Shown in pieces: positions 1-32,029 of a stretch of 32,029 bases of DNA. Position 1 is the first letter of the stretch. Every line of letters starts with the position of its first letter. The DNA is from a bacterium (GTDB lineage Bacteria; UBA8248): the NCBI GenBank assembly GCA_027622355.1, contig JAQBZT010000002.1, forward strand, positions 1 to 32,029, in the 5' to 3' direction. Position numbers and translations under genes: made by a program. The notes beneath the pieces are model-generated. The model saw only the letters and a program-made list of their open reading frames with translations. It made no database searches and was not told where the DNA came from.

Positions 1-360
1 CTCGATGTGAACACCGAGGTCTGGAAAGGGCTCGTGCTTCTGACCGGCACCCTCGATTCCGCCGCCATGCGGAGCGCCGTGGAGCAGATGGCCCGGATGG
101 ATAGCCGCGTGCGTGCGGTTTACAACGAAATACTAATCGTCACACCGGCGGAAAAGGAAGAAAGAAGAGAGGCCACGCAGCAGAAAGGCGAACCGAAACA
201 GGGCAAGATCGGCCAGTTCGTGAACGATGTGTGGATCAACGCCAAGATCAGGGCGAAGCTTCTGACCACCCGGGCGGTCAAGTCCGTGAACTACCGCTGG
301 AACGCGGTGCGCGGCCAGGTCGCCATCATCGGCACCGCCCGCACGGAGGACGAGAAGTAG
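1..360 (+). CDS. BON domain-containing protein (OsmY-like), 5' end truncated by the window edge
   Basis: The frame is open from base 1. The translation shows two BON-like segments (GLVLLTGTLDSAAMRSAVEQMARMD.. and ..NAVRGQVAIIGTARTEDEK) typical of OsmY/BON periplasmic proteins. Confidence 0.6.
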   Translation, partial: LDVNTEVWKGLVLLTGTLDSAAMRSAVEQMARMDSRVRAVYNEILIVTPAEKEERREATQQKGEPKQGKIGQFVNDVWINAKIRAKLLTTRAVKSVNYRWNAVRGQVAIIGTARTEDEK

Positions 361-469
361 CTCGTGCTCCAGGTCGTTCGCGGAACGGTCGGCGTGCAGA
401 ACGTGAAGGATTACATCCAGGTCGGCAACCGGTAGACCGGGCCGGCCGTTAAAATTTCCGGAGTTTTCT

Positions 470-1480
470 TTGCTTCTCAGTGTCCTGGATCAGTCCCCGA
501 TCCGCACGGGCGGAACCCCCTCCGAAGCGGTGCACGAAACCCTCGCCCTCGCCGAAGCCGCCGAGCGCCTGGGCTATCACCGCTACTGGGTCGCCGAGCA
601 TCACAGCACGCCCGGCTTCGCGGGCTCGACGCCCGAGGTGCTCCTGGGCCAGATTGCGGGGCGCACGAAGCAGATGCGCGTCGGCTCGGGCGGGGTGATG
701 CTCAGCCATTACAGTTCCTTCAAGGTGGCCGAGAACTTCCGCATGCTGGAGACGCTCTACCCCGGCCGGATCGACCTCGGCATCGGCCGCGCCCCCGGCA
801 GCGATCGGCGCACCGCCTCCGCCCTGGCGCACGGCCCCGGGGCGCTCGGCATCGAACACTTCCCCGATCAGATCGAAGACCTCCTCGGCTTCCTCCGCGG
901 GGAGTTGAAGGAGGGCCATCCCTTCCGCGGAGTGCGCGCCATGCCCGAGGGGCCCACCTGTCCCGAGCCCTGGGTCCTCGGCTCGAGCGATCAGAGCGCC
1001 AGCTACGCCGCCCATTTCGGCCTTCCCTTTTCCTTCGCGCACTTCATCAACCAGTACGGCGGCCCGCAGATCATGGCCGCCTACCGGGAGCATTTCCGCC
1101 CCTCGGCCTGGCGGGATGCGCCTCTGGGGAGCGTCGGCCTCTCGGTCATGTGCGCCGGGACGGAGGAGGAGGCTCGCCGCCACGCCGCCTGCCGCGTCTT
1201 CTGGTTCGTCCGCATCCGCACCGGCCAGCTGACGGCCATCCCCTCGGCCGAGGAGGCCGAGGCGCACGTCTACACCGAGATGGAGCGCCAACTCGCCGAG
1301 GATATCTGGAGCCGCACCATCTGGGGCACCCCGGATCAGGTGAAGGAGCAGATCGAGGCGCATCTCGCCGCCTACGGCGTGGAGGAAGCCGTCATCGTCA
1401 CCGTCTGCCACAGCTTCGAGGCGAGGATGCGCTCCTACGAGCTCATCGCCGGGGCCTTCGGGCTGGAGGGGAGGGGTTGA
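470..1480 (+). CDS. LLM-class flavin-dependent oxidoreductase (luciferase-like monooxygenase, YhbW/MsnO8-like)
   Basis: The N-terminus LSVLDQSPI...LAEAAERLGYHRYWVAEHH...GSGGVMLSHYSSFKVAENFRMLETLYPGRIDLGIGRAPG is characteristic of this family. TTG start with a GGAG about 7 nt upstream. Confidence 0.85.
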   Translation: MLLSVLDQSPIRTGGTPSEAVHETLALAEAAERLGYHRYWVAEHHSTPGFAGSTPEVLLGQIAGRTKQMRVGSGGVMLSHYSSFKVAENFRMLETLYPGRIDLGIGRAPGSDRRTASALAHGPGALGIEHFPDQIEDLLGFLRGELKEGHPFRGVRAMPEGPTCPEPWVLGSSDQSASYAAHFGLPFSFAHFINQYGGPQIMAAYREHFRPSAWRDAPLGSVGLSVMCAGTEEEARRHAACRVFWFVRIRTGQLTAIPSAEEAEAHVYTEMERQLAEDIWSRTIWGTPDQVKEQIEAHLAAYGVEEAVIVTVCHSFEARMRSYELIAGAFGLEGRG

Positions 1481-3274
1481 TCAGGTCTTCAGGCTCGTCT
1501 TCCTGAGCCTAAAGTCACCCGGCGTGACTTCGAGGCACTCGCCCTCTCGCAGAAATTCGAGCGCCTGCTCGAGGCTGAACTGCTTGGGCGGGATGAGCTG
1601 GATGGCGGCGTCCGCTCCCGACGCGCGCATGTTGGTGAGCTTCTTCTCTTTCGTGATGTTGACGGCCATGTCGCTCTCGCGGCTGTTCTCGCCGATGATC
1701 ATCCCCTCGTAGATCTCATCCACCGGGCTGACGAAGAGCGTGCCCCGTGCCTGAAGGTTGTTGATGGCATAGCCGGTGGCCTTGCCGGTCCGATCGGCGA
1801 TGAGCGCCCCCGTCACCCTTCCCGGGATGTCGCCCGACCAGGGCGACCAGCCGCCGAAGATGTGGGTGAAGAGGCCCGTCCCCCGGGTGTCGGAGAGAAA
1901 CTCGCTGCGGTAGCCGATGAGTCCCCGGCTCGTGATGCGGAAATCGAGCCTTGCCCTTCCCCTGCCGTGGTTCACCATCTTCACCATCTTTCCCTTCCGG
2001 CCGCCGAGCTTCTGGGTGACGATGCCGATGTACTCCTCGGGCACGTCCACCACCACATCCTCCATCGGTTCGAGGGTCTTGCCCTCCTCCTTGCGGAGAA
2101 GGACCTCGGGACGGCCCACCGTCAGCTCGTATCCCTCGCGGCGGAGCTGTTCGATCAGAACGGCGAGCTGAAGCGTGCCCCGGCCCGAGACGCGGAAGGC
2201 GTCGGGGGTACCCGTCTCCTCGACGCGGAGGGCGACGTTGTTGCGCGCCTCGCGCAGCAGCCGTTCGCGAATCTGGCGCGAGGTGAGGAACCGGCCGCTC
2301 CTTCCCGAAAAGGGAGAATCGTTCACGCGGAAGGTCATGGCGATGGTCGGCTCATCCACCCGGATGGGGGGGAGGGCGCGCGGGTCTTCGGGATCGGCGA
2401 TGGTGTCTCCGATGTCCACGTCCTCGAAGCCGGCGACGGCGACGATCTCGCCGGGTCCCGCCGCAAGGATGGGCACCCGGGAGAGGCCCTCGTAGTGGAA
2501 GAGCGAGGTCACATCCCCGGGGATCTCCTTGCCGGTATCGTCGACGACAAGGGCGGCGCTCTTGGCGGTAATCCGCCCGCTGCGCACCCGGCCGATCGCG
2601 AGGCGGCCGATGTAGTTGTCGTATTCGGTCCGGGAGATGAGCATCTGGAGGGGGACGCCCTCTTCGTACGTCGGGGCGGGGATGGCCGTGAGCAGGGTTT
2701 CGAAGAGGGGCTGGAGGTTGGCCGCGAGATCATCCGGCGCGGCGCCCGCCCTCCCGTCTCTTGCGATGGCGTAGAGAACGGGGAATCCGAGCTGCTCCTC
2801 CGAGGCGTCGAGATCGATGAAGAGGTCGTAGATCTCATCGAGGACCTCTTGGGCCCGCGCGTCCGCCCGGTCCACCTTGTTGATCACCACCACGAAGGGA
2901 AGGGCATACGCGAGGGCTTTCAAAACGACGAAGCGGGTCTGCGGGAGGGGGCCCTCCGAGGCGTCCACGAGGAGCATGACGCCGTCCACCATCGAAAGGA
3001 TGCGCTCGACCTCGCCGCCGAAGTCGGCGTGCCCCGGGGTGTCCACGATGTTCAGGCGCACCCCGCGGTAATTGACGGAGCAGTTTTTCGCCATGATGGT
3101 GATGCCCTTTTCCCGCTCGAGGTCCATCGAGTCGAGGACGCGGGTGGCCACCTCCTGCCCCTCGCGGAAGATGCCGCTCTGCCAGAGCATGGCGTCCACG
3201 AGGGTGGTCTTGCCGTGATCGACGTGGGCGATGATGGCGAGGTTGCGGATGTCGGCGCGGGTGATGATGGGCAT
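1481..3274 (-). CDS. typA: Translational GTPase TypA/BipA
   Basis: [19 protein letters not shown] (G1), [14 protein letters not shown] (G3), NKVDR (G4), and a full-length EF-G-like architecture of 597 aa. Confidence 0.95.
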
Positions 3275-3415
3275 CGGGAATCCTGCGTGGCAAGGTTCAT
3301 GGCGGCGCGCTGGCCGGTCCCCCGGAGCGGGGGACGCCGGATAATGGCCGAAATGGAGGTGGGATTCAAGGGCCGGGGCGGGGGCGGCGCTGCCGCAGGC
3401 GCTTTGGAGAGCGGG

Positions 3416-5038
3416 TCAATCGGGGAAGGTGTAGCCCGCAAAGTCCTCGCGGAGCTTGGTTTTGAGGAGCTTGCCCGTCGCCGTATGGGGGAGTTCCTCC
3501 ACGAAAATCGCGTCGTTCGGGATGCACCATTTGGCGATTTTCCCCTCGTAGAAGGCGAGGAGGTCTTCCTTCGCGAGGTTTGCCCCCTCGTTCAGCACGG
3601 CGAGGAGCAGGGGCCGCTCCCCCCATTTGGGGTGGTCCGCCGAGATGACAGCGGCTTCTTTCACGTCGGGATGGCCGAAGGCGATGTTCTCGAGCTCGAT
3701 GGAGCTGATCCACTCCCCGCCCGACTTGATGACATCCTTCGTCCGGTCGGTGAGGTGCATGTAGCCGTCGGGATCGATGGTGGCCACATCCCCGGTCTGG
3801 AACCACCCGTCCGCGTCGTGCACGTCGCTCTCTTCCTCATTGAAGTAGCGGCTGCACACCCAGGGCCCGCGCATTTTCAGGTTGCCGAAAGCCACGCCGT
3901 CGCGGGGGAGCTCCCCGCCGTCATCCCCCGTGATCTTGAACTCGACGCCGAAGGGGGGCCGGCCCTGCTTGATCTCGATCTTGAGGCGCTCTTCTTCGGG
4001 AAGCCCCTCCATCTTCCGTTTGGGCAGGTTGACGGTGCCGATGGAGCTGCATTCGGTCATGCCCCAGGCGTGGATGGCCGCGGTGCCGTACTTGCGGAAT
4101 TCCTGGATCATCGAGCCGGGAAGGGCCGAGCCGCCGATGACGGCGCGCTTGAGGGAGTCGATCCGCTTGCCGGATTTCTTCAGGTAGGCCAGGAGGAGCA
4201 TCCAGACGGTGGGGACTCCGGCGGTGACAGTCACGCCCTCGGTCTCGATCAGCTCCTGGAGGCTCTCCCCGTCCATCTTGGGGCCGGGGAAGACGAGCTT
4301 CGCCCCCGCCAGCGGCGCGGCATAGGGAAACTCCCACGCGTTGACGTGAAACATCGGCACCACCGGCATCGCCACTTCCCGGGCGGAGAGGTGGAGCGAA
4401 TCGGGAAGCGCCACGGCGTAGGAGTGAAGGACCGTGGCTCGGTGGCTGTAGAGGGTGCCCTTGGGGTTTCCGGTGGTCCCCGAAGTGTAGCAAAGCGCGG
4501 AAGCTGTGTTCTCGTCAAAGACCGGCCATTCGTAGCCGTCATCCTCCGCGGCGAGAAGCCGTTCGTAGCACAGGGCGTTCTTCAGCTTCGTCTTGGGCAT
4601 GTTGGCCTCGTCCGTCATGATGACGAACCCTTTCACGCCCGGGATTTGGCCGGCGATTCCCTCCAAGAGGGGAACGAAGGTGAGATCGGAAAAGATGTAG
4701 GCATCCTCGGCGTGATTGATGATGTAGGCGATCTGCTCGGGAAAAAGGCGCGGGTTGATGGTGTGGCAGATGGCGCCCGAGCCGGAGACGCCGAAGTAGA
4801 TCTCGAAGTGGCGGTAGCCGTTCCAGGCGAGGGTGGCGATGCGATCGCCCATGTTCACGCCGAGCCGTCCAAGCGCCTTGGCGAGTTTTTTCGAACGGCG
4901 GTTCGCGTCCGCATAGGTGTAGCGGTGAATCGGGCCTTCCACCGTCCGGGAAACGATTTCGGTGTCGGCGTGGTTTTGGGCCGCGAATTTGAGAAGCGTG
5001 GAAATCAGCAACGGAAAATCCATCATCAGCCCGCGCAT
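3416..5038 (-). CDS. Long-chain fatty acid--CoA ligase (AMP-dependent synthetase/ligase family)
   Basis: AMP-binding motif [13 protein letters not shown], then GWFQTGD and a C-terminal ...[13 protein letters not shown] start the gene at the internal ATG ([11 protein letters not shown]...) because GGGGGAAAAG lies just upstream. The 5161 start in the ORF track looks like a spurious extension. Confidence 0.85.
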
Positions 5039-5294
5039 TTTCTTTTCCCCCTGCCGGAAAGGGCGCCTGTCCAAGTTGCGGGCCGCTGCCCGGTTCCGTG
5101 TCGAAACGGTTCCGAAGATTTTAAGGATTCCGATAGTATGGTAACTATCATTCGTACACATTCAGGTCAATGGAATCCATGTGCCTGGGGCGGGAGCGGT
5201 TTTTCCTTCGTCCCCGGTATGGAAAGAGGCAGTTTACCGATGGAATTTCTTTTTTCATGATGCCATGGCACATCCCGAGGAGGGACTTGCGCAG

Positions 5295-5693
5295 ATGCCG
5301 TTCTACCGGTTCTCCGAGATGAAGAAGAAAGACTCCGATGTGGCTGTGGGACAGATGCAGAGCGTACCGGGAGAGCTCATGAAGGTCGGCGTAATGACCT
5401 TCCCGGAAGGAAAGGGCCCCCCGGCGCATTTTCATCCGAACGAGGAGCAATATGTTCTCGTCCTCGAGGGCAAGGTGCGCATGATTGTCGGCGAAGAGGA
5501 GGAAACGGTAGAGAAAGGGCACATCGTTCACCTTCCCCGGGGCGTGGTCCATGCGATGCGCATCCTGGAAGGGCCGGCGGTGTTTTTCACGGCGAAATCT
5601 CCGGCCGGAGATGGGGGCCTGACACAGGATTACCGCGAGGTGGATGGCGGCGATGCTTATGAGAGGCGGCTCGATTCCGCCGCGGGAAAATAA
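5295..5693 (+). CDS. Cupin domain protein (paralogue 1 of a tandem pair)
   Basis: Cupin motifs GPPAHFHPNEEQYVLVLEGKV and HLPRGVVHAM. Start chosen at MPFYRFSE because GAGGAGGG lies about 9 nt upstream and it aligns with the start of the downstream paralogue. Confidence 0.75.
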   Translation: MPFYRFSEMKKKDSDVAVGQMQSVPGELMKVGVMTFPEGKGPPAHFHPNEEQYVLVLEGKVRMIVGEEEETVEKGHIVHLPRGVVHAMRILEGPAVFFTAKSPAGDGGLTQDYREVDGGDAYERRLDSAAGK

Positions 5694-5725
5694 ATTTTTC
5701 ATACCCATCAGAGGAGTCTTTCGAG

Positions 5726-6127
5726 ATGGCATTCTACAAAGTTTCGGAAATTCCAAAGCGCGATGTGAGCAACATGGTTGAGGGCGGCTTCATGCAGAGC
5801 GTCTCGGGCGAATTCATGAAAGTCGGCATGGTGACCTACCCCGAGGGGTTCGGCCCGCCCGCGCACTTTCACCCGAACGAGGAACAGTACATTCTCATCA
5901 TGGCGGGCAAGGTGCATATGGTGCTCGGCGATGAGGAGCGCATCGTCGGGAAGGGCGATCTCGTCCACATCCCGCGGAACGAGAACCACGCCATCCGCAT
6001 CGTCGAGGGCCCCGCGGTGTTCTTCACGGCGAAGAGCCCGGCGGGGGACGGGGATTTGAATCAGGACTACAACCGCGCGGAAAGCGCGGACGCCATCCGG
6101 GAGAAACTCTCTGCGGATAACGCTTGA
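5726..6127 (+). CDS. Cupin domain protein (paralogue 2 of a tandem pair)
   Basis: MAFYKVSE..., GPPAHFHPNEEQYILIMAGKV, EGPAVFFTAKSPAGDG. Colinear with the upstream cupin over its whole length. Confidence 0.8.
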   Translation: MAFYKVSEIPKRDVSNMVEGGFMQSVSGEFMKVGMVTYPEGFGPPAHFHPNEEQYILIMAGKVHMVLGDEERIVGKGDLVHIPRNENHAIRIVEGPAVFFTAKSPAGDGDLNQDYNRAESADAIREKLSADNA

Positions 6128-7017
6128 TGGAAGCCGCTGTTCTCTTTGCGGTCGGAGCCTCCTTTCTTCTGGCGTGCCGGGACATCACCGGGCGGCTCGG
6201 GATGCGGGAAGTTGATCCTCTTACCGGGACAGCCGTTTCCGCTTTCGTGGGGTTGCCGGTTCTGGCGCTGGTGTCTTTTTTTCTGGGGGATTTTTCCGCG
6301 CCCTGGCCCGAGCTGGGTTGGCCTGTTTTGTATATTGCCCTGGCGGGAATTTTCCGGATCACCGCCGCCCGGACGCTCCTCTTTTCGGGGATGAAACATA
6401 TCGGTGCGGCGCGGGCCGGTTCCCTGGCGACGACCAACATTTTCTTCGCCATGATTTTCAGCGTCCTGTTCCTGGGTGAGCGGCTGACTGTCACGATAGT
6501 ATTGGGCACGCTTCTCATCGTGGCCGGCTGCCTGCTTCTGGGCCGGAGCCGGGCGGAGCAGGTGGCGGGCAGCGTGCACGCATCCCTCCGGGGGATCACG
6601 CTGGCGCTCCTCAGCGCGCTGGCTTTTGGCCTCTCGGTGGGGTTTGTGCGCCCGGGCATTCACGCGTTTGCCTCTCCCAACCAGGCGAATCTTTTTGCCA
6701 ACATCGTGGGTTTTCTGACCTACCTGCCGCTGTTGTGGGGGCGCTCCCCCGCCGCGGAGATGAGACGCTGGAGCCTCTCATCATGGGCTTGGCTGGTGGC
6801 CGCCGGAGGGGTCGCCAGCATGGGGGTGACGCTGTTCTATTTTGCCTTGGCGCGGGCGCCGGTCGTTGTTGCTGCCCCGATTGCACAAACCCGGCCGGTC
6901 TTTGTGGTCTTGTTTTCATGGTTGCTGTTGCAGCAGCAGGAGCGGGTGAATTGGCGGGTGAGTGTCGGGACCCTTGTCATTGTGGCGGGAGCGGCGCTGC
7001 TGATCGTCGGCCGCTGA
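6127..7017 (+). CDS. EamA/DMT-superfamily transporter
   Basis: About 10 hydrophobic segments arranged as two EamA-like halves. The ATG overlaps the cupin stop (TGATG). An alternative TTG start lies at 6124. Confidence 0.75.
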   Translation: MEAAVLFAVGASFLLACRDITGRLGMREVDPLTGTAVSAFVGLPVLALVSFFLGDFSAPWPELGWPVLYIALAGIFRITAARTLLFSGMKHIGAARAGSLATTNIFFAMIFSVLFLGERLTVTIVLGTLLIVAGCLLLGRSRAEQVAGSVHASLRGITLALLSALAFGLSVGFVRPGIHAFASPNQANLFANIVGFLTYLPLLWGRSPAAEMRRWSLSSWAWLVAAGGVASMGVTLFYFALARAPVVVAAPIAQTRPVFVVLFSWLLLQQQERVNWRVSVGTLVIVAGAALLIVGR

Positions 7018-7044
7018 ACCCGCTTTCCCTTGAAGAGAGGAGCG

Positions 7045-7890
7045 ATGGTTGTGGAGAAGCAACTTACCGATAGCGTCTATTATCAGAATATCTATCCCAC
7101 CTCCGGGTGCGTGGTGACCGATGCGGGGGCGGTGGCCGTGGACGGGCCATCCTTTCCTTCGGACGCCATCGCATGGCGGTCGTTCATCGAGAAAAAGGGA
7201 GGTCTCCGCTACCACATCAACAGCGAGCACCATGCCGACCACATCGTGGCGAACCGCTATCTCGGCGCGGATGTGATGGTTTCGGGGGAATACACGAATG
7301 CGCATTTTCTCGACTCGGTGAAATCCGACGAGGGAACAGTGGATTTCATCCGGCGCCTCAAGGAAGAAGAGGTCGTGCACATGGAGGGCTACAAGCTTCG
7401 CTGGCCTGAAATCGTTTTCCGCGATCGCCTGACCCTGGCTGTGGGCGGGCAGACCTTTCATCTGATTCATTCGCCGGGGCACACCTGGGGACAAACGCTG
7501 GTCCATGCGGTCGAGGCGCGGGTGGTTTTCACCGGGGACAATCTCACGCCGGGGATGCATCCTTTCTTTCATTCGGCGTCGGTATGGGGCTGGTTTCACT
7601 CGCTGGCGCTACTGGAGTCCCTCGATGTGGACTGGTTCGTTCCGGGCCACGGCGATCCCTGCGGAAAAGAAGAGATTGAGGTGCAGCGGACGAAGCTCCG
7701 CCGCGTCATCGGAATGGTGAAGGAGATGAAGGACAAGGGCCTGAGCCGCGAAGAGGTGCAGGAGCAGGGCGGATACATTGATGATCCCTCCCTGGATCAT
7801 CCCCGGGTGCTGGGCCCGAGGGCCCAGATGCTTGAGAAGGCAGGCCTCGGGAACATTTACGATCAACTGGATTTGCATCCGGCTTTTTAG
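7045..7890 (+). CDS. MBL-fold metallo-hydrolase
   Basis: Metallo-beta-lactamase signature SEHHADH, later HSPGHTWG and PGHGDP. Start uncertain (TTG 7030, ATG 7045 or GTG 7051). Confidence 0.75.
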   Translation: MVVEKQLTDSVYYQNIYPTSGCVVTDAGAVAVDGPSFPSDAIAWRSFIEKKGGLRYHINSEHHADHIVANRYLGADVMVSGEYTNAHFLDSVKSDEGTVDFIRRLKEEEVVHMEGYKLRWPEIVFRDRLTLAVGGQTFHLIHSPGHTWGQTLVHAVEARVVFTGDNLTPGMHPFFHSASVWGWFHSLALLESLDVDWFVPGHGDPCGKEEIEVQRTKLRRVIGMVKEMKDKGLSREEVQEQGGYIDDPSLDHPRVLGPRAQMLEKAGLGNIYDQLDLHPAF

Positions 7891-8050
7891 CGATTTTGCC
7901 GCCGCGCGCGCCGCCAGGCCGGGAAATGGGAGTTATGCGCGTTCCGGTCCTGTTTGAGAACCGTTCGGCGGACGAGTAAGATCATCGTCGGGGGGAATCT
8001 TCGGGGAGAATCATTCATCAACTCGATTCTCGAACACAGGGGAGGAGAAG

Positions 8051-8965
8051 ATGGATACCCTTCACATGGACGGCTTGCCGGTCCTTCGTGATCCGCTTTT
8101 TGTGATGGCCTTTGCCGGATGGAACGACGCCTCGGAGGCGGCGACGGACGCGGTTCGCTTTCTGGTGCGCAAGCTGAACGGGAAACGGTTCGCCTGGATT
8201 CATTCCGACCCCTATTTCCAGTACACCGATCAGCGGCCGCAGGTCAGGCTCGACGCGGAAGGAAACCGGCAGATTCACTGGCCCTCGAATGAGTTCTACT
8301 ACTGCGTCAGCCCCGAGCTGAAGCGTGATCTGATCGTCGGCATCGGCGTGGAGCCGCACATCAATTGGCGCCGGTTCAGCCGGGACGTTCTGAAGGTCAT
8401 TCACCGGAGCCGCGTTCAGATGTCGGTCACACTGGGCGCGTTTCTCGGAGGGGACCTGCATACGGAGCCGATTCACCTGATCGGTCTGGCCACCGAGCCC
8501 GCCCTGGGCGAGCGCCTGAACGTGGAGATGACGCGCTATGAGGGACCGACCGGCATCGTCGGAGTGGTGCATTCCCTGCTTCAGGATGAGGGCCACCCCG
8601 CGGTCAGCCTTTGGGCCAATGTCCCGCACTATATCGGTGGCATTTCCAATCCGAAAGCCACTCTGGCCCTGCTACAGTGCTTCTCGCGGTTTACCGAGGT
8701 GAGCCTGGACCTGGGCGGCATGGAGCGCTCCGCCGGCCGCTTCAACGATCAGGTGGAAAGCATGATCGCCCAGAATCCGCAAATCGCCTCCCTTTTCTCC
8801 GACGCCCAGTCGGGCAATGATTTCTCCGGAGAGATGGAGGACGACGATGATGATGCGGACGATGCTCCGGCGGTCGAGGGAGAGCTTCCTCCCGGCCGCG
8901 AGATGGCGGATGAGATCGAACGGTTATTCCGTCGCAGGCGGGGCGGAGAAGATTCGGAGAAGTAG
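8051..8965 (+). CDS. PAC2 (proteasome assembly chaperone 2-like) family protein with an acidic C-terminal tail
   Basis: LRDPLFVMAFAGWNDASEAATDAVRFL... and ...YEGPTGIVGV...LWANVPHY resemble the bacterial PAC2/DUF75 family. GGGGAGGAG RBS upstream of the ATG. Confidence 0.6.
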   Translation: MDTLHMDGLPVLRDPLFVMAFAGWNDASEAATDAVRFLVRKLNGKRFAWIHSDPYFQYTDQRPQVRLDAEGNRQIHWPSNEFYYCVSPELKRDLIVGIGVEPHINWRRFSRDVLKVIHRSRVQMSVTLGAFLGGDLHTEPIHLIGLATEPALGERLNVEMTRYEGPTGIVGVVHSLLQDEGHPAVSLWANVPHYIGGISNPKATLALLQCFSRFTEVSLDLGGMERSAGRFNDQVESMIAQNPQIASLFSDAQSGNDFSGEMEDDDDDADDAPAVEGELPPGREMADEIERLFRRRRGGEDSEK

Positions 8966-9054
8966 TTTTCCTCAGTTTGGCCGGAGTGGTTTCCTGTCGT
9001 TTCCGCCTCACTCTCGTTTTTTCGTGGTTTGATTCTTGCTTTTTTCAGAAGAGA

Positions 9055-9312
9055 ATGGCCGAAAGGTTTTATCAGGAGATGTTCGGCGCACCCGATGACG
9101 CGGGCGATCTCATCGGGGTGAATATCCCGCGCGTGGATGCGCCGCCGAAGGCAGAAGGATCGCCGGTATTCGCCGCAGGCCACAAGCTCTCGAATGCCCT
9201 TTACATGGTGCCCACCCTCGCCGCCATCGCCAACGTCGTTCACGATGCCACCGGAAAGAGGTTCACCCGCCTTCCCATCACCCCGGAGCGCGTCGCGCTC
9301 GCCCCCCCGTGA
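9055..9312 (+). pseudogene. C-terminal remnant of a molybdopterin-binding oxidoreductase large subunit (xanthine dehydrogenase/aldehyde oxidase/CoxL family)
   Basis: The translation ends ...VNIPRVDAP...LAAIANVVHDATGKRFTRLPITPERV. This matches the conserved extreme C-terminus of the family (..Y.IP...D.P... PAIANAi.DAtG.R...LPiTPEkv). The roughly 700 upstream residues of such a subunit are absent. Confidence 0.45.
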
Positions 9313-9524
9313 AAGTCTCCGCTGAGCGGACTTTCGCCGCGTCATTTCCTCTGTTTTGACCGGAATTCTTCATCCAGGGGCATTTGTCCGTAAACGCTGA
9401 GGGGGGGGGCGCGTCTTGACATTTCCGGAAGTCGGGAGAAAATTGTATCCATATAGATATATATGTCTCTTACCAGAGATAAATATTGCTCGAGATTAAG
9501 ATTATTGGAGATGAAAGGGCGCGC

Positions 9525-10307
9525 ATGGATCAGACCCTCCCCACGCTCCACCGGGGACTCGATACCATCGAGGTCTTTCTGGAAGGCGGGCCGCAGTTGA
9601 GCGCCCGCGAGATTCAGGCGCGGCTTGGAATTCCGCGGGCGACCCTCTACCGCGTCCTCCGCGTGCTGGAGCATCGCGGCTACCTTCGGCGCGATGAACA
9701 GACCGGCGGCTACCAGCTGGGGTTCCGGCTCCTCCAGCTTTCCGCGGCGGCACAGGACCAGATCGAAATTGCGGCGCTGGCGAACGGCATTCTCCACCGG
9801 ATCAATGAAGAAACGAAGGAGAACACCTCGCTGGCCATGCTGGAAGGGGTGGAGGTCGTTTTCGTACGCACGTTCGAGAGTCTGCTTCCGCTCCGTTTGT
9901 CCACGCGTTCCGGCTTCCGGGCGCCGGTCTATTGCACGGCCTCCGGGAAAGCCATTCTCGCTTTCGCGCCCCCATCGAAGCTGGAAGAGGTGGTGGCGGC
10001 GGGCTTCGCTCCGCTGACGCCCCGAACCGTCAAAAGCGCCAAGACTCTCGATCAGCAGCTTGCACGTATCCGGAAAGAAGGGGTGTCGGTCGCGCGGGGG
10101 GAGTACCGCGAGACGGGTCGCGCCGTGTTCGCGCCGGTTTTCGATCATCAGGGAGACGTTGCGGCGGCCCTCGGAGTGAGCGGGCCTGCCGATCGTTTTT
10201 CGGAGGCTCGGATTTCGGCCCTCTCGGAGCGGGTGCGGGAGGGCGCCGCGGAATTGTCCAAGAGGCTGGGCGCCCGCCCCGGCGGCCGAAAAGAGATCGT
10301 CGTGTAG
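9525..10307 (+). CDS. IclR family transcriptional regulator
   Basis: N-terminal wHTH (LHRGLDTIEVFLEG..LSAREIQARLGIPRATLYRVLRVLEHRGYLRRD) and a C-terminal IclR effector domain (..ASGKAILAF...SVARGEYRETGRAVFAPVFD). Confidence 0.85.
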   Translation: MDQTLPTLHRGLDTIEVFLEGGPQLSAREIQARLGIPRATLYRVLRVLEHRGYLRRDEQTGGYQLGFRLLQLSAAAQDQIEIAALANGILHRINEETKENTSLAMLEGVEVVFVRTFESLLPLRLSTRSGFRAPVYCTASGKAILAFAPPSKLEEVVAAGFAPLTPRTVKSAKTLDQQLARIRKEGVSVARGEYRETGRAVFAPVFDHQGDVAAALGVSGPADRFSEARISALSERVREGAAELSKRLGARPGGRKEIVV

Positions 10308-10363
10308 AAATTACGCGGCCGGATTTTTCATTCAGCCGGATTTTTCATTCAGGAGGTTCTGCC

Positions 10364-11341
10364 ATGGAGTACACCAAGTCCGAAGCGAAAGCCTATTGCA
10401 GGGAGCACATGAAGGGCATCTGGGCCGCGCTGATCACGCCTTTCAAGGATTCGGGCCAGATGGACGAGGAGGGTCTGCGGAAATTCGTGCGGACCTGCAT
10501 TGACGATCTCAAGATTGACGGATTTTTCTGCAACGGACTGATGGGAGAGTTCTGGTCGCTCTCCCCGGATGAGCGCAAGCGTGCCCAGCACATCGTCTGC
10601 GAGGAAAGCCGGGGCCGAGCCATGACGATTCCCCATACCGCCCATATCAACATCCGCGAGGCGGTGGAGCTGACCCACCATGCCGAGGAAGTCGGCGCCG
10701 ACTTCGCCATCATGATCAACCCGGTCTACGGCGCGCACGATGACGATGAAATCTTCTTCTACTTCAAGACCATCTGCGATCAGGTGGACATCGGCATCGC
10801 CCTGTTCAACCAGCCCAAGTCGGGCACCACGCTGAGCCCCGAGCTTGTCGAGCGTCTTTCCGATCTTGAGAACATCTGCGCCATCAAGAACGCCGTTCCC
10901 AATCCCGTGCATCTGAACGAGGTGCGCCGCCGGGTGGGGGACAAGATCGTCGTCTGCGATCCGAGCGAGGACAATTTCCTCGTCGGCCTGCTCCATCATG
11001 GCGTCCAGGTGCACAATTCATCGCCGAGCCCTTATCTCTATCAGGTGCCCGGCTATACCCCCATCCGGGACTATTACGCCGCCGCCATGGCGGGAGACAC
11101 GGAAAAAGCCTGGAAGATCAGCAATTCGCTGACGTCGCTGCGGGTGGTGAAGACCAAGTACATGACGACCGGGCCGAACGGCCGGACGACGGCCTACATC
11201 AAGGAATGGGCCCGGCTGCTCGGCCTGCCCAGCAGCGATCCGCGCCCGCCGGTGCTCACCTTGACGCCGGCCGAGCGGGAGGCGTTCCGAAAGGATCTGG
11301 CCGAAACCGGGATTCTCGACAGGGTCCATGCGGCTGCGTAA
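10364..11341 (+). CDS. Dihydrodipicolinate synthase (DapA)/N-acetylneuraminate lyase family aldolase
   Basis: GIWAALITPF..., GFFCNGLMGEFWSLSPDERK, AIMINPVY, ICAIKNAV (Schiff-base Lys context). AGGAGG RBS upstream of the ATG at 10364. The 9932 start in the ORF track is a spurious extension. Confidence 0.85.
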   Translation: MEYTKSEAKAYCREHMKGIWAALITPFKDSGQMDEEGLRKFVRTCIDDLKIDGFFCNGLMGEFWSLSPDERKRAQHIVCEESRGRAMTIPHTAHINIREAVELTHHAEEVGADFAIMINPVYGAHDDDEIFFYFKTICDQVDIGIALFNQPKSGTTLSPELVERLSDLENICAIKNAVPNPVHLNEVRRRVGDKIVVCDPSEDNFLVGLLHHGVQVHNSSPSPYLYQVPGYTPIRDYYAAAMAGDTEKAWKISNSLTSLRVVKTKYMTTGPNGRTTAYIKEWARLLGLPSSDPRPPVLTLTPAEREAFRKDLAETGILDRVHAAA

Positions 11342-11389
11342 GACCAGAGCCGGGGGCCGCACCCTCCGCGGCGCGGGAGATTTTACGCG

Positions 11390-12565
11390 ATGGATTTTTC
11401 GCTGACGGAAAACCAGCTTGCCCTCCAGCAAATGGCCCATGAGTTCGCGGAGCGCGAGATGCGTCCCGTCGCCCAGGAACTCGACCGCAAGCCTGTGCCC
11501 GAGGAGCGAACCCCTTGGGCGGTGCTCGAAAAAGCGAGCCAAATCGGCCTGCGGACGCTCTCCGTTCCGGAAAAAATGGGCGGCGGCGGCGCCGACATGC
11601 TGACCTGCTGCCTGGTGGGCGAGGAACTCGGCTGGGGCGAGCTGGGAATCGCCATCACGCTGGATCAGGACTGGAAGCTGGCCCGATTTTATACAGGCAT
11701 TCTGGGTGAGAAGCAGCGGGAAAAATTCCTCTCCCGATTTTTGCCCGATCACCAGTTCCATCTCGCCATCGCCTCTTCGGAGCCCAACGCGGGTACCGAC
11801 AACATGATCGCTTATCCGGGGGCGGAGGGAGGGCTCCGCGCCTCGGCCGTCCGGGACGGAAACGATTGGGTGGTGAACGGGAGGAAGCATTTCATCATCA
11901 ACGGCGGTCTCGCCAAACTCTATGTGCTCTCGCTGCGGACCGACCCGGGTGCGCCCGTGAGCCGAGGCGTTACCTACATGATGGCCGACCCGGAGATGGA
12001 GGGTTTTTCCATCGGACGCTATCACGACAAGATGGGGTTGCGCCTGGCGCAGAATGTCGAACTCGTTTTCGAAAACCTCCGGATACCGGATGAAAACCGC
12101 CTGACGCCGGTGAACGACGCGCTGGAGGCGAGAACGAAACACTTGCGCGGCTCGAACGTTGAGTCGACAGCCACCGTGCTGGGAACGGCCCGCGCCGCCT
12201 ATGAGGATGCCCTCGAGTATGCCCGCAACCGCGTTCAGGGCGGAAGACCCATCATCGAGCATCAGGCGATCGGCTTCATGCTGTGCGATTGTTTCGTGGA
12301 ATACGAGGCCAGCCGCCGGCTCCTTCACTACGCGGCCTGGATGGCGGGCGGGGACGGCCCCTGGGATCGCAAGCTCGGCGACATGACGAAGGTCTATCTT
12401 TCGGAGACCTGCTTCCGGATCGCCACGAAAGCTCTCGAGGTGTGGGGCGGGATGGGCTACATGACCGAATCGCCCATGGAAAAATATCTTCGCGATGTGA
12501 CGAGCTGGTTCCACACCGAGGGCACGAACGAGGCGATGAAAATACGCGCCATGCGTACCCTTTAA
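11390..12565 (+). CDS. Acyl-CoA dehydrogenase
   Basis: MDFSLTENQLALQQMAHEFAEREMRP..., SEPNAGTD, ...EVWGGMGYMTESPMEKYLRD: a typical ACAD N/M/C domain organisation. Confidence 0.9.
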   Translation: MDFSLTENQLALQQMAHEFAEREMRPVAQELDRKPVPEERTPWAVLEKASQIGLRTLSVPEKMGGGGADMLTCCLVGEELGWGELGIAITLDQDWKLARFYTGILGEKQREKFLSRFLPDHQFHLAIASSEPNAGTDNMIAYPGAEGGLRASAVRDGNDWVVNGRKHFIINGGLAKLYVLSLRTDPGAPVSRGVTYMMADPEMEGFSIGRYHDKMGLRLAQNVELVFENLRIPDENRLTPVNDALEARTKHLRGSNVESTATVLGTARAAYEDALEYARNRVQGGRPIIEHQAIGFMLCDCFVEYEASRRLLHYAAWMAGGDGPWDRKLGDMTKVYLSETCFRIATKALEVWGGMGYMTESPMEKYLRDVTSWFHTEGTNEAMKIRAMRTL

Positions 12566-12652
12566 CAATCTTTTCTCTTTTCCGTTGCATAAAGAACCGC
12601 AGCCGCGCACACTTCCCTGTGCTGTAAAATTCCGGTTTGGCGGGAGCGGCAT

Positions 12653-13717
12653 ATGCGTGCGTTTGTCATGGCGGCGGGCCTGGGGATGCGGCTTGGCCCA
12701 TTGGGGGAGAAAATCCCCAAGGCCCTTCTCCCCCTCGGCGGTGTTCCGCTCATCCGGTTTGCGCTGGAGAATCTTCGGGAGGCGGGCGTCGGCGAGGCGG
12801 TGGTGAATCTTCATCACAGGGGCGGGGAAGTCCGCGCCGCCCTGGGAGATGAAACCGCCGGGGTGCGGATACACTACTCGGAGGAGCCCGAGCTTCTGGG
12901 AACGGCGGGCGGGCTGAAAAAGGCCGAGGACTTTCTCCGGGAGGGCGGCGGTCCTTTTTTTGTGCTCAACGCGGATGCGCCCGCGCGCATCGATCTCTCC
13001 GCCGCCCTGGCGCATCACCGGGAGGGCGGCTATCTGGCGACGCTGGTCTTGCGCGAATCGCCCGAGGGGGCCCGGTACGGCCTTCTGGGGGTGGACGCCG
13101 CCGGCCGGCTGCGGCGCTTCCTGAAGGCGGACGCACCGGGGACCCCCTCGGGGGCGTTGACCGAGGCCATGTTCACGGGTGCCTGCCTCATGGAACCCGC
13201 GTTTTTGGACCGCATTCCGGCAGGCAGGTTTTGCAGTATCTCGAAGGAAATCTACCCCCCGCTGATTGAAGAGGGAGCGCCGCTGGGCGCGGTGTTGAGC
13301 GGCGGGTACTGGGCCGACGCGGGCACGCCTTCCCGCTATCTGGAGGCGAATTTCGATCTGCTGGCCGGACGCCATGTCCCGGCTTTTCCCTGGCCCTCTG
13401 GCGGCGATTTTTTTCTCGGAGGAAAGGAAGTGGCCTGGGGGGAGGGAACGCTCCGTCCTCCCGTTCTGGCGGGGCGGGGCGTCCGCCTGGGCTTGGGCGC
13501 CGTGGCGGGCCCTTTCGCTGTTTTGGGCGAGAATGCTACTCTTTCCGAAGGCGCCGCTGCGGGGCATTCGGTCCTTCTTCCGAATTCGGCGGTTGGAAAA
13601 GACGTGGCGCTGAAGCGGTGTATCTTGGGCCCGGGTGCGGTGGCGGATTCTTCGAATTCAAACGCTTTTTTCTCGAAAGAATCCAAAAATCCGTTTCCGT
13701 TCGATGCGGACGGGTAA
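12653..13717 (+). CDS. Sugar-phosphate nucleotidyltransferase (NDP-sugar pyrophosphorylase family)
   Basis: N-terminal MRAFVMAAGLGMRLGPLGEKIPKALLPLGGVPLI (G-x-G-x-R-L signature) plus a C-terminal LbH-like region. Confidence 0.75.
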   Translation: MRAFVMAAGLGMRLGPLGEKIPKALLPLGGVPLIRFALENLREAGVGEAVVNLHHRGGEVRAALGDETAGVRIHYSEEPELLGTAGGLKKAEDFLREGGGPFFVLNADAPARIDLSAALAHHREGGYLATLVLRESPEGARYGLLGVDAAGRLRRFLKADAPGTPSGALTEAMFTGACLMEPAFLDRIPAGRFCSISKEIYPPLIEEGAPLGAVLSGGYWADAGTPSRYLEANFDLLAGRHVPAFPWPSGGDFFLGGKEVAWGEGTLRPPVLAGRGVRLGLGAVAGPFAVLGENATLSEGAAAGHSVLLPNSAVGKDVALKRCILGPGAVADSSNSNAFFSKESKNPFPFDADG

Positions 13718-13782
13718 TTGTTTTGGCCCGTGAAAATAATTTTGCCCAGTTTTTTGTGCCGATGAGGGATAAGGAGAAGTAA

Positions 13783-15393
13783 ATGCCCGAGCCGACAGCG
13801 GTGGCGGCCCTCTCCAAGGGCCGGTCGCCGGTTTTTTCTTGTGACGGAATGGTGGCCACCAGCCAGCCGTTGGCCGCAGGGGCCGGTCTTCAGATACTCC
13901 GGGAGGGCGGCAACGCGGCGGATGCCGCCATCTGTACCGCTGCCGTCCTGAATGTGGTCGAGCCTCAATCCACCGGCATCGGCGGCGATATGTTCATGCT
14001 CTACTGGGATGCCCGGGAGAAAAAACTTCTCGGCCTGAACGGCAGCGGGCGGGCCCCCCGGGCCGCGACGCGGGAGCGGTACGCCGAGCTGGGCCATACA
14101 CAGATGCCGGAATTCGGCATACACGCCGTGACGGTTCCGGGAGCGGCGGACGGCTGGTGCGCCGCGCTGGAGCGGTGCGGAAGCGGAAAGAAAACACTGG
14201 CCGATCTTCTGGCCCCGGCCGCCCGCTATGCCGAAAAAGGGTTTCCGGTCTCGCCGGCGATCCAAAACGCCTGGAGCCTGCAGGTCGAAAAACTGAAAAA
14301 ATGCCCCGATTCGGCCGCCGTCTATCTTCCGGGCGGGCGGGCGCCTCGCCTGGGGGAAATTTTCCGGAATCCTTCGCTTGCGAAAACTTTTCACGGGCTG
14401 GGGGATGGCGGCCGAGCGTATTTTTACGAAGGCCCCGTCGCCGAGGCCATCGTGCAGATATCCCGGAAATACGGCGGTCTCATCGAGGCTGGGGATATGG
14501 CGGCGGCGCGGCACGAATGGGTGGAGCCGATACGGACTTCCTACCGCGGCCATGAACTCTGTGAGATCCCCCCGAACGGCCCCGGGATCACCGCCCTTAT
14601 GGCGCTCAACATCCTGGAGGGTTTCCCCCTTTCCGAGTTGAGCTTCGGCTCGGCCGAACACCTGCACCTTTTGGCCGAATCCCTCAAGCTCGCCTTCGCC
14701 GATCGCGATCGCTATATCGCTGATCCGCTTCAGGCGGAAGTTCCCACCGCGGAGCTGCTCTCGAAGGCGTACGCGGAGAGGCGCCGGATGGAAATCGGGA
14801 CGCAGGCCGCCCTGCCCGGACCGGGGAATCCGCTTTTGGGGAGCGATACGGTTTATCTCACGACGGCCGATCGCGAAGGCAACATGTGCTCTTTCATTAA
14901 CAGCCTCTACAAGCATTTCGGCTCGGGCATCACGGCGGGCGAAACCGGGGTCATGCTCCAGAACCGCGGCTTCGGGTTTGTTCTGGAAGAGGGGCATCCC
15001 AACTGCATCGCGCCCGGCAAGCGGCCGCTCCACACGATCATCCCCGGATTTGTGATGAAAGAAGGCGCCCCCTGGATGAGCTTTGGCGTGATGGGAGGCG
15101 ACATGCAGCCGCAGGGGCACGTTCAGATACTCACCGACATGGTGGATTTCGGGATGAACATTCAGGAGGCCATCGAGGCGCCCCGGCTGCGGGTGTTGGG
15201 CGGACGCGGGTTAGCGGTAGAATACGGCGTACCCGGGGCGGTCGTCGAAACGCTTCGCGGCCTGGGGCATGAGGTGGCCCGGGGCGGTGGCTATGAAGGG
15301 TTCGGTGGGGGGCAGGGCATCGTCCGTCTTCCGGGCGGCGGTCTCATGGGTGGTTCGGATTACCGGCGTGACGGTTGTGCCGTCGGTTTTTGA
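13783..15393 (+). CDS. ggt: Gamma-glutamyltransferase family protein
   Basis: GGNAADAA..., GIGGDMF, the autoprocessing/nucleophile context DTVYLTTADREGN, and GVMGGDMQPQGHVQ. Confidence 0.9.
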   Translation: MPEPTAVAALSKGRSPVFSCDGMVATSQPLAAGAGLQILREGGNAADAAICTAAVLNVVEPQSTGIGGDMFMLYWDAREKKLLGLNGSGRAPRAATRERYAELGHTQMPEFGIHAVTVPGAADGWCAALERCGSGKKTLADLLAPAARYAEKGFPVSPAIQNAWSLQVEKLKKCPDSAAVYLPGGRAPRLGEIFRNPSLAKTFHGLGDGGRAYFYEGPVAEAIVQISRKYGGLIEAGDMAAARHEWVEPIRTSYRGHELCEIPPNGPGITALMALNILEGFPLSELSFGSAEHLHLLAESLKLAFADRDRYIADPLQAEVPTAELLSKAYAERRRMEIGTQAALPGPGNPLLGSDTVYLTTADREGNMCSFINSLYKHFGSGITAGETGVMLQNRGFGFVLEEGHPNCIAPGKRPLHTIIPGFVMKEGAPWMSFGVMGGDMQPQGHVQILTDMVDFGMNIQEAIEAPRLRVLGGRGLAVEYGVPGAVVETLRGLGHEVARGGGYEGFGGGQGIVRLPGGGLMGGSDYRRDGCAVGF

Positions 15394-15411
15394 GAGCCGC
15401 CGAAAGAATTT

Positions 15412-16308
15412 TTGATTCCCGGAAGAAGAGGGATTTCCTTGAATTCCGTGACTCGGGTGCTGGCCATCTTTCTTTTGGCAGTGGCCGCGGCGCTTCCCGC
15501 GGCGGCGGCCGAGGTGAGTTGCCTACGGGCGGGGCGTGTTGATTCGCCCCCCGGATGGCAGAGCGTGGCGCCGGGGATGGATGTTCGCGAGTTGCGCATT
15601 CAATTTGCGGAAGATGTATTCGAGCAAATGTCCATGGTACGGATAACGCCCGGAGAATTTATCGTCCGTCTTCACTGGCAGCCCAAGGAAGTTTTTGAAA
15701 ATGAAGATGCCCCCCCGGCGATCGCCCGGCGCACAGGCGCGGCCGTTGTCGTGAATGCCGGATACTTCGGGACGGACGGCAGGCCGCTGGGCTTTTTCAA
15801 GACGGGCGGAAAGGTATTCAACCGGCGCCTTCTGTACCGGGGCCGGCGCACCGCGCTGCATTTCGGGGCCGTTTTTCATGTCGAGAAGGGCGGCGCAAGG
15901 GTGGGCATTTCGGATCGGGATGATTTTCGCCCCAGCCGTGCGGACGAAGCGTTCCAGGCGGGCCCCTACCTTGTCCGCCGGGGGCGCCCGGTGACGGATC
16001 TGAGCTCGTATCGTGAATTTCAACGGCCGGCCCGAAGAAGCATCCTGGCCCTCGACTCCCGGGGGCGGCTGGTGGTTATCGTCAGTCACACGAACGGCAG
16101 CGGAATTTCCTGGTGCGAGATGCAGGCGATTCTTTCACGGCCGGAAGCGGAAGGAGGCCTTGGCATGAAGGAGGCGATGAACCTCGACGGCGGGGCCAGT
16201 TCGCAGCTATACATACAGGGCGAGAACTATCGACGCCATCTGGAGGGCCGGTTTGTTCCGGCTTTAATTGTTATCTCCCCGCGGAATCCCAAGAAGGAAA
16301 AGCGGTGA
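15412..16308 (+). CDS. Secreted phosphodiester glycosidase family protein (DUF2233-like)
   Basis: Signal peptide (VLAIFLLAVAAALPAAAAE), VVNAGYF and AMNLDGGASSQL motifs. Start uncertain (TTG 15412, TTG 15439 with an AGAGGGA RBS, or GTG 15448). Confidence 0.65.
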   Translation: MIPGRRGISLNSVTRVLAIFLLAVAAALPAAAAEVSCLRAGRVDSPPGWQSVAPGMDVRELRIQFAEDVFEQMSMVRITPGEFIVRLHWQPKEVFENEDAPPAIARRTGAAVVVNAGYFGTDGRPLGFFKTGGKVFNRRLLYRGRRTALHFGAVFHVEKGGARVGISDRDDFRPSRADEAFQAGPYLVRRGRPVTDLSSYREFQRPARRSILALDSRGRLVVIVSHTNGSGISWCEMQAILSRPEAEGGLGMKEAMNLDGGASSQLYIQGENYRRHLEGRFVPALIVISPRNPKKEKR

Positions 16309-16330
16309 TATGCGAAAAGGAGCGATGCAA

Positions 16331-16753
16331 ATGCGTGTACGCGATCTCATGACGAAGAACGTGGTGCCGATCAGTCTTGATGAGCAGCTCGATCTCGTCA
16401 ATGAAATCATGAAGGAAGGCAATATTCGCCACATGCCGGTGACCAAGGGCGGCCGCGTGGTGGGAATCGTGAGCCAGCGCGACCTTTTGCGTGCACGGCT
16501 TTCCTCGATTGCGGAATACTCGCAGGATGAGGAAGCGCAGTTCCTTCAAGGGGTGGATGTGGAGCAGATCATGACGTCGAAAGTGAAGGTCGCCGATCCG
16601 GACGAGCTCGTCGTGGACGCCGCCCGGCGCATGATTGAAGCGAAGATCGGCTGTCTGCCGGTCGTGGACAAGGAAGGGGATCTCATCGGCCTGATTACGG
16701 AGACAGACATCATACGCCATTACGTCGAAATTACGGGGAAGGGCAAGAAATAA
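16331..16753 (+). CDS. CBS domain pair protein
   Basis: Two CBS repeats ([18 protein letters not shown]...[20 protein letters not shown] and [15 protein letters not shown]...[22 protein letters not shown]). AAGGAG lies 8 nt upstream of the ATG at 16331. Confidence 0.8.
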
Positions 16754-16754
16754 A

Positions 16755-17552
16755 GTGAGTGAAATCCGTGACTTAGAGGGAAAAATCGCGCTCGTCGCGG
16801 CGGCCAGCAAGGGACTCGGCCGGGCCTGCGCGCTTGAAATCGCCCGGCGGGGCGCGAAAGTTGCCATCTGTTCGCGGGATGCCGGCTCGGTTGCCGAAGC
16901 GGCTGCCGCCATCGCGGCAGAGACGGGCGCCGATGTATGGCACTGCGCGGCGGACATGAGCGCGGCCGAGGACGTGAAAAAATTCGTGGGAGGTGCGGCA
17001 TCACACTTCGGCGGGGTGGATATTCTCGTTTCCAATGCGGGGGGGCCTCCCCGCGGAAATTTCTCCGATCTCGACGATGACGTGCCCTGGTTTTCCGCCT
17101 TTGAGCTGGGCGTGATGAGCGCGATCCGCCTGGTGCGGGCTGCGCTTCCCCATATGCGCGGAAGGGGGTACGGCCGCATTCTGTTTATCCTGTCGAGCTC
17201 CGTGCGCGAGCCCATCGATCAGCTTCTTCTCTCGAACGTGATGCGTCCTGCCGTGGCGGGCCTGTCGAAATCTCTTTCCCGCGAGCTGGGCCCTGACAAC
17301 ATACTGGTCAACGTTGTTGCGCCGGGCATGATTTTGACGGACCGCGTTCTGGAGGGGCAGAAGCGAATGGTCGAAAATCTTGGCATCACGCCGGAGGAGG
17401 CCATGGCGAGGCTTTCAGCAGATTTTCCCCTGAAGCGCCTAGGACGGCCGGATGAATTCGCCCAGATGGTGGCTTTTCTTGCCTCTCCCCAGGCGAGTTT
17501 CATATCGGGCGGGGTGTTTATGGTGGATGGCGGCCGCCTGAGGGGGATTTGA
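16755..17552 (+). CDS. SDR family oxidoreductase
   Basis: [17 protein letters not shown] (a TGxxxGxG-like motif), NAGG, and a Rossmann-fold length of 265 aa. GTG start. Confidence 0.85.
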
Positions 17553-17555
17553 TCC

Positions 17556-18086
17556 CTAGCGCGGGTATCGCCGGCGCTGCGGCTCGGCGGGCGCGGCCTG
17601 CGGCTGCTCGACCGGTTCGGTGGGAATGGCCTTGCGGGGGGCGTTGGCCCGAAGCGGCGCATTCTCCTCGGCTTTCTTTTCGAGAGCGATTCTCTCGCTT
17701 TCCGCCTTCAGCGCCTTTTTTTTCTCATAGACGATAATCTGTTCGCGAAGTTGGGAGAAAAAATCGTCTTCGCGGATATTTGAAGTGATCTCCACCCGCG
17801 TCTGAATGTCAGAGAATTTTTCGACAAAAACCCCGATTCTTCTCGTCCCGCTGACGGCCACGATCCGGCCGGTCTGCGAGTCGGCCTCCCGGATGTCCTG
17901 TTCATTCAGATTCATCACGCGGACCACTGCGGCAAAGACGATCTCGTATGGCCGGTTGAATATCAGGCTGCTTCCGCCGCCCGGCTGGACGGAGTCCGTT
18001 CGGCTGATTTTTTGTGACAGGACATCGCAGCCTCCGGAGAGGAGGACGGCTGCGAGGGCAAGAATGAGAGTTGCGCTTTTCCGCAT
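17556..18086 (-). CDS. Hypothetical lipoprotein with a charged, proline-rich C-terminal tail
   Basis: The internal start MRKSATLILALAAVLLSGGC gives a classic lipobox (LSGGC), with GGGGAG 6 nt upstream. No recognisable catalytic motifs. Confidence 0.55.
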   Translation of the reverse strand: MRKSATLILALAAVLLSGGCDVLSQKISRTDSVQPGGGSSLIFNRPYEIVFAAVVRVMNLNEQDIREADSQTGRIVAVSGTRRIGVFVEKFSDIQTRVEITSNIREDDFFSQLREQIIVYEKKKALKAESERIALEKKAEENAPLRANAPRKAIPTEPVEQPQAAPAEPQRRRYPR

Positions 18087-18139
18087 GAGGAACTCCCCAA
18101 CCGGCGGGCGAATACGGGCACTATACCACACCCGTCCCG

Positions 18140-18169
18140 TTGACACTTTCTCGGCCCCCCCGCCATACT
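18140..18169 (+). promoter_or_regulatory. Candidate sigma70-type promoter for uvrA (-35 TTGACA, 18-nt spacer, -10 CATACT)
   Basis: TTGACA at 18140-18145 and CATACT at 18164-18169, about 40 nt upstream of the uvrA ATG in the divergent intergenic region. Confidence 0.3.
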
Positions 18170-18208
18170 GGAGGGCTGGAAATTTCTGCTTTTAAGGATG
18201 CGCATCGG

Positions 18209-21085
18209 ATGGATGACATCGTCATCGAAGGGGCCCGCGAGCACAATCTCAAGGGGATTTCCCTTCGCCTTCCCCGGGAAAATTTTATCGTCGTGACGGG
18301 CCCGAGCGGCTCGGGAAAGTCTTCGCTCGCCTTCGACACCATCTACGCCGAGGGACACCGCCGGTACGTGGAGAGCCTCTCGACCTACGCCCGGCAGTTC
18401 CTCGAGCGGGTGGACAAGCCGGATGTGGACGCCATCGAGGGCATCAGCCCGGCCATTGCCATCGCGCAATACAACCCGGTCAAACACTCCCGCTCCACGG
18501 TCGGAACCGCTTCGGAGATCTACGACTATTTGCGGCTGCTGTACGCGAAGGCCGGCGACATTCACTGCCCCGCGTGCGGGAATCCCGTCCGGCCCTCCAC
18601 CGTGGACAGCTCGGTGAACGTGGTTCTCGGGGAGTGCGAGGGGGAGCGCGGCTTTGTTCTTTTCCCCGCGGTTCTTCCCCCCGAGAGCGAGCTGGATGAT
18701 TTTTTGAAGGGGTTGATGGCACAGGGCTTCATCCGCGTGATGGTGGACGGGGAGGTGCACGACGTCAGCCCCGGCCTCGCCGATCTGCTCCGCGAAAAAG
18801 CCGTCCTCCCGGAAATCCCGCCTGCAAAAGAAAAAAAAGCCGCCCGGAAGGGCCGGCCGCCCAAGCAGAAGAAAAAAGCCGTCCCGAAGAAAATCACCGG
18901 GGCGTTTCACCTCCGCGTTGTGGTGGACCGCCTGATTTTTTCGGCGGAGACCCGCGCGCGGCTGGGCGAGTCGCTCGAGACGGCGTTCCGCGAAGGGGGG
19001 GATGTCGCCGAAATACAGGTCGTGGATGGTCCCCTCTTCCGCTTTTCCCGGCGGCTCGAATGCTGCGGACAATCCTTCCAGGGGCCCACTCCGCTGACCT
19101 TCAGCTTCAACAATCCGCAGGGCGCCTGCCATGCGTGCGGCGGGTTCGGAAATATGCTTGTGCTCGATGAGGATCTGATCGTCCCGGACCCGGACCGGTC
19201 GTTGGCGCAAGGAGCGATCGCTCCGTGGACGCGGCCGCGCTACCGGAGTCACTTCGGCCGCCAGCTTCAGGAGGCCGCGAAACACGAAGGCCTCGATATC
19301 CACAAACCCTGGAAGCTGCTTCCCGAGAGCCATAAAGAGATGGTGCTCAACGGTACCGATCGCCTTCTCGGCGTACATCCTCACTTCGATCGGCTCCGAA
19401 GGAAAAAATACAAGGTTTGGGTGCGGGTGTTCATCCGCCGATTTCAGAGTCTTCGCGAATGCACCTCCTGCGGCGGGAGCCGCCTGCGCCCCGAGGCCCA
19501 TTGGGTGAAGCTGGGGGGGAAGAGCATCGCCGACATCTGCGCGATGCCGGTCGACAACCTCCTCGAATGGTTGGAGAAAATTCCCCTCCGCCCCGATCAG
19601 GAAGCGCGCGCGCGCGATATTCTCCGGCAGGTGCGCGATCGGCTCGATTTTCTTCATCATGTGGGGCTGGACTATCTCGCCCTCGATCGGGAAACGCGCA
19701 CGCTGAGCGGCGGCGAGTCGCAGCGGATCAACCTGGCGAACCAGCTGGGCGCGCATCTGACCGGCACGCTCTACATCCTGGATGAGCCGACCATCGGCCT
19801 CCATCCGCGCGACAACGCGAAGCTCATCAAAATTCTCAAAGACCTGGTGGAGCGGGGGAACACTCTTATCGTGGTGGAGCACGACCGCGAAGTGATCGAA
19901 GAGTCGGACTATGTCGTGGATCTCGGCCCCGGGGCCGGCGAGCGCGGCGGGGAGGTCATATACGCCGGTCCGAGAAAATCGCTTCTCGCCTGCGAGGAGA
20001 GCGTGACCGCCAAATATCTGCGGGGGGCGCGGCGGGTGATTCCGCGGCGCCCGAGAGCACGGCCCGCGCGCGATGGGCGGATGCTCTCCCTCATCGGCGC
20101 CTCGGAGAACAATCTCAAGAATGTGGACCTGCACATCCCCATCGGCGCCTTCAGCGCCATCACCGGCGTTTCCGGCTCCGGCAAAAGCACGCTGGTGCAC
20201 GACACGCTCTACCCCGCCCTCGCCCGGATCTTTCACGGGGGCACGGATCACGTGGGCAAGTTTCAGCAGATACACGGCTTCGAGCACATCGAAGACGTGG
20301 TGCTCCTCGATCAGAGCCCCATCGGAAAAAGCCCCCGGAGCAACCCGGTCACCTATCTCAAGGCCTACGATGTTATCCGCCGCCTGTTTGCCGACACGAC
20401 GGGCGCACGCACGCTCGGTTACGGGCCGGGACATTTTTCGTTCAACTCGCAGGGAGGACGGTGCGAGTCCTGTTCAGGAACGGGATTCCAGAAGGTGGAG
20501 ATGCACTTCATGGCGGATTTGTTCATTCGCTGTCCCGACTGCGAGGGGAAGCGCTTCAAGCCGCAGGCAATGGGGGTCAAGTACAGAGGGCTGAACATCC
20601 ACGAGGTGCTGAACCTGACGGTCGAGGAGGCGATTATGTTCTTCGAGAACTCCCAAACGATCGTGAAGAAGCTGCACGTCCTGCGGGATGTGGGGCTCGG
20701 CTACATGCGCATCGGCCAGCCGGTGACCACGCTCTCGGGCGGCGAAGCCCAGCGGCTGAAGATCGCCAGCCATCTCGTCGCCAAGCCCCCCCGCGATGTG
20801 CTCTACCTTCTGGACGAGCCCACGACCGGCCTTCATTTTCAGGACGTCGAGCGCCTGCTGGAGGTTCTGCTCCGCCTCGTCGCCCTGGGCAACACGGTGG
20901 TGGTCATCGAGCACAATCTCGATGTCATTCGCTGCGCCGACTGGATCATCGACCTGGGGCCGGAAGGCGGCGAGGCGGGCGGCCGCATCATCGCCGAGGG
21001 CCCTCCCGAGATGGTGTCCCGCTCGAAGCTCTCCTACACGGGAATCCACCTCAAGTCCTATCTCCATAAAAACAAGGCCGGATAG
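18209..21085 (+). CDS. uvrA: Excinuclease ABC subunit UvrA
   Basis: MDDIVIEGAREHNLKGISLRLPRENFIVVTGPSGSGKSSLAFDTIYAEG, two ABC modules (second Walker A GVSGSGKST, signatures LSGGESQR and LSGGEAQR), and zinc-finger cysteines (CPACG, CHACGG, CESCSGTG...CPDCEG). Confidence 0.95.
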   Translation: MDDIVIEGAREHNLKGISLRLPRENFIVVTGPSGSGKSSLAFDTIYAEGHRRYVESLSTYARQFLERVDKPDVDAIEGISPAIAIAQYNPVKHSRSTVGTASEIYDYLRLLYAKAGDIHCPACGNPVRPSTVDSSVNVVLGECEGERGFVLFPAVLPPESELDDFLKGLMAQGFIRVMVDGEVHDVSPGLADLLREKAVLPEIPPAKEKKAARKGRPPKQKKKAVPKKITGAFHLRVVVDRLIFSAETRARLGESLETAFREGGDVAEIQVVDGPLFRFSRRLECCGQSFQGPTPLTFSFNNPQGACHACGGFGNMLVLDEDLIVPDPDRSLAQGAIAPWTRPRYRSHFGRQLQEAAKHEGLDIHKPWKLLPESHKEMVLNGTDRLLGVHPHFDRLRRKKYKVWVRVFIRRFQSLRECTSCGGSRLRPEAHWVKLGGKSIADICAMPVDNLLEWLEKIPLRPDQEARARDILRQVRDRLDFLHHVGLDYLALDRETRTLSGGESQRINLANQLGAHLTGTLYILDEPTIGLHPRDNAKLIKILKDLVERGNTLIVVEHDREVIEESDYVVDLGPGAGERGGEVIYAGPRKSLLACEESVTAKYLRGARRVIPRRPRARPARDGRMLSLIGASENNLKNVDLHIPIGAFSAITGVSGSGKSTLVHDTLYPALARIFHGGTDHVGKFQQIHGFEHIEDVVLLDQSPIGKSPRSNPVTYLKAYDVIRRLFADTTGARTLGYGPGHFSFNSQGGRCESCSGTGFQKVEMHFMADLFIRCPDCEGKRFKPQAMGVKYRGLNIHEVLNLTVEEAIMFFENSQTIVKKLHVLRDVGLGYMRIGQPVTTLSGGEAQRLKIASHLVAKPPRDVLYLLDEPTTGLHFQDVERLLEVLLRLVALGNTVVVIEHNLDVIRCADWIIDLGPEGGEAGGRIIAEGPPEMVSRSKLSYTGIHLKSYLHKNKAG

Positions 21086-21094
21086 GAAAGCGCG

Positions 21095-22264
21095 ATGTGG
21101 AGAAAACTTCTCTCCCTCGTCTTTTTCCTTCTGATGGCGGCGGGCGCGGGAGCGCTTCTGCAGAAAACGCCGGAGGGGCGCCACCCGGTAGACGGGATGC
21201 TTCTGCTGCAGGCGGTTTTTTCCGGAGAGGGAGGCAGTTGGCTCGCCCAGCGCCCGGCGCCCCGCCGGGAGGCAGCCGCGCTTGCCGGGGGGGAGCTCGA
21301 TATCTATCTTCCCGAATCCCCGCCTGGAGAAGAGCGGCGCCGCGGGTGCGTTCTACTGGCGCACGGGATGACTGATCGCGGTCGCCGTGACCCGCGCATC
21401 GTCCTGTTCGCCCGTGCGCTCGGCCGCCTTGGGTTTGTGGTGGCCGTTCCCGAGCTGGCGGGGATGGTGCAGTTTCGCCCCGAGGCGGCGGATGCCGATC
21501 GCATGGAAGCGGCCTTTTTGCGGTTGGATGAAAAATACGCCGCCCCCCAAAGGGCGTGCGGCATGTTCGCGTTCTCCTTCGCCGCCGGGCCGGCGATGCA
21601 GGCGGCGGGACGGCCGGCCCTCCGGGGGAAGCTGGGCTACTTCATCGCTTTCGGCGCCTACTTCGAGCTGACCGAAGTCATCCGGCATCTCACCACGAGC
21701 GGCCGCGATGATCAGCCCGCCTTTCCCGGCGGCCCCCCTGTCCGGCTGGGGAAATGGCTGTTCCTCCGCCACAACCCGGACCTCCTCGGCCTGGAAAGCC
21801 ATCCCGCGGAGATCGAAGCCATCGTTCGCCGGAAGCTGATTTCCGAAGTGGCGGACGTGAACGCGATCAAGGTGCGCCTGCCGAATGCGGCGCGGCGGGT
21901 GATCGGGCTTCTCGAAAACCGCGACCCGAAACAGTTCGAAGCTCTTCTCGCGGGCCAGGCGCCTGCGCTGCGTGCGCGGATGTCGGCCTGGTCCATGGCG
22001 GGGCCGCTCGCGGAAACGCGGATGCCTCTTTTCCTGCTCCACGGAAAGGGAGATCCGTTCGTTCCCCCCCGCGAGAGCCAGCGGCTGGCGGCGGCGGCGC
22101 GGCGGCGGGCGGACGGCGGCCCGGTCCGGCTCCTCGTTCTGGAGGGCTTCGATCACGTGGACCCTCTGAAAACATCCTCTTTGTGGAACCCGAGGCAACT
22201 TTGGGAGGTGCTCCGGCTCCTGGGGTTCGCCTCGGCGGTTTTGACTCGGATGGAGGGGGGATAG
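21095..22264 (+). CDS. Putative alpha/beta hydrolase with an N-terminal signal/anchor
   Basis: Hydrophobic N-terminus (LLSLVFFLLMAAGAGALL), ..VLLAHGMTD.. and ..LFLLHGKGDPFVPPRESQRL...FDHVD, consistent with an alpha/beta-hydrolase His-loop region. A nucleophile elbow is not clearly seen. Confidence 0.5.
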   Translation: MWRKLLSLVFFLLMAAGAGALLQKTPEGRHPVDGMLLLQAVFSGEGGSWLAQRPAPRREAAALAGGELDIYLPESPPGEERRRGCVLLAHGMTDRGRRDPRIVLFARALGRLGFVVAVPELAGMVQFRPEAADADRMEAAFLRLDEKYAAPQRACGMFAFSFAAGPAMQAAGRPALRGKLGYFIAFGAYFELTEVIRHLTTSGRDDQPAFPGGPPVRLGKWLFLRHNPDLLGLESHPAEIEAIVRRKLISEVADVNAIKVRLPNAARRVIGLLENRDPKQFEALLAGQAPALRARMSAWSMAGPLAETRMPLFLLHGKGDPFVPPRESQRLAAAARRRADGGPVRLLVLEGFDHVDPLKTSSLWNPRQLWEVLRLLGFASAVLTRMEGG

Positions 22265-22587
22265 GATAGAATTCCACAAGGATATCGTTGTTTTGTTATC
22301 GGACCGGCCCGCACGGGCGGCGTCGCAGGGATCGAACTCGACATCCGCGTTGCCTCCCCCGGAACGGAGGAGGGACTTCACCGGGTCCGCGACATGTTTC
22401 GTGACAAGTACGTTCCCTATCGTTTCGCCAAGGCGGCCACCGATGTGAAGGACTATCGGGGGCTTGTTTCCCCCGCGTGAAGGGTTTCCCTCCCGGTTTC
22501 GTGCTATTCTTTTGTAAGCTGTTTTTCCGAAAATTCTTGTTCCGGCGTGGCCCGCGCGGCGGGGGCGCCAGAGAATGGTGCCTTTGT

Positions 22588-23499
22588 ATGGAGTTCAGCT
22601 CTCAGGCCACGGGGCTCATGTTCGCGGCGGTTGCCCTTGTGGGCTGGACGGTTCTCTCTTTCTTCGTGCGGGTCAGCATCCAGGGCGCGCCGCTCGTCAA
22701 AAGCACGGCGCTGCTCTCGACGACGAACCTCATTCTTTTGACCCCGATCACTTTGTATTTTGTCCCGATCTCTTCTTTCTGGCCCATGCGCCTGGAGACG
22801 ATCGGCCTGATTGCCGCCACCGGCTTCATCATGGTGGCGTGCTCGCGGCTGACCTACTATTTCGCCATCCGCCGGATCGGGCCGAGCCGCACCTTGCCCG
22901 TGGCGACGAGCACCCCGGTCATCACCGCGTACATGGCGGCATTCGCCCTGGGGGAGCCGGTGACCATTCCCATGCTGGTGGGCTTGGCACTGCTGATCCT
23001 GGGGGTGACGGTCATGGTCCAGGCGGACCCGGCCCATGCGGGAGCGGGCCCTTCCTTCTCGGCCCGGGAACGCTTCTGGGGATATGTCGCGGCGGGCGCC
23101 ACCACCCTGATCTGGAGCCTGTCCTCGATCATGCTCAAGTTCATCGTGAAGGAAGTGCATCCTCTCGCGGGCGCCACACTGGTTGTCTGGGCGGGTGTCC
23201 CCTGCCTGTGGATTCTCTCGCTGTTCGATCGGGGACCGGACGCCTCGAAGCCGATTCCCTGGGATCGGTGGCGGTGGTTCGCCCTGGCCTCGATCAGCCA
23301 GTCCATCGCCGTGCCGGCCTACACCGCGGGCCTTCTGCTCGCCTACGCGGTCCATGTCAGTTCCGTCACCGCCCTCCAGCCGATTCTCGCGCTCCTCATC
23401 GCGAGCGTGTTTCTTTCGCACGTGGAGAACATCACCCGGCCGATGGTCCTGGGCGCGTGTACGACAGTGGCGGGAACACTGATCGTACTTCTCTCCTAG
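22588..23499 (+). CDS. EamA/DMT-superfamily transporter
   Basis: Ten hydrophobic segments in two EamA-like halves. Start placed at MEFSSQATGLMFAAV... because the upstream part of the ORF-track ORF is low-complexity. Confidence 0.7.
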   Translation: MEFSSQATGLMFAAVALVGWTVLSFFVRVSIQGAPLVKSTALLSTTNLILLTPITLYFVPISSFWPMRLETIGLIAATGFIMVACSRLTYYFAIRRIGPSRTLPVATSTPVITAYMAAFALGEPVTIPMLVGLALLILGVTVMVQADPAHAGAGPSFSARERFWGYVAAGATTLIWSLSSIMLKFIVKEVHPLAGATLVVWAGVPCLWILSLFDRGPDASKPIPWDRWRWFALASISQSIAVPAYTAGLLLAYAVHVSSVTALQPILALLIASVFLSHVENITRPMVLGACTTVAGTLIVLLS

Positions 23500-23521
23500 A
23501 CGATCAGGAGACCGGCCCGCT

Positions 23522-24760
23522 TTATTCCTTTTTTCTCATTTGCACCTGAAGGTTTTCGATCGCCCGCCCCGCAATCAGCGCGCTTTCGCCGAAGCGATCC
23601 CGGACGGCGTCCAGCCCTGCCGTGAGGCGTTCTTCGCGCGCGCGATCTTTTTCCTCGATGAGCAGGGGCTGCAGGTTTTTCTCCGAGAGGCCTGTGAGAT
23701 AAACCCCGAGAAGGCGCACCGCCGGCCGGTGCTTCGGGCCCAGCTCGCGGCGCAGGAGGCGCAAGGCGGTTTCGGTGACCGGACGGGCGAGGTCCGTGGG
23801 CGGATCGAGCGGGGCCGCCCGCGTAAAAGTCGAAAAATCGGCATACCGGATTTTCAGGGTCACTCCCCGCGATTCCATTTTTCGCTTGCGGAGGCGCGAG
23901 GTGGCTTGATCCGCGAGGCGGCTGATGATTCCTTCGAGGAAGACGGGATCGCTCTGATCGGCGGGGAAGGTGGGTTCCTTGCCCAAGCTTTTCGGGGCGC
24001 TCTCCATGATCAGCTCGGCGGCGTCCTCGCCGCGGGCCTTGCGGTAGAGATCCGGCCCCGCGCTCTTGAAATGCGCTTCGAGCATGGCGAGCGGGAATCG
24101 GGCCAGATCGCGCACCTTCCCTACGCCGAGCGTGCGGAGCCGCCCGGCTGTCACTTTCCCGACGCCGGGAATTTTCTCGACCGACAGCGGCGCCAGCAGG
24201 GCGGATTCCATACCCGGAATGACCTGGAAGATACCGGCGGGCTTGGCGAGTTCGGAGGCGATTTTTGACATCATCCGGTTGGACGCGATTCCGATGGAGG
24301 CGGAACAGCCCACCTCGCCCATGAGGGCATCGCGCATCTGCTGGGCTGCCGCGAGGGGCGGGCCGAAAAGACGTTCGGTGCCCGTGAGATCGAGATAGGC
24401 CTCGTCCACCGAGACGGCCTGAAGAACGGGGGAGAAGCCGCGGAGAATTTCCATGACCTGCCCGGAGACTTCCGTGTACCGGTGATGCCGGGCGGGGAGA
24501 TAGACGGCGTCCGGGCAAAGGCGGCGAGCGGTGGTCATCGGCATGGCAGAGTGAACGCCGGAGCTTCGCGCCTCATAGGAGGCGGCGGAAACGACGCCGC
24601 GGCTGCCGGTGCTCCCGCCCACGATGACCGGCCTTCCGCGGAGCGAGGGGTTGTTCATGCGCTCGACCGCGACGAAAAAGGCGTCCATGTCCACATGGAC
24701 GATCGTGCGCCGGGGCGCGGCTTCTTTTCCGCGGCGGGGGCTTCCCCTCTCGCTGTCCAT
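23522..24760 (-). CDS. dinB: DNA polymerase IV (Y-family)
   Basis: IVHVDMDAFFVAVE, RPVIVGG, SVDEAYLD, SIGIASNRMMSKIAS, and the HhH region IPGVGKVTAGRL. Confidence 0.9.
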   Translation of the reverse strand: MDSERGSPRRGKEAAPRRTIVHVDMDAFFVAVERMNNPSLRGRPVIVGGSTGSRGVVSAASYEARSSGVHSAMPMTTARRLCPDAVYLPARHHRYTEVSGQVMEILRGFSPVLQAVSVDEAYLDLTGTERLFGPPLAAAQQMRDALMGEVGCSASIGIASNRMMSKIASELAKPAGIFQVIPGMESALLAPLSVEKIPGVGKVTAGRLRTLGVGKVRDLARFPLAMLEAHFKSAGPDLYRKARGEDAAELIMESAPKSLGKEPTFPADQSDPVFLEGIISRLADQATSRLRKRKMESRGVTLKIRYADFSTFTRAAPLDPPTDLARPVTETALRLLRRELGPKHRPAVRLLGVYLTGLSEKNLQPLLIEEKDRAREERLTAGLDAVRDRFGESALIAGRAIENLQVQMRKKE

Positions 24761-24781
24761 CGCGGCCGGCCGGGAGACAGC

Positions 24782-25399
24782 TCAGTACTTGCGGAGGACG
24801 CCGACCACGACGCCCTGAATCCGCAGGTCTTCTTGCTTCACCCGGATCGGCTCCATCGTCTCGTTGGCCGGTTGCAGCCGGATATGATCCGCCTCGCGGT
24901 AAAAGCGCTTCAGGGTGGCGGAATCGCCCCCCACAAGGGCGACGACGGTCTCTCCGTTCACGGCGGTGTCCCGCTGTTCGACGATGACGTAGTCGCCGTC
25001 CTGAATGTGGTCCTCGATCATGGACTGCCCCTTCACCTTAAGGACATAGAGATTGCTGTCCCCGGAAGACCAGGGAAGGGGGATGGTTTCGTTGTCCTCG
25101 ACCGCCTCAAGGGGCATGCCGGCCGCAATCATGCCGCGCAGGGGGAGTTCGGCGGACGGCAGGGCGGTCTGCGGTTCCACCGTGTCGGCGCCGGGGACGA
25201 TCTCGAGCGCGCGGCTGCGGTTCCAGCTTCTCTTGATGAGGCCCTTCTGGGCGAGATTCTGGAGATGTTTGTGAACGGTCGCCGGCGAGGTCAGTTGAAA
25301 GTACTGGCCGATCTCGGCGATGCTCGGCGCATAACCGTTCTTCAGGATGAACTGGCGGATGTATTCGTAGATTTCGCGTTGCCTTCGAGTCAGGAACAT
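24782..25399 (-). CDS. lexA: LexA repressor
   Basis: LTRRQREIYEYIRQFILKNGYAPSIAEIG (wHTH), the Ala-Gly cleavage site in MIAAGMP, catalytic Ser in VKGQSM and Lys in ATLKRF. Confidence 0.95.
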   Translation of the reverse strand: MFLTRRQREIYEYIRQFILKNGYAPSIAEIGQYFQLTSPATVHKHLQNLAQKGLIKRSWNRSRALEIVPGADTVEPQTALPSAELPLRGMIAAGMPLEAVEDNETIPLPWSSGDSNLYVLKVKGQSMIEDHIQDGDYVIVEQRDTAVNGETVVALVGGDSATLKRFYREADHIRLQPANETMEPIRVKQEDLRIQGVVVGVLRKY

Positions 25400-26814
25400 G
25401 GGGAATCCTCCGTACGTTCGCTGTGCGCTCCATCCTGCCGGGGATTTTCCCGAGTCCAGGAAGTGACGGTTTCGACGTGGGCGGTCTGGGGAAACATGGG
25501 AACGATGGCGGCCGAAGCAAGCCGGTAGCCCTCTTCCCAGAGTTCGCGCGCATCCCGGGCGAAAGTGGCCGGGTTGCAGGAAACATAGACAATCCGCCGG
25601 GGGGCGAGGTTCAGCACCAGCGGGATGGCCTCGAGCGCGCCCTTCCGGGGCGGATCGAGTAGAACGAGGTCGGGCGGGCCGCCCAGTTCACCGCAAATTT
25701 CCTCGGGCCGGGTTTTTTCGGCCGCGCCGCGGAGGAAGCGGACGTTCCCGCTCCCTGCGCGCTCGGCGTTGGCCAGGGCGTCCTGATGCGAGAAGGGGTT
25801 CTCCTCGACTCCGATCACCCGGCGGGCGTTCAGCGAGAGCGGGAGGGAGAAATTGCCCGCGCCGCAGAAAAGATCCGTGACCCTCCCCTCGCCTTCCGCG
25901 CCCGCGGCGGCGAGAACGGTATTCACCAGAACCTGGTTTCCTTCCCGGTTCGACTGGACGAAAGCCTCGGGAGAGACCTCCATGGCGAGGGTGGAGCGGC
26001 CTGCCCCGCCGGGGATGTCCAGCCGGTATGCCGCTCGCCATGCGGGAGGTTCTCCGGGCGCGCGTTCGCCGGCGAAGGCGCAGGGCCACCCGGCCTGGCG
26101 CGCGAAGGTCTCCCACGCGGCCCGCATCCGCTTCGGGATGGGGAGCGAGGTCCCCGGCCGGCTGTCGCGGCTTCCGGGCGGAAAAACGAGGAGGCCCACC
26201 CCCTCGCCGGGAACCGGCCCCAGCGCCGTCACTTCCACCGCCTCGGCCCGGCGGGCGTCTTGGCTCTCTTCCAGAAGTTGCCGAATCGCCGGAAGGGCGC
26301 CCGCGATGGCGGGCTCGACGAGAAGGCAGGTTTCGAGCGGAACGATGCGCCGGCTGCCGGGGGAGAAAAAGCCGATCTTCCCCCGATGGATGTGAAACTT
26401 CACCCGCAGCCGGTAGCCGAACTCGGGAATGCGATCTTCCATAATGGCCGCCGGGGCGCCCGGCGTGAACTTGCCGATGCGTTGAATGGCGTCATCGAAG
26501 ATGCGCCGCTTGGCCTGGTTCTGTCCGGCGTGATCCATCTGCTGGAGCGGGCATCCCCCGCAGTCGTGCCAGTGGAGGCAGGGGGGTTCCCGGCGCCATG
26601 GGCCCTCCTGCTGCACTTCCTCCAGCTCACCGAGAAGGAATTTTCCCTTGTCCTTGGAAATCCGGAAGCGGACGATATCGCCGGGAGCCGTGCGGGGAAT
26701 GAAGATGACCCGGCCCAGAAGGCGGGCGATGCCGGCTCCGCCCGCGGCGATGCTGGCGATTTCGGCGGTATGGGAGGTGCCCGCGAGGAGGGGTTCGGGT
26801 GCCAGGATTTTCAT
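25390..26814 (-). CDS. rlmD: 23S rRNA (uracil-5-)-methyltransferase, RumA/RlmD family (TRAM + Fe-S + SAM-MTase)
   Basis: TRAM-like N-terminus (GAGIARLLGRVIFIPRTAPGDIVRFRISK), a Cys cluster (CLHWHDCGGCPLQ), the SAM motif DLFCGAGNFSLPL, and the catalytic-Cys region YVSCNPATFARD. Start at the internal ATG 26814 with GGAG 5 nt upstream. The 3' end overlaps the lexA start by 10 nt. Confidence 0.85.
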   Translation of the reverse strand: MKILAPEPLLAGTSHTAEIASIAAGGAGIARLLGRVIFIPRTAPGDIVRFRISKDKGKFLLGELEEVQQEGPWRREPPCLHWHDCGGCPLQQMDHAGQNQAKRRIFDDAIQRIGKFTPGAPAAIMEDRIPEFGYRLRVKFHIHRGKIGFFSPGSRRIVPLETCLLVEPAIAGALPAIRQLLEESQDARRAEAVEVTALGPVPGEGVGLLVFPPGSRDSRPGTSLPIPKRMRAAWETFARQAGWPCAFAGERAPGEPPAWRAAYRLDIPGGAGRSTLAMEVSPEAFVQSNREGNQVLVNTVLAAAGAEGEGRVTDLFCGAGNFSLPLSLNARRVIGVEENPFSHQDALANAERAGSGNVRFLRGAAEKTRPEEICGELGGPPDLVLLDPPRKGALEAIPLVLNLAPRRIVYVSCNPATFARDARELWEEGYRLASAAIVPMFPQTAHVETVTSWTRENPRQDGAHSERTEDSPCS

Positions 26815-26828
26815 TGAAACTCCAACCT

Positions 26829-26846
26829 TTTCGTTCAGGAACGAAA
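26829..26846. promoter_or_regulatory. Perfect 8+2+8 palindrome TTTCGTTC-AG-GAACGAAA abutting the rlmD Shine-Dalgarno (candidate operator or 5'-UTR hairpin of the rlmD-lexA-dinB operon)
   Basis: The arms are exact reverse complements (checked base by base). The palindrome lies 2 nt upstream of the GGTTGGAG SD on the transcribed strand. Confidence 0.35.
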
Positions 26847-26904
26847 GAAAGTCATCCATAATACAAACAAATATCGAATGTTGTTGTCAAGCCAGTTTAA
26901 TTGG

Positions 26905-26930
26905 TTGAAATATAATGGATTATATTTCAA
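26905..26930. promoter_or_regulatory. Perfect 12+2+12 AT-rich palindrome TTGAAATATAAT-GG-ATTATATTTCAA in the rlmD-lexA-dinB upstream region
   Basis: The arms are exact reverse complements. Each arm contains TATAAT. A TTGACA on the transcribed (minus) strand lies at 26885-26890. Confidence 0.35.
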
Positions 26931-26971
26931 TTTCGCTGCGATGGCGGGCGGGAGAGCCCCTTGCCCGCAGA

Positions 26972-28297
26972 TCAGAAGGAGAGCGCGTTGGGGGATGAGG
27001 CGTAAAGAATGTGGTCCTTTTTGTCTGGATGGATCGTGATGGTGGCGAATCGCCGGTATTGCCGCAGCTCGAGCGGGGCGATGACGAGGAGAAGATTTTG
27101 GGTGTTGGAAGGCTTGCCGCGGAGCAGGCTTTTGAGCCGGGCGTTGGTGAGCCGCTCTTTGTAGTAGCGAAACTCGAGCTGGTGGCGCCCCGGCGGGAGC
27201 TCTCCGCTCCACAGATAAATTCTGCCGGGGAGCGTTCGCCAGGTCCGCGTGTCCGCCCCCGTCTGGGTCATCCCGGAGAGTACGCTCGCGGTGCCGCCGA
27301 TGGCGTAGGCAGCCAGGGCGGCGATGGCCAGTGCCCCCCGGGTGTTTTGATCCCTGGACTGATTGGCGGCATTCGCCAGCGCGGTGCCTGTCGCGATGGA
27401 AGCCACCCCGATATCTCTCGTCGTATTCTTGAACTGAACCTTGCCCTTGAGGATGTGATCGAATGCCCGCCCGCCGCGCGTGGTGGCCTGGAAGCCCAGG
27501 TCATCCACCCAGGTGGCCGACCGGACGGGGACTTGGTTTCGGAAGACGACAACATGCTGAATTTGCGGGCGCGGAACGGCAAATTTGACGATATGATCTT
27601 CCTTGGAGTGGAGATATTTCACCGGCCCCCGGTTCGTTGTGGCCAGGATGAGCAGGTTTTCGTTCAACTTTGGAATTTTGAGATAATTCCGAAGCTTTTT
27701 CATCTGGATAAAATTCTCGCGGGCATTTTCCGGCGAGTCGATTTTTTGGGTGATGCGGCCTTCGAGATAGTCGAAGACGGCGAAATCGGAGCGATGCTGG
27801 GATTCCTCCGCAAAAGCGTCCTGAATCTGCCCGCTCCGGAAGGCGGCGCGCGCGTTGTCGAGTTCGCCGTCCCGGTAATAGAGGATGCCTCGGTAAAAGA
27901 ACACCATCGCCCGCTCGTAGGGATCTCCCTTGAAGTCCTTGATGTCTTCCTTGAACCAAAGGCTCCGGGCTCTGTTGGCGCTTTCGGTGTTGGCGAAAAT
28001 GGTGTTGATCTCGCGGATGGAGAGATCGAAATAGCGCTTGGCGATGGAATGGTCGCCCCGGCGCATGGCGGTCAGGGCGATGTTGTTCCAGTTGAGAACC
28101 TGGTTTCGCTTCCCTTCTTCCAGGAGTTCGCGGATCAGGCGGTGCAGATAGGGGGGATGTCCCTGGATGGCGGCCTGGTACTCGCTTTCGGGAACGGCGC
28201 GGCGCTCGGCGTAGGTGGCGCACCCGGCCGCGAGAAAGAGGGCGAGGGCGAGAACGGAGAAGTGCCCGATGTGCCGAATCATCATTTTCCGGTGCAT
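26972..28297 (-). CDS. Hypothetical lipoprotein (TPR-like N-terminal region)
   Basis: The signal peptide and lipobox FSVLALALFLAAGC, native GC-rich codon usage and 441 aa. No catalytic motif recognised. Confidence 0.55.
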   Translation of the reverse strand: MHRKMMIRHIGHFSVLALALFLAAGCATYAERRAVPESEYQAAIQGHPPYLHRLIRELLEEGKRNQVLNWNNIALTAMRRGDHSIAKRYFDLSIREINTIFANTESANRARSLWFKEDIKDFKGDPYERAMVFFYRGILYYRDGELDNARAAFRSGQIQDAFAEESQHRSDFAVFDYLEGRITQKIDSPENARENFIQMKKLRNYLKIPKLNENLLILATTNRGPVKYLHSKEDHIVKFAVPRPQIQHVVVFRNQVPVRSATWVDDLGFQATTRGGRAFDHILKGKVQFKNTTRDIGVASIATGTALANAANQSRDQNTRGALAIAALAAYAIGGTASVLSGMTQTGADTRTWRTLPGRIYLWSGELPPGRHQLEFRYYKERLTNARLKSLLRGKPSNTQNLLLVIAPLELRQYRRFATITIHPDKKDHILYASSPNALSF

Positions 28298-28389
28298 GAA
28301 GCTGGCGACCTCGCGCTGAAAGGAACGCTTATCCGGCTCAAATCGAGCGCGCTTTTATTATCGTATTTTATATCCGCCCGGCAAAACTC

Positions 28390-28531
28390 GGTAGTGGGTC
28401 CGTCTGCTTGTTTTTCTTGTCATTCCGAGCGCCGGAGGCGCGAGGAATCTGCTTTTCCACAGCAGATTCCTCAGTCGCTGCGCTCCTTCGGAATGACACC
28501 ACGGGTCCATTGTGCGAACTGACCCACTACC
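28390..28531. mobile_element. MITE-like element: 11-bp terminal inverted repeats (GGTAGTGGGTC / GACCCACTACC) enclosing a 79-bp imperfect palindrome (28419-28497)
   Basis: The TIRs are exact reverse complements. Inner arms GTCATTCCGA/TCGGAATGAC and GAGGAATCTGC/GCAGATTCCTC flank a 9-nt loop. No coding capacity. Confidence 0.4.
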
Positions 28532-28556
28532 CAAAATTCGCTTCTTTTTGTCTCTG

Positions 28557-28608
28557 GTACGGACGCAGCCATCGGCATGGATGCGTCCATACATATACTG
28601 GGACGCAT
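28557..28608. repeat. Three copies of a GGACGCA core in alternating orientation, spaced about 20 bp apart (14-bp imperfect inverted repeat plus a third copy)
   Basis: GTACGGACGCAGCC (28557-28570), its near reverse complement GGATGCGTCCATAC (28579-28592, 12/14), and GGACGCAT (28601-28608). Confidence 0.4.
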
Positions 28609-28730
28609 CATGGTTCCCTCTTCGGGGCGCCGCCCACGGGAGAGAAAATCGCCTGCGCGGGCGCGGGAATCTACCCGCTATGGGGTGTCCAACAAAACCC
28701 TGGGGCGGAGGACAATTCTCAAACAATAAT

Positions 28731-30398
28731 TTATTTACTATTCGCTAGGAGGGTTTTAAGTCTGTCTTTTATATTTGAATAAACAGCGGTCAATCTTGCC
28801 TTTGCCTTGTCGGTTAAAAGGGCGGTGTGTGCAAGAGCATCTCTGATAGGCTTATATTCAGCGGCATCTCTTGCAAGGCTTGCCTTCTTTAGGTCTTTTT
28901 TGGCATCAACGAGATTTGCAAGGTCGTCCATGGCCAGGTAGCTTAATTTTGTATTGTTTTTTCTAATCTCAATACTTAGATTCCCTTTATTTTTATTTTC
29001 GTCTTCTTTTTTTTCCCATTCCTTATATTTACTTGTTGCTTCCTTCGATAATTCCACTTTTTCTTCTTGTATGAATCTTCTGATCAGATTCTCTGAAATG
29101 AAACATTCGGCATAAGATGAAAAATTGTATGTTGCATCATCCGCCAGGTCATCAACCCAGCCATCGATTTTTTTCCTATTTTTTGAATCTTTAGGAAGAC
29201 CGTATTCTGCTGAAACAGCATTATATAGTTCTCCGGCTTTTCTATCTTTTCTGGAGATACTCGTGTCTTCCGAATCCCCGTCTTCGCGGTGTTTTCTTCT
29301 CCAAGGATCCCAATCAGCAAGGATTTTACTTATGATTTTATCTCTTAAGTAGTTTAAGAACTCTTGGTATTTGGGGTCATCTGCAATTATACCTTCGCGG
29401 CTACTAGTAAATCGATCCATTTGTTTATCATCAAGCGCATTATAGTGAATTTGACCATACAGATAACTTTCGGCCACCCTGGCCGTTGGTATGTGCCTTA
29501 ATATATCCCTTTCTCTTAAACGGCCATTTACAAATAGATCCACGCTAACCTTTTCGCCTGTGCCAAAGATATTAAGATCTCTGGGCTTTTCCACGGAAGC
29601 AATGAACCCTTTTATTCCACCTTTTACAGATATTTTTTTGCTTTCCTTAAGAGTAAATTTCTTTTTGAGTCGTGCAATGTATGGATCTTCTATGTCATCA
29701 ATTTCCCATAAAAATTGAGTCTTTTCTGCGAGATCATCTAGACATTCATGGGTTATTTTTTCTTTGTTAATAAAAATTTTAAAATTATTGTCAATGAGAG
29801 AAAATCGAAAATATAAAGCCACAATTTTTTTCAAAAATTCCAAGCTGTTCCTTATCCCATCATGGATATTTTTAAAATGGATAATGGTGCCCTTGGTATG
29901 CTTGACTGTCAGGTCCCCGAAGGTTTCTAATTTCCATCTTCCCAAAAGGTATTCTTGTGGTGTTAGGTCTTCGTCTATGGCGTTATCTAATTCACCATTA
30001 TCGATTAATCCGCCAATGTAACTTTGCCCCTTCTTTTTTGATATTACAGTAATTTTTTCTGCACACGACAGAAGCGCCAGTTTCCCAATACCTTTTCTTC
30101 CAATATACGGTCTCCCACCTGGAGAGGTTTCACTAATCTTTCGTTTTGAATATCCAATTTTCAAGAATTTATTTTGAAATTCATCCGCCGTCATACCGTC
30201 ACCGGTGTCTTTGATAAGAAAGCTGTTTTTCGTTTTATTGATATGAATGTGTCCTTCAGTAGCATCAGCATCCCAAGCATTCGATATTGCTTCACCGAGA
30301 ACTGTAGTGAAACTTCTATATAGATTTCTACCCAAATGGTTGAGAACACTCAGCGATATTTCAAATGAGAAATCTTCCTTCTTTGCTTTTTGTGTCAT
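28731..30398 (-). CDS. GHKL-superfamily ATPase (HATPase_c_3 / MORC-like) with a C-terminal helical domain carrying an R-x4-H (HEPN-like) motif
   Basis: Bergerat-fold motifs: N-box GEAISNAWDA, G1 box IKDTGDGM, G2 box GRKGIGKLA, and TKGTIIHF. A MORC-like middle region (VDLFVNGRLRERDIL). The C-terminus has YKPIRDALAHTALLT. Confidence 0.8.
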   Translation of the reverse strand: MTQKAKKEDFSFEISLSVLNHLGRNLYRSFTTVLGEAISNAWDADATEGHIHINKTKNSFLIKDTGDGMTADEFQNKFLKIGYSKRKISETSPGGRPYIGRKGIGKLALLSCAEKITVISKKKGQSYIGGLIDNGELDNAIDEDLTPQEYLLGRWKLETFGDLTVKHTKGTIIHFKNIHDGIRNSLEFLKKIVALYFRFSLIDNNFKIFINKEKITHECLDDLAEKTQFLWEIDDIEDPYIARLKKKFTLKESKKISVKGGIKGFIASVEKPRDLNIFGTGEKVSVDLFVNGRLRERDILRHIPTARVAESYLYGQIHYNALDDKQMDRFTSSREGIIADDPKYQEFLNYLRDKIISKILADWDPWRRKHREDGDSEDTSISRKDRKAGELYNAVSAEYGLPKDSKNRKKIDGWVDDLADDATYNFSSYAECFISENLIRRFIQEEKVELSKEATSKYKEWEKKEDENKNKGNLSIEIRKNNTKLSYLAMDDLANLVDAKKDLKKASLARDAAEYKPIRDALAHTALLTDKAKARLTAVYSNIKDRLKTLLANSK

Positions 30399-31450
30399 GT
30401 GTTTTCTCTAATGTGGGCATTAATGCTTCTTCCAATTATCTTGCCCAATTGGACGGGCACGGCATTCCCAATGTGTCTTCCCAGCTTTTTAAAATTTATA
30501 TCGGAAATTCTTTCATAAAACTTATAAGATTTTGGGAATGTTTGTAACAATGCGCCTTCACGTAAAGAGATAGCTCTATTTTGCCTTGGGTGTCCAAAAC
30601 GGCCCGTTCCGAAGCTGTAAAATTGTGTTGTAATTGTTGGGGATGGTTCGTCCCAACGCATTCTGCCGTATACGGAACTATAAGTTGCACCTGTTTTTTT
30701 TTGGTGACAGTCCGTTCTAAGTTTTTTGTCCCAATCTTTCCAGGAGCCGCCAGCTTTTGATTGTTTTATTCTTTGCTTGTTTAAAGACGATAATTTATAA
30801 GTGCGATGGAGAGGGTCCTTGTCGCAGGGTTTCCCGTCTTGTATTCTCGGCAACTTTCCTATGATGTCTTTGACTGTTTTATAATTATCTGGTTTTTGAG
30901 TTGGATCTATTAAATTTATTTCTCCAAGTTTTGATGCAAGCAAAACTAAACGTCTTCGATTTTGTGGGATTCTGTAATCTGGGCAATGAACTATTTTCCA
31001 AGCGACGTGATATTTTAGCGTTTCCAATTCATTAACGAAGTCACGGAATACTTTGTGCTTAATAATTTGGGGAACATTCTCCATAGAAATTATAGTAGGA
31101 CGAACTCCTTTAATAATCCTTGTGAAGTGATACAAAAGCCCCCATTTCTCATTTTCTTTGCGACTCTTCATTTTTTGAGTGTGCTTTGAAAATGGCTGGC
31201 AGGGTGCACAAGCAACTAATACCTTGATGCTTTTTTCTGGAAATAACCGGTTAATACTACTGGCGGATACCTTTTGGATTTCTTTGTGTATAAAAACGGA
31301 TTCATTATTCTTCTCAAATGAATATTGGCATGAGATATCGTTGTCAATACCAGCCATAACAGGAATGCCTGACTTCACTAATCCGTGTGTGAGTCCGCCA
31401 ACACCACAAAATAGATCAACGGCTGAGATTTTCATATTCATTTTTTTCAT
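30395..31450 (-). CDS. dcm: DNA (cytosine-5-)-methyltransferase
   Basis: All canonical C5-MTase motifs are present: I DLFCGVGGL, IV APCQPFS, VI SMENV, VIII QNRRRLVLLAS, IX AISLREGALLQTFP, X GNAVPVQL. The stop overlaps the ATPase start (ATGA). Confidence 0.95.
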   Translation of the reverse strand: MKKMNMKISAVDLFCGVGGLTHGLVKSGIPVMAGIDNDISCQYSFEKNNESVFIHKEIQKVSASSINRLFPEKSIKVLVACAPCQPFSKHTQKMKSRKENEKWGLLYHFTRIIKGVRPTIISMENVPQIIKHKVFRDFVNELETLKYHVAWKIVHCPDYRIPQNRRRLVLLASKLGEINLIDPTQKPDNYKTVKDIIGKLPRIQDGKPCDKDPLHRTYKLSSLNKQRIKQSKAGGSWKDWDKKLRTDCHQKKTGATYSSVYGRMRWDEPSPTITTQFYSFGTGRFGHPRQNRAISLREGALLQTFPKSYKFYERISDINFKKLGRHIGNAVPVQLGKIIGRSINAHIRENT

Positions 31451-31488
31451 ATACTGATCCTTGTTGTTACAGTTTAGTCAGATATGAT

Positions 31489-31516
31489 ATTGTAACCGAG
31501 AAACATGGGGCCGCAA
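31489..31516 (-). promoter_or_regulatory. Candidate promoter of the dcm-ATPase operon (-35 TTGCGG, 16-nt spacer, -10 TACAAT on the minus strand)
   Basis: On the plus strand, ATTGTA lies at 31489-31494 and CCGCAA at 31511-31516. An AAGGA RBS lies 7 nt before the dcm ATG. A 6-bp inverted repeat GTTACA/TGTAAC (31466-31471 / 31491-31496) overlaps the -10. Confidence 0.3.
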
Positions 31517-31627
31517 CTTCTGTTTTTCAAATTCTGACCGAACAATCCTCCTCTTGGCTGTTTTTCACAGAAAGAGCCTTAAAGGCCGCGCAAAACACCC
31601 TCCAGACCTCATCGGTCGGCGGGACGC

Positions 31628-31978
31628 TCACTCCACGGGCGGATTGAAGATGGCGACCATGTGCACGTCTTCATCCGTGGTGCAGGTGTTTCTGTGCTGC
31701 GTGCCGCGGGGCATGAACACGAACTCGCCCGCCTTGTAGCGGAGCTCCCCGCCCTCGAGCTCGTAGCGTCCCTCGCCGCTGATGATGTACATCACTTCGT
31801 CCACTTCGTGGCTGTGCCAGTCGTGGCTCTTGCCCGGGCGGATATGGGATTTGTAGACCGTCACGCCCGTGCCGTCCCGCGCCTGGGTGAGGATGCCGCG
31901 GTGGCGGGCGCCGCCGGCGATCTCCTCCGATGGGATTTCGTCGGGGCGGATGATGCGGGCTTTGCTTTTAGGGCTCAT
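31628..31978 (-). CDS. Cupin domain protein
   Basis: Cupin motifs GKSHDWHSHEVDEVMYIISGEG and FMPRGTQHR. Native GC-rich codon usage. GGGGGAGAAAG RBS upstream. Confidence 0.75.
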   Translation of the reverse strand: MSPKSKARIIRPDEIPSEEIAGGARHRGILTQARDGTGVTVYKSHIRPGKSHDWHSHEVDEVMYIISGEGRYELEGGELRYKAGEFVFMPRGTQHRNTCTTDEDVHMVAIFNPPVE

Positions 31979-32029
31979 CTTTTCTTTCTCCCCCTTGCAG
32001 TAAGTTAAGGCCGCTGCGCTTTGTTTTTT

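Follow-up and report, generated by a model that had tools for sequence, protein, structure and literature searches.

A horizontally acquired methyltransferase–GHKL ATPase gene pair, sister to the BbrUII/HgiDII restriction systems, with a candidate HEPN-like effector domain

Open reading frames fused to GHKL ATPase modules are listed as putative restriction endonucleases (REases) in a REBASE-based catalogue (PMC2441816), and those already on record include NmeAIP, a GHKL protein with a HEPN (Ymh) domain (PMC2441816, PMC2292703, PMC3710099). The GHKL and HEPN architecture was described in 2008 and again in 2013, and the prediction attached to it precedes the locus reported here: for the paraMORC–Ymh HEPN architecture, sensing of the restriction-modification (R-M) type was predicted to drive an RNase (Anantharaman et al. 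2013; PMC3710099). The Neisseria system of this kind comprises M.NmeAI (CCGG), the putative R.NmeAIP and V.NmeAI (PMC3787668). In the BbrUII/HgiDII family, which is mobile, with members carried by plasmids and by a P2-like phage, a C5 methyltransferase (MTase) gene lies directly upstream of a GHKL protein. The gene for M.BbrII, the methylase of the sister system, is essential in Tn-seq (PMC5514069), pointing to a logic of self-toxicity in that system. A further GHKL protein, the GHKL-type Shedu VcSduA (paraMORC3, type I-D), needs both its ATPase and its nuclease residues for anti-phage activity (PMC12137116).

We analysed a 32,029-nucleotide stretch of bacterial DNA (the window), in which two genes on the minus strand form an AT-rich island (Table 1). 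The GC content of the island is 0.375, against 0.628 ± 0.02 across the remaining window (2.7-kb windows; minimum 0.592), and GC3 is 0.33–0.35 in both island genes against 0.77–0.87 in the flanking genes. A gap of more than 12 SD is not chance, and horizontal acquisition of the island is supported. The abrupt flip from GC-rich to AT-rich, the native composition of the flanking genes and the pair of co-directional, overlapping genes, all features of the original prediction, were recovered. The MTase stop codon and the start codon of the GHKL gene share an ATGA that reads CACATGACA on the minus strand, and M–GHKL junctions that overlap or abut recur among relatives. As had been proposed, the island holds no third gene: neither a vsr remnant nor a tRNA was found in the window, and there was no Rfam match across 28100-32029. 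The two flanks encode a Cupin_2 protein and a TPR-containing protein, respectively, and the locus sits amid housekeeping genes, outside any defence island. The description of the left junction as littered with repeats was overstated; there is one strongly structured, nested palindrome (RNA fold −76.6 kcal/mol, z = −5.1), single-copy within the window, and no direct repeats were found flanking the island. This palindrome is possibly a terminator, an insulator or a REP-like element, and whether it is part of the module is uncertain.

Table 1. Features of the island and its left flank, in window coordinates.
Feature	Position	Strand	Basis or remark
AT-rich two-gene island	28731..31450	minus	MTase, then GHKL-HEPN-like gene; operon by overlap
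C5 cytosine DNA methyltransferase, 351 aa, HgiDII/BbrUII-type, DrmMII-like	30395..31450	minus	PF00145, TIGR00675, PADLOC
MTase motif I FCGVGG, AdoMet binding	31394..31411	minus	translation of coordinates
MTase motif IV PCQ, catalytic Cys84	31196..31204	minus	translation of coordinates
ATGA stop/start overlap	30395..30398	minus	MTase stop and GHKL gene start; translational coupling
555-aa protein: GHKL ATPase, Hsp90/MORC-like middle, HEPN-like C-terminal domain	28731..30398	minus	
GHKL (Bergerat-fold) ATPase domain, residues ~10-200	29799..30371	minus	PF13589
N-box EAISNAWD (ExxxNxxD)	30270-30293	minus	coordinates verified
DTGDG (DxGxG)	30195-30209	minus	coordinates verified
GRKGIG (GxxGxG)	30084-30101	minus	coordinates verified
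Middle (transducer-like) domain, residues ~201-370	29289..29798	minus	Foldseek; region common to BbrUII/HgiDII model to position 371
Conserved TSSRE loop, R334 invariant	29394-29408	minus	homologue alignment
C-terminal all-helical HEPN-like domain, ~155 aa, residues 400-555	28734..29201	minus	AF2 model, fold matches
Helix-1 motif E436-N437-L-I-R440 (ENxxR); E, N, R invariant	29079..29093	minus	homologue alignment
R519-D-A-L-A-H524, Rx4H motif	28827..28844	minus	family consensus R[ND]xxxHT
Nested palindromic element	28390..28531	.	inverted repeats I5 and I7; host-composition spacer downstream of GHKL gene

The second gene of the pair encodes a protein that matches PF13589 at 8e-20 (71.7 bits, cutoff 25). 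The three GHKL motifs first read from its sequence are all present and are invariant, or nearly so, among homologues (A1, A3); their retention, together with that of R334, argues for a protein competent as an ATPase. R334 may correspond to the catalytic-loop arginine of Hsp90. By Foldseek, the protein matches TRAP1/GRP94/Hsp90 and MORC2 at E ~1e-11 over ~430–475 columns, but with an rmsd of 10–14 Å, and its likeness in fold to MORC2 is no better than that to Hsp90/TRAP1. A phage protein homologous to the N-terminal module carries the depositor's annotation paraMORC3.

The closest characterised relatives emerged from family-level profiles. The NCBIfam model for BbrUII/HgiDII, NF050001, matches residues 10–377 at 1e-86 over model positions 1–371 of 659, and the PADLOC REase_II models match at 3.5e-43, in the N-terminal part only. 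True family members from Haloplanus (794 bits) and B. glumae (651 bits), encoded directly after a dcm gene, served as controls and score above the equivalog cutoff of 550 bits, whereas the window protein reaches 292 bits. In the alignment, the Haloplanus, B. glumae and phage PhiR44_1 proteins contain a WLLDPxW...LD(I/L)...(D/E)(L/M)KRP module, and ParaMORC3 and Dcm of PhiR44_1 show the same pattern as the true members; neither the window protein nor its Paracoccus relative contains the module (WLLDPxW...D...(D/E)xK(R)P). Full membership of the BbrUII/HgiDII family was rejected on the score and on the absence of this nuclease-like C-terminal module. By these profile and alignment comparisons, homology to the BbrUII/HgiDII (paraMORC3-type) Type II systems covers the MTase and the N-terminal ~370 residues of its partner, with the MTase directly upstream in both, but in place of the ~290-aa PD-(D/E)xK-like C-terminus of HgiDII-type enzymes the window protein has a helical domain of ~155 aa that is private to its family and carries an Rx4H motif. 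The original prediction held that the pair matches no classical (Type I–IV) R-M architecture. That view did not survive the PADLOC Type II REase and NF050001 matches of the ATPase, nor is the layout non-classical, as the M-R(-Vsr) gene order is standard for m5C Type II systems. The novelty claimed for the pair is weakened, with the MTase and the N-terminal two-thirds of its partner matching a characterised family, and is retained for the effector domain, which does not.

The MTase carries the canonical C5 motifs ascribed to it at the outset, with motifs VI (MENV), VIII (QNRRR) and X (GNAVP) visible in the translation besides motifs I and IV. It matches PF00145 over its full length (residues 9–343; 1e-61, 209.6 bits, cutoff 22) and TIGR00675 (dcm) at 141 bits (cutoff 100.65), and its top PADLOC profile is DrmMII (9e-103). 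It is 49–51% identical, full length, to the MTases that partner true BbrUII/HgiDII-family enzymes and 51% identical to the Dcm of phage PhiR44_1. The BbrUII/HgiDII family comprises GTCGAC systems, and by homology to M.HgiDII the target in the window may be GTCGAC-like, at an MTase identity of ~50%. The avoidance signal in the host flanks depends on the null model: GTCGAC ranks 1 of 64 under a maximal-order Markov model, but 20 under a first-order model, and in the bootstraps it comes first only 29% of the time.

The C-terminal domain is predicted by AF2 to be all-helical at moderate confidence (pLDDT 71). Its best PDB folds, Csm6, HepT and Csx1, are weak matches (E 0.07–7, TM ~0.35), and HEPN_Swt1 matches to relatives, in 2 of 27 and 5 of 150, fall below the gathering threshold (best E 6.8e-4). 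No Pfam model covers the domain, PDB profile searches found nothing, a viral fold library gave no informative match, and in profile searches the window sequence itself matched no curated HEPN family; no HEPN assignment is significant in any search (Foldseek, hhalign, Pfam, PDB profiles). Weak as they are, the fold and Pfam matches all point to HEPN. Within this domain R519 and H524 are invariant in 40 sequences, at identities down to 36%, and the original proposal that they mark an effector-like site is likely to be right. The companion reading, that the protein lacks nuclease motifs, also held, with no PD-(D/E)xK, HNH or PLD signature detected in it. Taken together, profile searches, structure prediction and Foldseek describe the 555-aa protein as BbrUII/HgiDII-like at its N-terminus and weakly HEPN-like at its C-terminus. 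It is established that characterised proteins with the Rx4H/ENxxR pattern are metal-independent RNases (PMC3710099). The domain is nearly confined to the GHKL architecture, with 244 clusters among 1.84 billion representatives.

Among 80 species-level loci, an MTase gene lies immediately upstream of the GHKL gene in 70 and nearby in 77, bearing out the predicted linkage and supporting a conserved functional pair. Nearly all of these loci (78/80) are stand-alone pairs or triplets, and 30 of 72 relatives (~40%) encode Vsr immediately after the GHKL gene, though the window does not. Members at 54–67% identity occur in dozens of bacterial phyla and in several archaeal lineages, and one copy resides on a conjugative plasmid beside a recombinase. 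Many loci, including the one in the window, sit amid housekeeping genes; among outside neighbours, R-M and defence families recur most often, and in two loci, L019 and L013, the GHKL-HEPN-like gene is the next one after DrmA-DrmB-DrmC, a context that agrees with the expected association with defence. Hotspots in P2-like phages usually carry anti-phage cargo, and in one such phage the sister system sits at a hotspot. The family is best explained as a large and mobile sister of the BbrUII/HgiDII systems.

The locus also shares features with other described systems. The Neisseria sister locus encodes a dcm product, a GHKL protein with a Ymh/TIGR02391 HEPN domain (8.6e-48) and Vsr; its N-terminal module likewise matches NF050001 (2e-46), and the two MTases are 35–38% identical. 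In both loci dcm precedes the gene for a GHKL protein that ends in an Rx4H domain, but the NmeAI type has vsr after the GHKL gene, which the window lacks, and its C-terminus is a true Ymh/TIGR02391 domain, to which the window domain has no detectable sequence similarity (hhalign probability 0.13%). Assignment to the NmeAI GHKL-Ymh type was rejected, the window protein having no PF09509 match where the Neisseria control scored 8.6e-48. VcSduA resembles the window protein, by description, in combining an N-terminal GHKL domain, a clamp-like middle and a C-terminal nuclease-type effector in one polypeptide; in contrast, it is a DUF4263 PD-(D/E)xK DNase and acts alone, with no methylase. Shedu was rejected, with no DUF4263 match in Pfam or PADLOC and a helical C-terminus with Rx4H. 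The PrrC/RloC anticodon nucleases and the CoCoNuT Type IV systems follow a similar concept, an NTPase coupled to a HEPN RNase in or beside DNA-modification immunity (PMC3710099, PMC11090510), but they use ABC or McrB-type NTPases and a separate restriction enzyme, whereas the window has a GHKL protein and no separate enzyme. Class 2 DISARM (DrmA/B/C and DrmMII) was rejected too: only the MTase resembles a component, DrmMII, and DrmA, DrmB and DrmC were not found in the window by tblastn with the L019 proteins.

We favour, with somewhat better than even confidence, an R-M-like methylation-gated module, horizontally acquired, whose effector has been swapped and is probably an RNase; the self/non-self logic of R-M systems, invoked from the start, remains the best reading of the gene content. 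The C5-MTase would methylate a short site in host DNA, and the GHKL protein would survey DNA as a dimeric ATP-driven clamp. Unmethylated target DNA, whether from a phage, a plasmid or the cell itself after loss of the MTase, would trigger ATP-driven N-terminal dimerisation, bringing two C-terminal HEPN-like domains together into a composite Rx4H active site. This site would cleave nucleic acid, most likely RNA, leading to growth arrest or abortive infection and not to direct DNA restriction. In the ~40% of relatives with Vsr, that enzyme would repair T:G mismatches arising from 5mC deamination. More generally, a dcm and GHKL chassis may carry interchangeable effectors: PD-(D/E)xK for HgiDII/BbrUII, Ymh-HEPN for NmeAI and a Swt1-like HEPN for the family described here. 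That the family constitutes a minimal, widespread R-M-like immunity, in which a GHKL clamp senses unmethylated DNA and reads it out through an RNase and not through DNA cleavage, we advance tentatively, judging it a little short of even.

The same gene pair could be a classical Type II system, with the GHKL protein a site-specific DNA endonuclease like R.HgiDII/R.BbrUII that cuts unmethylated DNA through the Rx4H domain or another, unrecognised site. The PADLOC REase_II and NCBIfam BbrUII/HgiDII matches, the M-R-Vsr order of m5C Type II systems, the cataloguing of GHKL-fused ORFs as putative REases (PMC2441816) and the weak GTCGAC depletion in the host flanks are all consistent with this. However, it is only the non-nuclease two-thirds that matches the family, at 292 bits against 550, the PD-(D/E)xK-like module of the true members is missing, the conserved Rx4H/ENxxR pattern belongs elsewhere to metal-independent RNases (PMC3710099) and the related R.NmeAIP is itself still putative; we regard a classical endonuclease as unlikely.

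Less probable again is an addiction module that contributes little or nothing to defence, in which the GHKL-HEPN-like protein would be the toxin and the MTase would protect against it in the manner of an antitoxin, so that the pair mainly maintains itself on mobile DNA. Its appeal lies in the extreme horizontal mobility of the family (54–67% identity between members from different bacterial phyla and archaea, the foreign composition of the island in the window, a plasmid copy beside a recombinase), the tight translational coupling of the pair, the essential sister methylase M.BbrII and the many loci amid housekeeping genes. Addiction and defence are not mutually exclusive in R-M systems, however, and the recurrent R-M and defence neighbours, the DISARM-embedded copies and the P2-like phage hotspot of the sister system suggest a defence role. 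The GHKL protein might instead be no toxin at all, acting as a MutL-like partner of Vsr in very-short-patch repair of the T:G mismatches produced by the linked methylase. A GHKL domain with a transducer-like middle is the architecture of MutL, Vsr directly follows in 30 of 72 relatives, and PMC2292703 cites a functional interaction between MutL and Vsr in E. coli. Yet more than half of the loci, the window among them, lack Vsr, which in any case accompanies many ordinary m5C R-M systems (PMC7973814); the invariant Rx4H/ENxxR motifs would have no role, and sister proteins hold a nuclease or HEPN domain at the same position. We consider a repair accessory very improbable.

If the RNase reading is true, this locus would offer a tractable two-gene case in which methylation-based self/non-self discrimination is connected to an abortive-infection effector, a link predicted by comparative genomics in 2013 and for which we found no demonstration within the literature searched. 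The HgiDII/BbrUII restriction enzymes would then be one form of output from a modular GHKL sensor. Thousands of proteins whose present label is only 'ATP-binding protein' or 'DNA mismatch repair protein' could receive a new annotation. As the PADLOC Type II REase models match the N-terminal part only, defence-finding software likely files such loci as ordinary Type II R-M. Eukaryotic sacsin, in which Hsp90-like ATPase modules are combined with a C-terminal HEPN domain, and the MORC ATPases offer parallels that lend the family some wider evolutionary interest.

The methyltransferase and GHKL genes form a co-directional pair overlapping by ATGA (minus-strand sequence CACATGACA), and both open reading frames lie where the original prediction had placed them. 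The AT-rich island in a GC-rich host was equally borne out: the pair has a GC content of 0.375 and a GC3 of 0.33–0.35, against a GC content of 0.628 ± 0.02 per 2.7-kb window (minimum 0.592) across the other 28 kb and a GC3 of 0.77–0.87 in the flanking genes. Because this composition departs from that of the host by over 12 SD, horizontal acquisition of the island is secure. The flanks encode a TPR-containing protein, a Cupin_2 protein and a TRAM/U5 RNA methyltransferase. No tRNA was found in the window, no Rfam family matched in 28100–32029, and promoter and terminator scans performed no better than on shuffled sequence. Convincing direct repeats bordering the island were absent, so no insertion mechanism can be assigned. 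The repeats said to litter the left junction reduce to one nested palindrome and nothing beyond it. This element, with outer arms GGTAGTGGGTCCGT / ACTGACCCACTACC and inner hairpins that include GAGGAATCTGCT/AGCAGATTCCTC, occurs once in the window and has no Rfam match. Its RNA fold is much stronger than that of shuffled controls (z = -5.1), and the element may be a terminator or of REP/MITE-like type.

Coordinates of the gene pair, the adjacent palindrome and the comparison loci
Feature	Sequence	Coordinates	Strand	Remark
351-aa ORF, C5-MTase	window	30395-31450	minus	
555-aa ORF, GHKL protein	window	28731-30398	minus	co-directional with MTase ORF
Nested palindromic element	window	about 28390-28531		host-composition spacer, GHKL gene to TPR protein gene
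Decayed NmeAI-type locus (L087)	N. gonorrhoeae NZ_CP119142.1	1549445-1557479		
True BbrUII/HgiDII gene	locus L089	4028-6013		conserved WLLDPxW...(R)(L/I)D(I/L)...(D/E)(L/M)KRP C-terminus
True BbrUII/HgiDII gene	locus L090	3995-6001		same C-terminus
True BbrUII/HgiDII gene	locus L091 (phage PhiR44_1)	3495-5453		same C-terminus; phage record 6021-9069
DrmA-DrmB-DrmC followed by GHKL-HEPN-like gene	locus L019 (Planctomycetota MAG)	1-7683		
DrmA-DrmB-DrmC followed by GHKL-HEPN-like gene	locus L013 (Deltaproteobacteria MAG)	about 950-5367		
Full-length family pair	locus L088 (Paracoccus tegillarcae pBM153)	1-5659		

The C5-MTase is complete, matching PF00145 over its full length (1e-61), and was rightly called canonical, with the FCGVGG and PCQ motifs confirmed at their coordinates and ENV, QNRRR and GNAVP visible in the translation. 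Its partner opens with a GHKL domain (PF13589, 8e-20) whose ATPase motifs EAISNAWD, DTGDG and GRKGIG were likewise confirmed and are intact. An AlphaFold2 model of this protein (pLDDT 75) is alpha/beta in its N-terminal two-thirds and all-helical from about residue 340. Foldseek searches with this model hit both TRAP1/GRP94/Hsp90 and MORC2 (about 1e-11); the description of a GHKL protein with a MORC-like middle region is thus sound, the resemblance to Hsp90 being at least as strong as that to MORC. Pfam searches with the isolated middle and C-terminal segments returned only noise.

The pair had been thought to fall outside known restriction-modification (R-M) architectures, and this is not supported, given its relationship to the BbrUII/HgiDII restriction enzymes. 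The NCBIfam equivalog for that family, NF050001, matches residues 10–377 of the GHKL protein (1e-86), a partial match that covers only model positions 1–371 of 659 and scores 292 bits against a cutoff of 550 bits; the PADLOC Type II REase models give the same pattern. True members are encoded on plasmids of Haloplanus (661 aa, 794 bits) and Burkholderia glumae (668 aa, 651 bits), each with a dcm gene directly upstream, and the window MTase is 49–51% identical to these two MTases over its whole length, including the variable region. A further full-length member, annotated 'ParaMORC3', occurs in the P2-like coliphage PhiR44_1, adjoining a convergent Dcm that is 51% identical to the window MTase. 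There the two genes are flanked by gpQ (portal) and gpA (replication) and look like phage-borne defence cargo; we found no publication on this pair in literature searches. Across the BbrUII/HgiDII-type systems of Haloplanus, B. glumae and PhiR44_1 and that of the window, then, the MTase is inherited along with the initial ~370 residues of its partner. Beyond that point the proteins differ. HgiDII-type proteins end in a module of ~290 aa in which alignment reveals WLLDPxW ... (R)LD(I/L) ... h-h-h-(D/E)-(L/M)-K-R-P, whereas the window protein and its relatives have ~155 helical residues in its place. We infer that the HgiDII-type motif is a putative PD-(D/E)xK-like nuclease signature, in a domain that Orlowski & Bujnicki 2008 left unassigned (PMC2441816).

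When 1.84 billion representative proteins were searched exhaustively with its profile, the helical C-terminal domain proved essentially private to the family. It occurred in only 244 clusters, and nearly all of the matches listed were proteins of ~550–590 aa with the domain likewise C-terminal, or fragments. One representative had KaiC/AAA_25/DnaB_C-type ATPase matches and no GHKL, and another a Zn-ribbon insert; both may represent the effector domain in a different architecture. In alignments reaching down to 36% identity, C-terminal invariance is limited to Y429, E436, N437, R440, R519 and H524, which lie within the motifs 'CFhxENhxR' and 'PhR[ND]xxxHTxxLT'. Swt1/Abi-type HEPN domains likewise carry an acidic/Arg pair in helix 1. 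The hallmark motif of HEPN domains is Rx4-6H (PMC3710099). Two independent lines lend weak further support to a HEPN assignment. The best PDB matches to a model of the domain (pLDDT 71) include Csm6 from three species, the HepT toxin and Csx1, at E-values of 0.07–7. When relatives were scanned singly, HEPN_Swt1 was the most recurrent non-GHKL Pfam family, in 2 of 27 and 5 of 150 sequences (best E 6.8e-4); for the window sequence itself, Pfam gave no HEPN match. Sequence-profile searches of the PDB with two C-terminal alignments found nothing relevant, and a Foldseek search of the viral structure library was uninformative. Comparison by hhalign with the Neisseria Ymh domain showed no similarity, a weak test, since it set a query profile with a Neff of ~2 against a lone target sequence. 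We consider a HEPN-like fold likely, and its subtype probably Swt1-like.

A second sister system came to light in two N. gonorrhoeae chromosomes (2.17 Mb) mis-filed in a plasmid collection. Their locus comprises a frameshifted dcm, a GHKL-Ymh protein and a Vsr, and is an NmeAI-type system in decay: dcm is split into at least two ORFs, the GHKL-Ymh gene is broken at about 4352/4542, and Vsr is intact. The N-terminal part of the Neisseria GHKL protein also matches NF050001 (2e-46), and its C-terminus is a Ymh/TIGR02391 domain (8.6e-48; PF09509 2.9e-25). With this third C-terminus, a single dcm and GHKL chassis therefore carries at least three alternative effectors. In the NmeAI system, M.NmeAI methylates CCGG, R.NmeAIP is putative and V.NmeAI is a patch-repair gene (PMC3787668, PMC7973814, PMC4676702). 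The GHKL and Ymh fusion was already noted in 2008 (PMC2441816), when paraMORC GHKL ATPases were also linked generally to methylases, Vsr and nucleases (Iyer et al. 2008, PMC2292703). By 2013 the fusion, located in R-M neighbourhoods, had been read as joining a paraMORC to a HEPN RNase, functionally analogous to PrrC/RloC (PMC3710099).

Full-length members of the family number in the thousands, most of them without a name or annotated 'ATP-binding protein', and a scan of one genome per species yielded at least 576 loci. The best 80 span dozens of bacterial phyla and several archaeal lineages at 54–67% identity, which is the signature of a mobile module. The ATPase recurrently adjoins a C5-MTase: in 70 of these 80 loci a homologue of the window MTase directly precedes it on the same strand, in 3 the homologue directly follows it, in 4 it lies elsewhere within the flank, and 3 loci lack it. 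Of these three exceptions, L052 has a divergent C5-MTase on the opposite strand. In the other two, the MAG loci L019 and L013, the GHKL-HEPN-like gene directly follows DrmA-DrmB-DrmC, with no C5-MTase in the fetched flank, a placement that fits with DrmMII being the best-scoring profile for the window MTase; in some genomes the module may act as an accessory to DISARM. Vsr lies directly downstream of the GHKL gene in 30 of the 72 loci that extend far enough, whereas the window holds no Vsr remnant. Beyond the MTase and Vsr, no gene recurs within the module across the 80 loci. Among 135 immediate outside neighbours, the most recurrent families all relate to R-M or defence: N6_Mtase, N6_N4_Mtase, ResIII, HNH_2, SWI2_SNF2, Eco57I, HsdM_N, PLDc_2 and PIN, together with the PADLOC profiles mad2, Type I/III MTases, REase_III and DrmC. 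Housekeeping genes make up many of the remaining neighbours, and the window pair is placed likewise. The mad2 profile, a MADS component, is the most frequent single defence profile (5 of 135, best E 6e-58). On the 20-kb conjugative plasmid pBM153, a full-length pair of the family, with an ATPase 44% identical to that of the window, adjoins a recombinase and a second, unrelated dcm-vsr pair, placing two m5C systems side by side.

By homology to M.HgiDII, whose specificity is GTCGAC (PMC5867850), the window MTase may recognise a GTCGAC-like site. In 536 kb of pooled host flanks from the 80 loci, GTCGAC was observed 77 times against 135 expected under a maximal-order Markov null. We rejected this avoidance as firm proof of specificity because the signal is model-dependent: among six-base palindromes the site ranked 1/64 for depletion under the maximal-order null and 20/64 under a first-order null, and came first in only 29% of bootstraps over loci.

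The MTase and GHKL genes are thus a conserved, translationally coupled pair whose predicted sensor part is homologous to enzymes of a real R-M family and whose private helical C-terminal domain has invariant Rx4H and ENxxR motifs. In that sister family the methylase gene M.BbrII is essential in Tn-seq (PMC5514069), as would be expected of a partner that attacks unmethylated self. In the mechanism we favour, the MTase would mark self DNA and a GHKL dimer would sense unmethylated sites; ATP-driven dimerisation would then join two HEPN-like domains into a composite active site, leading to RNA cleavage and growth arrest. The RNase output is the least certain step. Experiments on VcSduA (GHKL and DUF4263 Shedu), in which defence needs both ATPase and nuclease residues, provide a precedent for a GHKL module that controls a nuclease at the C-terminus (PMC12137116). 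WonAB of V. cholerae, encountered in the paraMORC literature, was rejected as a relative, being an unrelated OLD-ABC ATPase and nuclease.

The kinship with BbrUII/HgiDII enzymes, confined to the sensor part, would fit a classical Type II enzyme that cuts DNA through a nuclease site not recognised so far, a reading that we regard as unlikely given the HEPN-like features of the C-terminus. A role mainly as an addiction module is less probable again. A MutL-like helper of Vsr repair is very improbable.

We return, then, to methylation-gated, HEPN-like effector activity as the preferred reading. Comparative genomics had already revealed systems of this kind, and one sister family consists of restriction enzymes with a name of their own; our literature searches found no experimental study of the window variant, and what is new in it is a C-terminal domain without a curated model. 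Its family is both abundant and minimal; should the HEPN interpretation prove right, it would offer a direct test of 'restriction by RNase'.

What the first reader, a model, noticed from the sequence alone, without database searches (positions are those of the whole stretch)
28731..29080. C-terminal domain of the GHKL ATPase carries an R-x4-H signature in a predicted helical bundle (possible HEPN RNase effector)
Seen: the last 115 or so residues read as alternating amphipathic helices (YAECFISENLIRRFI, LSYLAMDDLANLV, YKPIRDALAHTALLT, ARLTAVYSNIKDRLKTLL). They include R519-D-A-L-A-H524, encoded at 28827-28844 (AGAGATGCTCTTGCACAC on the minus strand). Established: HEPN ribonucleases are defined by an R-x4-6-H motif on a four-helix core. 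They are common effectors in abortive-infection, toxin-antitoxin, CRISPR-accessory and R-M-linked systems. Eukaryotic sacsin also combines HSP90/GHKL-like modules with a HEPN domain. Inference: this protein may couple ATP-dependent sensing to RNA cleavage. That would make the island a DNA-methylation-gated RNase system rather than a DNA-cutting R-M system.
Basis: partly seen in the sequence, partly recalled or inferred. Interest (0 to 1): 0.75.

Follow-up and report, generated by a model that had tools for sequence, protein, structure and literature searches.

The report
GHKL ATPase with HEPN-like tail
A horizontally acquired two-gene cassette pairs a cytosine DNA methylase with an Hsp90/MORC-like ATPase whose conserved C-terminal domain looks like a HEPN ribonuclease, so the "restriction" partner probably cuts RNA rather than DNA; fusions of this kind were predicted in 2008-2013 but never tested.

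Summary
R519-D-A-L-A-H524 is encoded at 28844..28827 (minus strand), in an all-helical C-terminal domain of the 555-aa ORF 28731..30398.

- **Conservation:** R519 and H524 are invariant wherever the region is present (48 of 49 rows, one lacks it). H524 is the only invariant histidine. Position 520 is always N or D. E436-N437-x-x-R440 is also invariant.
- **Fold:** AlphaFold2 gives a confident helical model (pLDDT 95). Its helix order matches the published HEPN layout. The only Foldseek PDB hits with target-normalised TM-score of 0.45 or more are HEPN proteins (HepT, PaREP1), but none is significant (best E 1.9).
- **Sequence:** no Pfam, PDB-sequence or Ymh-profile match. The HEPN assignment is likely, not proven.
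- **Context:** Dcm lies within 1.5 kb in 73 of 80 genomes from many bacterial and archaeal phyla, and Vsr within 2.5 kb in 55 of 80.
- **Relatives:** the N-terminal 370 residues and the partner methylase are homologous to HgiDII/BbrUII restriction systems, which carry a PD-(D/E)xK-like tail instead. A Neisseria relative (NmeAI type) carries a Pfam Ymh HEPN domain there.
- **Prior work:** paraMORC-HEPN fusions in restriction-modification neighbourhoods were described computationally in 2008 and 2013.

Verdict: a new variant of a known, untested kind. RNase activity and methylation gating remain inference.

The parts
30395..31450 (-). C5 cytosine DNA methyltransferase (Dcm), 351 aa, the partner gene of the cassette
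   Evidence: Pfam PF00145 E 1e-61 and TIGR00675 above cutoff. Best PADLOC model is DrmMII PDLC02651, E 9e-103. It is 49-51% identical over its full length to the Dcm partners of HgiDII/BbrUII-family enzymes.
30395..30398 (-). ATGA overlap: Dcm stop codon (TGA) overlaps the ATG of the GHKL-HEPN gene, suggesting translational coupling
   Evidence: Read directly from the sequence.
28731..30398 (-). GHKL-HEPN-like ORF, 555 aa plus stop
   Evidence: ORF list. More than 4800 homologues at E<=1e-5; the best 120 listed are 62-73% identical and about 550-565 aa (one 605 aa).
29799..30371 (-). GHKL (Bergerat-fold) ATPase domain, residues about 10-200. Motifs: I E36/N40/D43, II D64-x-G66-x-G68, III G100/G103/G105, IV G170-T171
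   Evidence: Pfam HATPase_c_3 E 8e-20. Motif residues are present in nearly all rows that cover them. Foldseek matches Hsp90/TRAP1/GRP94 and MORC2 at E about 1e-11.
29394..29798 (-). Alpha/beta middle (transducer, S5-like) domain, residues about 200-335, with a conserved NGRLRE / YGQIH / DRFTSSRE block
   Evidence: AF2 secondary structure. Foldseek alignments of more than 400 columns to the Hsp90 N+M and MORC2 ATPase modules. Residues 10-377 match positions 1-371 of NF050001.
29208..29375 (-). Helical linker, residues 342-397 (long helix 342-369, helix 383-397)
   Evidence: AF2 full-length model.
28734..29177 (-). C-terminal all-alpha HEPN-like domain, residues 408-555
   Evidence: AF2 pLDDT 95.2. 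Best Foldseek PDB matches are HEPN proteins HepT and PaREP1, not significant. The exhaustive HMM search finds it only at the C-terminus of 547-608-aa proteins, apart from shorter entries.
29079..29093 (-). E436-N437-L-I-R440: invariant Ex3R motif in the long helix of the domain
   Evidence: 49 of 49 for E436, N437 and R440 in the alignment of the query with 48 diverse representatives. HEPN families often carry an Ex3[KR] motif (PMC3710099).
28992..29006 (-). E465-x3-K469: second, less conserved Ex3K motif in the next helix
   Evidence: E in 36 of 49 and K/R in 35 of 49. Invariant among close homologues.
28827..28844 (-). R519-D520-A-L-A-H524: the Rx4H motif at the C-terminal end of helix 508-523/524; H524 is the first loop residue in the domain model and the last helical residue in the full-length model
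   Evidence: Sequence. Invariant R and H, with N/D at position 520. Position relative to helices.

Best explanation
ORF 28731..30398 encodes the toxic partner of a mobile, restriction-modification-like two-gene cassette. It is an Hsp90/MORC-type GHKL ATPase module (nucleotide-binding plus transducer domain). This is joined by a helical linker to a C-terminal HEPN-type, metal-independent RNase domain of a family that Pfam does not cover.

Proposed mechanism:
1. The protein dimerises.
2. The ATPase module engages DNA as an ATP-driven clamp.
3. Cognate sites methylated by the co-translated Dcm keep the enzyme off.
4. Unmethylated cognate DNA (a phage, a plasmid, or the host chromosome after loss of the cassette) switches on the paired R519/H524 sites.
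5. These cut cellular RNA and arrest growth, giving abortive infection or post-segregational killing.

Shown here: the domain architecture, intact ATPase motifs, invariance of the R[ND]xxxH and ENxxR residues, a helix order compatible with HEPN, conserved Dcm (and frequent Vsr) linkage, the absence of any recognisable DNA-nuclease domain, and homology of the chassis to HgiDII/BbrUII systems that carry a PD-(D/E)xK-like tail instead.

Inferred, not shown: RNase activity, dimerisation, DNA clamping, and gating by methylation.
For: - Motif and conservation.
- AF2 model of the domain: pLDDT 95, helices 419-445, 452-471, an insert, 508-523 with R519 near the helix end and H524 the first loop residue in this model (the lower-confidence full-length model ends the helix at 524), then 530-552. 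[quoted passage not shown]
- Foldseek PDB: the only matches with target-normalised TM-score of 0.45-0.56 are HepT (6m6u, 7bxo, 5yep, 6m6w) and PaREP1 (2q00). All other hits score 0.37 or less.
- The Neisseria relative, 27% identical over the N-terminal 370 aa, sits in a Dcm-GHKL-Vsr locus and ends in Pfam PF09509 Ymh, a HEPN family, with RNPVQH.
- HgiDII/BbrUII-family proteins (NF050001 above cutoff) share the N-terminal module. Their Dcm is 49-51% identical to the window's. Their tail carries 'WLLDPSW...RLDL...VIIDLKRP', PD-(D/E)xK-like by my reading of the sequence.
- Neighbourhood in 80 species-level genomes: Dcm within 1.5 kb in 73, immediately upstream on the same strand in 67; Vsr within 2.5 kb in 55.
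- The cassette is a 36-38% GC island in a 60-66% GC context. The two genes overlap by ATGA.
- The ATPase module resembles Hsp90/TRAP1 and DNA-bound MORC2.
- The HEPN mechanism uses the RNA 2'-OH, so an Rx4H active site implies an RNA substrate (PMC3710099).
Against: - No statistically significant structural match: best Foldseek E 1.9, probability 0.47. Nothing informative in BFVD.
- No sequence or profile link to any curated HEPN family: Pfam on one sequence and on 115 sequences, a PDB profile search, and hhalign against a shallow Ymh alignment.
- No model coordinates were available. I could not check that R519/H524 superpose on the HepT motif, or that E436/R440 lie next to them.
- No domain that could read a DNA sequence has been identified in the protein.
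- Four of the 80 loci have an apparently full-length gene with no Dcm within 6 kb: L012, L022, L029, L049.
- RNase activity, toxicity and gating are all untested.
Confidence: 0.5

Rival explanations
1. Guard model (PrrC/RloC-like). The HEPN RNase is held inactive by physical association with the Dcm methylase, not by reading methylation itself. It is released when a phage factor or a flood of unmethylated DNA inhibits or titrates the methylase. This is the model Anantharaman et al. proposed for paraMORC-Ymh fusions.
For: The proposal is explicit in PMC3710099. The ATGA overlap suggests stoichiometric co-expression. Dcm linkage is tight, 67 of 80 immediately upstream. No DNA-reading domain was identified in the GHKL-HEPN protein.
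Against: PrrC guards a complete restriction-modification enzyme, whereas this cassette has no separate restriction subunit. The sister HgiDII/BbrUII enzymes act directly on DNA with the same chassis. No interaction evidence was obtainable.
Confidence: 0.2
2. Repair-accessory model. The protein is a MutL-like matchmaker for the very-short-patch repair endonuclease Vsr that travels with Dcm. The C-terminal helical domain is mainly a dimerisation or nucleic-acid-binding module comparable to the MutL or Hsp90 C-terminal domains, not a toxin.
For: Vsr lies within 2.5 kb in 55 of 80 loci, and directly downstream on the same strand in 43. MutL is known to stimulate Vsr (cited in PMC2292703). The protein gives weak MutL hits.
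Against: The window itself and about a third of loci lack Vsr. A single invariant histidine inside an R[ND]xxxH motif, together with the invariant ENxxR, points to catalysis rather than packing. The homologous position holds a PD-(D/E)xK-like domain or a Pfam HEPN in relatives. Three loci place the gene inside DISARM defence operons.
Confidence: 0.1
3. Conventional type II restriction endonuclease. The protein cuts unmethylated DNA with a nuclease centre not recognised here, as the PADLOC 'REase_II' label would imply.
For: PADLOC REase_II models match at E 3.5e-43 and 4.4e-33. NCBIfam BbrUII/HgiDII matches at E 1e-86. The gene order is that of a classic Dcm-R(-Vsr) system.
Against: All these matches cover only residues about 10-390, the ATPase chassis. 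NF050001 scores 291.9 against a cutoff of 550 and covers positions 1-371 of 659. The PD-(D/E)xK-like tail of true family members is absent. The HEPN Rx4H chemistry needs a 2'-OH. No other invariant acidic cluster typical of metal-dependent nucleases was noted in the C-terminal 150 residues.
Confidence: 0.1
4. The C-terminal domain is a helical bundle that only resembles HEPN and has a different function, for example a regulatory or protein-interaction domain. The Rx4H match would then be convergent.
For: No significant structural or sequence match to any HEPN. Helical bundles give many spurious similarities.
Against: Several HEPN-specific features coincide: the polar residue after R, the motif position at a helix end, the Ex3R motif, an insert, and HEPN proteins ranking first in Foldseek. 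In addition, a bona fide HEPN occupies the same position in a homologue.
Confidence: 0.1

Closest known systems
NmeAI-type 'R' proteins: paraMORC GHKL ATPase fused to a Ymh (PF09509) HEPN domain, in Dcm-R-Vsr operons (Orlowski & Bujnicki 2008, PMC2441816; Anantharaman et al. 2013, PMC3710099)
   Same: Same gene order, Dcm then GHKL-HEPN then Vsr. The N-terminal GHKL plus middle module is homologous (27% identity over about 365 residues). Both have a C-terminal helical domain with R-[ND]-x3-H. Both are experimentally uncharacterised.
   Different: The C-terminal domain here is not matched by PF09509. It shows no profile-profile similarity to a shallow Ymh alignment. The partner methylase is only about 35-40% identical.
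HgiDII/BbrUII family type II restriction enzymes (NCBIfam NF050001). M.HgiDII methylates GTCGAC (PMC5867850)
   Same: The N-terminal 370 residues are homologous (E 1e-86). The partner Dcm is 49-51% identical over its full length. The two-gene layout is the same.
   Different: Family members are about 660-680 aa with a C-terminal tail of about 290 aa carrying a PD-(D/E)xK-like motif. Here that tail is replaced by a 150-aa HEPN-like domain. The score is below the family cutoff.
PrrC and RloC anticodon nucleases
   Same: An NTPase module is fused to a C-terminal HEPN RNase and functionally tied to a restriction-modification system. This is the analogy drawn in PMC3710099.
   Different: PrrC and RloC use ABC-type ATPase domains and guard a complete type I/Ic restriction-modification enzyme. 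Here the ATPase is of the GHKL type and the only partner is a methylase.
Sacsin (eukaryotic)
   Same: Hsp90-like ATPase modules combined with a C-terminal HEPN domain (PMC3710099). There is a weak hit to the sacsin N-terminal ATP-binding model NF047352 (25.8 bits).
   Different: The hit is below cutoff (50 bits). Sacsin is a giant multidomain chaperone with DnaJ and ubiquitin-like domains, and human sacsin's HEPN lacks the catalytic motif. There is no evidence of direct descent.
GHKL-nuclease defence proteins such as paraMORC3 / Shedu VcSduA (PMC12137116)
   Same: An N-terminal GHKL ATPase proposed to control a C-terminal nuclease effector. VcSduA has a demonstrated anti-phage role.
   Different: The effector there is a PD-(D/E)xK DNase (DUF4263) and no methylase partner is needed.

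Membership tests
HEPN superfamily | Conserved Rx4-6H motif with a polar residue (N/D/H) immediately after R | tested here: met
   R519-D-A-L-A-H524. R and H are invariant, and position 520 is N or D in every sequence that covers the site.
HEPN superfamily | [quoted passage not shown] | tested here: met
   In the AF2 domain model (pLDDT 95), helix 508-523 ends at the motif and H524 is the first loop residue; the full-length model ends the helix at 524. The helix is followed by helix 530-552 and preceded by a loop and short-helix insert. Compared with the description in PMC3710099. This is judged from secondary-structure order, not from a 3D superposition.
HEPN superfamily | Second conserved acidic residue, typically in an Ex3[KR] motif upstream | tested here: met
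   E436-x3-R440 is invariant (49 of 49). E465-x3-K469 is partly conserved.
HEPN superfamily | Significant structural similarity to a solved HEPN domain | tested here: inconclusive
   HepT and PaREP1 are the best and the only near-global Foldseek matches (target-normalised TM-score 0.45-0.56), but E is 1.9 or more.
HEPN superfamily | Sequence or profile match to a curated HEPN family | tested here: not met
   No Pfam HEPN family at E<=10 for one or 115 sequences. No PDB sequence hit with a profile.
HEPN superfamily | Metal-independent endoRNase activity dependent on R and H | not testable with these tools
   Needs biochemistry.
Ymh HEPN family (PF09509) | Match to the PF09509 profile | tested here: not met
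   No hit. The Neisseria homologue's tail hits at E 2.9e-25. hhalign of A3 against a 5-sequence Ymh alignment gave probability 0.3%.
GHKL / paraMORC ATPases of restriction-modification systems | Bergerat-fold motifs I-IV intact | tested here: met
   PF13589 E 8e-20. E36, N40, D43, D64, G66, G68, G100, G103, G105, G170 and T171 are conserved.
GHKL / paraMORC ATPases of restriction-modification systems | Transducer (S5-like) domain following the GHKL domain | tested here: met
   Foldseek aligns more than 400 columns to the Hsp90/TRAP1 N+M and MORC2 ATPase modules at E about 1e-11. The full-length model is of moderate confidence, pLDDT 74.
GHKL / paraMORC ATPases of restriction-modification systems | Conserved neighbourhood with DNA methylase and Vsr genes | tested here: met
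   Dcm in 73 of 80 loci and Vsr in 55 of 80. Matches the description in PMC2292703.
BbrUII/HgiDII restriction enzyme family (NF050001) | Full-length match above the curated cutoff, including the C-terminal PD-(D/E)xK-like region | tested here: not met
   291.9 bits against a cutoff of 550, covering profile positions 1-371 of 659 only. True members score 650-800 bits over the full length and carry the nuclease-like motif.
Type II restriction-modification system | A DNA endonuclease domain in the partner of the methylase | tested here: not met
   No nuclease family was detected in the protein. PADLOC REase_II matches cover only residues 9-390.
DISARM | DrmA, DrmB and DrmC core genes present | tested here: not met
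   No DrmA, DrmB or DrmC homologue in the window. Only the methylase resembles DrmMII. Three other loci do carry DrmABC next to the GHKL-HEPN gene.

The most novel reading that the evidence does not exclude
The cassette is an epigenetically gated suicide or addiction module. An Hsp90/MORC-like ATP-driven DNA clamp reads the C5-methylation state of cognate sites and, on meeting unmethylated DNA, licenses a HEPN RNase. This would be a restriction-modification system whose 'restriction' arm destroys RNA rather than DNA. It would have arisen by swapping the PD-(D/E)xK-like tail of an HgiDII-type enzyme for a HEPN domain on the same methylase plus ATPase chassis.
Probability: 0.35. Interest if true: 0.75.

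Novelty: new variant of a known kind. Interest (0 to 1): 0.5.

Why it matters
If the C-terminal domain is an active RNase, this widespread family links DNA-methylation status to RNA cleavage. The family has more than 4800 homologues and occurs in many bacterial and archaeal phyla. That link was predicted in 2013 but never tested.

The sister relationship with HgiDII/BbrUII enzymes offers a natural experiment. The methylase lineage and ATPase chassis are the same, and only the tail differs (PD-(D/E)xK-like versus HEPN-like). This should help show how GHKL modules control nuclease effectors.

It is also a practical annotation point. PADLOC labels this protein 'REase_II' and NCBIfam gives a below-cutoff match to a restriction-enzyme model, yet no DNase domain is present.

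Tried and rejected
- Pfam, NCBIfam and PADLOC on the full protein and on the C-terminal 175 aa found no HEPN family. Only N-terminal matches appeared.
- Pfam on all 115 members of the C-terminal alignment at E<=10 gave only scattered chance hits.
- A profile search of PDB sequences at E<=10 returned nothing.
- A single-sequence search of PDB returned only weak Hsp90 N-domain hits.
- Foldseek against BFVD viral models was uninformative.
- hhalign against a Ymh alignment gave probability 0.3%. The Ymh alignment had only 5 close sequences, because the last homologue search returned 4 hits. This is a weak test.
- The exhaustive HMM search with the domain profile did not reach any other architecture among the 150 hits shown. 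It therefore gave no bridge to known HEPN families.
- A search for Vsr or a C-protein in the window found none.
- Rfam, tRNA, repeat, promoter and terminator scans of the island found nothing that marks its borders.
- GTCGAC depletion in the window is not significant: 3 observed against 8.6 +/- 3 expected.
- The apparent stand-alone HEPN proteins of about 180 aa appear to be contig-end fragments or mis-called parts of larger genes. The one case I checked, L088, has a frameshift between the GHKL and HEPN parts.
Full report
**1. The observation**

The minus-strand ORF 28731..30398 encodes 555 residues. On the minus strand, AGAGATGCTCTTGCACAC occupies 28844..28827 and encodes R519-D-A-L-A-H524.

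The upper coordinate of the finding (29080) is one base out of frame. Residue 441 starts at 29078.

A bare Rx4H is expected about 0.6 times in a protein of this composition. A second, unconserved one occurs at 297-302. The motif alone therefore means nothing, and the test is conservation.

- A search with residues 381-555 found 131 homologues.
- In a 115-sequence alignment, R519, H524, P517 and A521 are invariant.
- An exhaustive HMMER profile search of 1.84 billion cluster representatives found 237 hits.
- I aligned the query with the 48 representatives of at least 430 aa. R519 and H524 are present in all but one row, which lacks the region. Position 520 is N (27) or D (21). E436, N437 and R440 are invariant.
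- H524 is the only invariant histidine in the protein.

**2. What the protein is**

- *ATPase module.* Residues 29-126 match Pfam HATPase_c_3 (E 8e-20). The Bergerat motifs are conserved: E36/N40/D43, D64xG66xG68, G100/G103/G105 and G170-T171.
- *Full-length model.* The AlphaFold2 model is of moderate confidence (pLDDT 74). It aligns over more than 400 columns to the Hsp90/TRAP1/GRP94 N+M modules and to the DNA-bound MORC2 ATPase module, at E about 1e-11. The N-terminal two thirds are thus a GHKL plus transducer module of the Hsp90/MORC/MutL type.
- *Linker.* A helical linker (342-397) follows.
- *C-terminal domain.* The domain spans residues 408-555. Modelled alone with 115 sequences it reaches pLDDT 95.2. 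Its helices are at 408-417, 419-445, 452-471, two short helices at 484-498, then 508-523 and 530-552.

**3. Is the C-terminal domain HEPN?**

The reference description (Anantharaman et al. 2013, PMC3710099) lists these features:
- a four-helix up-down core;
- frequent inserts between helices 2 and 3;
- a polar N/D/H residue after the R;
- often a second acidic residue in an Ex3[KR] motif upstream.

The domain model places R519 near the end of helix 508-523 and H524 as the first loop residue (the full-length model ends the helix at 524). A long C-terminal helix follows, and a loop plus short-helix insert precedes. Position 520 is always N or D. An invariant E436-x3-R440 lies in the long upstream helix, and a less conserved E465-x3-K469 in the next helix. 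I could not decide from secondary structure alone which upstream helices correspond to core helices 1 and 2.

Foldseek against the PDB gave no significant match (best E 1.9). The top hits are nevertheless the HepT toxins of HEPN-MNT systems (6m6u_H, 7bxo_F/H, 5yep_C, 6m6w_H) and the PaREP1 HEPN (2q00). These are the only hits with target-normalised TM-score of 0.45-0.56. All other hits score 0.37 or less, apart from fragment matches in the viral library.

Sequence methods gave nothing:
- no Pfam HEPN family for one or for 115 sequences;
- no PDB sequence hit with a profile;
- hhalign against a small Ymh alignment was negative.

I had no access to model coordinates. A residue-level superposition of the catalytic motif could not be made.

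My reading is that the domain is probably HEPN (about 0.7). It would be a family not covered by Pfam and found only in this architecture. In the representative search, every listed hit of at least 500 aa is 547-608 aa long with the domain at the C-terminus.

**4. Context**

The gene starts inside the stop codon of the upstream gene, an ATGA overlap at 30395-30398. That gene is a C5 DNA methyltransferase at 30395..31450 (PF00145, E 1e-61). The pair forms a 36-38% GC island in a 60-66% GC region. Its neighbours, by reading the translations, look like housekeeping genes: LexA, DinB, an RNA methyltransferase and a cupin. There is no Vsr, C-protein, tRNA, Rfam hit or flanking repeat.

The family is large. 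More than 4800 homologues score E<=1e-5, and the best 120 listed are 62-73% identical. Among 185,579 species-level genomes, 227 stretches encode the domain. The 80 best come from many bacterial phyla and from Thaumarchaeota, Bathyarchaeota, Woesearchaeota and Pacearchaeota.

In those 80 loci:
- a Dcm homologue lies within 1.5 kb in 73, and immediately upstream on the same strand in 67;
- a Vsr homologue lies within 2.5 kb in 55, and directly downstream on the same strand in 43.

The canonical module is therefore Dcm, GHKL-HEPN, then often Vsr. The window carries the minimal two-gene form. The same layout is seen in metagenomic contigs and on a Paracoccus plasmid.

**5. Relatives that fix the interpretation**

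*(a) HgiDII/BbrUII family.* Residues 10-377 match positions 1-371 of the 659-position NCBIfam model for BbrUII/HgiDII restriction enzymes (E 1e-86, 291.9 bits, below the 550 cutoff). PADLOC REase_II models likewise match only residues 9-390.

True family members from Halobaculum and Burkholderia plasmids score 650-800 bits over the full length. By direct reading of the sequence, their extra C-terminal tail of about 290 aa contains 'WLLDPSW ... RLDL ... V(I/V)(I/V)(D/E)LKRP', a PD-(D/E)xK-like signature. Their Dcm partners are 49-51% identical to the window's Dcm over the whole length. M.HgiDII methylates GTCGAC (PMC5867850).

*(b) NmeAI type.* A Neisseria gonorrhoeae relative is 27% identical over the N-terminal 365 residues and is a frameshifted pseudogene. 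It sits in a Dcm-GHKL-Vsr locus, and its C-terminal piece matches Pfam Ymh PF09509 at E 2.9e-25 and contains RNPVQH. This is the NmeAI type. M.NmeAI methylates CCGG, and the system comprises modification, restriction and patch-repair genes (PMC4676702 and PMC3787668).

The same methylase plus ATPase chassis thus carries, at one position, a PD-(D/E)xK-like domain, a Pfam-recognised HEPN, or the present domain. This effector swapping is the strongest contextual argument that the present domain is an effector, and that HEPN is a legitimate occupant of that slot.

**6. What was already known**

- Iyer et al. 2008 (PMC2292703) defined the paraMORC GHKL families of restriction-modification operons and their linkage to cytosine methylases and Vsr.
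- Orlowski and Bujnicki 2008 (PMC2441816) noted GHKL N-termini in R.HgiDII and in R.NmeAIP, the latter with a Ymh C-terminus.
- Anantharaman et al. 2013 classified Ymh as HEPN. They stated that it is fused to paraMORCs in restriction-modification neighbourhoods and proposed a PrrC/RloC-like role.

My literature searches found no experimental test.

The kind of protein is therefore known by prediction. What differs here is a distinct C-terminal family unrecognised by Pfam, and its sister relationship to the HgiDII lineage.

**7. Mechanism**

HEPN catalysis uses the substrate 2'-OH and yields 2',3'-cyclic phosphate. If R519/H524 form the active site, the substrate is RNA.

The protein has no recognisable DNase domain, and its only constant partner is a methylase. 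The most economical model is that the ATPase module monitors DNA, and the Dcm-dependent methylation state keeps the RNase off. Unmethylated cognate DNA, or loss of the cassette, would then trigger RNA cleavage and growth arrest.

Every functional step in this model is inference. The rivals are:
- a guard model, with inhibition by binding to Dcm;
- a MutL-like helper for Vsr repair;
- a cryptic DNase;
- a non-HEPN helical domain.

These are weighed in the rival section. Points that trouble the main model:
- no DNA-reading domain has been identified;
- four loci have an apparently full-length gene with no Dcm within 6 kb.

**8. Side observation**

In three of those Dcm-less loci (L012, L022, L029), the gene directly follows DrmB-DrmC, with DrmA also upstream in L012 and L029 (L022 is cut at the contig end). 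These are the DISARM core genes. The window's Dcm best matches a PADLOC DrmMII model. This ties the family to defence systems, but I did not pursue it beyond those loci.

**9. Verdict**

- The HEPN interpretation is partly supported: likely, not proven.
- The system-level idea is plausible and had been proposed in the literature for a sister family.
- Novelty: a new variant of a known but untested kind.
- Interest is moderate (0.5). It would be higher if the methylation-gated RNase mechanism were demonstrated.

Noticed in passing
L012 950-5367; L022 3-3251; L029 58-6453: In three genomes that lack an adjacent Dcm, the GHKL-HEPN gene directly follows DrmB-DrmC, with DrmA also upstream in L012 and L029 (L022 is cut at the contig end). 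These are the DISARM core genes (PADLOC E down to 0 for L029; tblastn for the others). The window's own Dcm best matches the PADLOC DrmMII model PDLC02651. The family may therefore also serve as a DISARM accessory.
   Followed up: partly
L090 3456-5489; L091 3495-5501: Bona fide BbrUII/HgiDII-family enzymes carry a C-terminal 'WLLDPSW ... RLDL ... VIIDLKRP' signature, which looks PD-(D/E)xK (Shedu/DUF4263-like). The 2008 classification left this domain unassigned. Their Dcm partners are about 50% identical to the window's Dcm.
   Followed up: partly
window 28731-31460: The two-gene cassette is a sharp low-GC island (36-38% against 60-66% around it). It has no tRNA, integrase, flanking direct repeats, Vsr or C-protein, and lies between a lipoprotein-like gene and a cupin gene. 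How it inserted is unexplained.
   Followed up: partly
window 28298-28730: This roughly 430-bp non-coding stretch downstream of the cassette occupies the place where Vsr sits in most relatives. It contains a 14-nt inverted repeat (28390-28403 / 28518-28531) but no Rfam hit and no Vsr remnant detectable by tblastn.
   Followed up: partly
L015 1162-6456: A tandem arrangement: Dcm, then a second more distant GHKL gene (29% identity, apparently split into several ORFs), then Vsr, followed directly by a GHKL-HEPN gene with no Dcm of its own.
   Followed up: no
L082, L089, L088: L082 and L089 hold N-terminally truncated GHKL-HEPN remnants with no Dcm nearby. L088 has a frameshift between the GHKL and HEPN parts. 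That frameshift explains why a stand-alone HEPN protein of about 180 aa appears in the protein database for that genome.
   Followed up: partly
window 1-32029: GTCGAC, the M.HgiDII target, occurs 3 times against 8.6 +/- 3.0 expected from shuffles. This is low but not significant.
   Followed up: yes
L029 6455-7159; L008 2567-3286: An uncharacterised 235-aa protein encoded directly downstream of the GHKL-HEPN gene in L029 has a 35%-identical homologue next to the Dcm/GHKL-HEPN cassette on the Paracoccus plasmid. It has no Pfam or PADLOC match.
   Followed up: no
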